DNA of 63,545 nt, the filler included, from Nitrospinae bacterium RIFCSPLOWO2_12_FULL_45_22 (lineage in GTDB: Bacteria > 2-12-FULL-45-22), in assembly GCA_001803565.1 (NCBI GenBank). It is 8 parts of 8 records of this genome, joined end to end, with 100 filler letters (N's around TTAATTAATTAA, not from the genome) between each part and the next. Parts side by side here need not be neighbours in the genome. Positions count along the whole stretch, not along the records: positions 8,916 to 18,327 come from MHDQ01000140.1; 7 more parts are not named here. One strand, 5' to 3'. The translations under genes and the position numbers were made by a program. The notes beneath the pieces were generated by a model. It did no database searches and had not been told where the DNA came from. It saw only the letters and a program-made list of their open reading frames with translations. Shown one piece after another: positions 1 to 63,545 of the stretch. Positions within the stretch are counted from its first letter, which is position 1, and each line of letters opens with the position of its first letter.

Positions 1-1435
1 AAACATAATCTGGCCCACTGATCTCTGGCTTAGTCCTTCCATCATTGGTAGGGCCTTGGGAACTAAAGGACTCCTGCGGCCCGGTTGTCCAAAACCAGTA
101 GCCAATGGCGGCAACGGCCATTACCCCTGCAGCATCTGCCGGGTTAGATAAACTACTCGAGGCAACCGCTGGTGTTAAGTCATGGTTCCAACTATATACC
201 TCCAGTTGATGATTTGATGTAGCATTGTACTTGTAGATAGAAAGATAGTAAGTGCCGGTATTGGGTACGGAATAAGAAATTGATTCTGTTGGCGATTGCG
301 TCCCCGTCTGGCGGTTCAGGCTTGATGCGAGGACCTCGGTTAATGAACTATTATAAAGATAGAAATCATAATCCTGATTGGTAGTGGGCCAGGCATTCCA
401 TGTAATAGCGACTTCAATGGTGTCACCAGCCGTTGCTGAAATATTTATCGTCTCATCATTAGCTGATACATTGTGCCACCCATCACCATCAGAATCTGTA
501 AAAGTCCCTTCATAATGCCCCTTTGCAGCATTTCCTATTGAATTAACCCATAAAATACCATTTGAATAGGCCTTATCGGCTGTGCAGACCGGGTTGACGT
601 TATAACACTCCCCACGATAAAAATTGGTGTTCGACCATGCGACAGAGTGATTTATTATTTTAATCCCATTGCTGATACAGTAGTCTTTAGCATCCTTCAA
701 ATCCAATCTGTCATCAATCTTTATAAGGTAAAGCTGGGCCCCAGGGGCCATGTCGTAAACCACCTCAGCAACACCTGTTCCATGTTTACCTGTCTCTAAA
801 GAAAAGTCAGTTGATACGCAACTTATACCTGTACAATCGACCTTTACCACATTGCTTGGTAGTTCACCGCTGGATATAGCGGAAGATAAACCAGCAAACC
901 CTAAATCTATTACCGCAACCTTTACACCTGAACCGGTATACCCAGCAGAATGATAAGAGGAAGCCCCGGTCAAACTCACCCCCTGGCTCTGAGTTAATGG
1001 TACGGGTCTGTCTGGCAGTCTAATATATGAGATCGCTTTGACATCAGCTATCTGTCTCAGCCTATTAATCGGGACATCTGCCTTTAATACATTATCAGCA
1101 CTTTTGATAATATTAGCTCCATAGGCACGGAGTAATTTTTTATCAATTGCATCAGTAGTTTTACCAATCTCTGAGATCAAAAATACCGTGACTTTATCTT
1201 GGTCTTTGACTCTTATATCTCTCTTCATCGCAAATTCTTGTCCTGTCACTGTATTTTTTTCATATTCTTCTTGTAACTCTGTCAGAACGCTTTCTAGTTT
1301 AGGGTGTATTCCTTTTTTTTCTGAGACCATATTCAATCCTTTAGCACTGGCAACCGAGGCGAAGGAAATAGTTAGCAGCAAGATTGTGGTGGTACCAAAT
1401 ATCGGCAGCAACTCTTGATACCTGTTACCATACAT
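1..1435 (-). CDS. Secreted S8 (subtilisin-like) serine peptidase, 3' end runs off the window
   Basis: Not in the ORF track; hand translation from ATG 1435 (AGGAG RBS): signal peptide MYGNRYQELLPIFGTTTILLLTISFASVASA, prodomain, catalytic Asp motif GYTGSGVKVAVIDLGF, His motif HGTGVAEVVYDMAPGA, and FSSQGPTNDGRTKPEISGP near position 1. Confidence 0.85.
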   Translation of the reverse strand, partial: MYGNRYQELLPIFGTTTILLLTISFASVASAKGLNMVSEKKGIHPKLESVLTELQEEYEKNTVTGQEFAMKRDIRVKDQDKVTVFLISEIGKTTDAIDKKLLRAYGANIIKSADNVLKADVPINRLRQIADVKAISYIRLPDRPVPLTQSQGVSLTGASSYHSAGYTGSGVKVAVIDLGFAGLSSAISSGELPSNVVKVDCTGISCVSTDFSLETGKHGTGVAEVVYDMAPGAQLYLIKIDDRLDLKDAKDYCISNGIKIINHSVAWSNTNFYRGECYNVNPVCTADKAYSNGILWVNSIGNAAKGHYEGTFTDSDGDGWHNVSANDETINISATAGDTIEVAITWNAWPTTNQDYDFYLYNSSLTEVLASSLNRQTGTQSPTESISYSVPNTGTYYLSIYKYNATSNHQLEVYSWNHDLTPAVASSSLSNPADAAGVMAVAAIGYWFWTTGPQESFSSQGPTNDGRTKPEISGPDYV

Positions 1436-1446
1436 CTTTTTTTCTC

Positions 1447-1881
1447 CTATGGCTTTGTGGGTTTGTCGGGGAGGCTAATTGACCAGATAATAGGTTCCTT
1501 TGACAATGGAATTAGTTTATCTATGGGGACCAGTGCTCTTAATAAATTGTTCGATGTTTTCTCGATATCTATATTGAGGCTTTTAACTAATTTTGACCTA
1601 TCTAATTTTGTAGAAGATGGATCCATGTAGATAAATACTCTTACCTTTCCTTCCTGTAAAAAAATGTTATGGTTCTTTGCAAAATTCTCTCGGTCTGGTG
1701 ATATAGCTAGTTCATAAAGAATTGAAGTAAGCTTTAACTCCTTTGGAGGTTTTTGCTTCTCCAATCCCTCTGGAGGTGGGCTAAGTTGTTGAGCAAATAG
1801 CAAATATACAAACAGGTATTGGGAAAATAGGAAATATACTGTGGGAAAACGGGTGCTTTTCTTTTTTATACCACTTTCCAT
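1447..1881 (-). CDS. Exported stand-alone paralog of the subtilase propeptide (putative inhibitor/folding chaperone)
   Basis: Hydrophobic N-terminus; aligns by eye with the prodomain of the downstream S8 (KLTSILYEL/KLESVLTEL; KVRVFI/KVTVFL; NLLRALVPIDKL/NVLKADVPINRL; ISLPDKP/IRLPDRP). Confidence 0.65.
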   Translation of the reverse strand: MESGIKKKSTRFPTVYFLFSQYLFVYLLFAQQLSPPPEGLEKQKPPKELKLTSILYELAISPDRENFAKNHNIFLQEGKVRVFIYMDPSSTKLDRSKLVKSLNIDIEKTSNNLLRALVPIDKLIPLSKEPIIWSISLPDKPTKP

Positions 1882-2262
1882 GTATGCCTTAACCTTAAAA
1901 AGGTTATTTTATGGCGAATTAGGGGTAACTTCTTGGGTACCAAATAGCCAAAACACAGAGTGAATAGGGGCCTATTGCGGGGTAAATAGAGAGATTTAAC
2001 CATTTCCCTACCCTCCAATTTCAATTAAGGAAAGGATAGATTTATGGGCTTTTGGAAGATTTTCTTGGGTGCAATATCTGAAAGTTTTTATATCAGGTCT
2101 TAGAAACCGTGTCAACAAAAATCTTGGTGGCGATTAGCCAATAACTCGGTAGTAACTACCCCCCCTCCCTGGCTTTCCAGTCCCGATAGAGGGTAGGACT
2201 AAAATCTTGTTTACATTCAAGGCATGAGTCAGGAAGGAATTTTGCAGACAAGATAAATAGGT

Positions 2263-2291
2263 TTGCCTCAGGAGGTCATAAGCATTATAAT
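2263..2291 (+). promoter_or_regulatory. Sigma-70 promoter of the TA operon
   Basis: TTGCCT-N17-TATAAT about 50 nt upstream of ATG 2342. Confidence 0.55.
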
Positions 2292-2341
2292 AAGTTCCAG
2301 GTGGTAACTATTCTTGTAAGGATAATAGCAAAGGATAAGCA

Positions 2342-2545
2342 ATGAAAAAGACAGTAAAAAAACGATATATTGTAGATGAGAAAGGCAAAAAAACAGCCGT
2401 AATTATCCCTATAAAAGAATACCAAAAAGTGGTAAAAGAGCTGGAGGAATTAGAAGATATCCGCCTGATAGAAGAAGCCAAGAAAGAACCCTCAAGGCCT
2501 TTTAGTGAGTTTGATAAAGAGCTAAAGGAAAAGGGCCTTGTATAA
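2342..2545 (+). CDS. Type II antitoxin
   Basis: 67 aa, YIVDEKGKKTAVIIPIKEY..ELEELEDIR pattern; overlaps the downstream RelE-type toxin. Confidence 0.75.
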   Translation: MKKTVKKRYIVDEKGKKTAVIIPIKEYQKVVKELEELEDIRLIEEAKKEPSRPFSEFDKELKEKGLV

Positions 2546-2810
2546 GCTCTATATAAAGCCCAGGGCCGAAAAAGATATCTTAGCTTTGCCTAAAGATTAT
2601 ATTCCTCTCATTAGAACAAAGATCCTCTCCTTAGCCAATGATCCATATCCTAAAGGCTGGAAAAAAATTAAAGGTAAGCCTAGTTGCTGCCGTATACGAC
2701 AAGGTCCCTATCGGATATTATATGAAGTAGACCAAGATAATAATATCCTTACTATCCTAGCTGTCCCCCATAGANNNNNNNNNNNNAGAGGAAAAGCATA
2801 TAGGGATTAA
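2538..2810 (+). CDS. RelE/ParE-family toxin (contains a 12-N gap at 2775-2786)
   Basis: YKLYIKPRAEKDI...PYPKGWKKIKG..CRIRQGPYRILYEVD..ILAVPHR. Confidence 0.85.
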   Translation: MYKLYIKPRAEKDILALPKDYIPLIRTKILSLANDPYPKGWKKIKGKPSCCRIRQGPYRILYEVDQDNNILTILAVPHRXXXXRGKAYRD

Positions 2811-3119
2811 CCCTCACTCTTTCCCGCATTGTGCCACCGTTTGCCCATTGGCCCAAATAGCCCCGTTGTTACCTAGGGCAATGGGGGGTAAGGTGGGTCA
2901 GATCATTTCCTGGCCTTCTTGGGCCGTTTTTTGTAGCTTCTTTTCCTGGGTATCGCCGATATATTCCATAATATATCCCCTACTTGGCAATCAAGGGCCT
3001 GTATTACCTCCATATTATATAGGGCGGTTATTGTTTCCAATAAAACAGGGTGCGTTACACAAAACTACCCCTAGGATTATACCTAAAAAAATAACGAGCA
3101 CGAAGATTATATTTTTCCC

Positions 3120-3167
3120 TTGACATGATGTTACTAAAGTATTATAATTTAATTACATTTGTAATTA
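3120..3167 (+). promoter_or_regulatory. Consensus sigma-70 promoter with an adjacent palindromic operator
   Basis: TTGACA(3120)-N17-TATAAT(3143), followed by TAATTACA-tt-TGTAATTA (3150-3167) just before the XRE gene. Confidence 0.7.
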
Positions 3168-3182
3168 TAAAATGAGGTAACC

Positions 3183-3674
3183 ATGTTCAGTAAAGAAAAG
3201 TTAAAAAAGATTAGAACCGAGAAAAGGCTTACCCGGAAGAAACTGGCCGAGATAACAGGTCTCCATTTAATGACCATAGCCTCTTATGAAGCCGGGACAA
3301 GAGAACCTAAAGCGGAACCATTAAGACGGATAGCAAAGGCCTTTAAATTAAGTATGGAAGATTTTTTTGATGATGAGGAAGAACCCATTGAGGTAAGACC
3401 TCTGGAGCCCATAGTAGAGAAGATAAAAGAGGTAGCAGAAAGACGGCGGCTGACCCTGCCCAAGGACATTTATCCCTTGTTCTTGTTCCAGGAGGCCCTA
3501 GGGATAGAGGATAATGAGGTATTTGCCCATATCCTATTAGCTTTGGCCAGGGGTAGGATAATAGAGCTTATCCCGATATTTCCTCGTGACATCAAAGAAG
3601 GGATGAAGGTCTACCAGGTACCAGAATTAGGTAAAAAGAAGTATTATTCATTCACCATGACACAAAGGGGATAG
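3183..3674 (+). CDS. XRE/Cro-CI family HTH transcriptional regulator
   Basis: LKKIRTEKRLTRKKLAEITGLHLMTIASYEAGTREPKAEPLRRIAKAF. Confidence 0.85.
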   Translation: MFSKEKLKKIRTEKRLTRKKLAEITGLHLMTIASYEAGTREPKAEPLRRIAKAFKLSMEDFFDDEEEPIEVRPLEPIVEKIKEVAERRRLTLPKDIYPLFLFQEALGIEDNEVFAHILLALARGRIIELIPIFPRDIKEGMKVYQVPELGKKKYYSFTMTQRG

Positions 3675-3773
3675 GGAAGCTAGCCCCGACAAGGGTAGGT
3701 TAAACCTTGGTACCTATCTTTCCCCTTTACTCACAAAAGCCAGGGTAAAAACCCTAACCAGGGAGGGATCATC

Positions 3774-4898
3774 ATGGCCTACCTTAGAAGCTACCACACC
3801 CAAAAAGGTATTAAGTATCTTATCCGTGAAGGCAGCAAAGATATAGCTAACCTGGGATATTGCACCAGAAGGGAAGCAGAAAAGTCCCTTAAGCAGGTAT
3901 CCCAGGAGATAGCCAGACAGAAGCTTAACCGTAAATTTCACTTAAGGGATGACAAACTGCTATTTTCTGATTATCTGGATATCTACATTGACAATTATCT
4001 AGGCCGGAAAGCCCCTGAGACCAGGATATCAGAGCTTAAGGCCATAGCGAAATTTAAGAATTTATTTGGTCATATACCCCTAGCAGAATTACAGAAGGCA
4101 GACATAGAGCAATATATAAACTGGCGCCTTGCCTACAAAAAGAAAAACGGCGACCCTGTTTCCCCTAAGTCTATCGAGGTAGAATTAGGCTACCTCAAAC
4201 TGATACTCAATAAAGCCGTTGACGACGCATATCTAAATGTTTCACCTTATAAACCCAGCATAAAGGCCCCGAAAATAGATAAGCCTCTCCCCAGGTTCTT
4301 AACTGTTCAGGAATGTCAAACCTTGCTGGATACTTGCAGTGCACATCTAAGGTCAATACTTCTCTTAGACGTCCTTACTGGATTACGCAAAGGGGAATTG
4401 TTACGGCTTAAATTCTCTGAGATAGACTTTGACCGGAAGGTAATAGCAGTAGTATCTGAGCCTAACAGGCACACCAAAAACAGACGGAGCCGGTTGATTG
4501 ACCTTCATCCTACAGCATTAGAAGAGTTAAGATTTCTGACCACTAATTGGCCCCACCCATCCCTTAATAAATATCTACCCAGGCAGAAACATCAAATAGA
4601 GTATGTTTTTTGCCATGAGGATGGTAACCCTTTTAAAGAGATAAAGAGGTCCTTTGGCAGAGCAAAAAGAATAGCGGGCTTGGAGGGGATTAAATTCCAT
4701 GACCTTAGAAAAACTTTTGTCTCCTGGCTAGCCCAAACAGGCACTCACCCAAAGGTAGCCATGATGCTAGCCGGTCACTCTGATGTAAAAATAACGATGG
4801 ATGTCTATACAGGAATAAGCAGGGATGAAATGAAGCAAGCAATAAACAGCTTACCAAGTTTTGATAGCAGCAAAAAATTACGGGTGATAAGCGGCTAA
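3774..4898 (+). CDS. Phage-type tyrosine recombinase/integrase
   Basis: Catalytic set GLRKGEL, TKN, FHDLRKTF, AGHS, DVY; next to a tRNA. Confidence 0.93.
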   Translation: MAYLRSYHTQKGIKYLIREGSKDIANLGYCTRREAEKSLKQVSQEIARQKLNRKFHLRDDKLLFSDYLDIYIDNYLGRKAPETRISELKAIAKFKNLFGHIPLAELQKADIEQYINWRLAYKKKNGDPVSPKSIEVELGYLKLILNKAVDDAYLNVSPYKPSIKAPKIDKPLPRFLTVQECQTLLDTCSAHLRSILLLDVLTGLRKGELLRLKFSEIDFDRKVIAVVSEPNRHTKNRRSRLIDLHPTALEELRFLTTNWPHPSLNKYLPRQKHQIEYVFCHEDGNPFKEIKRSFGRAKRIAGLEGIKFHDLRKTFVSWLAQTGTHPKVAMMLAGHSDVKITMDVYTGISRDEMKQAINSLPSFDSSKKLRVISG

Positions 4899-5200
4899 AA
4901 GAGACCCCAGAGGTATCAGATAGGCAGATCGCTAAAGGACTAGGTATAGGTAGCCACCATACCGTTACAAACGTGAGAGAAGAACTAGAGACATGTGGGC
5001 AGATTGCCCACGTCGAAACGTCTACCGATACCCTAGGCCGGCAGCAACCCCGGCACCGCAATACTATAGCTATTCAGTGGACAGGGGATTACTCATCCTA
5101 CTGTGGCAACTGTTAGAAAAGAGTTGGAAGGAAAGGGGCAGGTGTCCAGATTGGACACCTCACAGGGAAAAGACGGTAAAGAGTATCCCCGCCAGCGTAA
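4895..5200 (+). pseudogene. Two tandem relics of an HTH module (SDRQIAxxLG..HxTVxxVRxELE..GxDGKxYP type)
   Basis: Start-less frame LKETPEVSDRQIAKGLGIGSHHTVTNVREELETCGQ..DTLGRQQPR, then in another frame GITHPTVATVRKELEGKGQVSRLDTSQGKDGKEYPR. Confidence 0.5.
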
Positions 5201-5346
5201 TATTCTCATGCCATATCTTCCCCAGGGAGAGATAGCTCAGGATAAATCGTTTGCTGACAAAGAAAGCATAGAAGATATTCTTGATCTCCCGTCCTGTAAA
5301 AAAATTCTATACAACAAGAGGAAAAGGGGACATCCGAGACAATATC

Positions 5347-5365
5347 ACGCCATAGGTACGCCATA
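5347..5365. repeat. Tandem ACGCCATA direct repeat, candidate integrase arm-type sites
   Basis: ACGCCATA at 5347-5354 and 5358-5365 (11-bp phase), about 45 nt inside the tRNA 3' end. Confidence 0.4.
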
Positions 5366-5368
5366 AAA

Positions 5369-5402
5369 TGAAAAGGGATTCGAGCAATTGCCCAAATCCC
5401 TT
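5369..5402 (-). terminator. Terminator-like hairpin after tRNA-Asn
   Basis: AAGGGATT...AATCCCTT stem followed by a T-run on the minus strand. Confidence 0.5.
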
Positions 5403-5410
5403 GATTTTAT

Positions 5411-5486
5411 TGGCTCCACGGGAGGGACTCGAACCCCCGACCAAGTGGTTAACAGCCACCCGCTCTGCCGACTGAGCTACCGTGGA
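5411..5486 (-). tRNA. tRNA-Asn (GTT)
   Basis: TCCACGGTAGCTCAGTCGGCAGAGCGGGTGGCTGTTAACCACTTGGTCGGGGGTTCGAGTCCCTCCCGTGGAGCCA; cloverleaf, TTCGA T-loop, CCA end. Confidence 0.97.
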
Positions 5487-5564
5487 ATCCAAGGTATCTT
5501 TTCCCAAATTATTCTCTACTGGATACTAGAGGCTACGAATAGGTCAGCTCGTTTAGTTTATTTT

Positions 5565-6527
5565 TTAGCACTGATGACTTTGACTGTCAAGGTTTTTTTG
5601 ATCCTCACCACATAGCGCCAAAAGCTTTTCCCACTGGTGATCCGCAGCCTTCTGGAGTTCTTCTAGAATAGCCTGATTCTCTGGCCGGAAGAGGTGGGCA
5701 AACCTTCCCTGGGGCTTCAGGTATTCTACTAGTGGACGCTTATCTTTGGGCTTATAGTTCAGGCGATATACCCCATTCTCTACCTCATATAAGGGCCAAA
5801 AGCAGGTCTCTACTGCCAGCCTTGCCAGTTCAATGGCACTATCCACCGCGGTGCGCCAACCCCGATGGCAGGGGGCCAAGACATTTATGAAACTAGGCCC
5901 CTCAACAGCCAGGGCCTTTCGGGTCTTGGTAGTAAGGTCTCGCCAGTGACTGGGTACCGATTGGGCTACATAGGGAATATTATGAGCAGCAACAATAGCA
6001 GTCAGGTCTTTTCGGTGCTGCATCTTTCCAGGGATGACCTGGCCCGCCGGGCTGGTGGTGGTAGATGCACCCAATGGGGTAGAGCTGGAGCGCTGAATGC
6101 CAGTATTCATATAAGCCTCGTTGTTGTAGCAGACATAGAGAAAAGTATGGCCCCGCTCTAGGGCCCCGGATAGGGACTGTAAACCTATATCATAGGTACC
6201 CCCGTCCCCGCCAAAGGCAATAAATTTTATTTTTTTATCGGCAGGTATTTTCCCCTGTTTCTTTAGCGATCGGTACATGGATTCTACACCGGCTATGGTA
6301 GCAGCGGCATTCTCAAAGGCACTATGGAACCAGGGTACTCGCCATGAAGTATAGGGATAGATGCTGGTAGCGACTTCCACACACCCAGTGGCATTAGCCA
6401 ATACAACTGGGTCTTCAGCCGCTAACAGTATCTGCCTGATAGCAACTGGCGCCCCACAACCGGCACAGAGCCTATGTCCACCCGCTAATAGCTCTTCTTT
6501 CTGCGATAATTCTTTTAAAGTTACCAT
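5565..6527 (-). CDS. porB: Pyruvate/2-oxoacid:ferredoxin oxidoreductase beta subunit (TPP-binding)
   Basis: GHRLCAGCG, ATGCVEV, GGDGGTYDIG, NNEAYMNTGIQRS. Confidence 0.93.
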   Translation of the reverse strand: MVTLKELSQKEELLAGGHRLCAGCGAPVAIRQILLAAEDPVVLANATGCVEVATSIYPYTSWRVPWFHSAFENAAATIAGVESMYRSLKKQGKIPADKKIKFIAFGGDGGTYDIGLQSLSGALERGHTFLYVCYNNEAYMNTGIQRSSSTPLGASTTTSPAGQVIPGKMQHRKDLTAIVAAHNIPYVAQSVPSHWRDLTTKTRKALAVEGPSFINVLAPCHRGWRTAVDSAIELARLAVETCFWPLYEVENGVYRLNYKPKDKRPLVEYLKPQGRFAHLFRPENQAILEELQKAADHQWEKLLALCGEDQKNLDSQSHQC

Positions 6528-6547
6528 CTATTTGAACCCCTTTCTAC

Positions 6548-7729
6548 TTATTCTCTCACGGTTAGATAATCCACCAGTTTGGTTATCTGACCATTAGAAG
6601 CGATCTTTTGCAATTCTTGATAAACCCTCTCAATATCTTCTAGCCCTAGATCCCTACCGCCTAAACCGTAGATATAATTGATCACTTTGGGTGGTTTTTT
6701 CAGGTCGAATAAGGCTGACCTCACTTCATTAAATACCGGCCCACCTACCGCCCCAAAGGAATCAGACCGGTCTAATACGGCTAATACCTTTAGGTTTTTC
6801 AGGCTCTCAGCCAGCTCTTCAAGGGGGAAAGGTCTAAATACCCGCAGTTTTAAGAGACCGGCTTTAACACCTTCAGCCCGTAGCTTATCCACTACGGCCT
6901 GGGCAGTCCCTCCAGCCGACCCTAAAACCAAAATGGCTATCTCAGCATCTTTCAGGCAATATTCCCTAAAGAAGCCATATCCCCTGCCAGACAGGGCTTT
7001 AAACTCTTCAGCTATTTCCAGGATAACTTCTTTGGCATTCTTCATGGCCTCTACCTGTTGGCGTTTATGCTCAGTATAATAATCTTGCAAGTCTATTGGA
7101 CCATAAGTCACCGGGTGTTCGGTATCAAGAAGGGGATAATAAGAAACATGCGGCCCAATAAACCTCTGTATTTTTTCGTCATCTAAAAGTTCCATCCTCT
7201 CTATAGAATGGCTAATGATAAAACCATCAAGACAAACCATTACCGGCAGCCGTACCCCACTATACTGCCCGATCCTGATGGCCTGAATAAGGTTATCATA
7301 AGCCTCCTGGGCATTCTCGGAATAGATTTGAATCCAACCAGAGTCACGGGCCCCCATAGAGTCGCTGTGATCACAATGGATATTTAGGGGTGCATTCAAA
7401 GCCCTATTAACCACGGTCATTACTATGGGCAGCCGGGAGCTCGCAGCTACGTATAGCATCTCCCACATCAGGGCCAGCCCCTGGGAAGAGGTAGCAGTCA
7501 TGACCCTTCCACCGGCTGCTGAAGCACCTATACAGGCACTCATAGCACTATGCTCACTCTCTACCGCTACCAACTCACTAGCCACTAAGCCATCGGCTAC
7601 AAAATTAGCAAATTCTTGCATAATCTCCGTAGAAGGGGTAATAGGATATGCGGCACATACATCGGGATTTATTTGCCTCATAGCCTCTGCTATGGCTATG
7701 TTCCCGGTCATTGCAACTATTTTACCCAC
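6548..7729 (-). CDS. porA: Pyruvate/2-oxoacid:ferredoxin oxidoreductase alpha subunit
   Basis: AAYPITPST, VESEHSAMS, TATSSQGLALM, YGLGGRD. Confidence 0.93.
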   Translation of the reverse strand: MGKIVAMTGNIAIAEAMRQINPDVCAAYPITPSTEIMQEFANFVADGLVASELVAVESEHSAMSACIGASAAGGRVMTATSSQGLALMWEMLYVAASSRLPIVMTVVNRALNAPLNIHCDHSDSMGARDSGWIQIYSENAQEAYDNLIQAIRIGQYSGVRLPVMVCLDGFIISHSIERMELLDDEKIQRFIGPHVSYYPLLDTEHPVTYGPIDLQDYYTEHKRQQVEAMKNAKEVILEIAEEFKALSGRGYGFFREYCLKDAEIAILVLGSAGGTAQAVVDKLRAEGVKAGLLKLRVFRPFPLEELAESLKNLKVLAVLDRSDSFGAVGGPVFNEVRSALFDLKKPPKVINYIYGLGGRDLGLEDIERVYQELQKIASNGQITKLVDYLTVRE

Positions 7730-7857
7730 TTTTTCCTCCTCTATATCTTCTCCCGGTTAATAGATTGCAATAGATACTATTACCGAGGGTTGCTTTAAAT
7801 GAGGGATTTTTGGTAAGGACAGCCTATAGTCTGGCATCATCGAGAGAGGCAACTAGA

Positions 7858-8157
7858 TCAATATTCAGCAAATTCTGCCTCTTCCACCATAGTGATGGCC
7901 TGGACTTTCGGTGGACACTCTTTGGCACATATCCCGCAGCCTTTACAATGCTCCAGATCTACACCCACTACTTTACCATCCTCCACAATAACGGAAGAAT
8001 CGGGGCAATAGACCCAGCACAAAAGGCAATGGATACATTTAGCCTCATCCCTAATGGGCCGGAAGCTACGCCACGAGCCGGTTTGATATTCTTCGGAATT
8101 ACCTGCCTCTATGATTAATCCCCCGATAGGGATTTCTTTCCATCCTTTTAGTCTCAC
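7858..8157 (-). CDS. porD: Oxidoreductase delta subunit (2x[4Fe-4S])
   Basis: TGSWRSFRP, CIHCLLCWVYCP, CKGCGICAKECP. Confidence 0.93.
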   Translation of the reverse strand: MRLKGWKEIPIGGLIIEAGNSEEYQTGSWRSFRPIRDEAKCIHCLLCWVYCPDSSVIVEDGKVVGVDLEHCKGCGICAKECPPKVQAITMVEEAEFAEY

Positions 8158-8726
8158 CCTTCCTGAACCTCCTGATAAGCCCTCTCAATACCTTTAATAT
8201 TGGCCTCTATCACTTTAGGATTAAATTTCTTGCTGAAGTTTTTCCTGACCTGCTCTAACAAGGCATCAATGCCCACCTCATTAGTAGCCCTGGCCAGCGC
8301 CCCTAGCATAGGCGTATTAGGCATAGGCCGGCCCAATGTTTCTATTGAAATCTTAGTAGCATCTACGGTATATACCTTACGCCGCCCCGCCTTTAATCTC
8401 TTTCGCATTTCGTCTGCCGATTTGGGGGTATTGATAATAACGATCCCATCCTCCGGCACCCCTTCAAGAATATCTACTACCCCGATTAAGGTTGGGTCTA
8501 CCACAATCACCACCTTAGGGTGGGTAACCTGACAGTGTATGGTCAGCAGATGATCACTGATACGGTTATAGGCTTTAACGGGTGCCCCCATCCTTTCTGG
8601 ACCATATTCTGGAAAGGCTTGCACATACTTACCATTTCCTAACATAGTTTCAGCAAGGAGTTTAGCAGCCGTAACTGTCCCTTGACCACCCCGGCCATGC
8701 CACCTAAACTCCATAAAATCAGTCAT
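8154..8726 (-). CDS. porG: Oxidoreductase gamma subunit
   Basis: RWHGRGGQGTVTAA, AFPEYGPERMGAP, PNTPMLGA. Confidence 0.92.
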   Translation of the reverse strand: MTDFMEFRWHGRGGQGTVTAAKLLAETMLGNGKYVQAFPEYGPERMGAPVKAYNRISDHLLTIHCQVTHPKVVIVVDPTLIGVVDILEGVPEDGIVIINTPKSADEMRKRLKAGRRKVYTVDATKISIETLGRPMPNTPMLGALARATNEVGIDALLEQVRKNFSKKFNPKVIEANIKGIERAYQEVQEG

Positions 8727-8769
8727 TAATCTCTCCCCTTTACTCTTTGTCCTTAATTTCCGCTGAAAA

Positions 8770-8807
8770 CCCTTATCTCAGGATTAACGCCCCCGCTGAG
8801 ATAAGGG
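8770..8807 (-). terminator. Hairpin, probable terminator of an upstream gene
   Basis: CCCTTATCTCAG/CTGAGATAAGGG 12-bp stem followed by TTTT on the minus strand. Confidence 0.5.
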
Positions 8808-8815
8808 ATTATAAA

Positions 8816-8915
8816 NNNNNNNNNNNNNNNNNNNNNNNNNNNNNNNNNNNNNNNNNNNNTTAATTAATTAANNNNNNNNNNNNNNNNNNNNNNNNNNNNN
8901 NNNNNNNNNNNNNNN
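8816..8915. other. Artificial contig linker (same at 18328-18427, 24504-24603, 30682-30781, 36836-36935, 44086-44185, 51364-51463)
   Basis: N44-TTAATTAATTAA-N44, stops in all six frames. Confidence 0.98.
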
Positions 8916-9234
8916 TAAATACTCCCATGCTTATCAGCCCGCGACTTATCCAGGAGGATTGCGGACAGGTCACCATGCGCCAGAACCGTAGGGGATGGCC
9001 CAGGAAGGCCAGGTGGGCACCACCGGAGGCTATAGCTACTACCAGGATACTAATGACTAGCCCCGGGATATAATCGTTAAGCCAGGAAATAAACCAGGTA
9101 CCTGCCCCTATGCCGGAAAAGAAATGGCCCAGTACCAGGAGAAGTCCTCGCTTCTCTATCCATTCCCTCTGGGGCCGCAGGGGGTTCCATAGGTCTTCAT
9201 GTATCTTATCAAAAGGGTCAGCCAATATCTTCAT
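8916..9234 (-). CDS. DmsC/NrfD-like membrane anchor (PadD-like), truncated by contig end
   Basis: TM helices with HLAFLGHPLRFWRMV..SSWISRG motif; follows the Fe-S and Mo subunits. Confidence 0.8.
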
Positions 9235-9352
9235 ATCCTAGCTCCTCTGAGACAAACTATGTTTATTCTCTTATTCAGGTCATTGCGTTATTAGGTTATT
9301 ACGACCCTCAATAACTCAGTAACCCAATGACCCAATAACCTAATTACCTAAA

Positions 9353-9958
9353 CTAAGGTGATAAATAGAAGACTGAAGGGTCGGTCCCTAGCTCTGCCCT
9401 AAGCTGCATACCCCGCCGGTCCCTTACTATCCTTGAGACTTCACTCTCAGGGTCGTCTAAGTCGCCAAAAGTCATGGCCTTAGTGGGGCAATTTGCTACA
9501 CAGGCGGGCTCCAGCCCCTTCTCTACCCGGTGTACGCAAAAGGTACATTTCTCGGTCACGCCGGTGGGATGAAGCTTATACATCAGCTCTTCATAAACAG
9601 TCAATCCCTGACCGGGGTAATATTCTCGTATCTTTGCATGGTAGAACCTTACACCGTATGGGCAGGCCATTATACAATAGCGACAGCCGACACATTTCTC
9701 ATCATCTACCAATACAATTCCATCGGCACGCTGAGTAGTAGCCCCGGTTGGGCAGACAGCTTTGCAGGCCGGGTCCTGGCAGTGCATACATTGGATAGGA
9801 TACGGTACCCGCCTTACCCGCGGAAAAGTACCGGCCTCTTCCTTCATCACCCGGCGCAAGAATATCCCAGGTGGTGTCCCGTTTTCTGCCTTACAAGCAG
9901 CTACACAGGCATAGCAGCCTGCGCATCGCTTCAGATCTATGGCCATTCCTAATCGCAT
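9353..9958 (-). CDS. DmsB-like 4x[4Fe-4S] electron-transfer subunit (PadC-like)
   Basis: CAGCYACVAAC, CMHCQDPACKAVCP, CVGCRYCIMACP, KCTFCVHR..PACVANCP. Confidence 0.92.
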   Translation of the reverse strand: MRLGMAIDLKRCAGCYACVAACKAENGTPPGIFLRRVMKEEAGTFPRVRRVPYPIQCMHCQDPACKAVCPTGATTQRADGIVLVDDEKCVGCRYCIMACPYGVRFYHAKIREYYPGQGLTVYEELMYKLHPTGVTEKCTFCVHRVEKGLEPACVANCPTKAMTFGDLDDPESEVSRIVRDRRGMQLRAELGTDPSVFYLSP

Positions 9959-10061
9959 ATCATCCTCCTCTGGTATTAAGCTTTCAGCTTTCAGCTTTCA
10001 GCCCTTAATTTATACATGATTTTTTGACTGATGGCTGATAGCTGATGACTGAAGGCTGGTT

Positions 10062-12659
10062 TTATGCTTTATCTACCTTTACCTTTACACAAAGGTCCCA
10101 ATTTTGTACCGTCCAGTCCACGCATTTCGGGTCGAGCTTCATAAGCCATTCAAAGCATGACCCCTTCTCTGGTTGGCTGGCAATCGGGAGGTATTTTGAC
10201 CAATGCCCGCCACAGTTGGCTATGGCTAAACATTCCGGATGGACACCCTGGGTGAGATGGAGCTTACCCTTAGTCCTCCCACCATACATTGACTCAATCC
10301 ATACCCAGTCCCCTTCCTTCAAACCCTTCTTCTTACCATAGTCCTCATTCATTACCAGGTTATAGACAGTAGGGTCTATCTGGCCCAGATCATCCAACCA
10401 GGCATTATTATAGGTAGAGGAGAAGGTATGGGTAGGGACCCGGTAATAGAAGGCATATAGGTCAAAGCCCGGTCTTTTCTCCTCATGGGAGGCGCAAGGG
10501 CCCCAATCGGGCAGGGGCTGTAGATCGGAAAAATCCAGCTCTTCGCCATAAGTTAGCTGTCGCAGGACTTCTTCGGTCCGTTCTCGCAGATCAACGAACC
10601 ATTCAAAGTAGATCGGTACCCTTAATTTCATAAAATGTTTCCAATAAGACTCTTCTGGCTTTTTCTTCCATTTTATAACCCCATTTTTCTTAAACCATTC
10701 CAGGTTGTGATCTTCGCCAAAATGGGACTTAAGGGTAAGGTCTAGGATTTCGGTCCAGGTATAACGTTTATTGGGATCAAGGAGATATGGCTCCCGGAGC
10801 TGGGCAACCATATTATATGTAGCAGCAAAATCCTGCCACAAATCTAGCTTATCTAACAGATGGAATATTATTTCATGCCGTGGCTTTCTTTCATAAAGGG
10901 GCTCTACAATGGGTTGCCGCAAAGAGGTTAGCCATTCCTTCAAAATAGCTGAGTTGTGGTATCCAGCCAGGGTAGGTGGTTGGGGCAAGTCGTACCTCTC
11001 CAGATAAGAGGCCTCTGGCAGGATAAGGTCAGCAAATTCAGTCACCTCATCCAGGTGCAAGCTTAATGAAGCTACAAAAGGAAATCTCTTGATGGCTTCT
11101 GCTACCTTGGGGATCTCGGTATGGGTCATAATCACATTACATCCCGTCATGAGGAGAACTTCTGGAGTATATTTGAGCCCATACTTTGCCGGGTCTAGCA
11201 GAGTAAAGGGCTGCCCAGTACCCAGCACAGACAAGGGGGATATTTCCTGCAGAGATATATTTTCTGGCACCTTTACCTCACTGAGCGCGGAAGGTGGTGG
11301 GCCGATCCAGCTACCAGCAATAAGGAGGCCATCAGGGCCCTCGATAGGTTCCCAGCGCGGTAGCCCGGTCTCAGGGTAGCCCAGACACCTGGGATTACTA
11401 CCCAGGAGGCTGCCGGGTGTATCGGCCGCTCCAACTATCTCTGGGAGGAGGGAAAGGGCCATAGCCGTCCACAGGGTATGCTTATGGGCCTGAGCACCCT
11501 TAAAATAGAGCACCCCCACGGGCCGATGGGGTAGTTTATGCCCTTCAATTTCAATAGAGCTGCCAATCCGAGCCGCTTCACCAAATTCCTTTGTAATCCT
11601 CCTGATAGTACCGGCTGGGACACCACTAATTGATGCCGCCCCTTCGGGGGTATATTTTTTAACATGATCTTTAAGCGCCTGGAAGCCAGGGCAACAGGTC
11701 TCTCCATCAACCCCATAAGTACCGGTAAGGGCGAAATCCTTTATTGTAGGATCATCATAGGTCTTGGCTTTCCCTTCCCCAGCATCCCAGACCAGGGGTT
11801 TTGAGGTCTCCCGGTCTCGCATATATTTACCGTTTTTCTTAATGAGATAGGGGGCATTGGTATGCGTCTTAAGGTGTTCGGCATCATATAGGTTATACTC
11901 GTTAACCAGGAGGTTAATCATACTTAGGGCTACATAACCATCCGTCCCGGGCTTTATGGGTATCCATTCATCGGCCCTCTCGGCTGGTGTGGAGAGCAAA
12001 GGGTCTAACACCACTACCTTCATACCCCTTACCTTGGCATCGGCTATCCACCTCATCGAGGCCGTAGCATTATAATACATCCCAGCACCGGCCCCACAGC
12101 CAAACATCAAGAGATAATTACAATGATCATAGTCTACCTGAGTATGGATAGCCCCATGGAGTATGGCCGCCATAGCATGCTCGCCATTGCCACAATGGGG
12201 TCCGGCGCCACTCACCCACCAGTTACTGAAATAATTGAGGGCCATCCACCAGGCGGCCGTGAAGCCAAAAGATAAGGTATCTACTGCACTAAAGGTGAGG
12301 GTAATAGAGCGAGGGTCTTTTTGCCGGGCCTCTTTTAATTTGGCAGCCAGGGTATCGAGGGCCTCATCCCAGCTTATCCGCTGCCAGCCGGGGTCAATAC
12401 CTATTCCCTTTTCTGGATTGGTACGTTTTAAGGGATAATTAACCCGGTTAGGGTCATAAAGGAGCATGATCCCTGATTGCCCCTTGGCGCATATCCTCCC
12501 CCCACCACCGGCATTAGCTGCTTCTGGGTGCCCTTCGATCTTTACCAGGACACCATCTACTCTCCGGGCCCTTATGGTGCAGTTGGAGTAACAGATGTTG
12601 CAAACCGAGGGTATCCAGACATCCTCTTTTTCTGCCTTAAGCTCTTTTACTAAAGCCAT
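10062..12659 (-). CDS. Cytoplasmic Mo/W-bisPGD oxidoreductase catalytic subunit, phenylacetyl-CoA:acceptor oxidoreductase (PadB)-like
   Basis: CNICYSNC..ICAKG FS0 motif, YDPNRVNYPLKRTNPEKGIGIDPGW; no Tat signal; start moved to ATG 12659 (GGAGG RBS). PadB-likeness is from recall. Confidence 0.8.
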   Translation of the reverse strand: MALVKELKAEKEDVWIPSVCNICYSNCTIRARRVDGVLVKIEGHPEAANAGGGGRICAKGQSGIMLLYDPNRVNYPLKRTNPEKGIGIDPGWQRISWDEALDTLAAKLKEARQKDPRSITLTFSAVDTLSFGFTAAWWMALNYFSNWWVSGAGPHCGNGEHAMAAILHGAIHTQVDYDHCNYLLMFGCGAGAGMYYNATASMRWIADAKVRGMKVVVLDPLLSTPAERADEWIPIKPGTDGYVALSMINLLVNEYNLYDAEHLKTHTNAPYLIKKNGKYMRDRETSKPLVWDAGEGKAKTYDDPTIKDFALTGTYGVDGETCCPGFQALKDHVKKYTPEGAASISGVPAGTIRRITKEFGEAARIGSSIEIEGHKLPHRPVGVLYFKGAQAHKHTLWTAMALSLLPEIVGAADTPGSLLGSNPRCLGYPETGLPRWEPIEGPDGLLIAGSWIGPPPSALSEVKVPENISLQEISPLSVLGTGQPFTLLDPAKYGLKYTPEVLLMTGCNVIMTHTEIPKVAEAIKRFPFVASLSLHLDEVTEFADLILPEASYLERYDLPQPPTLAGYHNSAILKEWLTSLRQPIVEPLYERKPRHEIIFHLLDKLDLWQDFAATYNMVAQLREPYLLDPNKRYTWTEILDLTLKSHFGEDHNLEWFKKNGVIKWKKKPEESYWKHFMKLRVPIYFEWFVDLRERTEEVLRQLTYGEELDFSDLQPLPDWGPCASHEEKRPGFDLYAFYYRVPTHTFSSTYNNAWLDDLGQIDPTVYNLVMNEDYGKKKGLKEGDWVWIESMYGGRTKGKLHLTQGVHPECLAIANCGGHWSKYLPIASQPEKGSCFEWLMKLDPKCVDWTVQNWDLCVKVKVDKA

Positions 12660-12660
12660 A

Positions 12661-12975
12661 CTATTTTCCTCCCTGCAAAGGTGGTATAAAGAATACCTCA
12701 ATCTCTCTATCATTTTCCCCTAGGACTTCATTCAGGGCCACCAGATCAGAGGTAAAATCCCAGCTCTTCCCTTTGACGGCAATATGAACTTCGGGCTTAA
12801 GACGCGGCTTCCCGGTATCTTCCCTTATGAGCATCCGCTTCATCTTATCACCGTATTGCTGGCAGAGATGGTTTATTAAGTCGAGGAGGGTGGCCGGTGG
12901 ATCAATATGGAGGGTAATTTTGCCCGACTCTACCAGGAGCCGGAACTGTCCGTAAAACCTTACCTTAACTTCCAC
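12661..12975 (-). CDS. MoaD/ThiS-family ubiquitin-like sulfur carrier ending -GGK
   Basis: VEVKVRFYGQFR...TLLDLINHL...IEVFFIPPLQGGK; GTG start at 12975. Confidence 0.8.
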   Translation of the reverse strand: MEVKVRFYGQFRLLVESGKITLHIDPPATLLDLINHLCQQYGDKMKRMLIREDTGKPRLKPEVHIAVKGKSWDFTSDLVALNEVLGENDREIEVFFIPPLQGGK

Positions 12976-13078
12976 CGTAAATCCCTGTCTTTTTATTATT
13001 AAGAGAGAAGCGCATATTGCCATCCCTTTCGAGGCCCTGTTCGTGCTGGGCCTATGAGCCATACCACTAACGGCAGGC

Positions 13079-13122
13079 ATACCCGGCTGGTAAAAGCCGC
13101 CAGGCTTTTACCAGCCGGGTAT
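13079..13122. repeat. Perfect 20-bp inverted repeat in the operon leader
   Basis: ATACCCGGCTGGTAAAAGCC-gcca-GGCTTTTACCAGCCGGGTAT. Confidence 0.85.
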
Positions 13123-13174
13123 CCCATAGTTAGGCAAGGAATCTCTATGGCATTGGAGGAAACTCGGCTATATT

Positions 13175-13345
13175 TCAGGCACCTTTCTTGCCAATCCTTT
13201 GCCCCGTTTGATGAACCACTCGGTCCATATGTTCCTTTTCCTTTTTCTTTAGACGAGCTATAATCTGCTTCAGGTCATAGTTACATTCCAGGGCAATTTT
13301 TTCTCGGATGGTGTGAATTTCCTCAACAATAGGATCTTTCCACAT
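13175..13345 (-). CDS. Small protein (56 aa) of the type found downstream of PIN-domain genes; putative antitoxin
   Basis: Not in the ORF track; MWKDPIVEEIHTIREKIALECNYDLKQIIARLKKKEKEH..., GGAGG RBS. Confidence 0.65.
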   Translation of the reverse strand: MWKDPIVEEIHTIREKIALECNYDLKQIIARLKKKEKEHMDRVVHQTGQRIGKKGA

Positions 13346-13346
13346 G

Positions 13347-13622
13347 TTATCCTCCTTCCGGAGATATTAAAAGTTCCTCCGGTGTTACAATAATAGGGGT
13401 TTCACGGCCAAGCATTGTGTTGACTGCCTGAAGGCGTCTAATTACCTCATCATTTGCAAGATGAGCACAATTCCATGTCAGAAGGTAGTCCAGTCTATAT
13501 GCAACCGCACAGGCTAAATGCACCACGTCCAACCGGGCTCCTCGTGGCAAGCCAAGCTTGCCTTGATACTCTCGGGCCAATGTCTCCACCTCCTCCGTCA
13601 GCGTAATAATGGGTAATCCTTC
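13347..13622 (-). pseudogene. PIN/VapC-family toxin, N-terminal half missing
   Basis: RLDVVHLACAVAYRLDYLLTWNCAHLAN..PIIVTPEEL; the 5' part is replaced by cassette DNA. Confidence 0.75.
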
Positions 13623-13649
13623 AGTCGGTGATCTCTTCCAAAACCGCTT

Positions 13650-14015
13650 CGGAATTGTCGTTTCACCTTCCAGGACAAGAGCGATCTTGTGCCAAGTCTA
13701 GGAGACACGAAGCGTCACTTCTTGAACGACCTTCGGCTCTGGGTCGGAGGTAAAAGAAGGCATTGTGAGAGTGCCTTTCCATACCCCAGAGATATCCGGG
13801 ATGCCAGCCAGGATTTGCAAACCGGGCCACCTCCACAAATAGTTATTGAAAAGCCAGAGCAGCGACCCAAAAATAAAGAACACCGAAGGGGCTGCAAATC
13901 TATAGTGGGCGAGCGCCGGGATCAGAGCAAGAAGATAGGCTCCTGCTAAACTGGCCGCACCGAGCAAAAGGTGGACACGCGGCCTAGGATCGGTATCAAC
14001 AGAATAATTAATCAT
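13650..14015 (-). pseudogene. Cap15-like (2TM + beta-barrel, CBASS effector family) gene cassette with a nonsense codon and a 3' deletion
   Basis: MINYSVDTDPRPRV-TM-APSVFFIFGSLLWLFNNYLWRW..IPDISGVWKGTL..VS(TAG)TWHKIALVLEG; starts just after an attC R' box. Confidence 0.6.
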
Positions 14016-14066
14016 TTGCTGCAGAATCCTCGATGAATTCTCGTGTTTGAGGTTTGATGGATAGAA

Positions 14067-14154
14067 GCCTAACGACCTAATCAGCCGCCGGGCCGATGAC
14101 TGAAATGTAAACCACATCCGGCTATTCCCGGTCGGCTGGATTAAATGGTTCGCC
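14067..14154 (-). other. attC site
   Basis: R'' GGCGAAC, L'' AATCCAGC (extra C), L' GCTGATT, R' GTTAGGC. Confidence 0.85.
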
Positions 14155-14174
14155 GCCACTGTTCCTTCGTCAGC

Positions 14175-14714
14175 CTACTCCGGGGGGCGGGGTGGGTCGC
14201 GTTCCGCAGCACCGCAGGACACCGTAACCGTGTAGGCATCATCGGTGTGGCCTTCTCCGTCCTCGCCGTGCCAGTGGTTCCATCGGCCTTCCACGATACA
14301 TAGCGCCCCGGGCTTGTGAAAAGCATAGACCGTACCGTCTGGCCCGTCGGCATCGTGAGACAGTGTCGGGGACCACCCCTTCCTCTCGAAGTACTCACCA
14401 AGCCATTCGTCTGCAGAGCCCTGTTGGCCCAGGGCACTGAACCGACCAGACAGCGTCACCACGCACCCATCTCGTACGCATCCGAACCTGGGATCGAGAA
14501 AGGACGTTGTGGCTACTCGAACACTGCCACCCGGCACTTTGGCCAGACTGAGATGTAAGTCGCGGCACATGCCATGTATGAGCGCCTTGGTACCCGGAGT
14601 ACTTACAGCAGGGCATGACTCCTCTGCAAAGACGACACGGCTACCGCAGCCCATGAAGACAGCTAATATCCAGACGCTCATCCAGGCACTCCATCTCATG
14701 ACCACCTCACCCAT
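14175..14714 (-). CDS. Exported Cys-rich hypothetical protein (gene cassette)
   Basis: Signal peptide, GC-rich, ends about 20 nt before an attC. Confidence 0.7.
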   Translation of the reverse strand: MGEVVMRWSAWMSVWILAVFMGCGSRVVFAEESCPAVSTPGTKALIHGMCRDLHLSLAKVPGGSVRVATTSFLDPRFGCVRDGCVVTLSGRFSALGQQGSADEWLGEYFERKGWSPTLSHDADGPDGTVYAFHKPGALCIVEGRWNHWHGEDGEGHTDDAYTVTVSCGAAERDPPRPPE

Positions 14715-14767
14715 CGCAAGCCAGCGAATGCAGTCCGCAGCGCGTTGTTCCGGGCGCGAAGCATCCG

Positions 14768-14828
14768 GAACAACGACAAGGGTAACTTGCGGCGGTTTTT
14801 AGCCGTCAAGTTGACCCGCTGGTTAGAA
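14768..14828 (-). other. attC site
   Basis: R'' TTCTAAC (complement of the attI core GTTAGAA), L'' GGTCAACT, L' AGTTACC, R' GTTGTTC. Confidence 0.8.
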
Positions 14829-15319
14829 CCATATTTTTACGTTTGATATCTTTAATAATTCGGTAATTATACAATGAATTCTTTTTTTTCTATCAATTTC
14901 CCATTTGGTTGCATCATTAGCAGCCGCATGTGCCAATGCTTCCTGACTTGGGGCAATAGCGGCTGCTATGCCAAAAATTCCAAGTTCGTTTACTTGATTA
15001 TATCCTTTTCATATTCTGCCCATTTCTGATTAAACCTATCGAGACATCTGCCGCTCAGGTTTTTGGCGAAGATTTCCTTCATAGCTCTGTGGTTCTTGAA
15101 CTCGGTAAGGAGGCTGTAATTCAGGCTGACTCCTTTGTCTTGTAGGGTGTTGAGAAAGTGAAGCAGTGGATCGGCAAACTTCGCGTACTCCTTGTCGAAA
15201 TTTTCTCGTTTCTGGCAAACCTCTTTATACCTAATATGGATCAACCAGCCGATCAAAACACAAAGGATTGGAATCAATATGATGTTCTGCATATAAGCCT
15301 TGGGGTTCTGATAACCCAA
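14823..15319 (-). pseudogene. Membrane-anchored hypothetical cassette gene with a frameshift near 14995
   Basis: ORF 14990-15319 continues in another frame (NELGIFGIAAAIAP...KIWF) to a TAA inside the attC R'' box. Confidence 0.6.
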
Positions 15320-15382
15320 TTTTGGATGTGGTGGTGGATTCTGAATGATAAAAACAAAGATGATTAAATTGTTGTTTGGATT

Positions 15383-15502
15383 CTAACAAGTTATTCTATA
15401 GTTTCTTAATAACTCCGCACCTCAAGGGGTTCCTTCAGGGCTCTATGCATTAATAAGTTATGTTGTCTATCCAGCCCATGATCCCCTGACCTCTCAGATA
15501 CC
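15383..15502 (-). repeat. attI region, copy 1 (120-bp direct repeat of 18208-18327)
   Basis: Ends ..AGAATAACTTG|TTAG on the minus strand, upstream of and divergent from the intI remnant; one mismatch to copy 2. Confidence 0.8.
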
Positions 15503-15522
15503 CCTTAAATCATTATAAAATA

Positions 15523-15551
15523 ACAATAATCTCCTGATAGATTTTTTGCAA
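15523..15551 (-). promoter_or_regulatory. Candidate Pc cassette promoter
   Basis: TTGCAA-N17-TATTGT pointing toward attI. Confidence 0.35.
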
Positions 15552-15618
15552 CAATATATTTGAATCTTTCTGTATAACATGTCATTTTTAAGATTATATA
15601 GAGATAGGAGAATTCTAG

Positions 15619-15861
15619 ATGTTGGCTATCCCTTCCGCATTACAGGCACAATTTGAAGAATATTTACGAAATAAGGAAATTCCAAGCAGCTTGCAAGGGA
15701 CGTATAAAAAGTGGCTGCGCTATTACCTGGACTTTTGTCAGAAGTATCACTTCCCTCCTATACCTAAAGAGAGTCTGCCCCACTTTATCCACAAATTGCA
15801 GGAAAAGAAGCAAACGAAGGAGCGACAAGAGCAGGCCGTAATGGCGATAACGGTGTATTAG
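15619..15861 (+). pseudogene. intI: Integron integrase, N-terminal fragment only
   Basis: YKKWLRYYLDFCQKY..FIHKLQEKKQT..QEQAVMAI resembles (from recall) the N-terminal extension of long Deltaproteobacteria-type IntI; divergent from attI/cassettes; cut by intron DNA. Confidence 0.7.
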
Positions 15862-16037
15862 ATGGAGGACTTCGCTGTCACATGCCAACTCGTCCCGGAT
15901 GTACCACACCTCATATCCGGTTTCTGTTCCCCGGATCAAGTCCGGGGCAGGCTCTTGCCCTTCTCCTAGCCTTCGGCTCCGCTTACACCTGGCGCAAGGA
16001 CTCTCACCTCGCTAGCTCTGTGCCATGCCCGGCACAC
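15860..16037 (-). mobile_element. Group IIC intron, 5' fragment (domain I), inserted in an attC
   Basis: Starts GTGTGCCGGGCATGGCACAGAGCTAGCGAGGTGAGAGTCCT directly after GT of the attC R' box; contains a REP-like GCCTGCCCCGGACTTGATCCGGGG. Confidence 0.8.
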
Positions 16038-16090
16038 ACGCCGAAATCAGCGGCGGCGTTTACGCCGTCCGCTGGATTGATTTGTTCGCT
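16038..16090 (-). other. attC site split at R' by the intron
   Basis: R'' AGCGAAC, L'' AATCCAGC, L' GCTGATT, R' GT|intron. Confidence 0.85.
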
Positions 16091-16371
16091 GATGGTTTTC
16101 GTTGCTTTTCCATCCAACTGGGAAGTGCTGCTCCAGTGGCTTCGGAGTAAAGCGTCTCAGGAGCAATGTCTATCTCATCCTGCCAAGTGATGACGCCAAG
16201 CTCTTCATTTATCTTAAAGTTCTTGAAAAAGGTAATGTCTTTGAAACGATCAAAAACGCCACCCTTTTCAAGATAGCTTGAGAAATCTACGATTCCCCCT
16301 TTCCCATCATCAAACCTGACTTCAATCTTGTATTCAGCCTTGTAACGGGCGAAAACCAGATCGTGTATCAT
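16060..16371 (-). CDS. DUF2442-family protein (TA-like partner of DUF4160)
   Basis: YKIEVRFDDGKGGIVDF..GVITWQDEIDIAPETLY; ATG 16371 with AGGAGGT RBS. Confidence 0.85.
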   Translation of the reverse strand: MIHDLVFARYKAEYKIEVRFDDGKGGIVDFSSYLEKGGVFDRFKDITFFKNFKINEELGVITWQDEIDIAPETLYSEATGAALPSWMEKQRKPSANKSIQRTA

Positions 16372-16384
16372 TATCGACCTCCTT

Positions 16385-16645
16385 TTATACCAACGGTGGG
16401 ATCTTCTTTGGTGGCACATTTTGCTTTGCCAGTTCCCAATCGCTGAGCAGTTCTTCCCGGTGCTGAGAGGCCCATTCCATAACAAGCCCCAACGCCCGAT
16501 GAGGAATATGTCCCTCAAGGATTCGTAACGAGTCTATCCCAATCGCCACATTGTCCTTGCCGTACCGCGCATGAAAATGGGGCGGATTGTAATCATCAAA
16601 AAACATGGCGATTATGATTCCAAAAAATCGGCTGATCTCAGGCAT
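16385..16645 (-). CDS. DUF4160-family protein (putative toxin)
   Basis: MPEISRFFGIIIAMFFDDYNPPHFHARY..LVMEWASQHREELLSDW. Confidence 0.9.
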   Translation of the reverse strand: MPEISRFFGIIIAMFFDDYNPPHFHARYGKDNVAIGIDSLRILEGHIPHRALGLVMEWASQHREELLSDWELAKQNVPPKKIPPLV

Positions 16646-16685
16646 CCTGAACCTATTCTACCTTACATAGAATATTATTTCAAAC

Positions 16686-16775
16686 AGCGAACGACCGAAA
16701 TCAGGCGCGCGGGCCAAAGACATTGCCCGTTAGGCCCCGCAGACCCTTCCCGTCGCCTGAATTGATTGGTTATGC
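16686..16775 (-). other. attC site
   Basis: R'' GCATAAC, L'' AATTCAGG, L' CCTGATT, R' GTTCGCT (complement of the next R'' AGCGAAC). Confidence 0.85.
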
Positions 16776-16841
16776 CGCCATGTGCGACCGTTTTGAACAG
16801 ACTCTTCTATTAACCGGCATACAAGGTCCTTGCTTGATTTA

Positions 16842-17043
16842 CCTGACTTTACCCCAAATTATGTACACTACAGGTCGTGAATATGAAATGCATAATGTGA
16901 TCAAGGCAATTTATCAAAAGGAATCTAACATAGATTTCTTGGTAGTGTATGAAATGTACACCACCTCCCCTGTTGTCCGAACAGAAAAGCTGGAGTTTAC
17001 CCAATGATAATGGGTAGTGTATAAAACTTATGGAAAAGTCAGG
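16842..17043. mobile_element. MITE-like element (202 bp)
   Basis: About 30-bp imperfect TIRs CCTGACTTT...TACACTAC, flanked by GATTTA direct repeats; internal palindrome at 16941-16965. Confidence 0.65.
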
Positions 17044-17074
17044 CGATTTAAGGTCACCGGACAGCGTTGGGCAT

Positions 17075-17182
17075 CTATTTATTCTTCTTTTCTTTTTTCA
17101 ATTTGCGCTTTTCCTTTGGAGTAAGCTGAGCCTTTTTTTGCTGTTCTTTTTTGCCTTTATCTTTACTTCCCTTATCACCCAT
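17075..17182 (-). CDS. Small Lys-rich protein (35 aa) within a cassette
   Basis: MGDKGSKDKGKKEQQKKAQLTPKEKRKLKKEKKNK, AGGAG RBS; not in the ORF track. Confidence 0.6.
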   Translation of the reverse strand: MGDKGSKDKGKKEQQKKAQLTPKEKRKLKKEKKNK

Positions 17183-17453
17183 TTCTGTTTCTCCTTGCTG
17201 TAAAATGGTTTGCGCCGGACTGTGGCGCCGAAAACCCTTCTTCTGTCGTAGAAGTTAGCAGATGGGATCGCTTGGCGTCACCGCCAAATGCATCCAATAT
17301 GCCAGGAACTTCATCGGAAAACCCTCAGCGGCTTCATCATCTGGATTCGAAACCGACGGGCACAGCTTGTTGGCGGTATCCAGCCTGATGGCGTCACGCT
17401 CGTCGATTTCTCACCCGTCCCCTATCACTACCCGGCCTGGGGCGTGCGGCATA

Positions 17454-17490
17454 ATCGGGATAGGGAGGAGCCTCACGACTCCCCTCCTCC
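17454..17490 (-). mobile_element. Group IIC intron 3' end (domain VI) relic
   Basis: GGAGGAGGGGAGTCGTGAGGCTCCTCCCTATCCCGAT|TATGC; TATGC completes the R' box matching R'' GCATAAC. Confidence 0.75.
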
Positions 17491-17582
17491 CTTTTTATCT
17501 AAAAACAGGAGGAGCATTTTACCCTTAAAGGGGGGTCAGTTCTATATGAGGATAAGGGGTCAATTGTATTTTACGATATACA
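17491..17582 (-). mobile_element. IS21-family-like terminal fragment
   Basis: Begins TGT, two repeated (A)ATTGACCCC/AACTGACCCC boxes; interrupts the attC that starts at 17610. Confidence 0.55.
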
Positions 17583-17610
17583 TCCGGTCAACTCCAATGA
17601 CTTGTTAGGC
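17583..17610 (-). other. attC left half (interrupted)
   Basis: R'' GCCTAAC (complement of the attI copy 2 core GTTAGGC), L'' ATTGGAGT, then the IS end. Confidence 0.7.
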
Positions 17611-17633
17611 CATGTGTTCCTTTTACTGTGATT

Positions 17634-17879
17634 CTACGATACGACTTGAAAGGATTTTCCAATCGGCTGAAACTCATCTGTCTGTTGACGTTCAAGTTGA
17701 GTTACAATGTGTTCAAATCGCCTGATCGTCTCGGGAGTATACAATCTCTCTCCGCAATGGAGACACATCCCAGCCTTGACAGTGAGAAAGGCGGTATTGG
17801 TTCCTCCAGAGAGAACCTCTTTTACTTCCTTTTCAATAACTTGACCGCCGCAATGGGGACATTTTTCTACGTACTTCAT
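17634..17879 (-). CDS. YgiT/MqsA-type zinc-finger protein (antitoxin-like)
   Basis: CPHCGG..CLHCGERLYTPET. Confidence 0.88.
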   Translation of the reverse strand: MKYVEKCPHCGGQVIEKEVKEVLSGGTNTAFLTVKAGMCLHCGERLYTPETIRRFEHIVTQLERQQTDEFQPIGKSFQVVS

Positions 17880-18190
17880 CTATTTCTCCTTTCTTTCCAA
17901 TTGATCCACCGACTTGGATCGGGACGATACACCGTAATCAAAACAGCTATTTTGCTTCCAGCATCGTAAGCCCACACGCTATGAACTGGATCACCCAGGA
18001 ACGTGGTACCATATATTAAGCAGCTTGGGTAGGGTGTATCGTCTGGATACTCTTCAATGATTTCACCTGTCTGGGTAGAATGGAAAATGTCGTCTAAAAC
18101 CAACAAATCATTTTCGGCTTCCTTTCTGGCGTGAAGCGTAATGTTGACTCGGGTTGCATGGATCGCTTCTATAATCTCGTCAATCTTCAT
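17876..18190 (-). CDS. DUF4258-family protein (putative toxin)
   Basis: ITLHARKEA..GEIIEEYPDDTPYPSCLIYG..PVHSVWAY..ITVYRPDPSRW. Confidence 0.88.
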   Translation of the reverse strand: MKIDEIIEAIHATRVNITLHARKEAENDLLVLDDIFHSTQTGEIIEEYPDDTPYPSCLIYGTTFLGDPVHSVWAYDAGSKIAVLITVYRPDPSRWINWKERRNR

Positions 18191-18207
18191 TTATTGATCC
18201 AAATGGC

Positions 18208-18327
18208 CTAACAAGTTATTCTATAGTTTCTTAATAACTCCGCACCTCAAGGGGTTCCTTCGGGGCTCTATGCATTAATAAGTTATGTTGTCTATCCAGC
18301 CCATGATCCCCTGACCTCTCAGATACC
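18208..18327 (-). repeat. attI region, copy 2 (runs to contig end)
   Basis: 119/120 identical to 15383-15502; core G|TTAGGC. Confidence 0.8.
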
Positions 18328-18427
18328 NNNNNNNNNNNNNNNNNNNNNNNNNNNNNNNNNNNNNNNNNNNNTTAATTAATTAANNNNNNNNNNNNNNNNN
18401 NNNNNNNNNNNNNNNNNNNNNNNNNNN

Positions 18428-19258
18428 TGGATCATACACGCTTTCGCCAGGCTTGGGGTCAAGCATTTCAACCATAAGCTTAATAACCTCCCTGGCGGTA
18501 TAAACCTCCCCTTCTTTGGCTTTCTGGGGGGCAAAATATCTTAGTAGCCATTCGTAGGCATCGCCAAGGATATCTGGGGATACATGGTGCAGGGACCTGG
18601 CGCTGAAAAGCTCTACAAGCTGCCGGAGGATTTCTGCATTCTCTCTATTGGTAGTGAACTGGACAAAGTCTACATTCTCGAAGACATCCCTGAGCTCCGG
18701 GTTTCTTTCTGCCAGGGTCTTCATGGCCTTGGAGAAGTTTTCCGTGAGCCTTGCAGGGTCTTTTCTGATAGGTTCCCAGAGCAGGGCTTCAGAAATATCA
18801 AAATCGTGGTAGATGGAGTTTTTAGCCTCTACTTTTGCCTCTTCTTCATTGAGGCCATCAGCGATGGCTTCATTGTATGCCGATTCAAACTCCATCTCCC
18901 ATCGGTCACTGATCCGTTTATAAAAGAGGAGGACAAGGATAAAGGCATAATCTACCCTGGTTCTGATGAGGTCTGCCGCGGCCTTCAGGAGGCCCTCAAT
19001 GTCTCCCCTCGAAAGCGTCTCAGATAATATCTGCTCCTTGCTTATCAGGTTATAAATCCTCTTTCGTGCATCGGCCGGGTCGAGTTCTACTTTTAACATC
19101 CCGCCCCTTCTTAATTCCGAGAGGATAACATTAATCTGATCCTCACTATCCTTATTCTTCTCTTTCAGAACCATCGCCGCATCGTCAAAGCAGAAAGAAT
19201 GGGCTTGGAAGGTATCCCATAAGATTTCATAGCGTTTATTAAGCCAATCGATTAGCAT
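18428..19258 (-). CDS. hsdM: Type I restriction-modification methyltransferase with an N-terminal winged-HTH-like extension, truncated by contig end
   Basis: LKAAADLIR..LLFYKRISD..DILGDAYEWLLRYFA..EGEVYTAREVIKLMVEMLDP..SVYDP. Confidence 0.88.
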
Positions 19259-19602
19259 AAGTATTATCCTCTACCTATATTATAAAAGTAAATATAATAT
19301 AACTTATTTAATAAGTCAAGCAAAATATATATGACCCTTCAGCGAGGCTGTCACCCTGAGCCTTTTGTTGGGCTCAGGATAAACTCCGCTAAGGGGCTCC
19401 AGGATTACATAGGGATACGGCCATCGGCTTGAACCTGCTGCTACACTCTGGTAACTGAGGGATCACCACTTCCCTTGTTTTGGCATTGACTTTCCTTGTC
19501 AATGTAAGATAACTTTTATCCATTGCAGCTCTCCCTTTAATATATGAAAAAGGAGCTAATGATTTTAACTTTCTTTAGATATTGGGAGTATGCGTTTAGG
19601 AC

Positions 19603-20412
19603 ATGACCAGGGGCAAGCGGATCAAGGCAGTTATAAGGATGGAATGGACAAAGATTCGGGGTAAGAAGTCCGCCTTTATCCTGCCTCTGATAACGATGGC
19701 ATTCGTCCTGCTAGCTGGCTATGGCTTCAAATTAGGGGTCACAGAGAAATTTATGGGCATAGAATCCGGCTTTTATCTGGCTGCTACTACTACCAATACT
19801 GCCCTATATATTCTGACGATATTGACTGTTGTGCTGGTAGCGGTGGCCGTAGGTAACGAATTTGTTGCTGGTACTATCAGATATATCCTCTCCCGGCCTA
19901 TCAGGCGGGAAGAATGGCTCCTGGGCCACCTGGCAGCCATGGTACTGATGGTAGTTATCCTGTACCTTATTATTATCCTCAGCGGGATTATCATTGGGGC
20001 CATCACCTATGGCTATTCCCCTTTGACTGAAAAGGAATTCGTTATCCATTCCCAAAAAGAGTTATTTAACAAGCTCATAATAGCCCTACTCTTGCCTATC
20101 TTACCTTTGATCACCCTGGTTATTGCTATAGAACTGGTTACTTTGGTGAGCGAGAGTCCGGGGACAGCAATTGGTATCGGGCTGGGTGCTGGGTTTGCTT
20201 TATCTATCCTGAGCAACCAGACCAAGCTGGGCCAATTCTTTTGGGCTAATTATATCTTCTCACCCCTGGAGGAGATGGAGAAGATGAGCAAAGGGCTCCC
20301 TACAGACTGGGGGGCTATTATTTGGTGGTCAATAGGGGTCTCGCTTATTACGGGGCTTATATTATTGGTTTCTTCTATTTACATTATAAGGCGCAAAGAG
20401 ATCCTGGCATGA
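19603..20412 (+). CDS. ABC-2 type transporter permease
   Basis: Six TM segments, EFVAGTIRYILSRPIRREEWLLG motif. Confidence 0.85.
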   Translation: MTRGKRIKAVIRMEWTKIRGKKSAFILPLITMAFVLLAGYGFKLGVTEKFMGIESGFYLAATTTNTALYILTILTVVLVAVAVGNEFVAGTIRYILSRPIRREEWLLGHLAAMVLMVVILYLIIILSGIIIGAITYGYSPLTEKEFVIHSQKELFNKLIIALLLPILPLITLVIAIELVTLVSESPGTAIGIGLGAGFALSILSNQTKLGQFFWANYIFSPLEEMEKMSKGLPTDWGAIIWWSIGVSLITGLILLVSSIYIIRRKEILA

Positions 20413-20978
20413 GGCTGGTTGATACCGCGGGTAGTGGCAGGTCTCCTGACCTGCCACTAAAAAAACCAAAATATAAAGAAGGTTATCATTTTATAACAAT
20501 AGTGACAAATAAACGCATTGAAGTATTTAAATGCAAAGATATAGCCATGATAGCAGTAAGAACAATTCTATTCTATGAGAAGAGAGGGGATTTTAGACTT
20601 ATAGGATTTATTGTTATGCCAGATCACATCCACATGATTTGCGAACCAGCGGGTAGTGACAGGTCTCCTGACCTGTCAAGTATTGTACGAGATATAAAGA
20701 AATACATTGCCAAAGAAGCAATCGGCTATCTTTCATCGGGAGATAGTAATATGCTTGTAAGTATTCAATTGCCAAAACCCAAGAAGAAGGGGCATACCCA
20801 TCAGTTATGGCAAACAGATTTTTATGCGTTTAATATACTTACTGAAAGTAAACTGAAGGAAAAACTGAGATATATGTATGAGAACCCGGTAAGGAAAGGC
20901 TTGTGTAATGATATATTTGATTATGAATTTTCTGACATTAGGCGGTATTTCGGGGCAGTAGACCGGAAACTACCCTGA
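20409..20978 (+). CDS. REP-associated tyrosine transposase (RAYT, IS200-like HUH)
   Basis: YHFITIVT, FIVMPDHIH (HUH), LWQTDFY, YMYENPVRKGL; likely ATG 20409. Confidence 0.85.
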   Translation: MRLVDTAGSGRSPDLPLKKPKYKEGYHFITIVTNKRIEVFKCKDIAMIAVRTILFYEKRGDFRLIGFIVMPDHIHMICEPAGSDRSPDLSSIVRDIKKYIAKEAIGYLSSGDSNMLVSIQLPKPKKKGHTHQLWQTDFYAFNILTESKLKEKLRYMYENPVRKGLCNDIFDYEFSDIRRYFGAVDRKLP

Positions 20979-21030
20979 CAGAATAGGAACTTCCTTTTTT
21001 GCTGGGTCAGGAGACCCAGCACTACCCCGC
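20427..21030. repeat. Three GTAG-type REP hairpins (20427-20459, 20649-20678, inverted 21000-21030)
   Basis: GGGTAGTG-stem-GGTC-TCCT-GACC-stem with co-varying stems. Confidence 0.8.
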
Positions 21031-21050
21031 TGGTTGCTAGATAATGAGCC

Positions 21051-22583
21051 ATGAATAGATTCATTTATCTGATTATCTGGGGTATTCTGGGTACTATGTT
21101 GATATTGGTGCCAACCTCTGCCTGGGCACTAAATTTCCTGCCCCTAGATTTATCGGTCGAAGGCCGGATAAAGGACCTGCGGGTAGAAGACCTTAATTAT
21201 GATGGGCTTAAGGACCTGCTGGTGATTTATATCCAAGGATTACCGCCTAAAGAGAGCCGGTGGTTATCAATCTTTTGGCAAAAATCAGATAAATCCTTTA
21301 ATTCAACCCCAGATCAGAGTTGGGAAATAGCTCAGGAGGCAACTGTGTTGGATACTGGAGAAATATCAACCCAGTTCCCTGGCCGAGAGCTGGTCTTTCT
21401 TACCAATCAAGGGGTCAGCTTTTGTCGCCTCAGGGACAATCAGTATAACCCAGAGCTCATCCCTTTGCTTTCCCACTCAGTTTTTACCGCCTTTCCGGAA
21501 AAGAATAATTTACCTGTTACTAACTTCGTGCAGGACTGGAACCAGGATGGCCAGGAAGATATAGCTATCATGGATTTTGGCCGACTGGTAATCTTTTTGG
21601 GTGATGGTAAGGGCAATTTCCCTGAGCGCGATGAGCTAAAAATAGAGATCAAACCCTTTTATCTAGGCTATGACCCACTGGACAAGAGTAATGACCCTAC
21701 CAAGATAGCCCTGTTCACCTCTACCTATTTCTTCCCGGAATTGAACCTTAGGGATTATAATGGTGATGGTCATAAAGATTTAATGGCTATCCGTAACGAT
21801 GTCCTTTATTGGTATGCGCATGATAAGGATGGTAAATTTGAGTCTTCCTTTACTAAAAAGGATTTCGATATTCAAACCGATGAAGAGAAACGGGAAGAAC
21901 TGGTAAATATCAAGATGATGGTAGAGGACCTGAATGGCGATGGTCTGGCTGATGTATTGATCAACAAGCAAAAAACCCGGGGCCTTACCAGCTTATACAG
22001 CCTGGTAAGCATCTTTTATCACCGAAAAAATACTGGTATATCTTCGGTCCCCCAACAGATTATCACTACCGAAGGGACGGCCTCAGTAGCTATGGTGATC
22101 CGGGACTTGAACCGGGATGGCCGGCAAGACCTTATCCTGCCATCCTTTGAATTTGGCTTAGGGGCTGTTATTAGATATTTCTTTACTAAAAAAATTAGGG
22201 TAAGCTTCCTGGTCTACTTGATGAGGGAGGATGGCCGTTATCCAGATAAGCCCGATCTAGAAAAAGAGATCAGGTTCAAGATTGATCTTTCGGGCCAATC
22301 TAACCTGGCAGTAATAGACCCCGATGGTGACTATAATGGTGATGGGGTAAATGACCTGGTCTTTGGCACCAGTGATGACGAGCTTTCTATCTTTCCCGGG
22401 GTTAAAGACCCCCTTAAGAGCAACAGGATATATGAAGATGATCCACTTTTACGGCTCCAAATCAATACCCTGGGGTATCTTATTGCTTCTGACCTGGGCA
22501 ATAAAGGGAGGAGTGATATCATCCTCTATTATCCTCGAGAGCCAAAGCTATGGAGCAAGATCAAGCTCCTATTGAATAGATGA
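21051..22583 (+). CDS. Secreted FG-GAP/VCBS repeat protein
   Basis: Signal peptide; repeated DxNxDGxxD motifs. Confidence 0.85.
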   Translation: MNRFIYLIIWGILGTMLILVPTSAWALNFLPLDLSVEGRIKDLRVEDLNYDGLKDLLVIYIQGLPPKESRWLSIFWQKSDKSFNSTPDQSWEIAQEATVLDTGEISTQFPGRELVFLTNQGVSFCRLRDNQYNPELIPLLSHSVFTAFPEKNNLPVTNFVQDWNQDGQEDIAIMDFGRLVIFLGDGKGNFPERDELKIEIKPFYLGYDPLDKSNDPTKIALFTSTYFFPELNLRDYNGDGHKDLMAIRNDVLYWYAHDKDGKFESSFTKKDFDIQTDEEKREELVNIKMMVEDLNGDGLADVLINKQKTRGLTSLYSLVSIFYHRKNTGISSVPQQIITTEGTASVAMVIRDLNRDGRQDLILPSFEFGLGAVIRYFFTKKIRVSFLVYLMREDGRYPDKPDLEKEIRFKIDLSGQSNLAVIDPDGDYNGDGVNDLVFGTSDDELSIFPGVKDPLKSNRIYEDDPLLRLQINTLGYLIASDLGNKGRSDIILYYPREPKLWSKIKLLLNR

Positions 22584-22660
22584 CCAACAAAGGTTCTCTG
22601 ATAGGCCGGGCATCTTGCCCGGGATAAAAATCAAGATCCTATTAACCTGATTATATATAG

Positions 22661-23689
22661 ATGCTCAATCTGAATAACTCTGATAGTATTGCTGTCATTG
22701 GCGCTGGTAGCTGGGGTACCGCCTTAGCTAACCTGTTAGCCTTGAAGGGATACCAGGTAAAGCTATGGGTATATGAACCGGAGCTCGGGGAAATCCTTAC
22801 GGGCAAGCGGGAAAATACTTATTACCTACCGGGGATAACGCTGGATGGGCGGATTGATCCCTGTTTAGACATAGTTGAGGTTGCCCAGGGGCAAAATATC
22901 CTGGTCTCTGCCCTGCCTTCCCAGGTAGTACGGCCTGTTATAGCCCGGTTGATTCGTTATTTGTCTCCCAAACCCTTGATCATCACTGCCTCTAAAGGGA
23001 TAGAAAAGGGTAGTCTGCTAACCTGCTCGCAGGTAATACGAGAAGTCCTCCCTACGCAGATAAAACCTGGCATAGTCGCATTATCCGGCCCTAGCTTCGC
23101 TATGGAAGTAGCCCATGGCTTACCTACCGTAGTAGTCGCTGCCTCGGCTGACTCAGAGGCTGCTGCCTTAGTCCAAAAGATATTTTCTGCCCCCCACTTC
23201 CGGGTCTATACTAACCCGGATATAATCGGTGTGGAGCTAGGTGGGGCATTAAAAAATGTCATTGCGATAGCGGCGGGTGTATCCGATGGTCTGCGGTTGG
23301 GAGATAATGCCCGGGCTGCCCTGATTACCCGGGGGTTGGCTGAGATTAGCCGGCTAGGGACAGCTATGGGTGCCTCTCCGCTAACCTTCCTCGGACTGGC
23401 CGGGTTAGGAGACTTAGTATTGACCTGTGCGGGGCCGCTTAGTCGCAATAGGACTGTGGGCTTGAGACTAAGTCAGGGCCTGAAATTAAACCAGATACTG
23501 AGTGAGATGAGGATGGTAGCCGAGGGAGTAGAGACCGTGCAGGCAGCCATAGCCCTGGGCATGAAGCATCAGGTAGAATTGCCTATCTGCGAGGCAGTCT
23601 ATTCTCTCCTCTATCAGGATAAAGACCCACGCCAGGGTGTAATAGAACTGATGACCCGGAGCCTCAAAGAAGAATTCCCCTTTAAGTAA
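22661..23689 (+). CDS. gpsA: NAD(P)H-dependent glycerol-3-phosphate dehydrogenase
   Basis: GAGSWGTALA, SGPSFA, GVELGGALKNVIAIAAG, GDLVLTC, SRN. Confidence 0.96.
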   Translation: MLNLNNSDSIAVIGAGSWGTALANLLALKGYQVKLWVYEPELGEILTGKRENTYYLPGITLDGRIDPCLDIVEVAQGQNILVSALPSQVVRPVIARLIRYLSPKPLIITASKGIEKGSLLTCSQVIREVLPTQIKPGIVALSGPSFAMEVAHGLPTVVVAASADSEAAALVQKIFSAPHFRVYTNPDIIGVELGGALKNVIAIAAGVSDGLRLGDNARAALITRGLAEISRLGTAMGASPLTFLGLAGLGDLVLTCAGPLSRNRTVGLRLSQGLKLNQILSEMRMVAEGVETVQAAIALGMKHQVELPICEAVYSLLYQDKDPRQGVIELMTRSLKEEFPFK

Positions 23690-23757
23690 TCGTTATGGAG
23701 GAACAACCCTTACCCAGATGATGTTTCCTTAGCAGTTCAGCCCCTATCGAACATGAA

Positions 23758-23928
23758 TGTCATTCCGACCGAAGGGAGGAATCTTTATTTAGCTCCGGTC
23801 TCGGAAAGATTTCTCGCTGCGCTCGAAATTACAAGGGTGTGGCTATTCTTTGTCATGCGGCCTATGTAATATAATTTGTAGTGGTCGAGCTTGCTCGACA
23901 TTTCTAGCAGAGCAAGCTCTGCCACTAC
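23758..23928. repeat. Intergenic palindromic elements: TGTCATTCCGA..GGAATCT/AGATTTCTC..GAAATTACA and an inverted GTAG-REP pair (23878-23928)
   Basis: GTAGTGGTCGAGCTTGCTCGAC and, on the minus strand, GTAGTGGCAGAGCTTGCTCTGC; similar pairs at 46633-46695 and 57061-57123. Confidence 0.6.
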
Positions 23929-24603
23929 CATTGTTAATGGATTTCTGACAAAAAATAACCACTCCCAAATGACAAAGAACCTGAACTGTTACATTTTTCC
24001 TTAGCAGGTAGGGCATAAGAATCTGGTTTTGGGTAATAGTTTCCCCCATTATACATCTCCATACCCATACAGATGGTCTTGTTGAAATACTCGATGAAGA
24101 TTGATCTGGCACGAATCACCGGAAAAGGAACGAAGCAATTGCTTTGAACAAAACTGGGTGCAAAAGCGATAAAAATAGAAGACACCAAAAATTATCCTAC
24201 AACAATTAAATGGGAGACAGCCATGCCAAAGATTGATATTGAGAAGACAGAGCTGGTCGGGCTGGATAAATATAATGATGATAGAAAAAAGATAACCGTT
24301 CACCCGGCTAAGCTTTATCAGCCACTAAGACACAAAGGCACCAAGGAAAGGTAAAACGCAAAGCTAAAAGTGCAAAGCTCCTGTCTGCGTGCACCGCACA
24401 GGCAGGGAGGAATAATTACCTTAAACTGCCTATCTGCTTCGCTCATGTTAAGTGTTAACAGTTTATTTTTATTGGCTTTGCATGAGTTGCTAAAGATTGC
24501 TGANNNNNNNNNNNNNNNNNNNNNNNNNNNNNNNNNNNNNNNNNNNNTTAATTAATTAANNNNNNNNNNNNNNNNNNNNNNNNNNNNNNNNNNNNNNNNN
24601 NNN

Positions 24604-25092
24604 TCTCTCATCATGGGGGTGGATCTTTTTTGCTGCCTCTGGGTCTACTTCTTGCAGCTTCAAATATAAGTCTGATATGCCTTTTTCCTTAACCCATTTT
24701 TTCATTTCAGGCTTTAGTCTTCTATCTGCCCCTGGCCCGCCAAAGAGTCCCCGAACAAGGGCCTTGATATAGAGTCCTGTGCCTCCAACGATCAGGGGGA
24801 TTTTCTGTTTCTGATTAAACTCTTCTACTAAAGTGAGACACCTTTTTAAATAATCTGCTACCGTAAACTCTTCGTCCGGATAGACAATGCTGATAAGATG
24901 ATGTGGGACTAGCTCTAGTTGTGCCTGGCTGGGCTTACCAGTGCCTATATCTAAATAGCGATATATTTGTCTTGAGTCCGCGCTTATGATCTCAGTATTA
25001 AGCCATTGGGCCAAACTAATAGCCAGGGCAGTCTTTCCTACGCTAGTAGGGCCAACTAAAAAGATTATTCCCGGTGGCGAGGGATTGGCCAT
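24604..25092 (-). CDS. miaA: tRNA dimethylallyltransferase, truncated by contig end
   Basis: GPTSVGKT, IISADSRQIY, DIGTGKP, VGGTGLY. Confidence 0.95.
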
Positions 25093-25094
25093 TA

Positions 25095-25373
25095 CTACGA
25101 GTCAACCAGTTCTTTTAATTTCTTGCTGGGCCTAAAAAAAATGATTTTTTTGGCAGGTATACGTACTTTATCGCCGGTTTTTGGGTTCCTGGCCTCCTTT
25201 GCGTTGCGCTGCTTTACCCGAAAACTACCAAAGCCCCTTAGTTCTACTTTTTTATCGCCTACCCTTAATGCCTCGATTATACCAGCAAAGACAGTATTTA
25301 CCACAATCCCGGTATCCTGCTGGGTTAAATTGACCCGTTCAGCCACTTGCTGTATAAGTTCAGCCTTGGTCAT
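25095..25373 (-). CDS. ihfB: Integration host factor beta / HU family
   Basis: MTKAELI..VELRGFGSF..ARNPKTG; rpsA-sppA-ihfB context. Confidence 0.85.
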   Translation of the reverse strand: MTKAELIQQVAERVNLTQQDTGIVVNTVFAGIIEALRVGDKKVELRGFGSFRVKQRNAKEARNPKTGDKVRIPAKKIIFFRPSKKLKELVDS

Positions 25374-25789
25374 AATATTATCTCCTTAATTAGGGGTTAG
25401 AATCTGTCACAAAATAACTTGATCAATTGTATGGTATAGGAGTCTCCTTTTTTAGTGTAAGAAGAGGAGATATGGGGATGGTGGGGATAGGGAGATTTAT
25501 ATATAATTCTTTTTTTATCTCCAACATCTCCTTTATCCCCTTATCTCTTTGTCTTACACATTTAACTTGATCAAGTTATTGCGGAGCAATGCCTTAGCAG
25601 TAAGCCGTGAGGAGTAAGAAGTTAACGGCTCACTAAAAATAAGTAACCGCTCAGCCACCAAGGCACTAAGTCACCAAGAAGCTCAAAACTTAAAATGCAA
25701 AGTCTAACTTGACTTTGTCACATTATCCGAAACCTATTGATAATTCTGCCTTGTACAAAAATAGAAGGGTTAAATGTGACAAAGTCAAC

Positions 25790-26683
25790 TTAATAGGGTA
25801 GTAGGTATTGGATCTTTAGCCCCAAAGGTATATGGGAGGGTGCAAAAGAATATTGACCTAATAGCCAGCTTAAGAGGCCCCTTTTCTTCTCTGGTTTTAC
25901 TACTTTGGGTTTACCGGGGATTTTTGCCAGCTTGGCAGCATAAGCTATAGCATCTTCCAGCGTCCCTAATTGATCTATCAGTCCCAAATCTTTGGCTTGC
26001 TGGCCGGTAAATATCCGGCCATCGGCTAACTCTTTTACCTTATCTAGAGGGAGCTTTCTCCCCTGGGCTACTGCCGTTATAAATTGGTAATGGACGTCAT
26101 CTATGAGTTTCTGCAAGATACCTAGCTCTTCATCTGATAAAGGTCTAAGGGGAGAGCCCATATCTTTATGCTTCCCACTTTTAATAACCGTAGTTTTTAA
26201 GCCTATTTTTCCTAATAGTTCTTCGATATTAGAAAGGGCCATAATCACTCCAATACTACCAGTAATAGTCCCGGGATTAGCCAATATTTTGTTGGTGGCA
26301 CAGGCAATGTAATAGCCACCCGAGGCCCCTATATTGCCTATAGAGGTTACTACTGGCTTACCCCTTTTTTTTATCGTAAGGACTTCTTTATAGATTTCCT
26401 GGGCAGGTACTACCCCCCCACCAGGGCTATCTATCCGGAGCACTATACCTTTAACTGTCTCTTGCTGACCGTACTCTCTTAAATTGTCTATTATTTCCTC
26501 AGACTCGGTTATAACACCACTGATCTCTATCAGGGCTATCTTATCCTTTTCTGCCCAGGGGAACCCTTTGTCTTCAAGGGTAATAAAACCAAGTCGAAAA
26601 AGCCCTATTACTACCAGGATTAAGATTAAGGTTAGACAGCCTAGCCGAAATGGGTGAGCTCTAAACTTTCTCATGGTATTCAT
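25790..26683 (-). CDS. sppA: Signal peptide peptidase (S49)
   Basis: RIDSPGG, ASGGYY, TGSIGV, DGRIFTG. Confidence 0.93.
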   Translation of the reverse strand: MNTMRKFRAHPFRLGCLTLILILVVIGLFRLGFITLEDKGFPWAEKDKIALIEISGVITESEEIIDNLREYGQQETVKGIVLRIDSPGGGVVPAQEIYKEVLTIKKRGKPVVTSIGNIGASGGYYIACATNKILANPGTITGSIGVIMALSNIEELLGKIGLKTTVIKSGKHKDMGSPLRPLSDEELGILQKLIDDVHYQFITAVAQGRKLPLDKVKELADGRIFTGQQAKDLGLIDQLGTLEDAIAYAAKLAKIPGKPKVVKPEKKRGLLSWLLGQYSFAPSHIPLGLKIQYLLPY

Positions 26684-26692
26684 ATAAAATTA

Positions 26693-28423
26693 TCAATTTT
26701 CTTCCCTAGAGGATTCAGCCTCTTCTGCTTTTGGGATGGAGCCTGAGCCCTCTCCCAGGGATAAAGCTTCCTCTTCTGCCCCTTCTCGGGCTATTAAGCT
26801 TAGCCCTAGTTTTCTCCCCTCCAGTTCAATCCTAATTATTCTAACCATCACTTCATCGTCCAGAGAGATTACCTCAGCGGGGCTAGATATTTTTTTCTCA
26901 CTCAATTGAGAGAGATGGATTAATCCCTCAATCCCCTCTTCTATCTCAGCAAAGGCACCGAAGTTAGTAAGTTTAATAATTTTGGCCTTAACCACATCAC
27001 CAACTTTATAGCTACTTTCAACCTTTTCCCATGGGTCTGGTGTTAATTGCTTGATACCAAGCGAGAGACGGGCAGTTTCCTGATCAATATTCAAGACCTT
27101 AGCGCTAACCTTCTGCCCCTTCTTTAGTATATCTGAGGGATGTTTAATCTTTTGGGACCAGGAAATATCGGATATATGAATCAGCCCATCTATACCTTCT
27201 TCTAGGGCTAAAAAAGCACCAAAATCCGTTAGATTCCGGATCTTACCCTCCACTGTTGATCCTACCGGATATTTCTCCTTGATGGTATCCCAGGGGTTAG
27301 GCTCTATCTGCTTCATACCGAGGGATATGCGCCTATTTTCTTTATCCAGGGACAAAACTACTGCTTCAATTACATCACCCGGGGATACTATCTTAGACGG
27401 GTGTTTAATCCTCTTATCCCATGAGAGTTCAGAGACATGAACCAGTCCTTCGATGCCTGGCTCTAGTTCTACAAATGCACCATAATCGGCAATGCTAATA
27501 ACTTTCCCCTTAACCTTGCTCCCTAGGGCATATTTAGTATCAGCTTCTGCCCAGGGGTCTTGTTTCATCTGTTTTATCCCAAGGGATACCCGTTGGCTTT
27601 GGCGGTCATATTTAATGATTATAATCTTGACTTTGTCTCCTAGACTAAGTAGTTCCGACGGATGTTGGATCCTACCCCAGGCCATATCAGTTATATGGAG
27701 CAAGCCATCAATACCTCCTAAATCAATGAAGGCGCCATAATCAGTGATATTTTTCACTACCCCGTCGAGGATTTGTCCTTCTTCTAAGCGGGCTAAGAGA
27801 TCCCGTCGGCTTTCCTCTTTCTCCTCTTCCAGGATTGCCCGCCGAGAGAGGACTATATTGCCACGACGTCTATTCATTTTTATAATCTTCATCCTAAACT
27901 TTTGCCCGATGAGTTTGTCCAGATTCCTTATGGGTCTCAAATCAATTTGTGAGCCTGGTAGGAATGCCTTCAAGCCTATGTCTACTGCTAAGCCCCCTTT
28001 AATCTTAGCTATTACTGTACCTTCCACTGCTTCATTATTATCATAAGCCTGTGTGAGATCATCCCAGACCTTTATCTTATCGGCCTTTTCCTTAGAGAGA
28101 ACTATTTGGCCTTCACTATCCTCCATCTTTTCCAGGTAGACTTCTACCTGGTCTCCTATTTTAAGGCCCCTACCTGCACCAGGGAACTCAGAGAGAAGGA
28201 TAGAGCCTTCTGACTTATAGCCCACATCTATTAAGGCCGAATCTTTTTCTATCTGAATAACTACCCCCTGAACTATTTCGCCTTCCCGGAAGGGTTTCAG
28301 GGTCTCTTCATAGAGTTCATCCATATTTTCATATTCTTCCAAATTAAAATTATTATCGGTTAAAACAAGAGCTGATGCCTTATTAGACAGCTCTTGTTGC
28401 CCTGCCTCTTTCTCTTCAAGCAT
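26693..28423 (-). CDS. rpsA: 30S ribosomal protein S1
   Basis: Six S1 domains, IDVGYKSEG, AFLPGSQID, YGAFIDLGGIDGLLH. Confidence 0.97.
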   Translation of the reverse strand: MLEEKEAGQQELSNKASALVLTDNNFNLEEYENMDELYEETLKPFREGEIVQGVVIQIEKDSALIDVGYKSEGSILLSEFPGAGRGLKIGDQVEVYLEKMEDSEGQIVLSKEKADKIKVWDDLTQAYDNNEAVEGTVIAKIKGGLAVDIGLKAFLPGSQIDLRPIRNLDKLIGQKFRMKIIKMNRRRGNIVLSRRAILEEEKEESRRDLLARLEEGQILDGVVKNITDYGAFIDLGGIDGLLHITDMAWGRIQHPSELLSLGDKVKIIIIKYDRQSQRVSLGIKQMKQDPWAEADTKYALGSKVKGKVISIADYGAFVELEPGIEGLVHVSELSWDKRIKHPSKIVSPGDVIEAVVLSLDKENRRISLGMKQIEPNPWDTIKEKYPVGSTVEGKIRNLTDFGAFLALEEGIDGLIHISDISWSQKIKHPSDILKKGQKVSAKVLNIDQETARLSLGIKQLTPDPWEKVESSYKVGDVVKAKIIKLTNFGAFAEIEEGIEGLIHLSQLSEKKISSPAEVISLDDEVMVRIIRIELEGRKLGLSLIAREGAEEEALSLGEGSGSIPKAEEAESSREEN

Positions 28424-28624
28424 AGCAAATATCCTCCTCTGCTTTAAATTAACGCCGGCTAAAGCCTGCGACTACCACAAAACCGCATTATTAAAATGAA
28501 AATTCCTATACGATTAAATTAATTAGGACGCTGATTTCCCTAGATTAATGCGGTTCTTGAATGCATTTTCATAAATCATGAAAATCTCCGTCGGGTACCC
28601 ACAAAGTGGGTGTGCGTCCAAAAT

Positions 28625-29470
28625 TTATTGACCATCGAACTTTGAGAGCAATTTTTCCCGGATATCTTCTATAAGCCAATAGGGGGTAGAAGCCCCGGCG
28701 GTTATCCCTATCGTCTTCTTCCCATCTAACCAGGGAATCTCTATGTCATCGGCCGCCTCTATCTGAAAAGTATGGGGTTGTTCCTGGCGACAGAGGTGAG
28801 TTAAGTGGGCAGTATTAGCACTAGCTCTACCTCCTATTACCAGCATAACATCAACTTTCCTGGCCAGCTCTACTGATTCTTTATACCGAGCTTCAGTAGA
28901 GGTACAAAGAGTATTGAAGACTTTTATTTCTTTAGCTATTTTTAGCAGTTCTGACAAGGCCGACAAGAAATTTGCCCCGGGTTGAGTGGTTTGAGCTACT
29001 ACACCTATCCGCTCCTGGATTATATGTTGACTTATCTCTGTCTTGTCCCTGATAACGATACTGTTTTTTCCGGCATATTCCTCGATCACTTTTACTTCAG
29101 GATGCTCCTTATCGCCTATAATTATTACTTGATAGCCCTCTTCTCTAAGAAATTCAGCATATTCCTGCACTTTTTTAACCGTAGGACAGGTAGCATCCAG
29201 GATATTTATCTTCTTATTTTGGGCTTCGGTAAATACCGAAGCTGGGGCTCCATGAGAGCGGATGACCAGGGCACCTTTTTTAATTTGGCTCATATCTTCA
29301 ATTATCTTTAAGCCATTTCCCTCCAGATCCTTTACCACCTGAGGATTATGGATCAAAGGCCCCAGGGAATATAGGGGCTCTTGGCCCTCTTTCAAAGCCT
29401 CATATGCCAGCGAGAGGGCCCTCTTTACTCCATAGCAAAAACCTGCTTTTTGGGCGACTAAAACCTCCAC
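28625..29470 (-). CDS. ispH: 4-hydroxy-3-methylbut-2-enyl diphosphate reductase
   Basis: AGFCYGV, LIHN, DATCP, HPEV, QTT, NTLC, TAGASTP. Confidence 0.95.
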   Translation of the reverse strand: MEVLVAQKAGFCYGVKRALSLAYEALKEGQEPLYSLGPLIHNPQVVKDLEGNGLKIIEDMSQIKKGALVIRSHGAPASVFTEAQNKKINILDATCPTVKKVQEYAEFLREEGYQVIIIGDKEHPEVKVIEEYAGKNSIVIRDKTEISQHIIQERIGVVAQTTQPGANFLSALSELLKIAKEIKVFNTLCTSTEARYKESVELARKVDVMLVIGGRASANTAHLTHLCRQEQPHTFQIEAADDIEIPWLDGKKTIGITAGASTPYWLIEDIREKLLSKFDGQ

Positions 29471-29471
29471 T

Positions 29472-30681
29472 TTAGGACAGCCTTCCTTTTATTTCTTTTA
29501 GCATGATCTCTTTTACTTTTTCAATAGATAATTGCGTGGTATCTATGTAGATAGCATCTGGGGCCAGGCTCAAAGGAGCTAAGTCTCTATTGGAGTCATC
29601 CATATCCCGTTTCCTTAGACTTTGTTCAATAGTCTTCAGGTCTACCTCCAACCCCGCCTCTTTTAATTCTTTATGCCGACGATAAGCCCGGGCTTCTACT
29701 GTAGCATCCAGATAGAATTTTACTTCGGCCTCGGGAAATATTACTGTCCCGATATCTCGGCCATCCATAACTACCCCGCCATCTTTCCCCAGGTTCCTTT
29801 GCAATTCCAACAGGGCCTTCCTTACCCCAGCAAAAGCTGATACTGCCGAGGCCCCCTTACCAATCTCTTCATCCTTAATCTTGTCTGTTATGTCTTCCCT
29901 ATCCAAATAGGCCCGCACAGTATTATCGTCCATAGTCCTAAACTGCAGCTCGAGGGCCGAGCTGAGCTGTGCCAGGGATTCCTGATCATCCCAGGAAATC
30001 TTTTCTTGCCGGGCTTTCCAGGCCACTGCCCGGTAGATAGTACCAGTACTAATATAAGTATAATTAATGGCCTTGGCAATAAGCTTGCCTAAACTACTTT
30101 TCCCTCCACTAGCTGGGCCATCAACAGCTATTATTAACTCATTCTTTCGCCTGCTCCTTTCGCAGGATTTTACTATTGCCCGAAATTCCCTGGCTAGAGC
30201 AAACTGCTGTTCCAATGCGTCCCCTTCTGCCTTTGCTATATAGGACTTTAGCCGTTCCAGATGTTCCTGGAAATATTCTATGGCCTGTAAGATGTTATTT
30301 CGGTTAGAGAGACAAATATCCCGCCACATGAGGGGATGACTGGAGGCCACCCGGGTAAAATCTTTAAACCCACCAGCCGGGAAAGAAAGCATCTGCTCAT
30401 CTTCCTGAGCTAGCTCTCGAATAGTATTCACTAACGAATAAGCCACCATATGGGGTAAGTGACTGATCCGGGCCAGGGAGCAGTCATGGGCTTCTGGCTC
30501 CATAAGGATCACTTTCACCCCGATCATCTCCCAGAGCTGACTTATCTTCTCTATTGCCCAGAGGTGAGTCTTTGAAGTTGGGGTTAAAATACATTTAGTA
30601 TTGGCAAAGAGTTCTGGAAAAGCGGCTTCTACTCCGGACTTCTCTGTCCCGGCAATGGGATGTCCTCCAACTAAAGAGATA
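29472..30681 (-). CDS. tyrA-cmk: Prephenate dehydrogenase-cytidylate kinase fusion, 5' end truncated
   Basis: Frame open to the contig end: GGHPIAGTEKSG, HD..ISHLPH, GGFKDFTRVASSHPLMWRDI (TyrA), then IAVDGPASGGKS, DGRDIGTVIFP, IDTT (Cmk). Confidence 0.88.
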
Positions 30682-30781
30682 NNNNNNNNNNNNNNNNNNN
30701 NNNNNNNNNNNNNNNNNNNNNNNNNTTAATTAATTAANNNNNNNNNNNNNNNNNNNNNNNNNNNNNNNNNNNNNNNNNNNN

Positions 30782-31827
30782 CTCCAGGGTTTCCCCTCCA
30801 GAATTCCCTGGGTACATTGATTGCAGTACAGGCACTTGTTGATCTGGTCCCACTTACCTTCCAGAGTCTTTTTGGCAAAGAAGGGGTCAGCTAAAAGAGA
30901 CCTGCCCAGGGCGATAAGGTCTGCTTTTCCTTCCGAGAGGGTGTTTTCTGCCAACAAGGGGTCTCCCAGCTTTCCTGCAGTAATGACTGGGATCTTTATT
31001 ACTTTTTTTATCTCCGCAGCTAGATAGGCATTTGTTGCCAAGGGCTGATCCTTCCCTGGTACACATCTAGTAAAACTGTAACCCAATGAGCCATCAGCCT
31101 CTAATCTACCACCTGCTGAGATATCCAGTATATCTATCCCGTACTCCTCCAAGCGCTGGGCTATGATCAGACTATCTGCTAAGGTATTCCCATTCAAGAC
31201 AAACTCATCACCGTTTATTCGACACGCCAGGCTCACTTTTGTGCCCAGAATATCTCTTGTCCTGGTTATTATCTCCTCAGCTATCTTTGTCCGCCCTTCA
31301 GAGGAACCATCAAACTCATCATTCCTTTTGTTGGTCTGTCTGGAGAGAAAATCAGCTAGGGTATAAAAATGTGCCATATGAAACTCAATCAGATCAAATC
31401 CTATTCCGGAGGCCCGTTGAGCTGCCCGGACAAAATCTTCAATGATGCTATATATTTCTTGCTTTGTCAGGTCAGTAGGAGTCTTTGCCACTTTCACTAA
31501 GGAATCTACCAGTTGAATGCCTATCCTGGCCCCTTCCTGGTGCACCCCATTTACTAATTTCTCGAGGCCGGATAAGAAACTATCATTAAATATACTGAGG
31601 CAATTCTTATCTCTTCTCCTCCGCTCATAGTTCACCGTTGTTGCCTCGACCATAATCAACCCCATTCCCCCTGCAGCCCTTTCTCTATAATAGGCTATCT
31701 GCATCGGGGTAATAAAACCATCATCAGAGGCGTAATTGGTACCACAAGGAGCCATAACTAGCCGGTTCTTCAAGTGGATATGGGGAAGCATGAAGGGTTT
31801 GAATAAAAGCATGTCCTCTATTTTCAT
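30782..31827 (-). CDS. Old-yellow-enzyme-family NADH:flavin oxidoreductase with C-terminal Fe-S motif, truncated
   Basis: LKNRLVMAP, ERAAGGMG, EFHMAHFY, NKRNDEF, GRSLLADP, CLYCNQC. Confidence 0.88.
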
Positions 31828-31834
31828 CTTATAA

Positions 31835-32140
31835 TTATCTGGTTAATCGCATCTTATAGCTCCGGTGCAACTTTTCCATATTATCTAATATCTCATTGCC
31901 TGTACTCATTAAATCTTTCAGTTGAACGATATATTTTAAATACCTACGTATTTCTTCTGGTGACATCAATTCCTTAGAATTCGCATAAAATTCCTCGGAA
32001 CCCTTAAGGATACCTGCAGCCCTTTCTGTAAAGCTCTTTATCCGATTTAAAACCTTGATATCTACTTGGGCCTGATTAATCCATTGGCTCAGGAGGTCAT
32101 TTTCCTTCATCTCAGGAATTTTTTGGCTCATCTCTCCCAC
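31835..32140 (-). CDS. Hypothetical helical protein
   Basis: 101-aa ORF 7 nt upstream of the OYE gene, same strand. Confidence 0.55.
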   Translation of the reverse strand: MGEMSQKIPEMKENDLLSQWINQAQVDIKVLNRIKSFTERAAGILKGSEEFYANSKELMSPEEIRRYLKYIVQLKDLMSTGNEILDNMEKLHRSYKMRLTR

Positions 32141-33064
32141 CTCACTTAATATTTATAAATGTTTATACCCAACTGATTCCTAAAAACCTCATCATGAAAC
32201 AGTGTTGTTGCAATAAAGAAATTATAAAAATCGCCCCAAAATAGGGTAACACTTTTTCCCTGGGAAGTTCAACCTCAAAAAAGAGAGGAGTTAAGGGATA
32301 ATAGGGTAGACTTCTCCTTTCCTTTGTACACTCCGTGTCTCCGTGGCCAAACTCTTACAAAACATTTTATTTGAATGATAAATATTCAATTATAATTTAT
32401 AAGAGAATATGGTATAAAGAGAGCATCCTTCATTTTCCCGTTAACACTTTTAGCTTACAAAAGTCTAAGCAAGGGGGTAAATATTCAGTGAACCAGTTAT
32501 AATGAAACCACGGATTTCCCAGATAACACAGATATTTTAGTGAGAAGTAAGCCGTGAGCAGTAACTGCTAACTCCTTACTGCTCACTTTAGAAAATCTGT
32601 GGTTTCTATTTACGGTGTTTCCTGAATATCTACTTCGAACTGCTAACTACTTTTGGTCAGATATGAAGGATGCCTGGATTTCTGACAGAAAATAGCCATA
32701 CCCAAAAGAAAGGGGGGAGCTGATATGTGATCGATCTATAAGTCATTATTTAATAGATCTTAGTGGGTAATTTTCACAGAAGAAGTTCGCTACATTTCTT
32801 GCTGGGTCGAGTTCTCTAACGGTAATAGAAAAGATAAATTCTGGTATCCTGCTCTGCTAGGTTTTCTCTCGCAATATAAATATCTCCGAAGACCGGTTTC
32901 TAGTTCCCTTTCTAAGGCCTTTTCTCTATTCTTTGTCTTCTTGTTATAATTGCACCAAGGAACAGGCAAAAGCAGCATAATAAGATGACGTCCTTTTTGG
33001 GAAATGGGTTATCATCTGAAGATATTTACAACAGGTTAATGAAGATGTAGGAGGAACAAGGCAT

Positions 33065-34309
33065 ATGAAAAAGGAAGAATTTTACCAGGAGTTCTTAGCG
33101 GACTCCCTAGGCCCTTTGGAGGGGATAAAAGTCCTAGAGGCCACTACCTCCCATGCTGGCCCTGTAGCAGGGAAGATATTAGCTGATCTCGGGGCAGAAG
33201 TTATCAAGATCGAGATGCCCCAGAAAGGTGATATTTTGCGTCATTTGGGTCCCTTTCTCCCCTCTTGTCCGGATAAATTAGAAGCTAGTTCCTATTATCA
33301 AAGTCTTAATAGGAACAAAAAGGGGATCACCTTGCGGCTCAGTTCTCCTCAAGGGAAAGACGTGTTTTTAGACCTAGCCCGGGGAATGGATATTATTATT
33401 GAGAACTATAAACCAGGTACCATGAAGCGTTGGGGAGTGGGCTATTCCCAGGTAAAAAAGATCAAGGCCGACATCATATATGTCTCTATCGCCGGCCGGG
33501 GTCAATGGGGACCTCAACATCCAAAACCCAGCTATGATGCTGTGGGTCAGGCCATGGGGGGATTAATGCATGTTACGGGCAATGCGGATGATCCTCCAAC
33601 CCGGGCTGGTTATGGGTTGGGTGATGATCTTGCAGGCTGGCAAGCCGCCTTTGGCGGGTTGTCAGCCTTGCTCTACCGTCAACAGACCGGAAAGGGGCAA
33701 CATGTCGATGTATCCCAACAGGATGCTATGCTCTATGCCAGTGAGATAGGGATCATGGCGGCCAGCAATGCAGGATATTTTTGGAAAAGGATGGGGAGCG
33801 GGAATCCCGTGGTATCCCCTTATGATACCTATAAATGCCAGGATGATTATGTATTTATCGCGGTAGTTTTGGACTCCCATTGGGAGAGGTTTTGTAAGAT
33901 AATTGCCCGGGAGGATCTTATAGCTGACCCCAGGACTTCCAACCCTGCCTCCAGGGCCAAAAACAAGGATTTTGTTGATAAAATAGTATGGGAGTGGACC
34001 CAATATAAAACGGTGGCAGAAGTGGTTGAGATATTAGAGCAAGCTCAATTAGTAGTCGCTCCTATCCTCAACCTTAACCAGGTAGCCGGGGATAAGCATC
34101 TCATGGAGCGGGATATGGTTACCAAAGTAGAACATCCTTTATCCGGTCGTTTAAGTATTTACGGTGTGGCACCCAAGTTCTCCCTTACGCCGGGTAAAGT
34201 GAGGTCTCCTGCCCCTATGCTGGGCCAACATAACCAGGAGATATATCAAGGGCTGCTCAATTACTCAGAGGAAAAGATAGCCAGCTTAAAGGAAGAAAAC
34301 GGCATCTAG
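33065..34309 (+). CDS. Class III CoA-transferase (CaiB/BaiF)
   Basis: AGP..LADLGAEVIKIE, NRNKKGITL, ENYKPG, catalytic GD, APMLGQHN. Confidence 0.93.
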   Translation: MKKEEFYQEFLADSLGPLEGIKVLEATTSHAGPVAGKILADLGAEVIKIEMPQKGDILRHLGPFLPSCPDKLEASSYYQSLNRNKKGITLRLSSPQGKDVFLDLARGMDIIIENYKPGTMKRWGVGYSQVKKIKADIIYVSIAGRGQWGPQHPKPSYDAVGQAMGGLMHVTGNADDPPTRAGYGLGDDLAGWQAAFGGLSALLYRQQTGKGQHVDVSQQDAMLYASEIGIMAASNAGYFWKRMGSGNPVVSPYDTYKCQDDYVFIAVVLDSHWERFCKIIAREDLIADPRTSNPASRAKNKDFVDKIVWEWTQYKTVAEVVEILEQAQLVVAPILNLNQVAGDKHLMERDMVTKVEHPLSGRLSIYGVAPKFSLTPGKVRSPAPMLGQHNQEIYQGLLNYSEEKIASLKEENGI

Positions 34310-34344
34310 TCATCTAAAGAGATATTGGATCGGGAGGGACTAGC

Positions 34345-35589
34345 ATGAGAAAAGAAGAATTTTACCAGGATGCATTACCAGATTCTGTAGGACCCCTGAC
34401 AGGGGTAAGGGTTCTTGAGGCTACCCATAACGCCGCCGGTCCTTTTGCTGGCACTCTACTGGCGGATTTGGGGGCGGAATCAATAAAGATAGACCAGCCC
34501 GTTGTAGGTGATGTAGCCCGGCGGGTACCCCCCTTTGTAGAGAGTAGTTCTCCCTTGGAAGCCAGTACCCTTTATTTATCCATCAATAGAAATAAAAAGG
34601 GCATAACCCTAAATCTTAAGCCTGAGGGAGGGAAAAAGCTTTTCAAGGAATTAGTGAAGCAGGTAGATATAGTGATCGAAAATTACAAACCCGGTACTAT
34701 GGAGGCCTGGGGTTTGGGTTATCAGGCCCTTATAAAGGTTAAACCTGACATCATCTATACCTCTATCAGTGGATATGGTCAGTTTGGCCCCAATCATAAA
34801 AAACCTAGCTATGATGCCATAGCTCAGGCCATGGGGGGGTTGATGAGTGTAACTGGGTATCCAGATGGTCCACCTTTGCGGACAGGATACGGTTTTGGTG
34901 ATGACCTAGCGGGTTGGCAGGGGGCAATAGCAAGTATAGCTGCCCTCTACTATAAGAGGCTTACTGGGAAAGGGCAGCGTATAGATATTTCCCAGCAGGA
35001 TACTATAGTCTATTGTAGTGCCTGGGGTATTATGGGGGCAGTTAATGCCGGGCACATCTGGCCCCGAGAAGGGAATACGGTTAGGATATTAGCCCCCTAT
35101 AATACCTATAAATGCAAAGATGATAACTATGTATTTATCGCCGTGGTATTAGAGTCGCATTGGCAAAAACTATGCAGGCTTATGGGCCGCGAAGAATTGA
35201 TCAACGATCCCAAAACTAACTCTCCTTCGGCTAGGGCCGAGCGGGGAGAATTTGTAGATAATATTGTCGAGGAATGGACTATGAAGCATACCGTCCAGGA
35301 GGTAGTAGAAATTCTGGATAAGGAACAGATAGTAGTGGCACCCATCCTCGATTTTAAACAGATATTGGAAGACGAACATATCAAGCAGAGAGAGATGGTG
35401 GTAGAAGTTGAACATCAAGCCGCTAATAAACTAAAACTTTATGGTGTTGCTACCAAGTATTCCCTAACACCGGCTAGAATCCGTATGCCCGCCCCTATGT
35501 TAGGCCAGCATAACCAAGAGATATATAAAGGGCTTCTGGGGCTTGGTGACCGAGAGCTACTTCAACTGGCAGAACAAGGGATAATTTGA
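34345..35589 (+). CDS. Class III CoA-transferase (CaiB/BaiF), tandem paralog
   Basis: Same motifs and the same MxKEEFYQ N-terminus as the upstream gene. Confidence 0.93.
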   Translation: MRKEEFYQDALPDSVGPLTGVRVLEATHNAAGPFAGTLLADLGAESIKIDQPVVGDVARRVPPFVESSSPLEASTLYLSINRNKKGITLNLKPEGGKKLFKELVKQVDIVIENYKPGTMEAWGLGYQALIKVKPDIIYTSISGYGQFGPNHKKPSYDAIAQAMGGLMSVTGYPDGPPLRTGYGFGDDLAGWQGAIASIAALYYKRLTGKGQRIDISQQDTIVYCSAWGIMGAVNAGHIWPREGNTVRILAPYNTYKCKDDNYVFIAVVLESHWQKLCRLMGREELINDPKTNSPSARAERGEFVDNIVEEWTMKHTVQEVVEILDKEQIVVAPILDFKQILEDEHIKQREMVVEVEHQAANKLKLYGVATKYSLTPARIRMPAPMLGQHNQEIYKGLLGLGDRELLQLAEQGII

Positions 35590-35672
35590 TAACTAAAGCT
35601 ATCACTTTAGATCAGGAGGTGCATAAGATGCAATAGTTGCCTGCAGCATATCTTTCAAGGCTTTAGTGTACG

Positions 35673-36038
35673 ATGTGCAGTCAATCCTGTAGTAGGGCGG
35701 GAGAGGTTCAAGCCAGAATATTCTCCTCCCTTGCCTGCCTCGATATTGGCAGCCGTCACCCTGCCGGTGCTCCAGCTAATGCTTACCCCTGCCGAGATGG
35801 CTATGTAGTTCTGGCCGCATCCCTGGAGAGGCATTGGGCTAAACCCTGTCAGTTCATGGGTAGGGAGGAATTGATTGACGATCTCAGGACCAAGACTGTG
35901 GCTCTCCGGGTAAAAAATGTCGCTTTTGTGGATGAGGCAGTAGGAGAGTGGGCCCGAGATAAGACCGTTGATATGGAACCTTGCTTCGGATATAGCAAGG
36001 AAAATATAAAAGAACTGTTGCAAGAAGGGGTTATCTAA
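35673..36038 (+). pseudogene. Collapsed fragment of a third class III CoA-transferase
   Basis: GSRHPAGAPANAYPCRDGYV..MGREELIDD..VDEAVGEW joined to GYSKENIKELLQEGVI. Confidence 0.7.
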
Positions 36039-36274
36039 GTGCTCTAATTCATAATTACGGTGACGTATTTAAAAGAAATTGTTTATGATAAGGAAACCAG
36101 GAATAGAGGAGAGGTTAAAAATTGGAAGTGTAATTTCCTGGTTTCTTGGTTTCCTAATAAAAAAGAAGGTAACCCCCGCCTGAGCGGGGTAAAAAATAAG
36201 CATAATACTTAACTGTATTTATGAAATGACGTACTTAAGGAAAAACCTTAACAGTTTTATGGGAGTGGACGAGG

Positions 36275-36835
36275 ATGATAAAAGAGCTAAATACTTTAAA
36301 AGAGATAAGAAATATAAATGAATCATTCCCCTTTACTGATTCGATCCGGGAATGGAAGGAACAAGGAAAAAAGGTCTTAGGATATTTATGTACTTACATA
36401 CCTGAAGAGATTATTTATGCCGGAGGGTTCTTGCCCGTGAGGATAACGGGTGATTCCAGAGAATTGGAGTTAGAAGAGGCTAATGCCTATCTCTATATTT
36501 ATACCTGCTCTTTTGCCCGGAGCTGCCTGCAACTTGCTTTAAAAAATCAATACGATTTCCTGGATGGGTTTGTGGGCTGTTCGACCTGCGATCCCATACG
36601 GCGCCTCGCTGATGTCTGGGAAAAATATTTAACTACCCCTTTTTTGCACGTCCTTACTATACCCCGAAAATCCTCCCCCGATGCCCATAAGTTGTACCAA
36701 AACCAAGTAGAGATATTCAAAGAAAAAGTGGAGGATTTCTTTGGGGTAAAAATTACGGAGGATGACCTAAAAGGGGCCATAGAGGTATATAACAAGAATA
36801 GAGAACTCCTGACAAAGCTATATGAGCTGAGGAAA
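36275..36835 (+). CDS. 2-hydroxyacyl-CoA dehydratase / benzoyl-CoA reductase (HgdB/BcrC/BzdN family) subunit, truncated
   Basis: GYLCTYIPEEIIYAGG, CSFARSC, STCDPIRRL. Confidence 0.85.
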
Positions 36836-36935
36836 NNNNNNNNNNNNNNNNNNNNNNNNNNNNNNNNNNNNNNNNNNNNTTAATTAATTAANNNNNNNNN
36901 NNNNNNNNNNNNNNNNNNNNNNNNNNNNNNNNNNN

Positions 36936-39659
36936 GGGATTCTTGGTATTTTTTACCTCTTTCCAGGGCATCTTTATATTCCGAATGGTCCGCTCATCCC
37001 AATGCATCGCCTTAGGATCAATGCCATAATCCTCAGGCCGGATGTAAGGATTAGAGCTGACAATAACATTGGGCAGGTAAGGGCTCGCCTCTGGACCTTC
37101 CCGGTGCACTACGAAGTTTTCTCCGTACTCGATGGCATCAGGGATGTCACAGTAGGCATGGAGCCTGCCGGTATCGGTATAGAAAGGTATGCTGTCTGTA
37201 ACCTGCTCATAAAAGGGATTCCTGGGATAAGTCCGGAAAAGCATCAGTGCTGCCCCCGGCTCTCCGTACTTGCCTGCCATAATATCTTCCACTCTATACC
37301 CCACGGTAGTAGTGGATGAATCGAGGAGCCGCTGGATATAGACCTCCCGCTTTCCTTCCAGGGCAAACCTCCAGTAGTCGGAGAATCTCTTATCGCCCGT
37401 CAGCTCCCCCAGTTTCTTGGCGATCTCAGCTAATATTGTTAGGTCATCCCTGGTATCATATAAGGGCTTAATACCTCCCTTCCAGATTTGCAGGAAGGGA
37501 TTAGAACAGGCGGCGGTGATCTCTAATCCCTCAAACTCCATCCAGGAATTGGCTGGGAGGGCAATATCTGAATACTCGACACTGGCCGTCATCTCAATAT
37601 CTACTGAGATGATTAATTCAACGTGGGGGTCTACGTTCTTAAGCATATCGTAGGCATGCTTAGCATTGTTGATGAGATTAACATTGGAAAAGAACATCAC
37701 CTTTGTCGGGGTGGGCATATGGGTCTTGCCGGTGAATACCTTACGGCCATGCTTAGGGGTTTCAACTATTAATGGCCGGTCTCCATGATTCCAGTAGGCC
37801 GGCTCTTCATCCTTGGTATAGGCATGGGCATGGATTTCCTTTCCATGAGCCTTTTCATCCAGGTTCATCTGGAAGGGGTCTTCAGCTACCCAACCCTTGA
37901 AGCCTGGGCCCGTCTCTGCTGAGCCCTGAAAAAGGGCTGACTTATAATTGCCTGCCCAGGTATGGGCACCAGAGCCAGGGATACCAATATTGCCGGTAAG
38001 CATTAAGGGTAGATAGGTAGCCCGGTTATGAAGGGTAGCATGGAAATAATGATTAATCCCTTCGCCGTAATGGATAGAAACGGGTTTAATGGTAGCAATA
38101 TCATGAGCCAGCCTGAGGATCAGGTCTTTTGGGGCATGAGTAATCTCTACGACGGTATCTATATCATAGTCCTGGAGATGGATTTTATACATCTCCCAAA
38201 GGGTCATGGCTTCAACGCTGCTACCATCTGCCAATTTGACCTGACCTTTCCATTCCAGCTTTGGGTCAATCCCCTTCTCAACCATCTTGGCGCCCACATG
38301 GTCTCTGGTAATAGCCTGTGGCTCGCCAGTCTTAGAATCTATAACTACATAATCCCCTAGTTTTTCGTACTGTTCGTCCTTAAGACCATGGAGTTTGAAG
38401 CTGGCACCATCTTTGCTCAGGCCGGGTTTATAACCGGGAAATACCTCATGAGCCCTGAGACGCATTAGGTTATCGGTCCGGACTAACAGGGGAAGGTCGG
38501 TGAATTTCTTGACAAAATCCTCATCATATTTCTTTTCATCCATCAGGATCTTAGTGATCCCTAAGAATATGGCAGTATCAGAGAGACCGGGTCTTACTGG
38601 GATATAGTAATCGGCCTTGGCACCCGGCGGATTATACTCCGGGGCTATGACGACAATCTTTCCTCCTCGTTCTACCGTCTCATTGAGCCAATGGGATTCG
38701 GGCATCTTGTTCTCTATAAGGTTTTTACCTACCTGGATAGTCAGCTTGGAGAAGCGGATATCATTAAAGTCTATCTCAGAAGCCTGGAGACCATGGACAT
38801 AGGGATGACCTGGGGCCTGGTCACCATGCCAGGTATAGTTAGACCAGGTTCTTCCTCCTAAAGCCCGCTCCGGCTCTACCTTCCGGATATGGGTATCTAA
38901 CAAGGCCAAAGAATTGCTTAGACGATACATACCATATTTGCCTATAACGCCAAGGAGGCCCATGCCACCCCGGAGCTTGAAAGTCCGGGTGCCGGCGATT
39001 CCTCCTTGAGTATCCTTCATCGGCTCGATCATCTCTGGGGGATACCCTTCATCGAGCAGACGTTTGGCACCCTCCTCGCCACTATATGTTTGGGCAATAT
39101 GGATAAACCCTTTGGCTATATAGTCATTTACCTCCTCCCAAGATGCTCTAACAAACTCGTCCTGCCCCCGGGCATCAAACATATACTTGCTTTTATTCGC
39201 TGGTGTAAGCTCGGGAAAACCGTCATCCGCCCATTGTTTCCATCCCTTACGGATGATAGGATATTTAAGCCGGTAAGGGCCGTAGACCCGCCGAGGGAAG
39301 GTATAACCTTTGAGACACATCCGGGGATTCCAGTTAGGAGTCGCCTTATTTCCATAGAGATCAGAGTATCTTTGATGGTCATAATTCTGCTCTACCCGTA
39401 CTGCTACCCCATTTCGGACAAATGCCTTTACCCGGCAATGATGGGTATCGTTCGGAGAACAAACAAAGGTAAAAGAAGAATCATAACGGTACTGATCATG
39501 ATAAATCTTTTCCCAATCCCGGTCGGGATAGTTTTCTAAAGGATTACCAACGTCTACCGCGGGCTGCAAGCTCTTGAGCCCGTAAGCTTTACCAGTAATA
39601 GCTGTCAATACTCCGGCCGTCAAGGACCCTTTCAAAAACTTCCTTCTGGTTAGATCCAT
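36936..39659 (-). CDS. nxrA: Periplasmic nitrite oxidoreductase/nitrate reductase alpha subunit, anammox/Nitrospira type; 3' end truncated
   Basis: Tat signal [25 protein letters not shown] (Cys-Asp-Cys-Cys FS0); [13 protein letters not shown] (Mo-ligand Asp); [14 protein letters not shown] 39659 with GGAGG RBS. Confidence 0.92.
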
Positions 39660-39855
39660 TATCCCTTCCTCCACAAATAATAACTAATAACCAAACAAAA
39701 ACTCAAAGGCGGCACAGGTAAAAACTCCCTTTTTTATCAGGCATTCTTTATTTCCTCGTTGGCATTTTTAAAACAAGAGGGATAAAAATGACATCTATTT
39801 ATCCCCATTATTCTCAAAATCCCCCTCTTTTGTTCGGTTGATATGTTATACCCTT

Positions 39856-40860
39856 TCAATTAGTCATAGCCTCTACCATAATACTGTAACACTCTATGCA
39901 CCTGGAACAGGCCCCATCCTCTACGGCCCATTGAGGATGATTCTCCTGAATAATTTTTATTACCGGCTCCTCAAGCTTTGCGGGCAAGTCATCTTCCCAG
40001 TAATAAGTGGGAAAACGGCAGAGGGGGCAGGGTGTTCCCGGAATATTCACTTTATTGCTATTACCGTTACCTTCTAGATAAAGGGTCCCGGTTCTTTTTA
40101 TAAGATTGGATATATCTTGAGCCATCTCTAATAAATCTCTATGGGTCAAGTCTTTGGCATTCCAGAACCATTCAAATATTGTCTTCCTTTGAGACTCCGG
40201 CAACCCTTGATAAAGGGTATCAAATTCCTCTACCCGCTTATCTCTTCCCTTCATCAATTCTTTACCCTGGCGGGATAGACGACCATCAATATAAATATCC
40301 CATAGTAAACTATATCGTTCCCTGACCCAATTTTTGGGAGACGGAATCATTTTAAGACCTTCGTCGTATTTAAATGCCTTATCGAGGATATCTGACACGT
40401 GCATAAATTCGTGGCGCAGAAAATTTTGTAACCGGTCTTTCTCAGTAAAATAGTGGCTCAGTAGTTTTATTAAGATGATTTTAGCGCCCCTCCCTTCTTT
40501 TTCACCCATAAGATCAGCGCCAGCATCTCCTTCAAAGGAAGCCATCTTAAGGTAGATAAGGTCTACATCGTCTTCAAATAAGGGGTATTCTCTAACGGTT
40601 TCCTCTAACGTATTTCCTAATCTCCATTTACGAAAGAGCTTCTGGTAGATAAGCTGGAAGGCTTTATCTCGTTCCTCCAGAGAATCCATTTCGTAAACCG
40701 GGTCTGTTAATGAATGATATTCCTTAAAAAACCCGAGATTCCCCTCCCCTTCTTTACGCTGAACTTCTAGCAAAACCACTGACTCAATTAATGCTGGGTC
40801 ATACTGAATATCCATAATAGCGTATTCCCTTTGCCTTGGAGAAAAACTATTAAGTTGCAT
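39856..40860 (-). CDS. Unknown protein with HExxH and C-terminal CxxC..CxxC, upstream of nxrA
   Basis: LRHEFMHVSD; CPLCRFP...ACSRCIEC; possible start at 40815. Confidence 0.75.
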   Translation of the reverse strand: MQLNSFSPRQREYAIMDIQYDPALIESVVLLEVQRKEGEGNLGFFKEYHSLTDPVYEMDSLEERDKAFQLIYQKLFRKWRLGNTLEETVREYPLFEDDVDLIYLKMASFEGDAGADLMGEKEGRGAKIILIKLLSHYFTEKDRLQNFLRHEFMHVSDILDKAFKYDEGLKMIPSPKNWVRERYSLLWDIYIDGRLSRQGKELMKGRDKRVEEFDTLYQGLPESQRKTIFEWFWNAKDLTHRDLLEMAQDISNLIKRTGTLYLEGNGNSNKVNIPGTPCPLCRFPTYYWEDDLPAKLEEPVIKIIQENHPQWAVEDGACSRCIECYSIMVEAMTN

Positions 40861-40936
40861 TCATAACGAATGTAACGGAGACCCTAAAAGGAAAGGCGCC
40901 CAAAGGGCCCCCTGCCACTATAAGCGCTCCTGGTCT

Positions 40937-41314
40937 TTAAGGGTTTATGCAAGGATCCAGTTTTTGCAATACATTTGATAATTCTTCCTCTCTAACGGGA
41001 GTCGTTATAACTTTCCAGACCCCTGCCTGCAGAATTTGTCTAGGATCAATTTGCGAGTTTTCTGGGATGACGGCTAGAATAGGGGCCTTCTTTGATGCTG
41101 CATGTATGGTAGAAACCATGTTCCAATCAAGGGCATCGCCTAAACAAGCAATGATCAAGTTGAATTCCCTTTTATGAAGAAACTTTAAAGCCTCCAGGGT
41201 GTTGGAGGTAGTGATGGTGTGATAAGGACCCCGGTTTAAGACATCTTGCACTATCCTCTGGTCAGACGTTCCAGAATTAAAAACCAAGATATCCCTCGAT
41301 ATGGTTACCATCAC
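40937..41314 (-). CDS. Stand-alone atypical (pseudo-)receiver domain
   Basis: Receiver-like pattern ILVF..EALKFL..FNLII..PIL..AG..I.TP..EEL, lacking the acidic pocket, phospho-Asp and Lys. Confidence 0.7.
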   Translation of the reverse strand: MMVTISRDILVFNSGTSDQRIVQDVLNRGPYHTITTSNTLEALKFLHKREFNLIIACLGDALDWNMVSTIHAASKKAPILAVIPENSQIDPRQILQAGVWKVITTPVREEELSNVLQKLDPCINP

Positions 41315-41370
41315 CTAATGATCTCCCTTGATGGATGATTGCGCCAGGTTTTAATAGGTCCCCAGAATGC

Positions 41371-41386
41371 AGCAAGACTTATGCCA
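41371..41386 (-). promoter_or_regulatory. Sigma-54 (-24/-12) promoter
   Basis: TGGCAT-AAGTC-TTGCT on the minus strand, about 55 nt upstream of the receiver gene. Confidence 0.8.
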
Positions 41387-41480
41387 TTTAAGCTATGGGA
41401 TGCAGGTAGAATAAAGATTGGTGGCTATTATTGGTTATGTTAGCAGAGGATAATTTCTTAAGAGGAAGGACTAACTTTGC

Positions 41481-41529
41481 CTGGCAAGCAGGGCATTTTG
41501 CCCTGCTTGCCAGGGCAAAATGCCCTGCT
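41481..41529. promoter_or_regulatory. Tandem palindromic upstream activator sites (bEBP enhancer candidate)
   Basis: CAGGGCA-ttt-TGCCCTG (41489-41505) and CAGGGCA-aaa-TGCCCTG (41511-41527), 22 bp apart, 100-140 nt upstream of the -24 box. Confidence 0.65.
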
Positions 41530-41605
41530 GGGGTAGTAGCATAACTTTGCGGTTTAAGTAGCTTTTGATTATCATGGCGTCGCTCCTAAAACGATACAAT
41601 CTTAA

Positions 41606-41848
41606 GCGTAACGAAAACGAGCTGAGCGGCGGGGCTGATCGTTAATTGATTCTCACGGATTGTAGAGATCGTTTTCTTTGATAGCTTTTAGACATTCATC
41701 TACTCCTAATCCTTGCTCCAATTCTATCCATTCGCCGGTATGCCTCATGTACGATAAATTGATTTAATACTATCTTCGATACCCTACCGCGGTAAATTGC
41801 TATCCTTTGCCATTGCCTTCTCGGTAAGACTCTACTGCTTAGCACACC
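41606..41848 (-). pseudogene. Decayed gene cassette with half-deleted attC
   Basis: Residual frame NLSYMRHTGEWIELEQGLGVDECLKAIKENDLYNP*; last R' GTTACGC at 41606-41612. Confidence 0.45.
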
Positions 41849-41921
41849 GTCTAACGATGTGCTGGCCGGCTGGAAATGAGCGTCAGCGATTTACCAATCC
41901 GTGTCCAGAGACTGGTTAGCA
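41849..41921 (-). other. attC site
   Basis: R'' TGCTAAC ... R' GTTAGAC, directly after yafQ. Confidence 0.7.
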
Positions 41922-41931
41922 GGAAATGTTT

Positions 41932-42201
41932 TTATTCAAATAAGTCAGAATGGGTACCAGTTCTTTCAAAGATTATTGCGGAACCTGTTATCTTGTAAAT
42001 CAACAGCCAATCTGGCTCTATATGGCATTCCCGCCTGTTTTTATAGTTGCCTATTAATTTGTGGTCTTTATAATTAACATCAAGGCGGTCTCCATTTACA
42101 AGCTTTTTGATAACCTTTTTGATTTTTTCTGGGGACTTCCCTCGTTTCTCCATTCTTTTTATATCTTTTACAAATTGCTTTGTATAAGAAGGAATTCGCA
42201 C
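41932..42201 (-). CDS. yafQ: YafQ-family mRNA interferase toxin (cassette)
   Basis: DHKLIGNYKNRRECHIEPDWLLIY..RTGTHSDLF. Confidence 0.92.
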   Translation of the reverse strand: MRIPSYTKQFVKDIKRMEKRGKSPEKIKKVIKKLVNGDRLDVNYKDHKLIGNYKNRRECHIEPDWLLIYKITGSAIIFERTGTHSDLFE

Positions 42202-42471
42202 TTATATCCCCAGCTTGTCGAACATATCATCTGCGTCTTCACAACGAATCAGATTCCTATTTGCGTCTGTGTCTTTGAATACCTTTTCAGTTGTTTTGTT
42301 GGGGATAACAACATTAAATGGCAACCCATTCCTTAACTTAACCTGTCGATAAAATACAGTAATCGCCTCTGTTGCAGAAAGACCTAATTTTTCAAAAAGT
42401 TTTTCTACGTCTTCCTTAAGTTCAGGTTCAATTCGTGCTCTGACTGTAGCAGTCTTTGCCATAAACACCAC
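42202..42471 (-). CDS. dinJ: DinJ/RelB antitoxin (cassette)
   Basis: TVRARIEPELKE..LGLSATEAI..GLPF..PNKTT. Confidence 0.9.
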   Translation of the reverse strand: MVFMAKTATVRARIEPELKEDVEKLFEKLGLSATEAITVFYRQVKLRNGLPFNVVIPNKTTEKVFKDTDANRNLIRCEDADDMFDKLGI

Positions 42472-42559
42472 CTCCCAATAAAAAAATAACCCATATGGGC
42501 TACGATGTCAATTTGTTTTTGTGGCCCATATGGGGTGTGTGTAGGGGATGTATTATACC

Positions 42560-42635
42560 TGCTAACGGCTGAGGCATCACCTGCGGGCGCGTCCGCGCGG
42601 GCGGGCGGTCCGTCAGGTGCATGCCCGGGTTCGAC
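42560..42635 (-). other. attC site
   Basis: R'' GTCGAAC, L'' CATGCACC, L' GGTGATG, R' GTTAGCA (complement of the next R'' TGCTAAC). Confidence 0.85.
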
Positions 42636-43716
42636 GACCCTTCCGCTGAAGAGGTTTCCCTGCAGTCAACTTGAATAGCACACTCAAGCCCGGATCCCCG
42701 GCGATCGTGATCCCGTGAGCGGAACCGAGGAGTTTCGTCATGTCCTTGCCAGCCTCTTCGATCGCCTTCAGGACGAGAGCACCCGTCGGATCCGCAAAGG
42801 AGGCCATTCCCAGTGATACCCATTTCAGAGCCGTGCCGAAAATCTTGCGCCAGAGCTTGCCCTTCTCCAGTTCAATTCTTCTATGGATTTCGGCAACGTA
42901 GGGCATGACGGTGGTCTCGACCAGGAAGCGGGCCTCCTCTCGGACGCGGGAGTAATCAGGCTTGTCGCCAAGCAGTTTCCGTAGCTCGGCGGCCAACTTC
43001 AGAGTCATCATGCGAAAGGGGACAAGTTCGTCTGAAAAACGCCCGCGTATCTCAAGCAAGTCCTCGGCGGTTGACCAGTGCACCGCTGGCATATGGAGAG
43101 AAAGGAGCTCCAGACCGATTGCCGCCGCTAGATCCGGCGCGGAGCGCAGCAGGGGCCGAACATCGGGAACCGGAAGAGCACCTTCGTCGCTAACCGCAAT
43201 CCATCGGTTCTTGATTGCGAGGTACCGGGCGGAAGGCAGAACTCGGACAAGAATGTCGTCATCAAGCTCCGGATGCGCCTTGGTGAACTCTTCCACGGCC
43301 TCCAACTCGGGTGTCTTGCCCATGAGGAAGGCGGCGAATTCGTCCACAGGCAGCCCACCCGACGTGAGCTTGGAGACCATGTCATTGACCGTGGCGGTCA
43401 AGAGACCCGGGTGGTAGTAGACCGTGTCGCCAAGAAGCGGCTTGATGTCCAAAACGAAGCAGTAGAACTTGCCGGTCCTCTCGATGGTCTTCTGCGCACT
43501 AGGACCCGAATGGTCCCCCATCACCCCGATTTGGATCTTGTCTGGAAGGCCCTTGAGATACTGGGTATATCTTGCGACCGTTGACGCGTCGTCGCTCAGG
43601 GTCACGAAATGGACGCGGTCAAAATAGAGGTGCATCGACGCGAAGTGGTTTCGGTCGTGCGGGTAACAGTCTGGGTAGTAGATGGCCTCCAACGCCTCGT
43701 TGCTGCCTTGGGGCAT
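42613..43716 (-). CDS. GC-rich hypothetical cassette protein (DUF6236-like pattern)
   Basis: AIYYP..LYFDRVH N-terminus, EDLLEIRGRFSDELVPFR; ATG 43716 with GGAGGT RBS; stop inside the attC. Confidence 0.7.
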   Translation of the reverse strand: MPQGSNEALEAIYYPDCYPHDRNHFASMHLYFDRVHFVTLSDDASTVARYTQYLKGLPDKIQIGVMGDHSGPSAQKTIERTGKFYCFVLDIKPLLGDTVYYHPGLLTATVNDMVSKLTSGGLPVDEFAAFLMGKTPELEAVEEFTKAHPELDDDILVRVLPSARYLAIKNRWIAVSDEGALPVPDVRPLLRSAPDLAAAIGLELLSLHMPAVHWSTAEDLLEIRGRFSDELVPFRMMTLKLAAELRKLLGDKPDYSRVREEARFLVETTVMPYVAEIHRRIELEKGKLWRKIFGTALKWVSLGMASFADPTGALVLKAIEEAGKDMTKLLGSAHGITIAGDPGLSVLFKLTAGKPLQRKGRRTRACT

Positions 43717-43744
43717 GTGCCCACCTCCATGTTTGGTCCGTCGA

Positions 43745-44085
43745 ATCGGGATAGGGGGACGTCTCACGACGCCCCTCCTCCCACACCACCGGGCATACGG
43801 ATCACGTACCTCGGCGGTTCGGCTGATTAAGTCAACCAGACTTGTTGACCGAGGCGTCTCTTCTTAGCTCCGGTCACGAATTTCACCGGGTCTAGTGCAT
43901 TATCCATGAGCGTTACTAAGCAACTTCCTCTCTCTTTTAATCCCTTTCGGGAACCGTTCAGGCCTTCGGAGACGGCATGACACCAAACTCAGTCCGTTTA
44001 GGTCAAGAGTTTCCGTCACCTGCTCTTTCGATATACAGGGCGGGTTCCTAGTTCGTCCATGCGAGCCTTGCCTGCTGCCTGCGTC
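43745..44085 (-). mobile_element. Group IIC intron, 3' half, reverse-transcriptase ORF deleted; 5' part beyond contig end
   Basis: Domain V GAACCGCCGAGGTACGTGATCCGTATGCCCGGTGGT (CGC triad); domain VI ending CCTATCCCGAT|TCGAC. Confidence 0.85.
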
Positions 44086-44185
44086 NNNNNNNNNNNNNNN
44101 NNNNNNNNNNNNNNNNNNNNNNNNNNNNNTTAATTAATTAANNNNNNNNNNNNNNNNNNNNNNNNNNNNNNNNNNNNNNNNNNNN

Positions 44186-44864
44186 GCAGGGTCTTGCGGC
44201 GTTGAGCAAACGAAACCCGCACCAGTTGAAAAAATAAGGCTTCATCTAAAAGGGCCACCCGGGGTCCGGGCAAAGGAGTAATTCTTAATAGCGAGGATTC
44301 TACCCTGGGTGAGGGCCAGAAGGCCTGGGCTGATACTTGTAAACACTCCTCTACCTCACAGTAGAGTTGTACCGCTATAGAGAGGGGGCTATAATCTTTC
44401 TGGCCAGGTAGGGCCCTTATCCTGGTTGCTACCTCTCGCTGAAGCATTATATGCATATCCTTTATCTGATTTTTATATTCCAACAACCTGAATATGATAG
44501 GTGTAGAGATATAGTAGGGTAAGTTAGCTACTACTTTTAACCCCTCTCCTAAAATAGAATAGTCAAAACTCAAGGCATCTGCCCTTATTATTTGCAGATT
44601 AGGATAATGACCTAGTTCCTTTTTTAGGAGCTGGTGCAGCTTTTCATCTAACTCCAGGCTGATAACCCGCTGGGCTATATCGGCTAAGCCCCGCGTGAGA
44701 GTCCCTAAGCCTGAACCGATTTCTAACACGGTATCATCTGGGCTTATCCGGGCGAGGCGAATAATACCTTTCAAGACCTGAGGATCAATTAAGAGGTTTT
44801 GCCCCCAGCGTTTTTTCAGGTAAATTCCAGCTTCTTTGAGGAGTTTTTTTTGTTCTTTTAACAA
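44186..44864 (-). CDS. rsmA: 16S rRNA dimethyladenosine transferase, truncated
   Basis: KKRWGQNLL, LEIGSGLG, ANLPYYIS, QREVA, RRKTL. Confidence 0.95.
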
Positions 44865-45856
44865 GGGAGGGGTTTCATATGGGCAGCTAATTTGACCGCT
44901 TCTATCAGGCTACCGGGATTAGCCAGGCCCTTACCAGCAATATCATATGCTGTACCATGATCCACAGAAGTCCGGACTATAGGCAGCCCGAGGGTTACAT
45001 TTACCGCCCGGCCAAAAGCCGCCATCTTTACCGGGATTAACCCTTGATCATGATACATAGCAATTATAACATCGAAATTCTGGCTCCTGCTGGGTTGGAA
45101 GAGGGTATCGGCTGGATAAGGGCCGGTAATACCTATGCCTGTCTTCTGAGCTTCTTCCATTGCAGGGATAAGGCATTGCTTTTCCTCCGTGCCAAATAAT
45201 CCCCCTTCACCAGCATGTGGGTTTAAGGCGGCCAGGGCAATCTTAGGCCTGGGGATATTAAAACACTCCATAGCACGATGGGTCAAGTTGATAGTCTTCA
45301 ACACCTGGTTATAGGTAATCTTAGGGCATACTTCCCTTAATGGCAGATGAGTAGTAACCAGGACAATTCTTAATTGGCCACCTATCATCATCATGGCATA
45401 ATCCTGGGCATCAGTAAGTTCGGCCAGTAGTTCAGTATGGCCAGGATAAGGATACCCTGCCAGGTTAAGGGCCTCTTTATTGATAGGGGCAGTGACTATA
45501 CCATGGACCTTTTTAGCCAGGGCCAGCTCTACTCCCTTAAAGATATATTCCGCTGCGGCCCGGCCAGATGCCGCACTGATTTTGCCCACTTTAATGTCCG
45601 TTGGGGCTATATTGTCTAAATCAAAAACCAATAATCTATCGGGAGAAAAAATGCTCGCATCTATCCTGGTTATTCCTTCAATCCTTACATTGGTTCCTAG
45701 ACTCCTGGCTGTCTCTTGCAGAATTTTTAGATCGCCTATAACCAGGGGCTGGCATTCCCTACCAAATCTTTCCTCCTGCCAGCCTTTAATGATAATTTCT
45801 GGTCCTATGCCAGCAGGGTCTCCCATAGTGATAGCAACTATAGGTAAAGGTTCCAT
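44858..45856 (-). CDS. pdxA: 4-hydroxythreonine-4-phosphate dehydrogenase
   Basis: TMGDPAGIGPE, GHTE, LNPHAGE, MYHDQG, RTSVDHGTA. Confidence 0.95.
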   Translation of the reverse strand: MEPLPIVAITMGDPAGIGPEIIIKGWQEERFGRECQPLVIGDLKILQETARSLGTNVRIEGITRIDASIFSPDRLLVFDLDNIAPTDIKVGKISAASGRAAAEYIFKGVELALAKKVHGIVTAPINKEALNLAGYPYPGHTELLAELTDAQDYAMMMIGGQLRIVLVTTHLPLREVCPKITYNQVLKTINLTHRAMECFNIPRPKIALAALNPHAGEGGLFGTEEKQCLIPAMEEAQKTGIGITGPYPADTLFQPSRSQNFDVIIAMYHDQGLIPVKMAAFGRAVNVTLGLPIVRTSVDHGTAYDIAGKGLANPGSLIEAVKLAAHMKPLPC

Positions 45857-46074
45857 CGCTTTGACCCATTCTTATTGACTTGACAATGACACTTTTGCTA
45901 ATAGCAACCCGGCCAAGCAATTTCTAAATCTCAAGCACTAAATCCTAAACAATATCAAAATCCTAAATCTCAAAACTATTTTATTATTTTGAATTTCGGT
46001 CATTTGAATTTGTTTAGGAATTAGAATTTTGAATTTAGGAATTAGCGTTATTTAACAGTGTTGAGCTAATTTGT

Positions 46075-46116
46075 AAAAAGGATAGAGGGCCGTGATAATC
46101 TTCGGCCCTTTATCCT
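46075..46116 (-). terminator. Rho-independent terminator of the ferredoxin gene
   Basis: AGGATAAAGGGCCG/CGGCCCTCTATCCT stem plus T-run on the minus strand. Confidence 0.7.
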
Positions 46117-46128
46117 GCACGGGCTATC

Positions 46129-46305
46129 CTATGCGGCTGATATGACCTCTAGCGGACAAGCCTCCAGGCATTGTCCGCAATCAGTGCAATCATCGGGATT
46201 AGCTACCGTAGAGACATCATTCTGCATAACCAAAACCCCACTGGGACAGGTATCAATACAGACCTGACAACCAGTGCAATCATCGGCACTAATTTGCACT
46301 ACCAC
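46129..46305 (-). CDS. 2x[4Fe-4S] ferredoxin (58 aa)
   Basis: Not in the ORF track; AGGAGGTG RBS, GTG start; CTGCQVCIDTCP and CTDCGQCLEACP. Confidence 0.92.
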   Translation of the reverse strand: MVVQISADDCTGCQVCIDTCPSGVLVMQNDVSTVANPDDCTDCGQCLEACPLEVISAA

Positions 46306-46698
46306 TCGTTATCTCACCTCCTTGTATAGTTATTGCACCGTAAAGGATGCTGCTAGGTAATAACTATTATACTGGTTAGTTCCAACAGATCAATCAAAAT
46401 CGTCATCTTAATACCAAACTCCTGCCAAATAAGGACTTGTTTGTCTGTTCCCTTTGACATTTAATCTTTAAATGACTACAATTCTGTCTAAACAACAGAT
46501 CAAATTTACCATTTTTGCTATAATTGATATGGGTGTGGCTATTCTTTTTGTTGATTTTGAGTAAAGGATGACCGAGACCCTCAAGACCCTTGGTTTGTTA
46601 TAATATTGTGATTTTATACTTTCAGAAAATCTGCGGGACAACAATGTCCCGCCACCCTGACTTGTTTCAGGGTGGGCGGGGTTTTCTAACCCCGCAAA

Positions 46699-48168
46699 AT
46701 GGATTTTCAGGGGATAGAAATGGAGGAAGTTTTTAACCCATCGGTTATAAGCCCGGCAAAACCTGTGGTCCTGGTCGTTGATGATGATGAAGGGATCAGG
46801 GATACCCTGGAGGCTATCTTGACCAAGGATTATACGGTTATAAAGGCGAAGGATGGGCGAGCGGCCCTTCGGTTAATAGATGAAAAAGAGGTACAGGTAA
46901 TGCTTTTGGATATTCGGTTACCAGATATTAACGGTCTGGATGTTCTCAAGCGGGTTAAGGAGAGATACGATGATATTGAGGTTGCAATGATTACCGCAAT
47001 AAAGGAAATAGATACCGCGGTAAAAGCCATGAAACTGGGGGCATACGATTATATCACGAAGGAATTTGATTATGATGAAGTGGTCAACTTAGTACGGCAT
47101 ATTATCGAAAAACAGAATCTTACTAAGGAATTGATCTATCTGCAAAGCGAAATGGATCAATATGTCCCGCATGATTTCATTATGGGTAAAAGCCTCAAGA
47201 TGAGACAGGTCTATGACGTTGTTCAGAAAATAGCTAAAGTTCCGGCAAATGTCCTTATCACCGGTGAAACGGGCACCGGTAAGGAAGTGATCGCACGGCT
47301 TATTCATCGAGAAAGCAATACTCCCCAAGGTCCTTTTGTGGCCGTAAATCTCGCCTCTATACCTTATGACTTATTGGAGAGTACCCTTTTCGGTCATGAA
47401 AGAGGGGCATTCACCGGGGCTTACCGTCGCCGGCACGGTAAGTTTGAGCTGGCCAATGGTGGTACACTTTTTTTAGATGAAATAAGTGAACTTAAATATG
47501 ATTTACAGGTCAAAATCTTGAGGTCTATTCAAGAAGGGGAGATCGAGAGGGTAGGGGGTAACAGGCCCATTAATATAAACGTACGGATAATAGCCGCTAC
47601 TAATGCCGATTTAGAACAAGCAGTAAAGAAAGGGACTTTCAGGGAAGATCTCTACTATCGGTTGAATGTCATACCGATTAAAATACCACCTCTCAGGGAG
47701 AGGGCGGTGGATATTCCGGAGCTTATAACCTTTTTTCTGGCCAAATATAGTAAGAGATTTAATAAAAAAGTTACTAAAGTGACAAATCCGGCTTTAAAGG
47801 TCTTGTTCAGTTACCACTGGCCGGGCAATGTGCGGGAGTTGGAGAACCTGATTGAAAGACTAGTGGCTACTATTGAAGGGGATACCATTGGTGAGAGCCA
47901 TATCCCTATAGATTATTATTTTCCTGACAATGAATCCAGTTGGGATGGGCTTAAGGGGGAGGATTTCTTGAAGAAGGCATGCGATACCTTTGAAAGGAAC
48001 TTCATCCTTAAGGCATTAGAACGGGTCAAATGGAACCGGAAAGAGGCTGCAAAAAACCTGGGCCTGCCCCGTAGTACTTTTAAATATAAACTACTTAAAT
48101 TGAATATTTACGATTTTTTACATGAGAAAAAGGAAGATGGGGAGGAAGAGGAGGAAGACGAAGAATGA
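46699..48168 (+). CDS. Sigma-54-dependent response regulator (NtrC/AtoC family)
   Basis: Receiver (VVDDD, LLDI), GETGTGKE, GAFTGA, FREDLYYRL, WPGNVREL, Fis HTH. Confidence 0.95.
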   Translation: MDFQGIEMEEVFNPSVISPAKPVVLVVDDDEGIRDTLEAILTKDYTVIKAKDGRAALRLIDEKEVQVMLLDIRLPDINGLDVLKRVKERYDDIEVAMITAIKEIDTAVKAMKLGAYDYITKEFDYDEVVNLVRHIIEKQNLTKELIYLQSEMDQYVPHDFIMGKSLKMRQVYDVVQKIAKVPANVLITGETGTGKEVIARLIHRESNTPQGPFVAVNLASIPYDLLESTLFGHERGAFTGAYRRRHGKFELANGGTLFLDEISELKYDLQVKILRSIQEGEIERVGGNRPININVRIIAATNADLEQAVKKGTFREDLYYRLNVIPIKIPPLRERAVDIPELITFFLAKYSKRFNKKVTKVTNPALKVLFSYHWPGNVRELENLIERLVATIEGDTIGESHIPIDYYFPDNESSWDGLKGEDFLKKACDTFERNFILKALERVKWNRKEAAKNLGLPRSTFKYKLLKLNIYDFLHEKKEDGEEEEEDEE

Positions 48169-48172
48169 TTCG

Positions 48173-50203
48173 TTAGAATCCGGCCTCTATGCCTACTAAG
48201 AAATTTATACCCGCGTTAGGAAAAACTCCATCCTCGCTAATATCCCTTTCATCCAGCAGATTATTAATCTTATTAAATAGACTTATTCCTTTCAGCCCAA
48301 GGGATCGAATGGGGAGCTTATACGTAGTAGTCAAGTTCCAGCGGGTATAGCCTGATTTTCTAAAGCCTAAGGGGCGGCCATTAAGGCCAATGAGGTGAGG
48401 AAAGTTTTGGCGTTGGCTGCTTAAAATATTTATATCTAGATTAGTTGTCAGCGTGTCTTCCCAGGTATATGCCAGATGGAAGTTCCAGCTATGGTTTGGG
48501 CGTAAGGGCAGGTCTTTCCCGGTGTCCTTATCTTCGGTATCCATCCAGGTATAGTTGAGTTGAAAGAAAAGATCTTTTTGGGGAATCCAGTTGAGCGTGG
48601 TTTCAAAACCCTGGACCGAGGCCTCCTTCTTATTAACAAAACTCAAGGCCTTTCCATCAAAGAAGATTAGATCAGTAAAGTGATTATTAAAATAAATAAA
48701 ATCTATACTCAATTTATCTTCCCAGAGCCTTTGCTCTATTCCTAGCTCGAAGCTGCGGCTCTTCTCGGGCCTTAAATCCCGCTTACCGAAGGTTGGTGTG
48801 AAGAGTTCTACAAACGAAGGAGCCCGGAACCCCGTACCAAAGCTGGCCTTTAGCTTAGTAGCTTCTGGTCTAATCCAGTAAGCCAGCGAGACCTTGGGGT
48901 TTAAGCTGGTACCAAAATCCTTGTTATAATCCAGGCGCAAGCCAGCATTTATAAATAATCGCTCCTGCCAGGAGAAGTGATTTTGGGCATAAAAAGCCCC
49001 GATATCTCTGGTTTCTGTGAATCTCATTAGAGCGGACGGCCCTTCCCCTAGACTTTCTAAATTACCCCACTCATGGAAGTTCACCCGCTCTCTCTCATAA
49101 TCCAACCCTAAGCTAAATATATTGTTGGTAAATAGATAGAGATGATGCTGCGTGCTGAGTATAAGCCTTTTGTCTTTTGTATTAATAAAATCAGTGAAAG
49201 AAATAATACGTTCCCTCTGTCGCTCAGGAGGGTCAGGGGGGTTATCTTCTTTTAATCCTTTCTCTACCCACCCCAGTGAGAGCTCAAAATTCCAGCGGGG
49301 CGATGGCCTTTGCCGATAAAACAGGTGATTGAAGAAAGAACTCCGCTGGAGGGAGCGATTTGGGTCCCGGGTCAGAGCTAGCCTGTTTCCCATCCTCAAA
49401 TCGGCATCAGTTATAAGAGCAGCCGGAGATAAGGCTAACTCTTTACTAGAGCCGATATACCGGCTTACTAAACGCAAGACAGAGTCAGAGGTAGGATTCA
49501 AGCTTATCTGGCCTACCAGGTTATTAGCCCTGAAGGCATCCCGCGGAAATTGACCTTTCACTTCAGAGCGAGAAAATGTTGCTGTGTAATTGTAGTTCTC
49601 TTTTTGGCCTTCAGTTCTTAATATTCCCCTAAAGGTTTCTTGATTCCCTCCTTCAGCCAGAAAAGACAAGCCTTCGTTCTCTTTTTTACCTGACTTAGTT
49701 ATTATATTGACAACCCCACCTATGGCCTCTGAGCCATAAAAGGCACTATGGGCCCCCCGGACTACCTCGATCCTTTCTATATTATCTATAGGCAGGTCGC
49801 CGAAGTCGAACTCGCCGGTTAAGGGAGAATTTACCTTTATCCCATCTATCAAGACTAATACCTGATCGAACTCGGCCCCCCTAATCCTTATATTAGCCTC
49901 TTCACCTAAAGTACCTGCGTTCTGGACAACTATCCCGGGTATATTCCTGAGGACTTCAACGACTGTTCTGGCCTGTTGCCTCTTTATCTCTTCCCCGGTA
50001 ATAACTGTGACTGTGCTAGTGACTCTACTAAGGGGTTCTTCTATACGGGAAGAAGTTATTACCCGATATTCTTCTCGTTTAATTGCCCAGACGCCTCTCG
50101 CGAGGATGCATTCAGTAAGGCTTAAGCTAATAAATAGCGAAGCAAAAATCCAGCTATAGATAGAAACTTTAATATTGATAGCCCGGCATGTGTTTTTGCG
50201 CAC
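48173..50203 (-). CDS. TonB-dependent outer-membrane receptor
   Basis: Plug motifs IRIRG, VLVLIDG, IERIEVVRG..YGSEAIGGVVNIIT; GFRAPS; C-terminal F. Confidence 0.92.
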   Translation of the reverse strand: MRKNTCRAINIKVSIYSWIFASLFISLSLTECILARGVWAIKREEYRVITSSRIEEPLSRVTSTVTVITGEEIKRQQARTVVEVLRNIPGIVVQNAGTLGEEANIRIRGAEFDQVLVLIDGIKVNSPLTGEFDFGDLPIDNIERIEVVRGAHSAFYGSEAIGGVVNIITKSGKKENEGLSFLAEGGNQETFRGILRTEGQKENYNYTATFSRSEVKGQFPRDAFRANNLVGQISLNPTSDSVLRLVSRYIGSSKELALSPAALITDADLRMGNRLALTRDPNRSLQRSSFFNHLFYRQRPSPRWNFELSLGWVEKGLKEDNPPDPPERQRERIISFTDFINTKDKRLILSTQHHLYLFTNNIFSLGLDYERERVNFHEWGNLESLGEGPSALMRFTETRDIGAFYAQNHFSWQERLFINAGLRLDYNKDFGTSLNPKVSLAYWIRPEATKLKASFGTGFRAPSFVELFTPTFGKRDLRPEKSRSFELGIEQRLWEDKLSIDFIYFNNHFTDLIFFDGKALSFVNKKEASVQGFETTLNWIPQKDLFFQLNYTWMDTEDKDTGKDLPLRPNHSWNFHLAYTWEDTLTTNLDINILSSQRQNFPHLIGLNGRPLGFRKSGYTRWNLTTTYKLPIRSLGLKGISLFNKINNLLDERDISEDGVFPNAGINFLVGIEAGF

Positions 50204-50535
50204 GCTTAATTCCCCCTGGAGCTACATTTATAGGGTCTGTGGTTACAAAAGAGATGCGCTACGATTTAATATATCCTAATGAATCTACCAACTAATATCA
50301 AGTCTGACTAGGATAGGAGGGGGTGGAGGGGGAGGCATGAGAAAGCCGGCTAAGAATAGCTTCCTAGAAGGAACATGGATTGTCTTCTGTCACCAAAGAG
50401 GAAGTAGCGACACCGCCTTAACAGTGAGTGCGTGAGCAGTGAAGAGGGAGCCGTTACTGCTCACTCCTTACTGCTCACTGTTTACTCTGTCCTCTGTGGT
50501 AAATGATTAAAATTCTCCTCTTCTGAAGAACTTAG

Positions 50536-51336
50536 CTAACCTACCATACTATAGCCACCACTGACACTCAAGACCTGGCCAGTGATATGACCAGCCGCTA
50601 CATTGGAAGCCAAAAAAACTACGGCATGGGCAATGTCTTCTGGACGACCGACCTTTCTTAAGGGGTAGACCTTGGCAATCTTTTCTACCTGGTCAGGAGT
50701 AAACAGGCCCGCCGCCTGCTTCCACATGCTTTTATCTCCTATCTGGGCATCTTCCTTAGGAATCGTAACCCCCGGGCAGACCGTATTTGCCCTTATTCCG
50801 AATCTACCTACTTCCCGGGCAATAGTCTTCATAAAGCTATTAACCGCGGCCTTAACACCACCATACACAGCTTCTTTGAATTCTCCCATCCGGCTAGCAT
50901 CGGAACTAATGCTTACAATAGCACCACCCTTATTCTCTATCATATGGTCCAGGACCGCCCTGGTACAATTGAGTACCCCTTTATAGTTTATGCTTATGAC
51001 CTTATCCCAAAACTCCGGCGTAGTTTCGGTGAAGAGCATCATATTATCCCAACCTACATTATTGACCAGGACATCTACCCTGCCAAATTCATCTATCCCC
51101 TTCTTCACCATGGCAGTGACATCATCTCGGTTGGTAACATCACACTTAACGACAATAGCTTTACCACCAGCCTTCAAGCCATTGGCTTCTTGTGCCGTTT
51201 TTTCTGCCTGAGGGATATCTATGTCTCCTATTACTATGTTAGTACCCTCGCGCGCAAAAACTAAGGATATGGCTCGCCCAATATTGGATGCCCCACCAGT
51301 CACAATTGCTGTCTTCTTTAATAAGCCTAAGTCCAT
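50536..51336 (-). CDS. SDR oxidoreductase, BadH (2-hydroxycyclohexanecarboxyl-CoA dehydrogenase)-like
   Basis: TGGASNIG, NNVGWD, SSDASR, YGGVK, GQVLSVSGG. Confidence 0.8.
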   Translation of the reverse strand: MDLGLLKKTAIVTGGASNIGRAISLVFAREGTNIVIGDIDIPQAEKTAQEANGLKAGGKAIVVKCDVTNRDDVTAMVKKGIDEFGRVDVLVNNVGWDNMMLFTETTPEFWDKVISINYKGVLNCTRAVLDHMIENKGGAIVSISSDASRMGEFKEAVYGGVKAAVNSFMKTIAREVGRFGIRANTVCPGVTIPKEDAQIGDKSMWKQAAGLFTPDQVEKIAKVYPLRKVGRPEDIAHAVVFLASNVAAGHITGQVLSVSGGYSMVG

Positions 51337-51463
51337 GATCTGTCCCTCCTTTCTCCAATAGCANNNNNNNNNNNNNNNNNNNNNNNNNNNNNNNNNNNNN
51401 NNNNNNNTTAATTAATTAANNNNNNNNNNNNNNNNNNNNNNNNNNNNNNNNNNNNNNNNNNNN

Positions 51464-52000
51464 TCAGTAATGCGCCAGCTCAAGGTAGAGTTGAATGGCT
51501 ATGAATGGTGTCGGGCCTCCAGCAACCCCTTACTGCGGGAGCAGCGGGCCGAGCTGCATAAAGAGATGGCAGAGATGCTCTATCCCTTGATTCGTGCCAG
51601 TGAGCATTTCGCCCCCAATGGTATTGTCCGACGTCGGATCAGGCAGACCGAGGAGCGTTACCTAGAGATTTTTGGCAGACCCGCTCCCTCCCAGGAGATC
51701 ATGTCCTATTATGTGCTGGCTAAGGCATTCCAGGGTAAGGCCCGGGAGTTTATAGACCCCCAGAACCGCCACCCCAAACAAGAACCCTTCAAAATATATA
51801 TCTATGGCAAGAACGGCAAGGGAAAAGATGAACCACCTTATCGGGTAGTATATCCTGTGCAGGATAAGGGATTTGAGTCTCATAATAACTATCGAAGTGT
51901 ACGGGATGAGGTGTTTAGCAAAGCGCTACGGTTCCTCGATAATATCTTTGCCCCCGGGGCAGCGCCTAAGTCAACCAGTATCAGGACGCAGATAGTATAA
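51464..52000 (+). CDS. C-terminal part of a hypothetical protein
   Basis: Frame open from the contig start; no recognised motif. Confidence 0.55.
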   Translation, partial: SVMRQLKVELNGYEWCRASSNPLLREQRAELHKEMAEMLYPLIRASEHFAPNGIVRRRIRQTEERYLEIFGRPAPSQEIMSYYVLAKAFQGKAREFIDPQNRHPKQEPFKIYIYGKNGKGKDEPPYRVVYPVQDKGFESHNNYRSVRDEVFSKALRFLDNIFAPGAAPKSTSIRTQIV

Positions 52001-52162
52001 CAACCTGGCAAACGGTCACTGTCGCGGCACAGAGAACGTAAAAACCCTCAATAGGTCGTTAGGTTCTTGGGTTATTAAGTAATGGCGCAATAACGTAGTC
52101 ACCCAATAACCCATTATTCTCTTTGCCTCCTTAGCGTCTTTGCGGTGCATAATTTGGATTAA

Positions 52163-53011
52163 CTAGGTGGAATATTCATAAAACCCTCTGCCCGTCTTTC
52201 TCCCCAAATAGCCTGCTTCTACATATTTGACCAGTAAGGGACAGGGCCGATACTTAGGGTCTCCTAACTCTTGATACAAAACCCTGAGGATAGCTAAACA
52301 GGTATCCAGGCCAATCAGGTCTGCTAGGGCAAGGGGTCCCATGGGATGATTCATTCCTAACCGCATGACCGTATCTATTGCCTCCCGATCTCCCACCCCT
52401 TCAAAAAGACAGTAGATAGCCTCATTGATCATGGGTAGCAGTATCCTATTACTGATAAAACCGGGATAGTCCTGGGCCAGGCATGGGGTCTTACCCAGTT
52501 TTAAGGCCAGATCATACACCTCTTGATAAGTAGCATCACTGGTAGCTAAACCCCGTATTATTTCCACTAGCTTCATGACCGGTACCGGGTTCATGAAGTG
52601 CATACCTATTACTTTTTCTGGCCGATTAGTAACAGCAGCCAGTTTAGTAATAGATATTGACGATGTATTACTAGCTAAGATAGCTTCAGGGCGAGCGGTC
52701 ATACTTAACTCTTTAAAAATCTGTAGTTTAATCTCTAAATCTTCCGAAGCAGCTTCAATAATTAGCTCAGCCGGAACCATTTCTTTTAGGTTACTAGTAC
52801 CACGGATCCGCTTCAAGGCAGCTTCCTTTGCCTCTGGACTCAGCCTATCCTTCTTTACTTCCCGCTCCATATTCCGGGCAATAGTCTCTATCCCTTTCTG
52901 CCAAAATTCTTCTCTGATATCCATCAATATAACATTAAACCCAGTTGCCGCTGCTATCTGAGCAATACCACTACCCATCTGGCCAGCGCCTACTACTCCT
53001 ATATTCTCCAT
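52163..53011 (-). CDS. hbd: 3-hydroxybutyryl-CoA dehydrogenase
   Basis: [42 protein letters not shown]. Confidence 0.93.
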
Positions 53012-53147
53012 TAGCTATTACCCTCCTATAATATCAAAAGTAGATTCACCCGCATAAACATTATACTCTTTTGAGGTCTTGATTCCAATAGCGCTTTCTT
53101 TGTCTCGTGGATTTTAATAGGTATTTTATATAGATCAGATTTCCTTC

Positions 53148-53176
53148 TTGACATATTGTTTTCATATCCATATTAT
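53148..53176 (+). promoter_or_regulatory. Sigma-70 promoter
   Basis: TTGACA-N17-TATTAT, 60 nt upstream of ATG 53237. Confidence 0.6.
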
Positions 53177-53236
53177 TGTTAAAAAGACTGTTCTATTATC
53201 CTAGGCTTGACGGACAACTTAGAGGAGATAAGCAGG

Positions 53237-54370
53237 ATGAACGCAGAAGATATCTTGGCAGAACTAGGAGACATTTATGCCAACAGGCACCAGTGGAATC
53301 GAAAGAGGCGGGAACGAGGCCAGAGATATATGGGCTGGGTTTGTACTTATATCCCGGAAGAGATCATCCAGGCAGCGGGAATTACCCCGGTCAGGGTACT
53401 GGGGGGTAATGACGAGACGCCAATAGCAGATGCCTACTTATACTCTAATCTCTGCTCCTTCGTCCGAAGCGCCCTGGAAGAAGCCTTTATGGACAAATAC
53501 GACTATTTGGATGGTTTTGTGGCACTCAATGCCTGCGACCATATCCGCCGGCTCTATGATGTCTGGAGCATCTATCTGAAGGGAAAGACCCCTTTTACGA
53601 CCATATTAAGTGTCCCGGGTAAGATTTCAGAAAATACCATTGCAGTCTTTAAAGAAGAGCTGGAAGTCTTCAAAGAAAGCTTAGAGAGACATTTTGAGGT
53701 AGAGATTACCGAAAGGGCCTTGAAAGAAGCGATTGCTCTCTACAATACTACCCGGTCATTACTGAAAGAGATCTATGACCTGCGAAAAGACCCCCAGCCT
53801 CCCTTAACCGGCACAGAAGCCATGGAGATAGTCTTAGCCGGCATGGTGATGCCCAAGGATGTTTATAATGAGAAGCTAAAGAGCCTGTTGGAAGCCCTTA
53901 AATCCCGGCCTCCAGTACCTAATGCAGGAGAAAGGGTCCGGCTTCTTATTATGGGGAGTGAACTGCAGGAGCCAGAATATATTCGGGTAATAGAAGAACT
54001 GGGTGGCTTAGTAGTGAACGATGACCTCTGTAATGGTACCCGCTATTTCTGGAATTTAGTTGATACCAGGGAAGAGCCGCTAGAGGCCCTGGCACGGCGT
54101 TATGTGACCCGTAATCCTTGCCCCCGTATGCGGCCTCAAACAGAGAGATTAACCCGGTTAAAACAGATGATAAAAGATTACCGGGTCGAGGCAGTTATTT
54201 ATGAATGTATAAAGTTTTGCGATATGCATGGGGCTGCTTATCCCATAATAAAAAGGGGTTTAGCAGAGATAGGTATCCCGGTATTGAAACTGGATCGGGA
54301 GCACCTCCTTACTGGAATAGGTCAGGTAAAAACCCGTACCCAGGCATTTTTCGAGAGCATCGGCGTTTAA
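53237..54370 (+). CDS. 2-hydroxyacyl-CoA dehydratase / benzoyl-CoA reductase subunit (HgdB/BcrC/BzdN family)
   Basis: GWVCTYIPEEII, CSFVRS, CDHIRRL, DDLCNG, KFCD, KTRTQAFFE; ATG 53237 after GAGGAG. Confidence 0.87.
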   Translation: MNAEDILAELGDIYANRHQWNRKRRERGQRYMGWVCTYIPEEIIQAAGITPVRVLGGNDETPIADAYLYSNLCSFVRSALEEAFMDKYDYLDGFVALNACDHIRRLYDVWSIYLKGKTPFTTILSVPGKISENTIAVFKEELEVFKESLERHFEVEITERALKEAIALYNTTRSLLKEIYDLRKDPQPPLTGTEAMEIVLAGMVMPKDVYNEKLKSLLEALKSRPPVPNAGERVRLLIMGSELQEPEYIRVIEELGGLVVNDDLCNGTRYFWNLVDTREEPLEALARRYVTRNPCPRMRPQTERLTRLKQMIKDYRVEAVIYECIKFCDMHGAAYPIIKRGLAEIGIPVLKLDREHLLTGIGQVKTRTQAFFESIGV

Positions 54371-54386
54371 CAGGAGGGATTCTGAA

Positions 54387-55670
54387 ATGAAATTGCAAGA
54401 GTTTATTGATATCTTTGATGAGCGAGTAAATTATTTTAGACGTTTTAATTTACCTGAGAGTGTAGATATCTACTTTCGCTGTATGAGAAATTATTATCTC
54501 CGGGCTATGACTGCTAAAGAAGAAGGTAAACCTCTAGCCTGGGTAAGTATCATGTGCCCTATGGAGATATTCCATGCGATGGATATTGTCCCTTTTGCCG
54601 TGGACCCCTACGCCATCTCTATCTCAGCCTTTGCTTATTTTAAGAAAGAGGATTGTGTCTACTTTGATATAGGTGATTCATATGGCTATCCGGCTGATGC
54701 TTGTTCCCCTCATAGGGCAGCTATTGGTTTAGCAGCTTCTAACACCTTACCGGAGCCAGACCTTATCTATGGTACTGCCTCTATGCCTTGCGATTCTGCG
54801 GTAGCGGTCTTTGATGTCTTGAGTGATATGAAGAAAGTCCCTACCTATTTTGCCAACTTTGAATACCGCTACCATCCTAACTCGGTGCAATATTTAAAAA
54901 CCGAGTTTCAGGGATTGATAGCTTTTCTAGAAGAACATACTGGCCGCAAAATGGATAAGGAACGATTGCGAGAGACCCTTAAGATCTCGATCAAGGCAAA
55001 TCGGGCGATGATGGAGATCCATCAACTGCGGAAGAAGAGACCCTGCCCCTTAAGGGCCCGGGATGCCTTCAACTCCTTTGGTATGCGCCTGGCCGGAGAG
55101 GGTATGCCGGAGACATTGGATTTTTTTGAGGCCCAGCTCAGAGAAGTCAGGGGCCGGGTAGAACGAGGAGAAGGGGTATTGCCTGAGGAACACTTACGAC
55201 TGGTCGCTTCTGGCCCTTATCCCTTCTTTGCCATGGAAATCCTCGATTGGGTGCAGGATAAATATGGGGCTATATTTGTGGCTGATATGTTTAACTGTGC
55301 CCCCTGGGAAGATATGGACGAAAATGACCCTGCTGACCCAGTGGAGTTACTGGCTCGTAAATGGCTATCCTTTTTTGGTATGGAATTGCTCTATGGCCCT
55401 GCCGAAAATACCATAGATTATCTGATTGATAGTATCAAAGAGTCCCAGGTAGATGGATCTATCTTCTTTACCCATTTTGGCTGCAAGCAGACCTGCGGCT
55501 TGCAGAAGATCTACCGGGATAAAATCATGGAAGAACTAGGCCTGCCCACCCTTTTTGTTGATATGGATATCAGTGATCCCAAGGTAGTTTCAGTAGACCA
55601 GATGAAGGCCAAAATCCATGAATATATAGAGATGATAGAAAAGAAGAAGGGCCAGCCAGTGGCGGCGTGA
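54387..55670 (+). CDS. 2-hydroxyacyl-CoA dehydratase / benzoyl-CoA reductase subunit (HgdA/BcrB/BzdO family)
   Basis: PMEIFHAMD, ACSPHR, PCD, HFGCKQ, LPTLFVDMDISD. Confidence 0.85.
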   Translation: MKLQEFIDIFDERVNYFRRFNLPESVDIYFRCMRNYYLRAMTAKEEGKPLAWVSIMCPMEIFHAMDIVPFAVDPYAISISAFAYFKKEDCVYFDIGDSYGYPADACSPHRAAIGLAASNTLPEPDLIYGTASMPCDSAVAVFDVLSDMKKVPTYFANFEYRYHPNSVQYLKTEFQGLIAFLEEHTGRKMDKERLRETLKISIKANRAMMEIHQLRKKRPCPLRARDAFNSFGMRLAGEGMPETLDFFEAQLREVRGRVERGEGVLPEEHLRLVASGPYPFFAMEILDWVQDKYGAIFVADMFNCAPWEDMDENDPADPVELLARKWLSFFGMELLYGPAENTIDYLIDSIKESQVDGSIFFTHFGCKQTCGLQKIYRDKIMEELGLPTLFVDMDISDPKVVSVDQMKAKIHEYIEMIEKKKGQPVAA

Positions 55671-56254
55671 GGTTTCTAATGGAAAACAGAGCTTCGCCTG
55701 TCCCCAACAGAAACGATATCCTTTTGCTCCTTATTGATATTCAGGAGAAGCTCTTTAAGCCCATGCCTCCTGCAGTACAAAGTCAGATGATCCATAATAT
55801 TAAACTCCTTCTGGCATTGGCTAAGAAGATTGAAATACCTATCCTGGTAACAGAACAATACCCTAAAGGATTAGGAGAGACCATACCTGAGCTGAAGGGA
55901 GCCCTGGACGATAATTATTCCCCTATCACTAAGCTAAGTTTCAGTTGCTGCGGAGAAGAACGTTTCCCGCAAAAGCTACAGGAGATAAATAAGAGCCAGA
56001 TGATTGTGACTGGCATGGAGACCCATGTCTGTGTGCTTCAGACCGCCTTAGGCATCTTGGCGCAAGGCTATCAGATATTTGTACCCCGGGATGCCGTCTG
56101 CTCCAGGAAAAAAGCCGATTGGCAGACCGGCCTAAACCTTATGCATTCGGGTGGGGCCATTATCACATCCACCGAAACCATTATCTTCCAGCTTCTGGAA
56201 AAAGCTGGTACTGACGAGTTTAAATACATGTCCCCACTCCTCAAAGGGCCTTAA
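55667..56254 (+). CDS. Isochorismatase-family hydrolase
   Basis: IDIQEKL, TEQYPKGLG, K.SFSC, GMETHVCVLQT. Confidence 0.92.
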   Translation: MRFLMENRASPVPNRNDILLLLIDIQEKLFKPMPPAVQSQMIHNIKLLLALAKKIEIPILVTEQYPKGLGETIPELKGALDDNYSPITKLSFSCCGEERFPQKLQEINKSQMIVTGMETHVCVLQTALGILAQGYQIFVPRDAVCSRKKADWQTGLNLMHSGGAIITSTETIIFQLLEKAGTDEFKYMSPLLKGP

Positions 56255-56272
56255 CAAACTCAGCGATTCTTA

Positions 56273-56938
56273 ATGATACCTATTAAAGACACTATCCCCT
56301 CTCGCTCTTATCCCTTCATCAATATCTCTTTAATGATGGCTAATATCCTGATCTTTTTCTATCAGCTATCCCTGGGGGATCAGCTAGAACAATTCCTCTT
56401 CACTTATGGGCTCATCCCAGCACGGTTTTTTCTTTGGGATCAACCCCTATCTGACCACCTCTCACCCTTATTTACTGCTATGTTTCTGCATGGTGGCTGG
56501 TTCCATGTATTGGGCAATATGCTCTATCTATGGATATTTGGTGATAATGTAGAGGATAGACTGGGGCACTTACGCTACCTAATCTTTTATCTCCTCTGTG
56601 GCCTTGGTGCGGCCTTGGTACAAACCTTTATCAATCCCTACTCGCCCTTCCCTATGATCGGGGCCAGTGGGGCTATTGCTGGCGTCCTGGGGGCCTATTT
56701 TCTCCTCTTTCCTTATGCCCGGATAGTTACCCTGGTACCCATTTTCTTCTTTTTACAAGTCATAGAGCTACCCGCCTTTATCTTCCTCTTCTTCTGGATT
56801 CTGATGCAATTCCTGAGCGGTACGGCCGCTATTGGCCATACTAACCAGATTACCGGGGGTGTAGCCTGGTGGGCCCATATTGGTGGCTTCTTTTCCGGGA
56901 TACTATTACTCCTGGTCTTCAAGAAAAAAACCCGCTAA
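56273..56938 (+). CDS. Rhomboid intramembrane serine protease
   Basis: MFLHGG..H..GNM, GASGAIAG, AWWAHIGGF. Confidence 0.93.
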   Translation: MIPIKDTIPSRSYPFINISLMMANILIFFYQLSLGDQLEQFLFTYGLIPARFFLWDQPLSDHLSPLFTAMFLHGGWFHVLGNMLYLWIFGDNVEDRLGHLRYLIFYLLCGLGAALVQTFINPYSPFPMIGASGAIAGVLGAYFLLFPYARIVTLVPIFFFLQVIELPAFIFLFFWILMQFLSGTAAIGHTNQITGGVAWWAHIGGFFSGILLLLVFKKKTR

Positions 56939-57364
56939 CCCCATCCTTACAGAGAAGTTTTAGATAACTTGACAAAAATTGACTTAAGTTTTATATGAAT
57001 GGCTGAGTTCAAAATCAAACTTGGTTATTGCGAAAAATGCGGCTATGCACTCAAATAGGTGTAGGGCAAGGCTTCAGCCTTGCATGAAATATTCGCCGAA
57101 GCAAGCCTAAAGGCTTGCTCCACCTGGACTAAGGTTAATAATTAAGACAATAAATACCGAAAAGGATAGAGGGTAAATTAGCAAACTGTCAAAATTCATT
57201 AGGACACAGATTTTCACAGATACATACAGATATTTAATATCGTTATAATCGGCGCTCATTTGTGTCCAAAAGGGAAATTCCTCTGCTCTCAATAAGCGGC
57301 AACTATATTTTAATGGCATAGGAATTTTCATGGAGGAACATCAATATGGGGTACAAAAGGAGTT

Positions 57365-59962
57365 ATGCGTTTTGATAAACTTACCATAAAGGCCCAGGAG
57401 GCTTTACAAGATGCCCAATCGTTAGCAGAAAAGCAAGAACATCAAGCCTTAGAGGTCGAACACCTGCTATTAGCCCTCATACAGCAAAAAGATGGGATTA
57501 CCCAATCTCTCCTGGAGAGAGTAGGGGCGGATCCCTTGATCATCAAAAATCAACTGGAAGAAGCACTCCTTAAGCTGCCAAAAATTTATGGCAGTATAGG
57601 CCAGATTTACATCTCACCCAGGCTAAAAAATGTCCTGGATGCCGCCTTTTTGGAAGCCGAGAGGCTCAAGGACGATTTTGTCAGTACAGAACATATACTC
57701 TTAGCTATTGCGGAGGAGAAGGGAGAGGCAGTGGCCCGCATTTTGGCCGGTGCTGGAGTGGGCCGGGACAGTATCCTGAAGGCATTGCTCAGCCTCCGTG
57801 GGAGCCAGCGGGTAACGGATCCTAACCCAGAAGATAAGTATCAGACCTTAACCCGCTATTGTCGCGACTTGACTGACCTGGCCCAGAAGGGGAAATTAGA
57901 CCCGGTCATAGGACGGGATGACGAGATCCGCCGGGTTATCCAGGTCCTTTCTCGCCGTACCAAGAACAACCCGGTACTTATCGGTGAGCCGGGAGTTGGT
58001 AAGACCGCTATTGCAGAAGGCTTAGCCCAGCGAATCGTTAATAAAGACGTACCCGAAGGGCTCAAGGATAAAAAGTTAGTCGCCCTTGACCTGGGGGCTT
58101 TAGTAGCAGGCACCAAGTATAGGGGAGAGTTTGAAGACCGCCTCAAGGCCCTCCTTAAGGAGATACAAGAGGCCGAAGGTTCTATCATCCTATTCATAGA
58201 TGAGTTGCATACCTTAGTAGGCGCTGGTGCAGCCGAGGGGGCGATAGATGCCTCCAATATGCTAAAGCCGGCCTTAGCCCGAGGAGAACTGCGCTGCATA
58301 GGGGCTACTACGCTAGATGAGTACCGAAAGCGCGTAGAGAAAGATGCCGCCTTAGAACGCCGCTTCCAGCCAGTATATATAGATGAACCTTCAGTAGAAG
58401 ATACTATCTCTATCTTGAGGGGCCTAAAAGAGCGATACGAGGTGCATCATGGTGTACGGATTAAGGATTCTGCTATCGTGGCTGCTGCTACCCTATCGCA
58501 TCGCTATATCACCGACCGCTTCTTACCGGATAAGGCCATAGATCTTATAGATGAGGCCGCTTCTCGCCTACGGATTGAGATTGATAGCCTCCCCACGGAG
58601 ATTGATGAAGTAGAGCGCAGGATAATTCAATTAGAGATCGAACGGCAGGCCTTAAAAAAGGAGCATGACCCAGTCTCCCAGGAGAAATTGGCTAAGCTGG
58701 AACAAGAGCTAGTCCAGTTCAAAGAGGATATGACCCAGCTTAAGGCTCATTGGGAGCAAGAGAAAGAAGGCATCAAGAAGATTCGGGAGATCAAAGAAAG
58801 GATTGAACAAGCCAAGCTAGAGGCGGAAAAGGCGGAGCGGGCGGGCGATTTAGGTCGAGCAGCGGAACTGCGCTATGGGACCCTTATCGGCTTAGAGAAA
58901 GAGTTGAGCCGGGAGAATGACCAGTTGGCTCAGTTACAAAAAGATACCCGGATGCTGAAAGAAGAGGTAGATGAAGAAGATGTGGCTGAGGTAGTGGCAA
59001 AATGGACCGGCATACCGCTAGCCAAGATGATGGAAGGCGAGATAGAGAAGTTGATTAAGATGGAGGAGAGGATTAAGGCCCGGGTAGTAGGCCAGAATGA
59101 GGCCATTAACCTGGTAGCGAATGCAGTACGGCGAGCCCGGGCAGGACTGCAAGACCCTAACCGCCCTATCGGTTCTTTTATCTTCCTGGGCCCAACTGGT
59201 GTAGGCAAGACAGAGCTAGCCCGGGCCCTGGCAGAATTCCTGTTTGATGATGAGCAGGCTATGGTGCGTTTAGATATGTCCGAGTTTATGGAAAAGCATA
59301 CCGTCTCTCGCCTGATAGGGGCACCACCGGGGTATGTAGGTTATGAAGAGGGTGGTTATCTAACCGAAGCTATTCGTAGAAGGCCCTATTCGGTTATCCT
59401 GTTTGATGAGATAGAAAAGGCCCATACTGAGGTATTCAATGTCCTTCTCCAGATATTGGATGATGGCCGTCTTACTGATGGTCATGGCCGGACAGTAGAT
59501 TTTAAAAATACCGTGATCATTATGACCTCTAATATCGGCAGCTCCTGGATCCATGATTTAGGAGAGAAAGATTATCCAGAAATGAAGCGCCGGGTTCTTG
59601 AGGCCCTAAAGGCTAATTTTAAGCCCGAGTTCCTTAATCGGATTGATGAGGTTATTATCTTCCACAGCTTACACAAGGAACACATAGAAGCTATCATCGA
59701 GATCCAATTAAGATATTTGAGGAAGCGACTGGCAGATAAAAAATTTGATATTATATTAAAGGACGGGGCAAAGGAGTTCCTGGCCCGGCAGGGGTATGAC
59801 CCTACCTATGGTGCCAGGCCGCTGAAGAGAGCCATTGCCCGCTATATCCAGGACCCTCTGGCCTTAAAACTGTTAGAAGGAAAATTTGCACCGGGTGATG
59901 TCATAGAAGTAGGGGTTAATGGTGCGGGTGACCAGCTTGAATTTTACAAAACCCAAAATTAG
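57365..59962 (+). CDS. clpB: ATP-dependent disaggregase ClpB
   Basis: Two AAA+ domains ([16 protein letters not shown]) with a long middle coiled coil. Confidence 0.97.
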
Positions 59963-60037
59963 TAATTTGTGAATTGGTGAAGGGTGAATAGTACTAATTA
60001 ACCAATCACCCAGGCCGGGACAGAAAGGGATAGAACA

Positions 60038-62392
60038 ATGGAGACTACACTACTGGAATTACCGGAGGAACAGGAGTTAGAGCAGGAAGAATGCTTGCCT
60101 ATCCTGCCAGTGCGGGGTACCGTTATATTTCCCGGGCTCACCATTACTCTATTGGTAGGCCGGCCTGGCTCCTTAAAGCTGGTAGATGATGCCTTAATAG
60201 GGAATAAGATCGTTGGGATAGTAGCCCTGAGAGATCAGGAGGTTAAGGAGCCTGGCCAGGACGATGTCTACTCCGTGGGGACCATGGTAGAGATAGCCAA
60301 GAGGCAGAAGCTCCGCAACGGTAATATTAATGTGGTAGTCCGGGGTATTGCCCGTATTAGAATAGGGGAATATATTCAGGCTGAACCATATCTAAAGGCC
60401 CAGGTAGAGGTTATTGAGGAAGAGGAGAAGGCCAATGAGCAAATAAAGGCCAAGATGCTCGGGATCAAGGAGCTCTTCTTACAGACGGTGGAGTTAGCCC
60501 CTTATCTGAGCCGTGAATTAGGTATTGCTTTGCTTAATATTGAAGACCCAGGAAAACTGGCTGACCTGGTGGCCTCTAATTTGGAGATCTCCTTAGAAGA
60601 AAAGCAGTTGATCCTGGAGACTATCACCGTAGAAGAGCGGCTTGATAAAGTAGCTAATATCCTGCACCGCGAGAAAGATACCTTACAGTTGAGCCAGAAG
60701 ATCCAGTCTGAAATCAAAGAGGGTATGGGCCAGACCTCGCGAGAAGACTACCTGCGGGAGAGGATAAAGGCTATTAGAAGGGAGTTAGGCGAAGGTGAAG
60801 AACAGGGGCTAGAGATAGAGGAATTACGGGAGAAGTTAGCCCAGGCCGGGATGCCTGAGGAAGCCCGTACTGCTACCGAGAAAGAATTGGGGCGCCTTGC
60901 CCGGATGCATCCTTCGGCTGCAGAATATACTGTCTCCCGGACTTATCTAGACTGGCTAATAGAGCTCCCCTGGTCTAACCGTACTGAGGATAATCTGGAT
61001 ATTGACCGGGCACAACAGATTTTGGATGAAGATCACTATGACTTGGATAAGGTTAAGAAGAGGATACTGGAGTATCTAGCCGTACGGAAGCTCAAATCGG
61101 ATATGAAAGGCCCCATCTTATGCCTTGTTGGGCCTCCAGGCGTAGGTAAGACCTCATTAGGGCGTTCTATAGCCCGGGCCTTAGGCCGAAAATTTATCCG
61201 GATGTCTCTGGGGGGGGTAAGGGATGAGGCCGAAATCCGGGGACACCGCCGCACTTATGTGGGTGCCCTGCCTGGGAGGATCATTCAAGGACTGAGGAAA
61301 GTAGAATCCAACAACCCGGTCTTTATGCTGGATGAAGTAGACAAGATCGGGATAGATTTTCGGGGCGACCCTTCTTCTGCCCTGCTGGAGGTCTTAGACC
61401 CCGAGCAGAACAACTCTTTTTCTGATCATTATCTGGAAGTCTCCTTCGATCTCTCCCGGGTGATGTTTATTACTACTGCTAATGTCCTTGATACCATCAT
61501 CCCGGCCCTGCGGGACCGGATGGAGGTGTTAGAGCTCCCGGGATATACCGATGAGGAAAAAGTGTTAATTGCTAAGAAACACCTGATACCCAAACAACTT
61601 CACGAGAACGGTATTACAGAAGAGTATCTCCAATTTGAAGATGATGCCTTAAGGCTGATCATCAGCTTTTATACCAAAGAGGCGGGGTTAAGAAATCTAG
61701 AACGAGAGATCGCTACCGTATGTCGGGGAGTAGCAAAAGAAGTAGCCGAGGGGAAGACCGACCCGGTGACCTTGACGGCTGATATGGTTCCCAGGTTTCT
61801 GGGCCCGGCTAAGTTCTTCCCGGAAATAGCAGAACGAACCTCTGAACCAGGTGTAGCTATTGGCCTGGCCTGGACAGCTACTGGTGGTGAGATAATATTT
61901 ATCGAAGCCGGCAAGATGAAAGGTAGTGGTAATCAACTGCTCACTGGTTCTCTGGGTGAGGTGATGAAAGAATCTGCTAAAGCAGCCCTCAGTTATATCC
62001 GGGCTAAAGCCAATGAGTTAGGTATTCCTGAAGGCTTTTATCAAGAGAGCGACATCCATATCCATGTGCCAGCCGGAGCTATTCCCAAGGATGGGCCTTC
62101 TGCCGGCATAACTATTTTTACTGCCCTTGCTTCTCTACTCACTAGCAGACCGGTAAAAAACGATATTGCGATGACCGGGGAAATAACCCTGCGGGGGGCA
62201 GTTCTACCAGTAGGTGGTATCAAGGAGAAGGTTTTGGCAGCTAAACGGGCTGGGATCAAGAAGATCATATTGCCTATTCAAAACCAGAAAGACATTGAGG
62301 ATATACCTACCCATTTAAAAGAAGGGCTGGACTTTAATTTTGTAGAAGTAATGGAAGAAGTTATTGATCTTGCCTTAACCAATTCTCAGTAG
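60038..62392 (+). CDS. lon: Lon protease
   Basis: [31 protein letters not shown]. Confidence 0.97.
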
Positions 62393-62508
62393 TTTTCAAG
62401 AGACTTGGAGATAGAGAGAAGGCTATACCTGCGTGATTCGTGCCCGTTCCTCATTTCTTACCCAGGGAAACCGTTAACTCCTTTTGCTCGGATATAAAGG
62501 ACTCCAAA

Positions 62509-63039
62509 ATGAAATACGATTTGCGTAGCAGAGCCCGGAAGATCCGGATGCTCCTTTTCGATGTAGATGGGGTAATGACGGATGGGGGCATAATATTGGG
62601 CGGTAATGGCCTGGAATTGAAGAAGTTCTCTGCCCAGGATGGTATGGGCATAACCCTGGCTAAGCAGGCTGGTATGCTGGTGGGGATCATTACGGGCCGC
62701 CAATCTCTTGCAGTCACCCAGCGGGCTCAGGAATTAGCTATAGATGAGGTGTTTCAAGGAAGCAATAACAAAATTGAGGCCCTTACCCAGAGCCGGCAAA
62801 AATATAATGTTGCGGCTGAAGAAGTGGCCTATATAGGCGATGACCTGGGGGACTTGGCGGTTATGAGCCGGGTAGGGCTGGCTATTGCAGTAGCTAATGC
62901 TGTAGCGGAAGTGAAGGAACGGGCGCATTATGTTACTGAGAGACATGGTGGTGACGGCGCTATCCGGGAAGTGGTGGATATGATATTGGAGTTGAAGGGG
63001 ATAAAAGAGGAGATTATTGCTAGCTTCCTTGAAGGTTAA
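62509..63039 (+). CDS. kdsC: KDO-8-phosphate phosphatase (HAD)
   Basis: DVDGVMTDG, DGMG, ITGR, GDDLGD, GGDGAIRE. Confidence 0.9.
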   Translation: MKYDLRSRARKIRMLLFDVDGVMTDGGIILGGNGLELKKFSAQDGMGITLAKQAGMLVGIITGRQSLAVTQRAQELAIDEVFQGSNNKIEALTQSRQKYNVAAEEVAYIGDDLGDLAVMSRVGLAIAVANAVAEVKERAHYVTERHGGDGAIREVVDMILELKGIKEEIIASFLEG

Positions 63040-63178
63040 AAAAGGGGTAAAAAAAAGGGAAGAAAGGGGGACAGATTTATTTTAAGAAAGCAATATAGAC
63101 TAAGTATGCCCGCAAGGTGGCTAACATTGATAATATCCCGAGAAGTGAGATTGAGAAGGCAAAATCTATCAGAAAAGT

Positions 63179-63388
63179 ATGGAGAGGCGGAAAATGAACA
63201 TTGCAGAGAAATACTTTAAAAAACAGCTTTCTTCTGAGGAATTCAGGTGCTCATTTTTAGAGGAGAAAGTGAAGCTGGATATCGAATATAAATTAGAAGA
63301 ACTCAAAAGAGATATCCAGACCCACAAGATCCCTGAAGAGCTTATCAAGAAGGTTGACTCAATAGAACAATATATTATGTCTGTGTAA
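63179..63388 (+). CDS. Small hypothetical protein, possibly the antitoxin of a decayed TA pair
   Basis: 69 aa; preceded by a short relic IPRSEIEKAK resembling a toxin C-terminus. Confidence 0.45.
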   Translation: MERRKMNIAEKYFKKQLSSEEFRCSFLEEKVKLDIEYKLEELKRDIQTHKIPEELIKKVDSIEQYIMSV

Positions 63389-63545
63389 ATGCAAATTACT
63401 GCCCCCAACAGCAGATAACAGAGGGCTTAAGATTAATATCCAAAAGGGTAAAAGGGGGGACGTCCATTGCAAAGTGCACCATATCAGCGCAAAAGAACTG
63501 AGGCGATACCATGTCAAATGGATACAAGGCGGCAAGAAGGTTGAA

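Follow-up and report, generated by a model that had tools for sequence, protein, structure and literature searches.

What kind of intron enters an integron array at the GT|T of the attC R' box, and in the direction of the cassette genes? Integrons shuffle their cassettes through the folded bottom strand of attC, and the top strand is the one that carries the cassette genes and is not used by the integrase. To our knowledge, the textbook view is that the only attC-specialised introns use the bottom strand and lie antisense to the cassettes. The analysed window, i.e., the whole stretch of 63,545 nucleotides, consists of eight contigs joined by N-linkers, and neighbours in the window need not adjoin in the genome. 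Its minus strand carries three intron pieces of 177 nt (16037-15861), 38 nt (17491-17454) and 341 nt (44085-43745), all of which adjoin an integron attC at GT|T of the R' box. An earlier note on this DNA had read them as group IIC introns co-oriented with the cassettes, and both the site and the orientation hold at all three junctions.

The first piece (15861..16037, minus strand) is a 177-nt 5' fragment of a class C-type intron with the start GTGTGCCGGG; it lacks an internal part of domain I and ends abruptly at 15861. Its 5' junction reads ...GATTTCGGCGT(16038)|GTGTGCCGGGCATGGCACAG(16037...) on the minus strand, and the 20-mer of this junction occurs once in the window at up to three mismatches, compared with zero occurrences expected from 100 shuffles. 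This fragment has the EBS1 loop CATGTGA and is 73% identical over its positions 1-177 to an intron copy on contig C87 of the same genome. The second piece (17454..17491, minus strand) is a 3' remnant that comprises domain VI only (GGGAGGAGGGGAGTCGTGAGGCTCCTCCCTATCCCGAT), domain V being absent upstream. The third (43745..44085, minus strand) is a 341-nt 3' part in which a stub of domain IV is followed by domains V and VI; it includes no reverse transcriptase (RT) coding sequence and is truncated at 44085, where the contig ends. The two 3' junctions read CCCTATCCCGAT|TATGCC at 17454|17453 and CCCTATCCCGAT|TCGACG at 43745|43744. The 12-mer of the 3' end alone is weak evidence, with two matches against 0.57 expected and at least two matches in 13 of 100 shuffles; both junctions are nevertheless credible because the longer homology is strong, the remnant at 17454..17491 matching the 38-nt end of the 43745 piece at 87% identity (E 7e-6; 89.7% in a second comparison over 38 nt) and the 43745 piece being 84-88% identical to the own-genome intron on contig C17. 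The remnant also matches the C17 copy at 94.7% identity over 38 nt. Thus, all three junctions stand where they had been placed, with the longer homology backing the 3' ends.

The copies at 16037 and 17454 are truncated, dead relics that are unable to splice, and both were presumably produced by later deletions. One such deletion may have joined intron nucleotide 177 to codon 80 of an intI gene; the intron fragment lies tail to tail with an 80-aa integron-integrase-like N-terminal stub on the plus strand (15619..15861; Pfam Phage_int_SAM_4, E 2.9e-7). The stub is 91.8% identical to C28:1853-2158, where the gene runs on past the breakpoint, and loose ends at 15860 in runs X2 and X4 carry this C28-type continuation. 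Two full IntI genes are present in the genome (TIGR02249, 467 and 439 bits; cut-off 265).

Such truncations might also be expected of metagenome-assembly chimeras formed where repeated intron, attC and intI sequences meet. The source genome is a 321-contig metagenome-assembled bin, 85% complete, in which introns, attC ends and intI stubs are repeats at which contigs break (C144, C87); moreover, in all four runs the unitigs are interrupted at 16049 and near 15854. However, the breakpoint at 15861 is bridged by a Logan contig of run X5 (15825-17), both ends of the remnant (17454 and 17491) are bridged by Logan contigs of X1 (17075-17536) and X2 (16953-17512), and 17454 alone is bridged by a contig of X4 (16953-17487), in each case with 0 differences. 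The runs that bridge these junctions may include the sample that this genome was assembled from. Among the matches listed (32 of 258 pieces), none bridges 16038, so the support for this junction comes from the assembly and from parallel junctions in C17, C87 and the plasmids. On balance, we consider an assembly artefact very improbable and treat the pieces as genuine intron copies.

The assignment of these copies to class C relies on the better preserved introns elsewhere in the genome. At gathering thresholds, an Rfam search of the whole window finds tRNA only and no intron match; the 16037 piece scores 31.4 bits with RF02001, just below the cut-off of 32, and the 43745 piece scores 23.4 bits with RF00029 against a cut-off of 40. 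By contrast, the full own-genome copies on C87 and C17 match RF02001 (group-II-D1D4-3) with 125 and 122.2 bits (E 3.9e-26 and 1.9e-25), so the proposed check with covariance models succeeds for the full copies and falls short for the pieces in the window. The full copies are ~830-860 nt long and have no reverse transcriptase/maturase gene, and a protein search of the 85% complete genome found no class C intron protein. That search yielded nothing but an RT that forms part of a 1003-aa fusion ORF (C291) and a C-terminal portion of another intron's protein (C191). Since the genome lacks an intron protein of this lineage, the class is assigned only via ribozyme homology to relatives.

The ribozyme core of group II introns comprises motifs of domains I-IV, domain V and a domain VI with a bulged A; in the present introns it is recognised by the RF02001 scores of C87 and C17 and by the fold of domains V and VI given below. 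Class C introns have 5' GUGYG-type and 3' AY boundaries, and all copies studied here start with GTGTG and end with ...CCCGAT. The catalytic triad of domain V in class C is CGC instead of AGC; the lower domain V helix of the present introns has a G.U pair between C-G pairs (ACCGCC/GGUGGU) and reads CGC, and the fold of domains V and VI shows compensatory changes at 8 of 26 pairs in an alignment of 7 introns. The class C target consists of a hairpin, a 3-4-nt IBS1 and an IBS3, with no IBS2, and a hairpin lies upstream of every own-genome copy. Class C introns encode a protein of ~420 aa that lacks an endonuclease domain. A distant relative located after terminators, G016, shares 71-73% identity in domain I, scores 146 bits with RF02001 and encodes a 414-aa protein that, judging from its size, presumably has no endonuclease domain; its best solved match is the GsI-IIC RT (E 2.1e-147). 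Because the protein of this relative is closest to GsI-IIC RT, we assign the ribozyme to class C, in agreement with the group IIC identity proposed earlier. Among 25 tallied loci, RT motifs occur within the first 1.5 kb in seven, and a recognisable 3' end is found in two only.

The cassettes around the three pieces show the layout R''(RYYYAAC)-spacer-L'' with extrahelical bases...L'-spacer-R'(GTT), the R'' of each attC matching the start of its own cassette. Cassette B (16038..16690, minus strand) starts T|TCGCT and encodes two proteins on the minus strand, from a DUF4160 ORF at 16385-16645 (E 2e-20) and a DUF2442 ORF at 16060-16518 (E 2.2e-16). Its attC (16038..16090, minus strand) has R'' AGCGAAC (16090-16084) and the stem CAGCGG-A-CGGCG/CGCCGCCGCTG, and ends ...TTTCGGCGT, the intron following after GT of R'. 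Cassette A (16691..17453, minus strand) starts T|TATGC directly after the domain VI remnant, and its uninterrupted attC (16691..16775, minus strand) extends from R'' GCATAAC (16775-16769) to CGCGCCTGATTTCGGTCGT|T; we found no convincing ORF in this cassette and no second copy of it in the genome except for attC-like ends. An attC start (GGCCTAAC AAGTC ATTGGAG... at 17611-17604) followed by ~110 nt of unassigned sequence (together 17492..17611, minus strand) lies between an MqsA-like cassette and the remnant and is unique in the genome. Cassette C (42565..43744, minus strand) starts T|TCGAC; its attC (42635-42565) has R'' GTCGAAC (42635-42629) and ends ...CCTCAGCCGT|TAGCAGG, and RelB/YafQ cassettes come after it on the same strand. 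The starts T|TATGC (17453), T|TCGCT (16690) and T|TCGAC (43744) thus agree with R'' GCATAAC, AGCGAAC and GTCGAAC, respectively, which confirms that the TATGC and TCGAC following the 3' ends complete the R' boxes of their own cassettes.

Matching between R' and R'' is symmetric between the strands and cannot alone fix the top strand. It would fit equally well if the introns were ordinary IIC-attC introns of the S.ma.I2 type inserted in the bottom strand, with the plus strand being the top strand and the cassette genes reversed by chance; moreover, the relevant passages of PMC3001079 describe the IIC introns of integrons as specifically bottom-strand. The strands can be told apart by the extrahelical bases: as stated in part of Nivina 2016 (PMC5027507), these share an arm with 5'-AAC-3' in the top strand, whereas in the bottom strand they occupy the other arm and read G...T with a spacing of 6 bp. 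Along the intron strand, the attCs at 16038, at 42565, in C87 and in C17 bear C/T/G and A on their AAC arm with a 6-bp spacing; the bases are C and A in cassette B and G and A in cassette C. This is the top-strand pattern by the criterion of that paper. The same polarity is shown by the coding strand of the intI-anchored integron on contig C243 of this genome, and in C17 an intI stub lies upstream of the intron-bearing array and divergent from it. All Pfam-matched ORFs beside the junctions (DUF4160, DUF2442, MqsA-like, DUF4258, RelB, YafQ) are on the intron strand, and an attC scan of contigs C140 and C144 (score at least 20) finds sites on the minus strand only, at four places in C140 and one in C144, with none on the plus strand.

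The strand was also called with a classifier that rests on arm-against-arm alignment of the 5' exons, since folding these exons by minimum free energy gave too much noise. The alignment classifier correctly assigns the control intron Kl.pn.I3 to the bottom strand and the introns of plasmids pVb0267 and pPp47 to the top strand, and it calls the own-genome copy in C17 mixed, with A on the AAC arm and one G at the alignment tail. Kl.pn.I3 lies antisense after blaIMP-4 (p24854-IMP), has EBS1 ACAA and the target TTGT, and its first 330 nt are at most 62% identical to those of any intron compared. The bottom-strand placement is therefore already contradicted by the present data, and we regard it as hardly credible. 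The assignment of the minus strand as the attC top strand, proposed earlier from an extra base and gene direction, is upheld by the extrahelical bases on the AAC arm, the gene direction, the intI position and the classifier controls.

Top-strand insertion at this very base is also found in class 1 integrons of public plasmids, where introns of the same lineage occupy the aadA1 attC of pVb0267 and the aacA4 attC of pPp47. They cut at GT|T of R' in the top strand, reading ...CTCAAGCGT|GTGTG...CCCGAT|TAGATGC and ...GTCAAACGT|GTGTG...CCCGAT|TAGATGC, are co-oriented with the cassettes, have the EBS1 loop CACGTGA and fall into the same group of the ribozyme tree. Their kinship with the introns studied here is plain from the sequences, with 76-77% identity between the plasmid introns and the C87 copy in the first 330 nt and 85-90% between them and the 43745 piece in the last 80 nt. 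However, the plasmid introns are ~1.84 kb long and carry ltrA, whereas the present copies have no protein gene and two of them are relics; likewise, the plasmids represent clinical mobile integrons, whereas the present arrays are of chromosomal type and belong to an uncultured bacterium from soil or groundwater. Three further plasmid matches (H38, H30, H84) are not integron-associated. A top-strand IIC intron in the same orientation as the cassettes was reported in an Enterobacter cloacae integron (Rodriguez-Martinez 2012, as cited in a passage of Sonbol and Siam 2021, PMC7923331); we equate this case with the pVb0267 and pPp47 introns on the basis of the one-sentence description in that passage.

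The described IIC-attC introns (S.ma.I2, E.c.I7, Kl.pn.I1, and Kl.pn.I3, which we examined) share with the present introns the class C ribozyme, the attC hairpin as upstream stem-loop and the GT|T cut at the 3' foot of the hairpin, and Kl.pn.I3 has a nearly identical domain V and a similar 3' end. Unlike the present introns, they are described in the relevant parts of PMC3001079 and PMC7923331 as bottom-strand insertions at R'' (TTGT|T) that run antisense to the cassettes and separate a gene from its attC. We observed this insertion directly in the Kl.pn.I3 locus L169, in agreement with the background given in the earlier note, and the feature is absent from the present introns. Kl.pn.I3 further differs in its EBS1 (ACAA vs ACG) and 5' end (GTACG vs GTGTG) and is 60-62% identical to the own-genome copies over the first 330 nt. 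The IIC-attC lineage is further marked by a monophyletic clade of intron proteins; by their ribozymes, the protein-less own-genome copies stand apart from Kl.pn.I3. Since the present introns lack the bottom-strand feature that defines the S.ma.I2 lineage, the label IIC-attC is best kept for that lineage. The terminator-homing IIC introns (GsI-IIC, E. rectale, G016 and the Firmicutes loci) belong to the same ribozyme family, use a hairpin with a short IBS1 and, in Firmicutes, share the same 5' 20-mer, but their target is an intrinsic terminator followed by a T-rich sequence, with EBS1 AACA opposite TGTT in G016. Finally, UHB.I2, as presented in part of Sonbol and Siam 2021 (PMC7923331), is also cassette-sense and next to attC; it differs in being a class IIB1 intron with a CL1 protein inserted after the attC, not inside the GTT triplet.

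The differences in target are mirrored in EBS1. The loop reads CACGTGA (ACG) opposite the exon end CGT in the full own-genome copies and in the pVb0267 and pPp47 introns, CACAAGA (ACAA) opposite TTGT in Kl.pn.I3, and CAACAGA (AACA) opposite TGTT in G016. For EBS1, the suggested EBS-IBS check thus gives a correspondence with IBS1, the loop differing along with the target when Kl.pn.I3 and G016 are compared. In a ribozyme tree built from the first 330 nt of 50 introns, the own-genome copies, the pVb0267 and pPp47 introns and environmental introns form a group of 29 rows with moderate support (SH-aLRT 89), and 27 of the 29 have the exon end CGT. Four more CGT rows (L048, L061, L076, L099) lie outside this group on long branches, as does Kl.pn.I3.

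Other genomes supplied 72 distinct 5' junctions, of which 40 end in CGT and 30 have no GT end. The classifier places 22 of the 40 CGT junctions on the top strand and one (L080) on the bottom strand, which speaks for top-strand targeting among relatives; one is mixed, one has no extra bases and 15 cannot be aligned. In 22 of the 40, every element of a top-strand attC is in place (RYYYAAC, spacer, bulged stem, spacer, GT), and the cut is always in the GTT register. These numbers bear on whether the introns home to any stable hairpin followed by CGT|T, attC top strands being merely the commonest such hairpin in integron-rich genomes. A hairpin with a 3-4-nt IBS1 is indeed the general IIC target, relatives with the same 5' 20-mer sit after terminators (the 30 junctions without a GT end), the 15 unaligned CGT junctions show no attC-like alignment, and L055 and L073 have no obvious hairpin. 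Nevertheless, the complete top-strand layout in 22 junctions with its fixed register, the location of all own-genome junctions and both plasmid junctions in attC sites, and the resemblance by eye of many of the 15 unaligned junctions to long attCs (e.g., Marinobacter L064, L076 and L118) argue against such a general preference, which we consider unlikely.

We conclude that the three features are, with high probability, copies, two of them decayed, of a class C intron lineage that homes into the attC top strand by means of the hairpin, EBS1 ACG and the GT|T site, in cassette sense. In the proposed mechanism, the folded top-strand attC hairpin would replace the terminator hairpin of ordinary IIC introns, the 3-nt EBS1 loop 5'-ACG would pair with the exon end 5'-CGU, and the intron RNA would reverse-splice after the second base of the conserved GTT in R'. 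The insertion point would thereby lie one base inside the next cassette, with the intron in the same direction as the cassette genes. The RT-less own-genome copies would need a protein supplied in trans. Insertion would remove the R' half of the R box, so that the attC would no longer recombine and the neighbouring cassettes would be fused, and splicing could remove an intact copy from the sense transcript. The earlier suggestion that the introns block cassette excision yet splice out of the array transcript nonetheless fits the window poorly: two of the three copies (16037, 17454) are truncated relics, the own-genome copies have no RT/maturase gene and no class C protein was found in the 85% complete genome.

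As for the lineage with top-strand, crossover-site targeting put forward in the earlier note, its coherence is borne out by the 29-row group and the CGT end in 27 of its members, but its novelty is not, given the E. cloacae report and the pVb0267 and pPp47 introns. The arrangement is not new: it is already present in resistance plasmids and has been reported once before. In the literature on group IIC-attC and top-strand attC introns, we found a top-strand case only in the pertinent passages of Sonbol and Siam 2021; Rodriguez-Martinez 2012, Leon and Roy 2009 (RNA; J Bacteriol) and Quiroga and Centron 2009 (J Mol Evol) on the target strand could change the estimate of novelty. What is added here is an environmental host and protein-less copies for a second lineage, which inserts in the sense strand and has its cut within the recombination core.

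The attC bottom strand coincides with the leading-strand template in 25 of 30 sedentary chromosomal integrons (PMC5371416), and thus the top strand usually coincides with the lagging-strand template and would be the more exposed strand. Rather speculatively, the top-strand, R'-cutting IIC introns might constitute a large and poorly described environmental mirror lineage, in which EBS1 ACG was retuned to the C-GT|T foot of the more exposed strand and protein-less copies spread in trans; such introns could weld cassettes together, splice invisibly and act as a brake on shuffling in large arrays. The lineage already resides beside aadA1 and aacA4 in clinical class 1 integrons, and its 0.8-kb elements are overlooked in annotation as 'intergenic' DNA. 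Should intact members both disable the attC and be spliced out of array transcripts, cassette order would be frozen and the genes would not be silenced, which bears on the stability of cassette arrays.

Three junctions between group II intron pieces and attC sites, all on the minus strand, were borne out by the sequence where the earlier note had placed them, namely a 5' end at 16038/16037 (...CCGCTGATTTCGGCGT/GTGTGCCGGGCATGGCACAG, the slash marking the junction) and 3' ends at 17454/17453 (...CTCCCTATCCCGAT/TATGCCGC) and 43745/43744 (...CCCCCTATCCCGAT/TCGACGGA). The intron 5' 20-mer occurs once in the window, against a chance expectation of zero; the 3' 12-mer is weak evidence alone (2 occurrences vs 0.57 expected), and the sequence pieces surrounding it show homology to one another as well as to other copies in the genome. 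The copy at 16037 (16037-15861) ends after 177 nt, also lacks an internal portion of domain I, and is joined at 15861 to the truncated N-terminal part (80 codons) of an integrase gene, which lies on the opposite strand. The copy at 17454 (17491-17454) comprises 38 nt of domain VI only, and that at 43745 (44085-43745) is interrupted by the contig end. Two fuller copies are found on other contigs of the genome: C17 carries one with both ends present (17516 to 16660, minus strand; ...CCGCTGACCTCAACCGT/GTGTG and CCCGAT/TAGCTG), which is ~830 nt long after discounting an 8-N gap flanked by a 22-nt duplicated overlap, and C87 carries a 5' end (...CAGGTGATCGGCAGCGT/GTGTG) that continues to the contig end.

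The 63.5-kb window consists of eight separate contigs (C139-C146) of a metagenome-assembled genome (321 contigs, completeness 85%) rather than one stretch of chromosome. They are joined by N44-TTAATTAATTAA-N44 linkers (8816-8915, 18328-18427, 24504-24603, 30682-30781, 36836-36935, 44086-44185, and 51364-51463), across which neighbourhood is without biological meaning. The junctions at 16038 and 17454 lie in C140 (8916-18327) and that at 43745 in C144 (36936-44085). The runs that contain the stretch are soil and groundwater metagenomes. The relics at 16037 and 17454 are unlikely to be chimeras of this single assembly, because contigs of other runs bridge 15861 (run X5), both 17454 and 17491 (X1 and X2), and 17454 again (one X4 contig), each with 0 differences; the runs may include the source sample, and no spanning piece for 16038 was among the run-contig pieces listed. 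Within cassette A (16691-17453), contigs of X2 and X4 skip 162 bases (16790-16953), thus a shorter variant of this cassette is present in other samples.

The intron flanks are identified as attC sites, with the layout RYYYAAC, 5-nt spacer, bulged stem, spacer, and GTT. The claim that the start of each cassette completes an R' box matching its own R'' was confirmed for TATGC with GCATAAC and TCGAC with GTCGAAC, and a third pair, TCGCT with AGCGAAC, was added. The cargo is of typical small paired genes (DUF4160/DUF2442, MqsA-like/DUF4258, and RelB/YafQ). Two complete integron integrase genes are present in the genome (467 and 439 bits, cut-off 265). Beside them are ~30 partial IntI matches, several of which share one internal deletion (residues about 125-268 are absent in C136 and C317). 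The integrase-like N-terminal stub is itself repeated (window 15619-15861, plus strand; C28:1853-2158; C304:6656-6786); the C28 copy is 92% identical and extends beyond the 15861 breakpoint. The region directly after the C17 intron, be it cassette or flank (C17:16450-16660, minus strand), begins with a catalase-like ORF, which is either an unusually large cassette cargo or the end of the array.

Matching of R' with R'' fits either strand equally, so other criteria were used to assign the strand. According to Nivina et al. (2016, PMC5027507), the top strand has its extrahelical bases on the arm that bears 5'-AAC-3' (the AAC arm), whereas in the bottom strand they are on the other arm and read G and T with a spacing of six base pairs. 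When the attCs at 16038, at 42565, in C87, and in C17 are read along the intron strand, the AAC arm holds two extra bases separated by six pairs, one being C, T or G and the other A. The C243 integron of this genome, anchored by its own intI and attI, has an identical polarity on the coding strand, and in C17 an intI stub lies upstream of the intron-bearing array and divergent from it. All cassette ORFs with a family match are on the intron strand. A scan of C140 and C144 (score >=20) found attC-like sites on the minus strand at four places in C140 and one in C144, whereas the plus strand gave none; the score of the uninterrupted attC at 16691 was below 20. Controls gave the expected calls: the classifier placed the aadA1 and aacA4 attCs of class 1 integrons on the top strand, and it assigned the attC to the bottom strand when read in the direction of Kl.pn.I3, an antisense intron directly after blaIMP-4 in p24854-IMP. 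The alternative that attC structure makes the plus strand the top strand is opposed by the arm on which the bulged bases lie. Judged by these sequence features, the earlier note was right that the minus strand is the attC top strand, with the introns in cassette orientation.

The loop aligned with EBS1 reads CACGTGA in the genome's own copies, in the introns of the class 1 integron plasmids pVb0267 and pPp47, and in environmental relatives with exons ending CGT; Kl.pn.I3, with the exon end TTGT, has CACAAGA there, and the introns of a distant genome, G016, have CAACAGA (exon end TGTT). In the truncated window copy the loop is CATGTGA, in which one wobble still allows pairing with CGT. This change of the loop with the exon end suggests that the intron would read C-G-T, i.e., the last spacer base and the first two bases of R', and enter before the second T. 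By convention, the integron crossover is at G/TT, which places the intron one base within the following cassette. Insertion turns the R' position from GTTRRRY into GTGTGTG, so that an R box can no longer form in the folded bottom strand, a change that would imply loss of recombination.

The ribozyme is assigned to class C because of its covariance-model scores, its 3' fold, and the protein of a relative. At gathering thresholds, Rfam gave no intron match in the window alone, and the only intron hit, group-II-D1D4-3 on the 5' piece, fell below them at 31.4 bits (cut-off 32); the intron identity named in the earlier note was secured by the fuller own-genome copies, which score 125 and 122.2 bits with this model. 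In seven related introns, the final 80 nt fold as domain V and domain VI with a bulged A, and 8 of 26 pairs are preserved via changes on both sides. The G016 introns (domain I identity 71-73%) are located after typical terminators ending TGTT and encode a protein of 414 aa; its closest match among solved structures is the GsI-IIC RT (E 2.1e-147), and the E. rectale IIC protein ranks next. None of the genome's copies has a protein gene: the 341 nt before 43745 are without an RT, and searches of the assembly (85% complete) by protein family gave no class C intron protein. A second, non-class-C group II intron is represented at C191:3900-5047 (minus strand) by its 3' end and the C-terminal part of its maturase; it has a domain V with an AGC triad (RF00029, 43.4 bits) and is interrupted by the contig end. 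A ~70-nt motif (ATATTGTGGCAC...GAGAAGACAAAG) lies within the protein-less IIC introns (C17 about 17120-17190, C87 about 8745-8815) and recurs with 83% identity at C191:4438-4509 and C122:13184-13255, as well as in locus L103; its C191 occurrence is an insert in domain VI of the different group II intron, as placed by Infernal.

A search with the 5' 20-mer in one-genome-per-species contigs matched at least 119 places, from which 80 loci were taken; among 84 junction instances, four with too little upstream sequence were dropped and the remaining 80 gave 72 distinct junctions. Forty end in CGT and two in GT but not CGT. Among the CGT junctions, extra bases are on the AAC arm only (top strand) in 22 of 40 vs the other arm only in one (L080), on both arms in one, and on neither in one; 15 of 40 yielded no attC-like alignment. 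The 30 of 72 not ending GT are mostly in Firmicutes, after terminators. Maximum-likelihood analysis of 50 rows (first 330 nt) placed the own copies, both plasmid introns, and the majority of CGT introns together in a group of 29 rows (SH-aLRT 89, not starred), in which 27 exons end in CGT. Four further CGT rows lie outside it on long branches, as does Kl.pn.I3, joined to G016 by a long-branch join not to be trusted. Several environmental relatives (L072, L086, and L120) have no RT within 1.5 kb after the intron 5' end, and other small ORFs come instead, such as a nucleotidyltransferase/HEPN-like pair in L072, which suggests that these introns are short, lack a protein gene, and are followed by the next cassette.

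For IIC-attC introns the described position is in the bottom strand, at R'' (TTGT/T) and antisense to the cassettes (Leon et al., 2010, PMC3001079; Sonbol and Siam, 2021, PMC7923331); the introns of this genome lack this defining feature. One unusual IIC intron in the top strand and in cassette orientation is mentioned for an Enterobacter cloacae integron (PMC7923331, citing Rodriguez-Martinez et al., 2012). The top-strand arrangement was also seen directly in public plasmids. The class 1 integron of pVb0267 (cmlA5-blaOXA-10-aadA1-intron-qacEdelta1) has the junctions ...GGCTTAACTCAAGCGT/GTGTGTCGGG and CCTCCCTATCCCGAT/TAGATGCACTAAGC; an identical intron occurs in NC_019380.1 and NZ_MF627445.1, and NZ_CP015139.1 gives a protein match of equal score. 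The pPp47 integron (intI1-blaIMP-4-qacG2-aac(6')-Ib4-intron-qacG2) has the junctions ...CATGTCAAACGT/GTGTGCCGGG and CTCCCTATCCCGAT/TAGATGC. Over the first 330 nt, both plasmid introns share 76-77% identity with the C87 copy, and over the last 80 nt they share 85-90% with the 43745 piece; the values for Kl.pn.I3 are 62 and 69%, respectively. The proposed top-strand, crossover-site lineage thus stands, but its suggested novelty does not: the introns belong to a sense-strand, R'-cutting IIC lineage already in sequenced class 1 integrons and reported at least once. What the window adds is an environmental host with chromosomal-type arrays, protein-less intron copies, and two decayed relics, of which one is fused to a truncated intI.

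What the first reader, a model, noticed from the sequence alone, without database searches (positions are those of the whole stretch)
36936..39659. Anammox/Nitrospira-type periplasmic NxrA in a genome that otherwise looks like an anaerobic acyl/aryl-CoA degrader
Seen: Tat signal, C-x3-D-x3-C FS0 motif, [11 protein letters not shown] and [11 protein letters not shown]. From recall, segments such as [24 protein letters not shown] and [17 protein letters not shown] resemble anammox NxrA more than NarG. Other contigs encode a 4-subunit POR, HgdAB/Bcr-type, PadBCD-like and BadH-like enzymes; no hzs, hdh or amo is in the window. Inferred: an unrecognised nitrite oxidiser or, as plausibly, a heterotroph using this enzyme as a nitrate reductase. 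Direction cannot be read from sequence.
Basis: partly seen in the sequence, partly recalled or inferred. Interest (0 to 1): 0.82.

Follow-up and report, generated by a model that had tools for sequence, protein, structure and literature searches.

The report
Widespread periplasmic NXR-type nitrate/nitrite enzyme
The gene is a real periplasmic nitrite/nitrate oxidoreductase of the anammox/Nitrospira kind in a bacterium from a barely sampled phylum, but the same enzyme cassette occurs in hundreds of uncultured species of many phyla and here most likely serves nitrate respiration.

Summary
Window 36936-39659 (-) holds the first 908 codons of an nxrA gene, cut by a contig end. It has a Tat signal, the 3Cys/1Asp FS0 motif, the substrate Asn and the Mo-ligand Asp. 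It scores 1437 bits to Kuenenia NxrA (PDB 7B04), against 186 bits for PcrA and 125 bits for NarG.

The rest of the operon probably lies on another contig of the bin (C4): the nxrA 3' end, nxrB, a chaperone and an NxrC fused to a dihaem cytochrome c. A second, divergent NXR-like set and a Rieske/cytochrome b complex follow. Synteny in related loci supports this join.

The genome is neither an anammox bacterium nor a known nitrite oxidiser. Its GTDB phylum holds two species genomes here, and its RpoB is closest to 'Nitrospinae' and 'Tectomicrobia' MAGs. The contig's composition fits the bin.

The enzyme type is not rare. Relatives at 65-80% identity, mostly followed by nxrB and a chaperone, were found in 457 species genomes, in at least 15 phyla among the 78 loci kept, with phyla interleaved in the tree.

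The genome has an aa3 oxidase. No hzs, nirK, nirS, nrfA, RuBisCO or ATP-citrate lyase was found. It also has EbdA-like hydroxylases, Bzd/Had-type enzymes and many multihaem cytochromes.

Nitrate respiration is the likelier role. Nitrite oxidation is not excluded. It is a new member of a known kind.

The parts
36936..39659 (-). nxrA, the first 908 of about 1155 codons. It encodes the catalytic Mo-bisMGD subunit of a periplasmic NXR-type nitrite/nitrate oxidoreductase and is cut by the contig end.
   Evidence: 7B04_B, 1437.7 bits. One search found the 100% identical full-length protein P0002. In one search, contigs of other runs go on beyond 36936.
39579..39659 (-). Twin-arginine (Tat) signal peptide, [27 protein letters not shown]. 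The cleavage site is not determined.
   Evidence: One search gives the translation. In one search, TIGR01409 scores 17.3 bits against a cut-off of 16.7.
39435..39461 (-). FS0 [4Fe-4S] ligand motif CSPNDTHHC. It holds C67, D71 and C75 and the substrate-coordinating N70; the fourth ligand, C115, lies downstream.
   Evidence: The residue roles come from KsNXR-A in PMC8387239.
38802..38834 (-). [11 protein letters not shown], containing D280. By the alignment, D280 corresponds to the Mo-coordinating Asp275 of KsNXR-A.
39856..40860 (-). Conserved hypothetical protein (334 aa) directly upstream of nxrA. It has an HExxH...D motif and four invariant cysteines (two CxxC pairs) and belongs to no Pfam or NCBIfam family. 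It is a frequent companion of this nxr cassette.
   Evidence: 30 of 103 loci directly upstream; 77 of 156 loci anywhere.
40937..41314 (-). Small receiver-domain-like protein (125 aa) upstream of the cluster. The match is weak and no role is shown.
   Evidence: In one search, PF00072 scores 23.3 bits, below the cut-off of 30.2.

Best explanation
The finding is the 5' three quarters of nxrA. This gene encodes the molybdopterin subunit of a Tat-exported, periplasmic nitrite:nitrate oxidoreductase of the Nitrospira/Nitrospina/anammox type.

The complete system is most likely hyp334-nxrA-nxrB-chaperone-nxrC, split between contigs C144 and C4. Its NxrC is an EB_dh-type haem b protein fused to a dihaem cytochrome c. 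A second divergent NXR-like alpha-beta-gamma-chaperone set and a Rieske/cytochrome b complex follow.

Shown:
- the family
- the export signal
- all known cofactor and substrate residues
- the partner genes in the same bin
- conservation of the order nxrA, nxrB, chaperone in relatives (the fused NxrC in a subset only)

Inferred: in this organism the enzyme mainly works as a respiratory nitrate reductase. The organism belongs to a two-species candidate phylum near Nitrospinota and carries many anaerobic acyl/aryl-CoA enzymes, EbdA-like periplasmic hydroxylases and multihaem cytochromes. Electrons would pass from quinol through the co-encoded Rieske/cytochrome b complex and c-type haems to the NxrC haem b, then through the NxrB Fe-S chain and FS0 to the Mo site. 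There nitrate is reduced to nitrite in the periplasm.

The enzyme type is reversible in vitro, so nitrite oxidation coupled to the genome's aa3-type oxidase remains possible.
For: Family and residues:
- 7B04_B scores 1437.7 bits, against NarG at 125 bits.
- C67, N70, D71, C75, C115 and D280 are all present.
- The Tat signal is present.

Partners on C4:
- The last 102 residues of an NxrA score 157 bits to 7B04_B residues 1048-1146.
- NxrB scores 600 bits to 7B04_A.
- A type II DMSO-reductase chaperone is present.
- A 525-aa protein combines a dihaem cytochrome c with an EB_dh domain and scores 119.6 bits to 7B04_C.
- The second alpha scores 940 bits to 7B04_B, with its own beta, gamma and chaperone, then Rieske and cytochrome b.

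Synteny:
- nxrB follows nxrA in 75 of 79 loci with enough downstream DNA, the chaperone in 72 of 79 and the fused NxrC in 17 of 79.
- L052 repeats the whole order, including an alpha2-like gene.

Binning:
- C144 has a tetranucleotide correlation of 0.885 with the rest of the genome, the 29th percentile of 163 contigs of like size. Its nxrA part has r = 0.90 and 45.8% GC, against a genome GC of 45.2%. C4 has r = 0.93.

Physiology:
- No RuBisCO was found.
- The PF16114 hit is SucC-like, not ATP-citrate lyase.
- No cytochrome bd was found.
- Three EbdA-like alphas score 689-738 bits, two of them full-length with Tat motifs; a fourth, split copy lies on C96 and also has a Tat motif.
- Bzd/Had-type and CoA-transferase genes are present.
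- 26 ORFs carry four or more CxxCH motifs.

Literature:
- KsNXR catalyses both directions (PMC8387239).
- NXR/NAR-like enzymes of non-Nitrospinia Nitrospinota were judged likely nitrate reducers (PMC10839748).
Against: - Direction cannot be read from sequence.
- The genome has a complete-looking aa3/caa3 oxidase locus. CtaD scores 674.9 bits against a cut-off of 670.75, with SCO1, COX3 and COX4 beside it.
- No NirK, NirS or NrfA was found. Nitrite would therefore be an end product, which suits a nitrite oxidiser just as well.
- The genome is only 85% complete, so every 'not found' is weak.
- The C144-C4 join is inferred, not shown. The two contig ends share no word of 21 bases with any other contig. 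About 145 codons are missing.
- The 102-residue C-terminus on C4 is only 94% identical to that of P0002. C4 may therefore carry a second nxrA copy or a strain variant.
- The one phylum-mate, G006 (68% complete), has no NxrA match, so the gene is not shown to be a trait of the lineage.
- No cultured nitrite oxidiser or anammox NxrA could be put in my trees, apart from the PDB comparison.
Confidence: 0.6

Rival explanations
1. The organism is a facultative or obligate nitrite oxidiser. Nitrite would be oxidised by the periplasmic NXR. Electrons would go through the cytochrome c domain of NxrC and soluble cytochromes to the aa3 oxidase. The adjacent Rieske/cytochrome b complex would run in reverse to make reductant.
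For: - The NXR is of the type used by Nitrospira, Nitrospina and anammox bacteria.
- An aa3/caa3 oxidase is present.
- Rieske and cytochrome b genes lie in the same locus.
- No dissimilatory nitrite reductase was found.
- The lineage neighbours Nitrospinota by RpoB.
Against: - No RuBisCO and no ATP-citrate lyase were found.
- The ACS-like gene lacks a Wood-Ljungdahl neighbourhood.
- The only oxidase found is an A-type oxidase, a type described as low-affinity in PMC10839748; no cytochrome bd and no cbb3 were found.
- The genome is rich in anaerobic acyl/aryl-CoA enzymes, EbdA-like enzymes and multihaem cytochromes.
- The same cassette occurs in many lineages not known to nitrify.
Confidence: 0.2
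2. The nxr contigs do not belong to this genome. They are binning contaminants or part of a recently transferred island, so the link between NXR and the acyl/aryl-CoA metabolism is spurious.
For: - C144 is only 7.15 kb.
- Its last 1.65 kb has 57% GC and a tetranucleotide correlation of 0.02.
- It carries a RelB/YafQ toxin-antitoxin pair.
- Depth roughly halves beyond about 41.55 kb, and a repeat of about 70x depth lies at 43628-43866.
- The NxrA tree does not follow organismal kinship. The closest holders have RpoB only 59-65% identical.
- nxr genes are known to be hard to bin (PMC10839748).
Against: - The nxrA part of C144 and all of C4 have bin-typical composition.
- Estimated contamination is 1.31%.
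- C4's order of genes continues the cassette that starts on C144, as in L052.
- The odd-composition tail is physically joined to the rest in an independent run (X2 record 15), so the contig is not an assembly chimera.
Confidence: 0.1
3. The enzyme is a type II DMSO-reductase-family member acting on another substrate (chlorate, perchlorate, selenate or an organic compound), and not on nitrate or nitrite.
For: - The best curated family is only the general TIGR03479 subfamily, below its cut-off (343.9 bits against 984.75).
- The genome holds four other type II enzymes.
Against: - The match to a biochemically characterised NXR runs end to end.
- The substrate Asn (Ile in EbdA, per PMC8387239), the Mo-ligand Asp and the Asp-type FS0 are all conserved.
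- NxrB and NxrC match 7B04 best.
Confidence: 0.04

Closest known systems
Kuenenia stuttgartiensis NXR (NxrABC, PDB 7B04; Chicano et al. 2021, PMC8387239)
   Same: - End-to-end match of alpha (1437.7 bits), beta (600 bits) and the gamma EB_dh domain (about 120 bits).
- The alpha carries a Tat signal, the 3Cys/1Asp FS0, Asn70 and the Mo-ligand Asp.
- For the second gamma, the positions aligned to the haem b ligands Met155 and Lys305 hold Met and Lys. I read this from the alignment.

   Different: - The host is not an anammox bacterium; no HZS_alpha domain was found.
- NxrC is fused to a dihaem cytochrome c here.
- I did not look for an NXR-T homologue.
- Identity to the Kuenenia alpha was not computed over the whole length. 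I counted 60 identities in the first 102 aligned columns.
Periplasmic NXR of Nitrospira and Nitrospina (nitrite-oxidising bacteria)
   Same: Same enzyme clade according to the literature. PMC8387239 gives about 60% identity between these enzymes and Kuenenia NxrA (legend read). Both have a periplasmic, Tat-exported alpha.
   Different: - No sequence of a cultured nitrite oxidiser was in my trees, so placement relative to them is untested.
- The reductive TCA marker ATP-citrate lyase was not found.
- No bd-like and no cbb3 oxidase was found.
NXR/NAR-like enzymes of uncultured non-nitrifying lineages (for example non-Nitrospinia Nitrospinota, PMC10839748)
   Same: - A pNXR-type alpha in genomes whose other traits point away from nitrification; the direction is undetermined.
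- The nearest relatives here are of that kind: L021 'uncultured bacterium' at 78%, L045 Schekmanbacteria at 80% (partial), then Methylomirabilota, Hydrothermarchaeota and Chloroflexota.
   Different: This copy sits in a phylum with two species genomes. It lies in tandem with a second NXR-like set, which is seen in only 6 of 156 related loci.
Membrane-bound respiratory nitrate reductase NarGHI
   Same: Same superfamily and the same overall chain of Mo site, Fe-S clusters and haem. The proposed physiological reaction, nitrate to nitrite, is also the same.
   Different: - Only 125 bits to E. coli NarG. The narG model gives 150.6 bits against a cut-off of 1084.
- The active site is periplasmic, not cytoplasmic.
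- FS0 is of the Asp type, not the His type.
- The gamma is an EB_dh-type haem b protein, not the dihaem membrane protein NarI.
Ethylbenzene dehydrogenase and perchlorate reductase (other type II DMSO reductases)
   Same: Tat export, an alpha-beta-gamma architecture with an EB_dh-type gamma, and a dedicated chaperone.
   Different: Far lower scores: PcrA 186 bits and EbdA 156 bits. The genome's own EbdA-like alphas are separate genes only 23-28% identical to NxrA.

Membership tests
Periplasmic NXR alpha subunit (Nitrospira/Nitrospina/anammox type) | Twin-arginine signal for export | tested here: met
   The N-terminus is [15 protein letters not shown]01409 scores 17.3 bits against a cut-off of 16.7.
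Periplasmic NXR alpha subunit (Nitrospira/Nitrospina/anammox type) | FS0 cluster with 3Cys/1Asp ligands (C67, D71, C75, C115 in KsNXR-A) | tested here: met
   All four residues are present at the same numbers.
Periplasmic NXR alpha subunit (Nitrospira/Nitrospina/anammox type) | Mo-coordinating Asp and substrate-coordinating Asn | tested here: met
   N70 is present. D280 in [11 protein letters not shown] aligns with Ks Asp275.
Periplasmic NXR alpha subunit (Nitrospira/Nitrospina/anammox type) | Much closer to a characterised pNXR than to NarG, EbdA or PcrA | tested here: met
   1437.7 bits to the pNXR, against 185.8, 156.4 and 125.3 bits.
Periplasmic NXR alpha subunit (Nitrospira/Nitrospina/anammox type) | Placement inside the clade of cultured nitrite-oxidiser and anammox NxrA in a tree | not tested
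   No sequence of a cultured nitrite oxidiser or anammox bacterium could be fetched. My trees hold MAG sequences only.
Periplasmic NXR alpha subunit (Nitrospira/Nitrospina/anammox type) | Partner NxrB and an EB_dh-type haem b NxrC encoded with it | tested here: inconclusive
   Both partners are present on C4 of the same bin. In relatives nxrB follows nxrA in 75 of 79 loci; a fused cytochrome c-EB_dh NxrC follows in 17 of 79. The physical join of C144 to C4 is not shown.
Periplasmic NXR alpha subunit (Nitrospira/Nitrospina/anammox type) | Nitrite-oxidising activity in vivo | not testable with these tools
   This needs physiology or enzymology.
Respiratory nitrate reductase NarG | Score above the TIGR01580 equivalog cut-off; His-type FS0 | tested here: not met
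   150.6 bits against a cut-off of 1084.15. The first FS0 ligand is Cys67, where NAR and EBDH have the His ligand, and Asp71 is the fourth ligand.
Anammox bacterium (host) | Hydrazine synthase present; organismal markers of Brocadiia | tested here: not met
   PF18582 gives no match in the 85%-complete genome. The best named RpoB hits are Nitrospinae and Tectomicrobia MAGs.
Chemolithoautotrophic nitrite oxidiser (host) | A CO2-fixation pathway together with an O2 reductase | tested here: inconclusive
   An aa3/caa3 oxidase is present. No RuBisCO and no ATP-citrate lyase were found, and the ACS-like gene is ambiguous. The genome is incomplete.

The most novel reading that the evidence does not exclude
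In this two-species phylum next to Nitrospinota, the tandem pair of periplasmic NXR-like enzymes forms an all-periplasmic electron circuit with the Rieske/cytochrome b complex. The cytochrome-c-fused NxrC takes electrons from the genome's Tat-exported EbdA-like hydroxylases and multihaem cytochromes and passes them to nitrate. When oxygen is present the circuit runs backwards, from nitrite to the aa3 oxidase. The conserved HExxH/4-Cys protein encoded directly upstream of nxrA is a so far unrecognised accessory factor dedicated to this class of NXR.
Probability: 0.12. Interest if true: 0.6.

Novelty: new member of a known kind. Interest (0 to 1): 0.33.

Why it matters
Periplasmic NXR is the marker used to call nitrite oxidisers in metagenomes. 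This case shows again that the marker alone misleads. The same cassette, at 65-80% identity, sits in hundreds of uncultured species of many phyla, including archaea. Here it sits in a genome whose other genes point to anaerobic respiration of organic compounds.

If the enzyme works as a nitrate reductase, it is a route of nitrate-to-nitrite conversion in groundwater and sediment that gene surveys would book as nitrification.

Two smaller leads may be worth a specialist's time. One is the uncharacterised HExxH/4-Cys protein that accompanies the cassette. The other is the tandem second NXR-like enzyme.

Tried and rejected
- **Earlier notes:** there were none for this genome.
- **Contig ends:** a search for shared 21-base words found no overlap between C144 or C4 and any other contig.
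- **Metagenome scan:** it returned the contig itself (L105) but not the 5357-base contig that carries the full-length P0002, so the C144-C4 join could not be checked directly.
- **ATP-citrate lyase:** the single PF16114 hit (32 bits, C53) is a succinyl-CoA-ligase-beta-like gene among CoA-transferase, BadI-like and BzdN-like genes. I rejected it.
- **Wood-Ljungdahl pathway:** a 316-aa CdhC/ACS-like gene on C157 lies with MoxR/VWA, CooC-like and prismane-like genes. No corrinoid protein lies nearby, so I do not count it as evidence for the pathway.
- **Anammox reading:** rejected, because no HZS_alpha domain was found and the organismal markers point elsewhere.
- **The 334-aa neighbour:**
  - 0 of 27 members match a Pfam or NCBIfam family beyond chance-level hits.
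  - A profile search of the PDB gave nothing better than E = 0.52.
  - The Atlas gave only 'hypothetical protein' clusters, plus an SprT-like lead at 0.80, which is within chance range.
  - A homologue search with a capped candidate set listed 26 hits, and every name given was 'hypothetical protein'.
No fold search was made.
- **RNA:** no RNA holder of the stretch was listed, so nothing can be said about expression.
- **Literature on the neighbour:** a paper search for 'upstream of nxrA', 'nxr gene cluster', 'nxr operon' and 'conserved hypothetical' found nothing about it. A search for 'kustd1699' found only tables that call it a hypothetical protein.
- **Identity to Kuenenia NxrA:** not computed, because the PDB sequence is not a stored protein.
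Full report
**What is there.**
The window is not one stretch of genome. It is eight contigs (C139-C146 of a 3.67 Mb, 321-contig bin) joined by N spacers. The finding lies on C144, which is window 36936-44085. On the minus strand an open frame starts at ATG 39659 with [11 protein letters not shown] and runs off the contig start at 36936 after 908 residues.

- CSPNDTHHC at residues 67-75
- [11 protein letters not shown] at residue 276
- [11 protein letters not shown] at residue 311
- [10 protein letters not shown] at residue 98
- [17 protein letters not shown] at residue 230

A 100% identical full-length protein of 1155 aa is in the protein collection (P0002). Contigs of three other sequencing runs continue 122, 635 and 34 letters beyond 36936. 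The gene is therefore cut by the assembly, not truncated in nature.

**What it is.**
- Against solved structures the best match by far is the Kuenenia stuttgartiensis NXR alpha subunit (7B04_B, 1437.7 bits, residues 1-907 against 1-902). Perchlorate reductase PcrA follows at 186 bits, EbdA at 156 bits and E. coli NarG at 125 bits.
- The curated narG model gives 150.6 bits against a cut-off of 1084. The best curated family is the general type II DMSO-reductase alpha subfamily, below its cut-off.
- The structure paper (PMC8387239, passages and an extended-data legend read) names the defining residues. The FS0 ligands are C67, D71, C75 and C115, the substrate-coordinating residue is N70, and the Mo ligand is D275. 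All are present here at the same numbers, with D280 taking the place of D275 after a five-residue insertion.
- The Tat signal passes its model cut-off.

**The rest of the system.**
Searching the whole bin found a second contig, C4 (13.6 kb). Its right end carries the last 102 residues of an NxrA (157 bits to 7B04_B residues 1048-1146). On the same strand it then carries:
- an NxrB (411 aa, 600 bits to 7B04_A)
- a type II chaperone
- a 525-aa protein that joins a dihaem cytochrome c to an EB_dh haem b domain (119.6 bits to 7B04_C; the N-terminal half scores 209 bits to 6H5L_B, a Kuenenia-unrelated label 'conserved hypothetical cytochrome')
- a second, divergent alpha (1161 aa, 42% identical to P0002, 940 bits to 7B04_B)
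- its own beta, gamma and chaperone
- a Rieske protein and a split cytochrome b

The same order is conserved elsewhere. In related loci with enough downstream DNA, nxrB follows nxrA in 75 of 79, the chaperone in 72 of 79 and the cytochrome-c-fused NxrC in 17 of 79. Locus L052 repeats the whole order up to an alpha2-like gene.

This supports joining C144 to C4, but does not prove it:
- The contig ends share no word of 21 bases with any other contig.
- About 145 codons are missing.
- The C4 fragment is 94%, not 100%, identical to the C-terminus of P0002.
Two near-identical nxrA copies or strain variants are therefore possible, either of which would also explain the assembly break.

**Whose gene is it.**
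RpoB (C207) is 100% identical to a cluster seen on eight contigs. It is 82-84% identical to two unnamed metagenome proteins, 76% to a 'Nitrospinae bacterium' MAG and 67-70% to 'Tectomicrobia' MAGs.

In the held GTDB set, the phylum of this genome contains only itself and one other species genome, G006. G006 is in the same order, has RpoB 76% identical and is 68% complete. It shows no NxrA match. The genome is therefore not of a known nitrite-oxidising or anammox genus.

Composition gives no sign of mis-binning for the nxr part:
- C144 correlates at 0.885 with the rest of the genome, the 29th percentile of 163 contigs of 5-9.5 kb.
- Its first 4.4 kb has r = 0.90 and 45.8% GC.
- C4 has r = 0.93.
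Coverage could not be compared with core contigs.

**How common the enzyme is.**
A scan of one genome per species found 457 stretches encoding a relative. The best 80 (78 loci) are 65-80% identical. Their record titles name MAGs of Hydrothermarchaeota (archaea), Chloroflexota, Methylomirabilota, Acidobacteriota, Omnitrophota, Planctomycetota, Verrucomicrobiota, 'Deltaproteobacteria', Binatia, Poribacteria, Schekmanbacteria, one Nitrospinota MAG and others. None names Nitrospira, Nitrospina or an anammox genus.

- In a FastTree of 68 rows, and in an IQ-TREE quick tree of 33 rows, the G000 protein groups with L021 ('uncultured bacterium', 78%) and L045 (Schekmanbacteria, 80% over 745 residues). 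Support is 98 and 96.
- Phylum labels are interleaved: 22 changes for 15 groups in the 68-row tree.
- The genomes of the nearest holders are not kin of G000. Their RpoB is 59-65% identical in four of five; none was found in the fifth.

The literature already says this:
- NXR and NAR cannot be told apart by sequence, and the NXR/NAR-like enzymes of non-Nitrospinia Nitrospinota probably reduce nitrate (PMC10839748, passages read).
- Horizontal transfer of NXR is regarded as a major driver of its spread (PMC11009272; PMC10203281).

**Which way it runs.**
This is inference. Points that speak for nitrate respiration:
- No RuBisCO was found.
- The only ATP-citrate-lyase-like hit is SucC-like.
- The ACS-like gene lacks a Wood-Ljungdahl neighbourhood.
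- No cytochrome bd was found.
- There are three EbdA-like alphas (689-738 bits to the EbdA model), two of them full-length with Tat motifs, plus a fourth, split copy that also has a Tat motif.
- Bzd/Had-type, BadI/BadH-like, CoA-transferase and POR genes are present.
- 26 ORFs carry four or more CxxCH motifs.

Points that speak for, or at least allow, nitrite oxidation:
- An aa3/caa3 oxidase locus is present.
- No NirK, NirS or NrfA was found.
- The Rieske/cytochrome b genes lie next to the nxr genes.
- Kuenenia NXR works in both directions in vitro.

No hydrazine synthase domain was found. All 'not found' results are for a genome estimated 85% complete.

I put nitrate respiration at about 0.6, facultative nitrite oxidation at about 0.2, mis-binning at about 0.1 and another substrate at under 0.05.

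**Verdict.**
The claim of rarity is not. This is a new member of a known, widely transferred kind of enzyme, in a poorly sampled lineage. Interest is modest.

The points that go beyond the ordinary are the tandem second NXR-like set (6 of 156 related loci), the cytochrome-c-fused NxrC, and the uncharacterised HExxH/4-Cys protein next to nxrA.

Noticed in passing
window 39856-40860 (-): A 334-aa protein directly upstream of nxrA belongs to an uncharacterised family. In 27 aligned members E151, D157 and four cysteines (C278, C281, C318, C321) are invariant. H150 and H154 are kept in at least 90% of members, giving an HExxH..D motif plus two CxxC pairs.

A homologue lies directly upstream of nxrA in 30 of 103 related loci and somewhere in the locus in 77 of 156. 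It has no Pfam, NCBIfam or PDB relative. It may be an accessory factor of this NXR class. Whether it is homologous to Kuenenia kustd1699 is untested.
   Followed up: partly
G000 contig C4 (locus L017) 5790-9275 (-) and downstream to 408: A second, divergent NXR-like alpha (1161 aa, Tat motif RRQFL, 42% identical to NxrA) has its own beta, EB_dh gamma and chaperone. It keeps the C-x3-D-x3-C motif with Asn before the Asp, and a WHTD motif at the Mo-ligand position. A Rieske protein and a split cytochrome b follow. Alpha2-like genes beside the first nxr set occur in only 6 of 156 related loci, among them NC10 bacterium CSP1-5.
   Followed up: partly
window 42435-44085 (end of contig C144): The last 1.65 kb has 57% GC and a tetranucleotide correlation of 0.02 with the genome. 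It encodes a 384-aa protein without any family.

It is physically joined to the rest in an independent run, but contig depth roughly halves beyond about 41.55 kb. Positions 43628-43866 have about 70-78x depth, against about 13x for nxrA. Together this looks like a strain-variable or mobile segment that ends in a repeat.
   Followed up: partly
window 41932-42471 (-): A RelB/DinJ antitoxin (89 aa) and a YafQ/RelE-family toxin (89 aa) form a type II toxin-antitoxin pair between the nxr genes and the odd-composition segment.
   Followed up: no
G000 contigs C308 (2542-5418 +), C273 (1114-4011 +), C124 (3-2762 +), C96 (607-3455 -): There are four further type II DMSO-reductase alphas close to the TIGR03479 cut-off (about 957-962 bits for three of them). 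Those three score 689-738 bits to the ethylbenzene dehydrogenase alpha model. Tat motifs are seen on the C308, C273 and C96 copies; the C124 copy lacks its N-terminus at the contig end. They are candidate anaerobic hydroxylases. The C96 copy is split into two frames. A matching beta above its cut-off lies on C151.
   Followed up: partly
G000 contigs C3, C64, C271, C310 and others: 26 ORFs carry four or more CxxCH haem-binding motifs, up to 16 in a 1430-aa protein on C310. This suggests extensive periplasmic or extracellular electron transfer.
   Followed up: no
window 10062-12713 (-), contig C140: A PhsA/Psr-like molybdopterin oxidoreductase (883 aa, 245 bits to the thiosulfate reductase model, below its cut-off) lies in the same window. 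It is one of many molybdoenzymes in this genome.
   Followed up: no
G000 contig C157 (locus L184) 8935-9888 (-): A short (316 aa) CdhC/ACS-like protein sits among MoxR-type AAA ATPases, a VWA protein, a CooC-like ATPase and a large prismane-like protein, not in a Wood-Ljungdahl operon. Its function is unclear.
   Followed up: partly
window 37698-37702: Contigs of three runs fit the nxrA sequence only from about 37700 rightwards and differ before it, and depth in that bin is slightly raised. This is consistent with a second, related copy or strain variant that shares a conserved stretch of nxrA.
   Followed up: no
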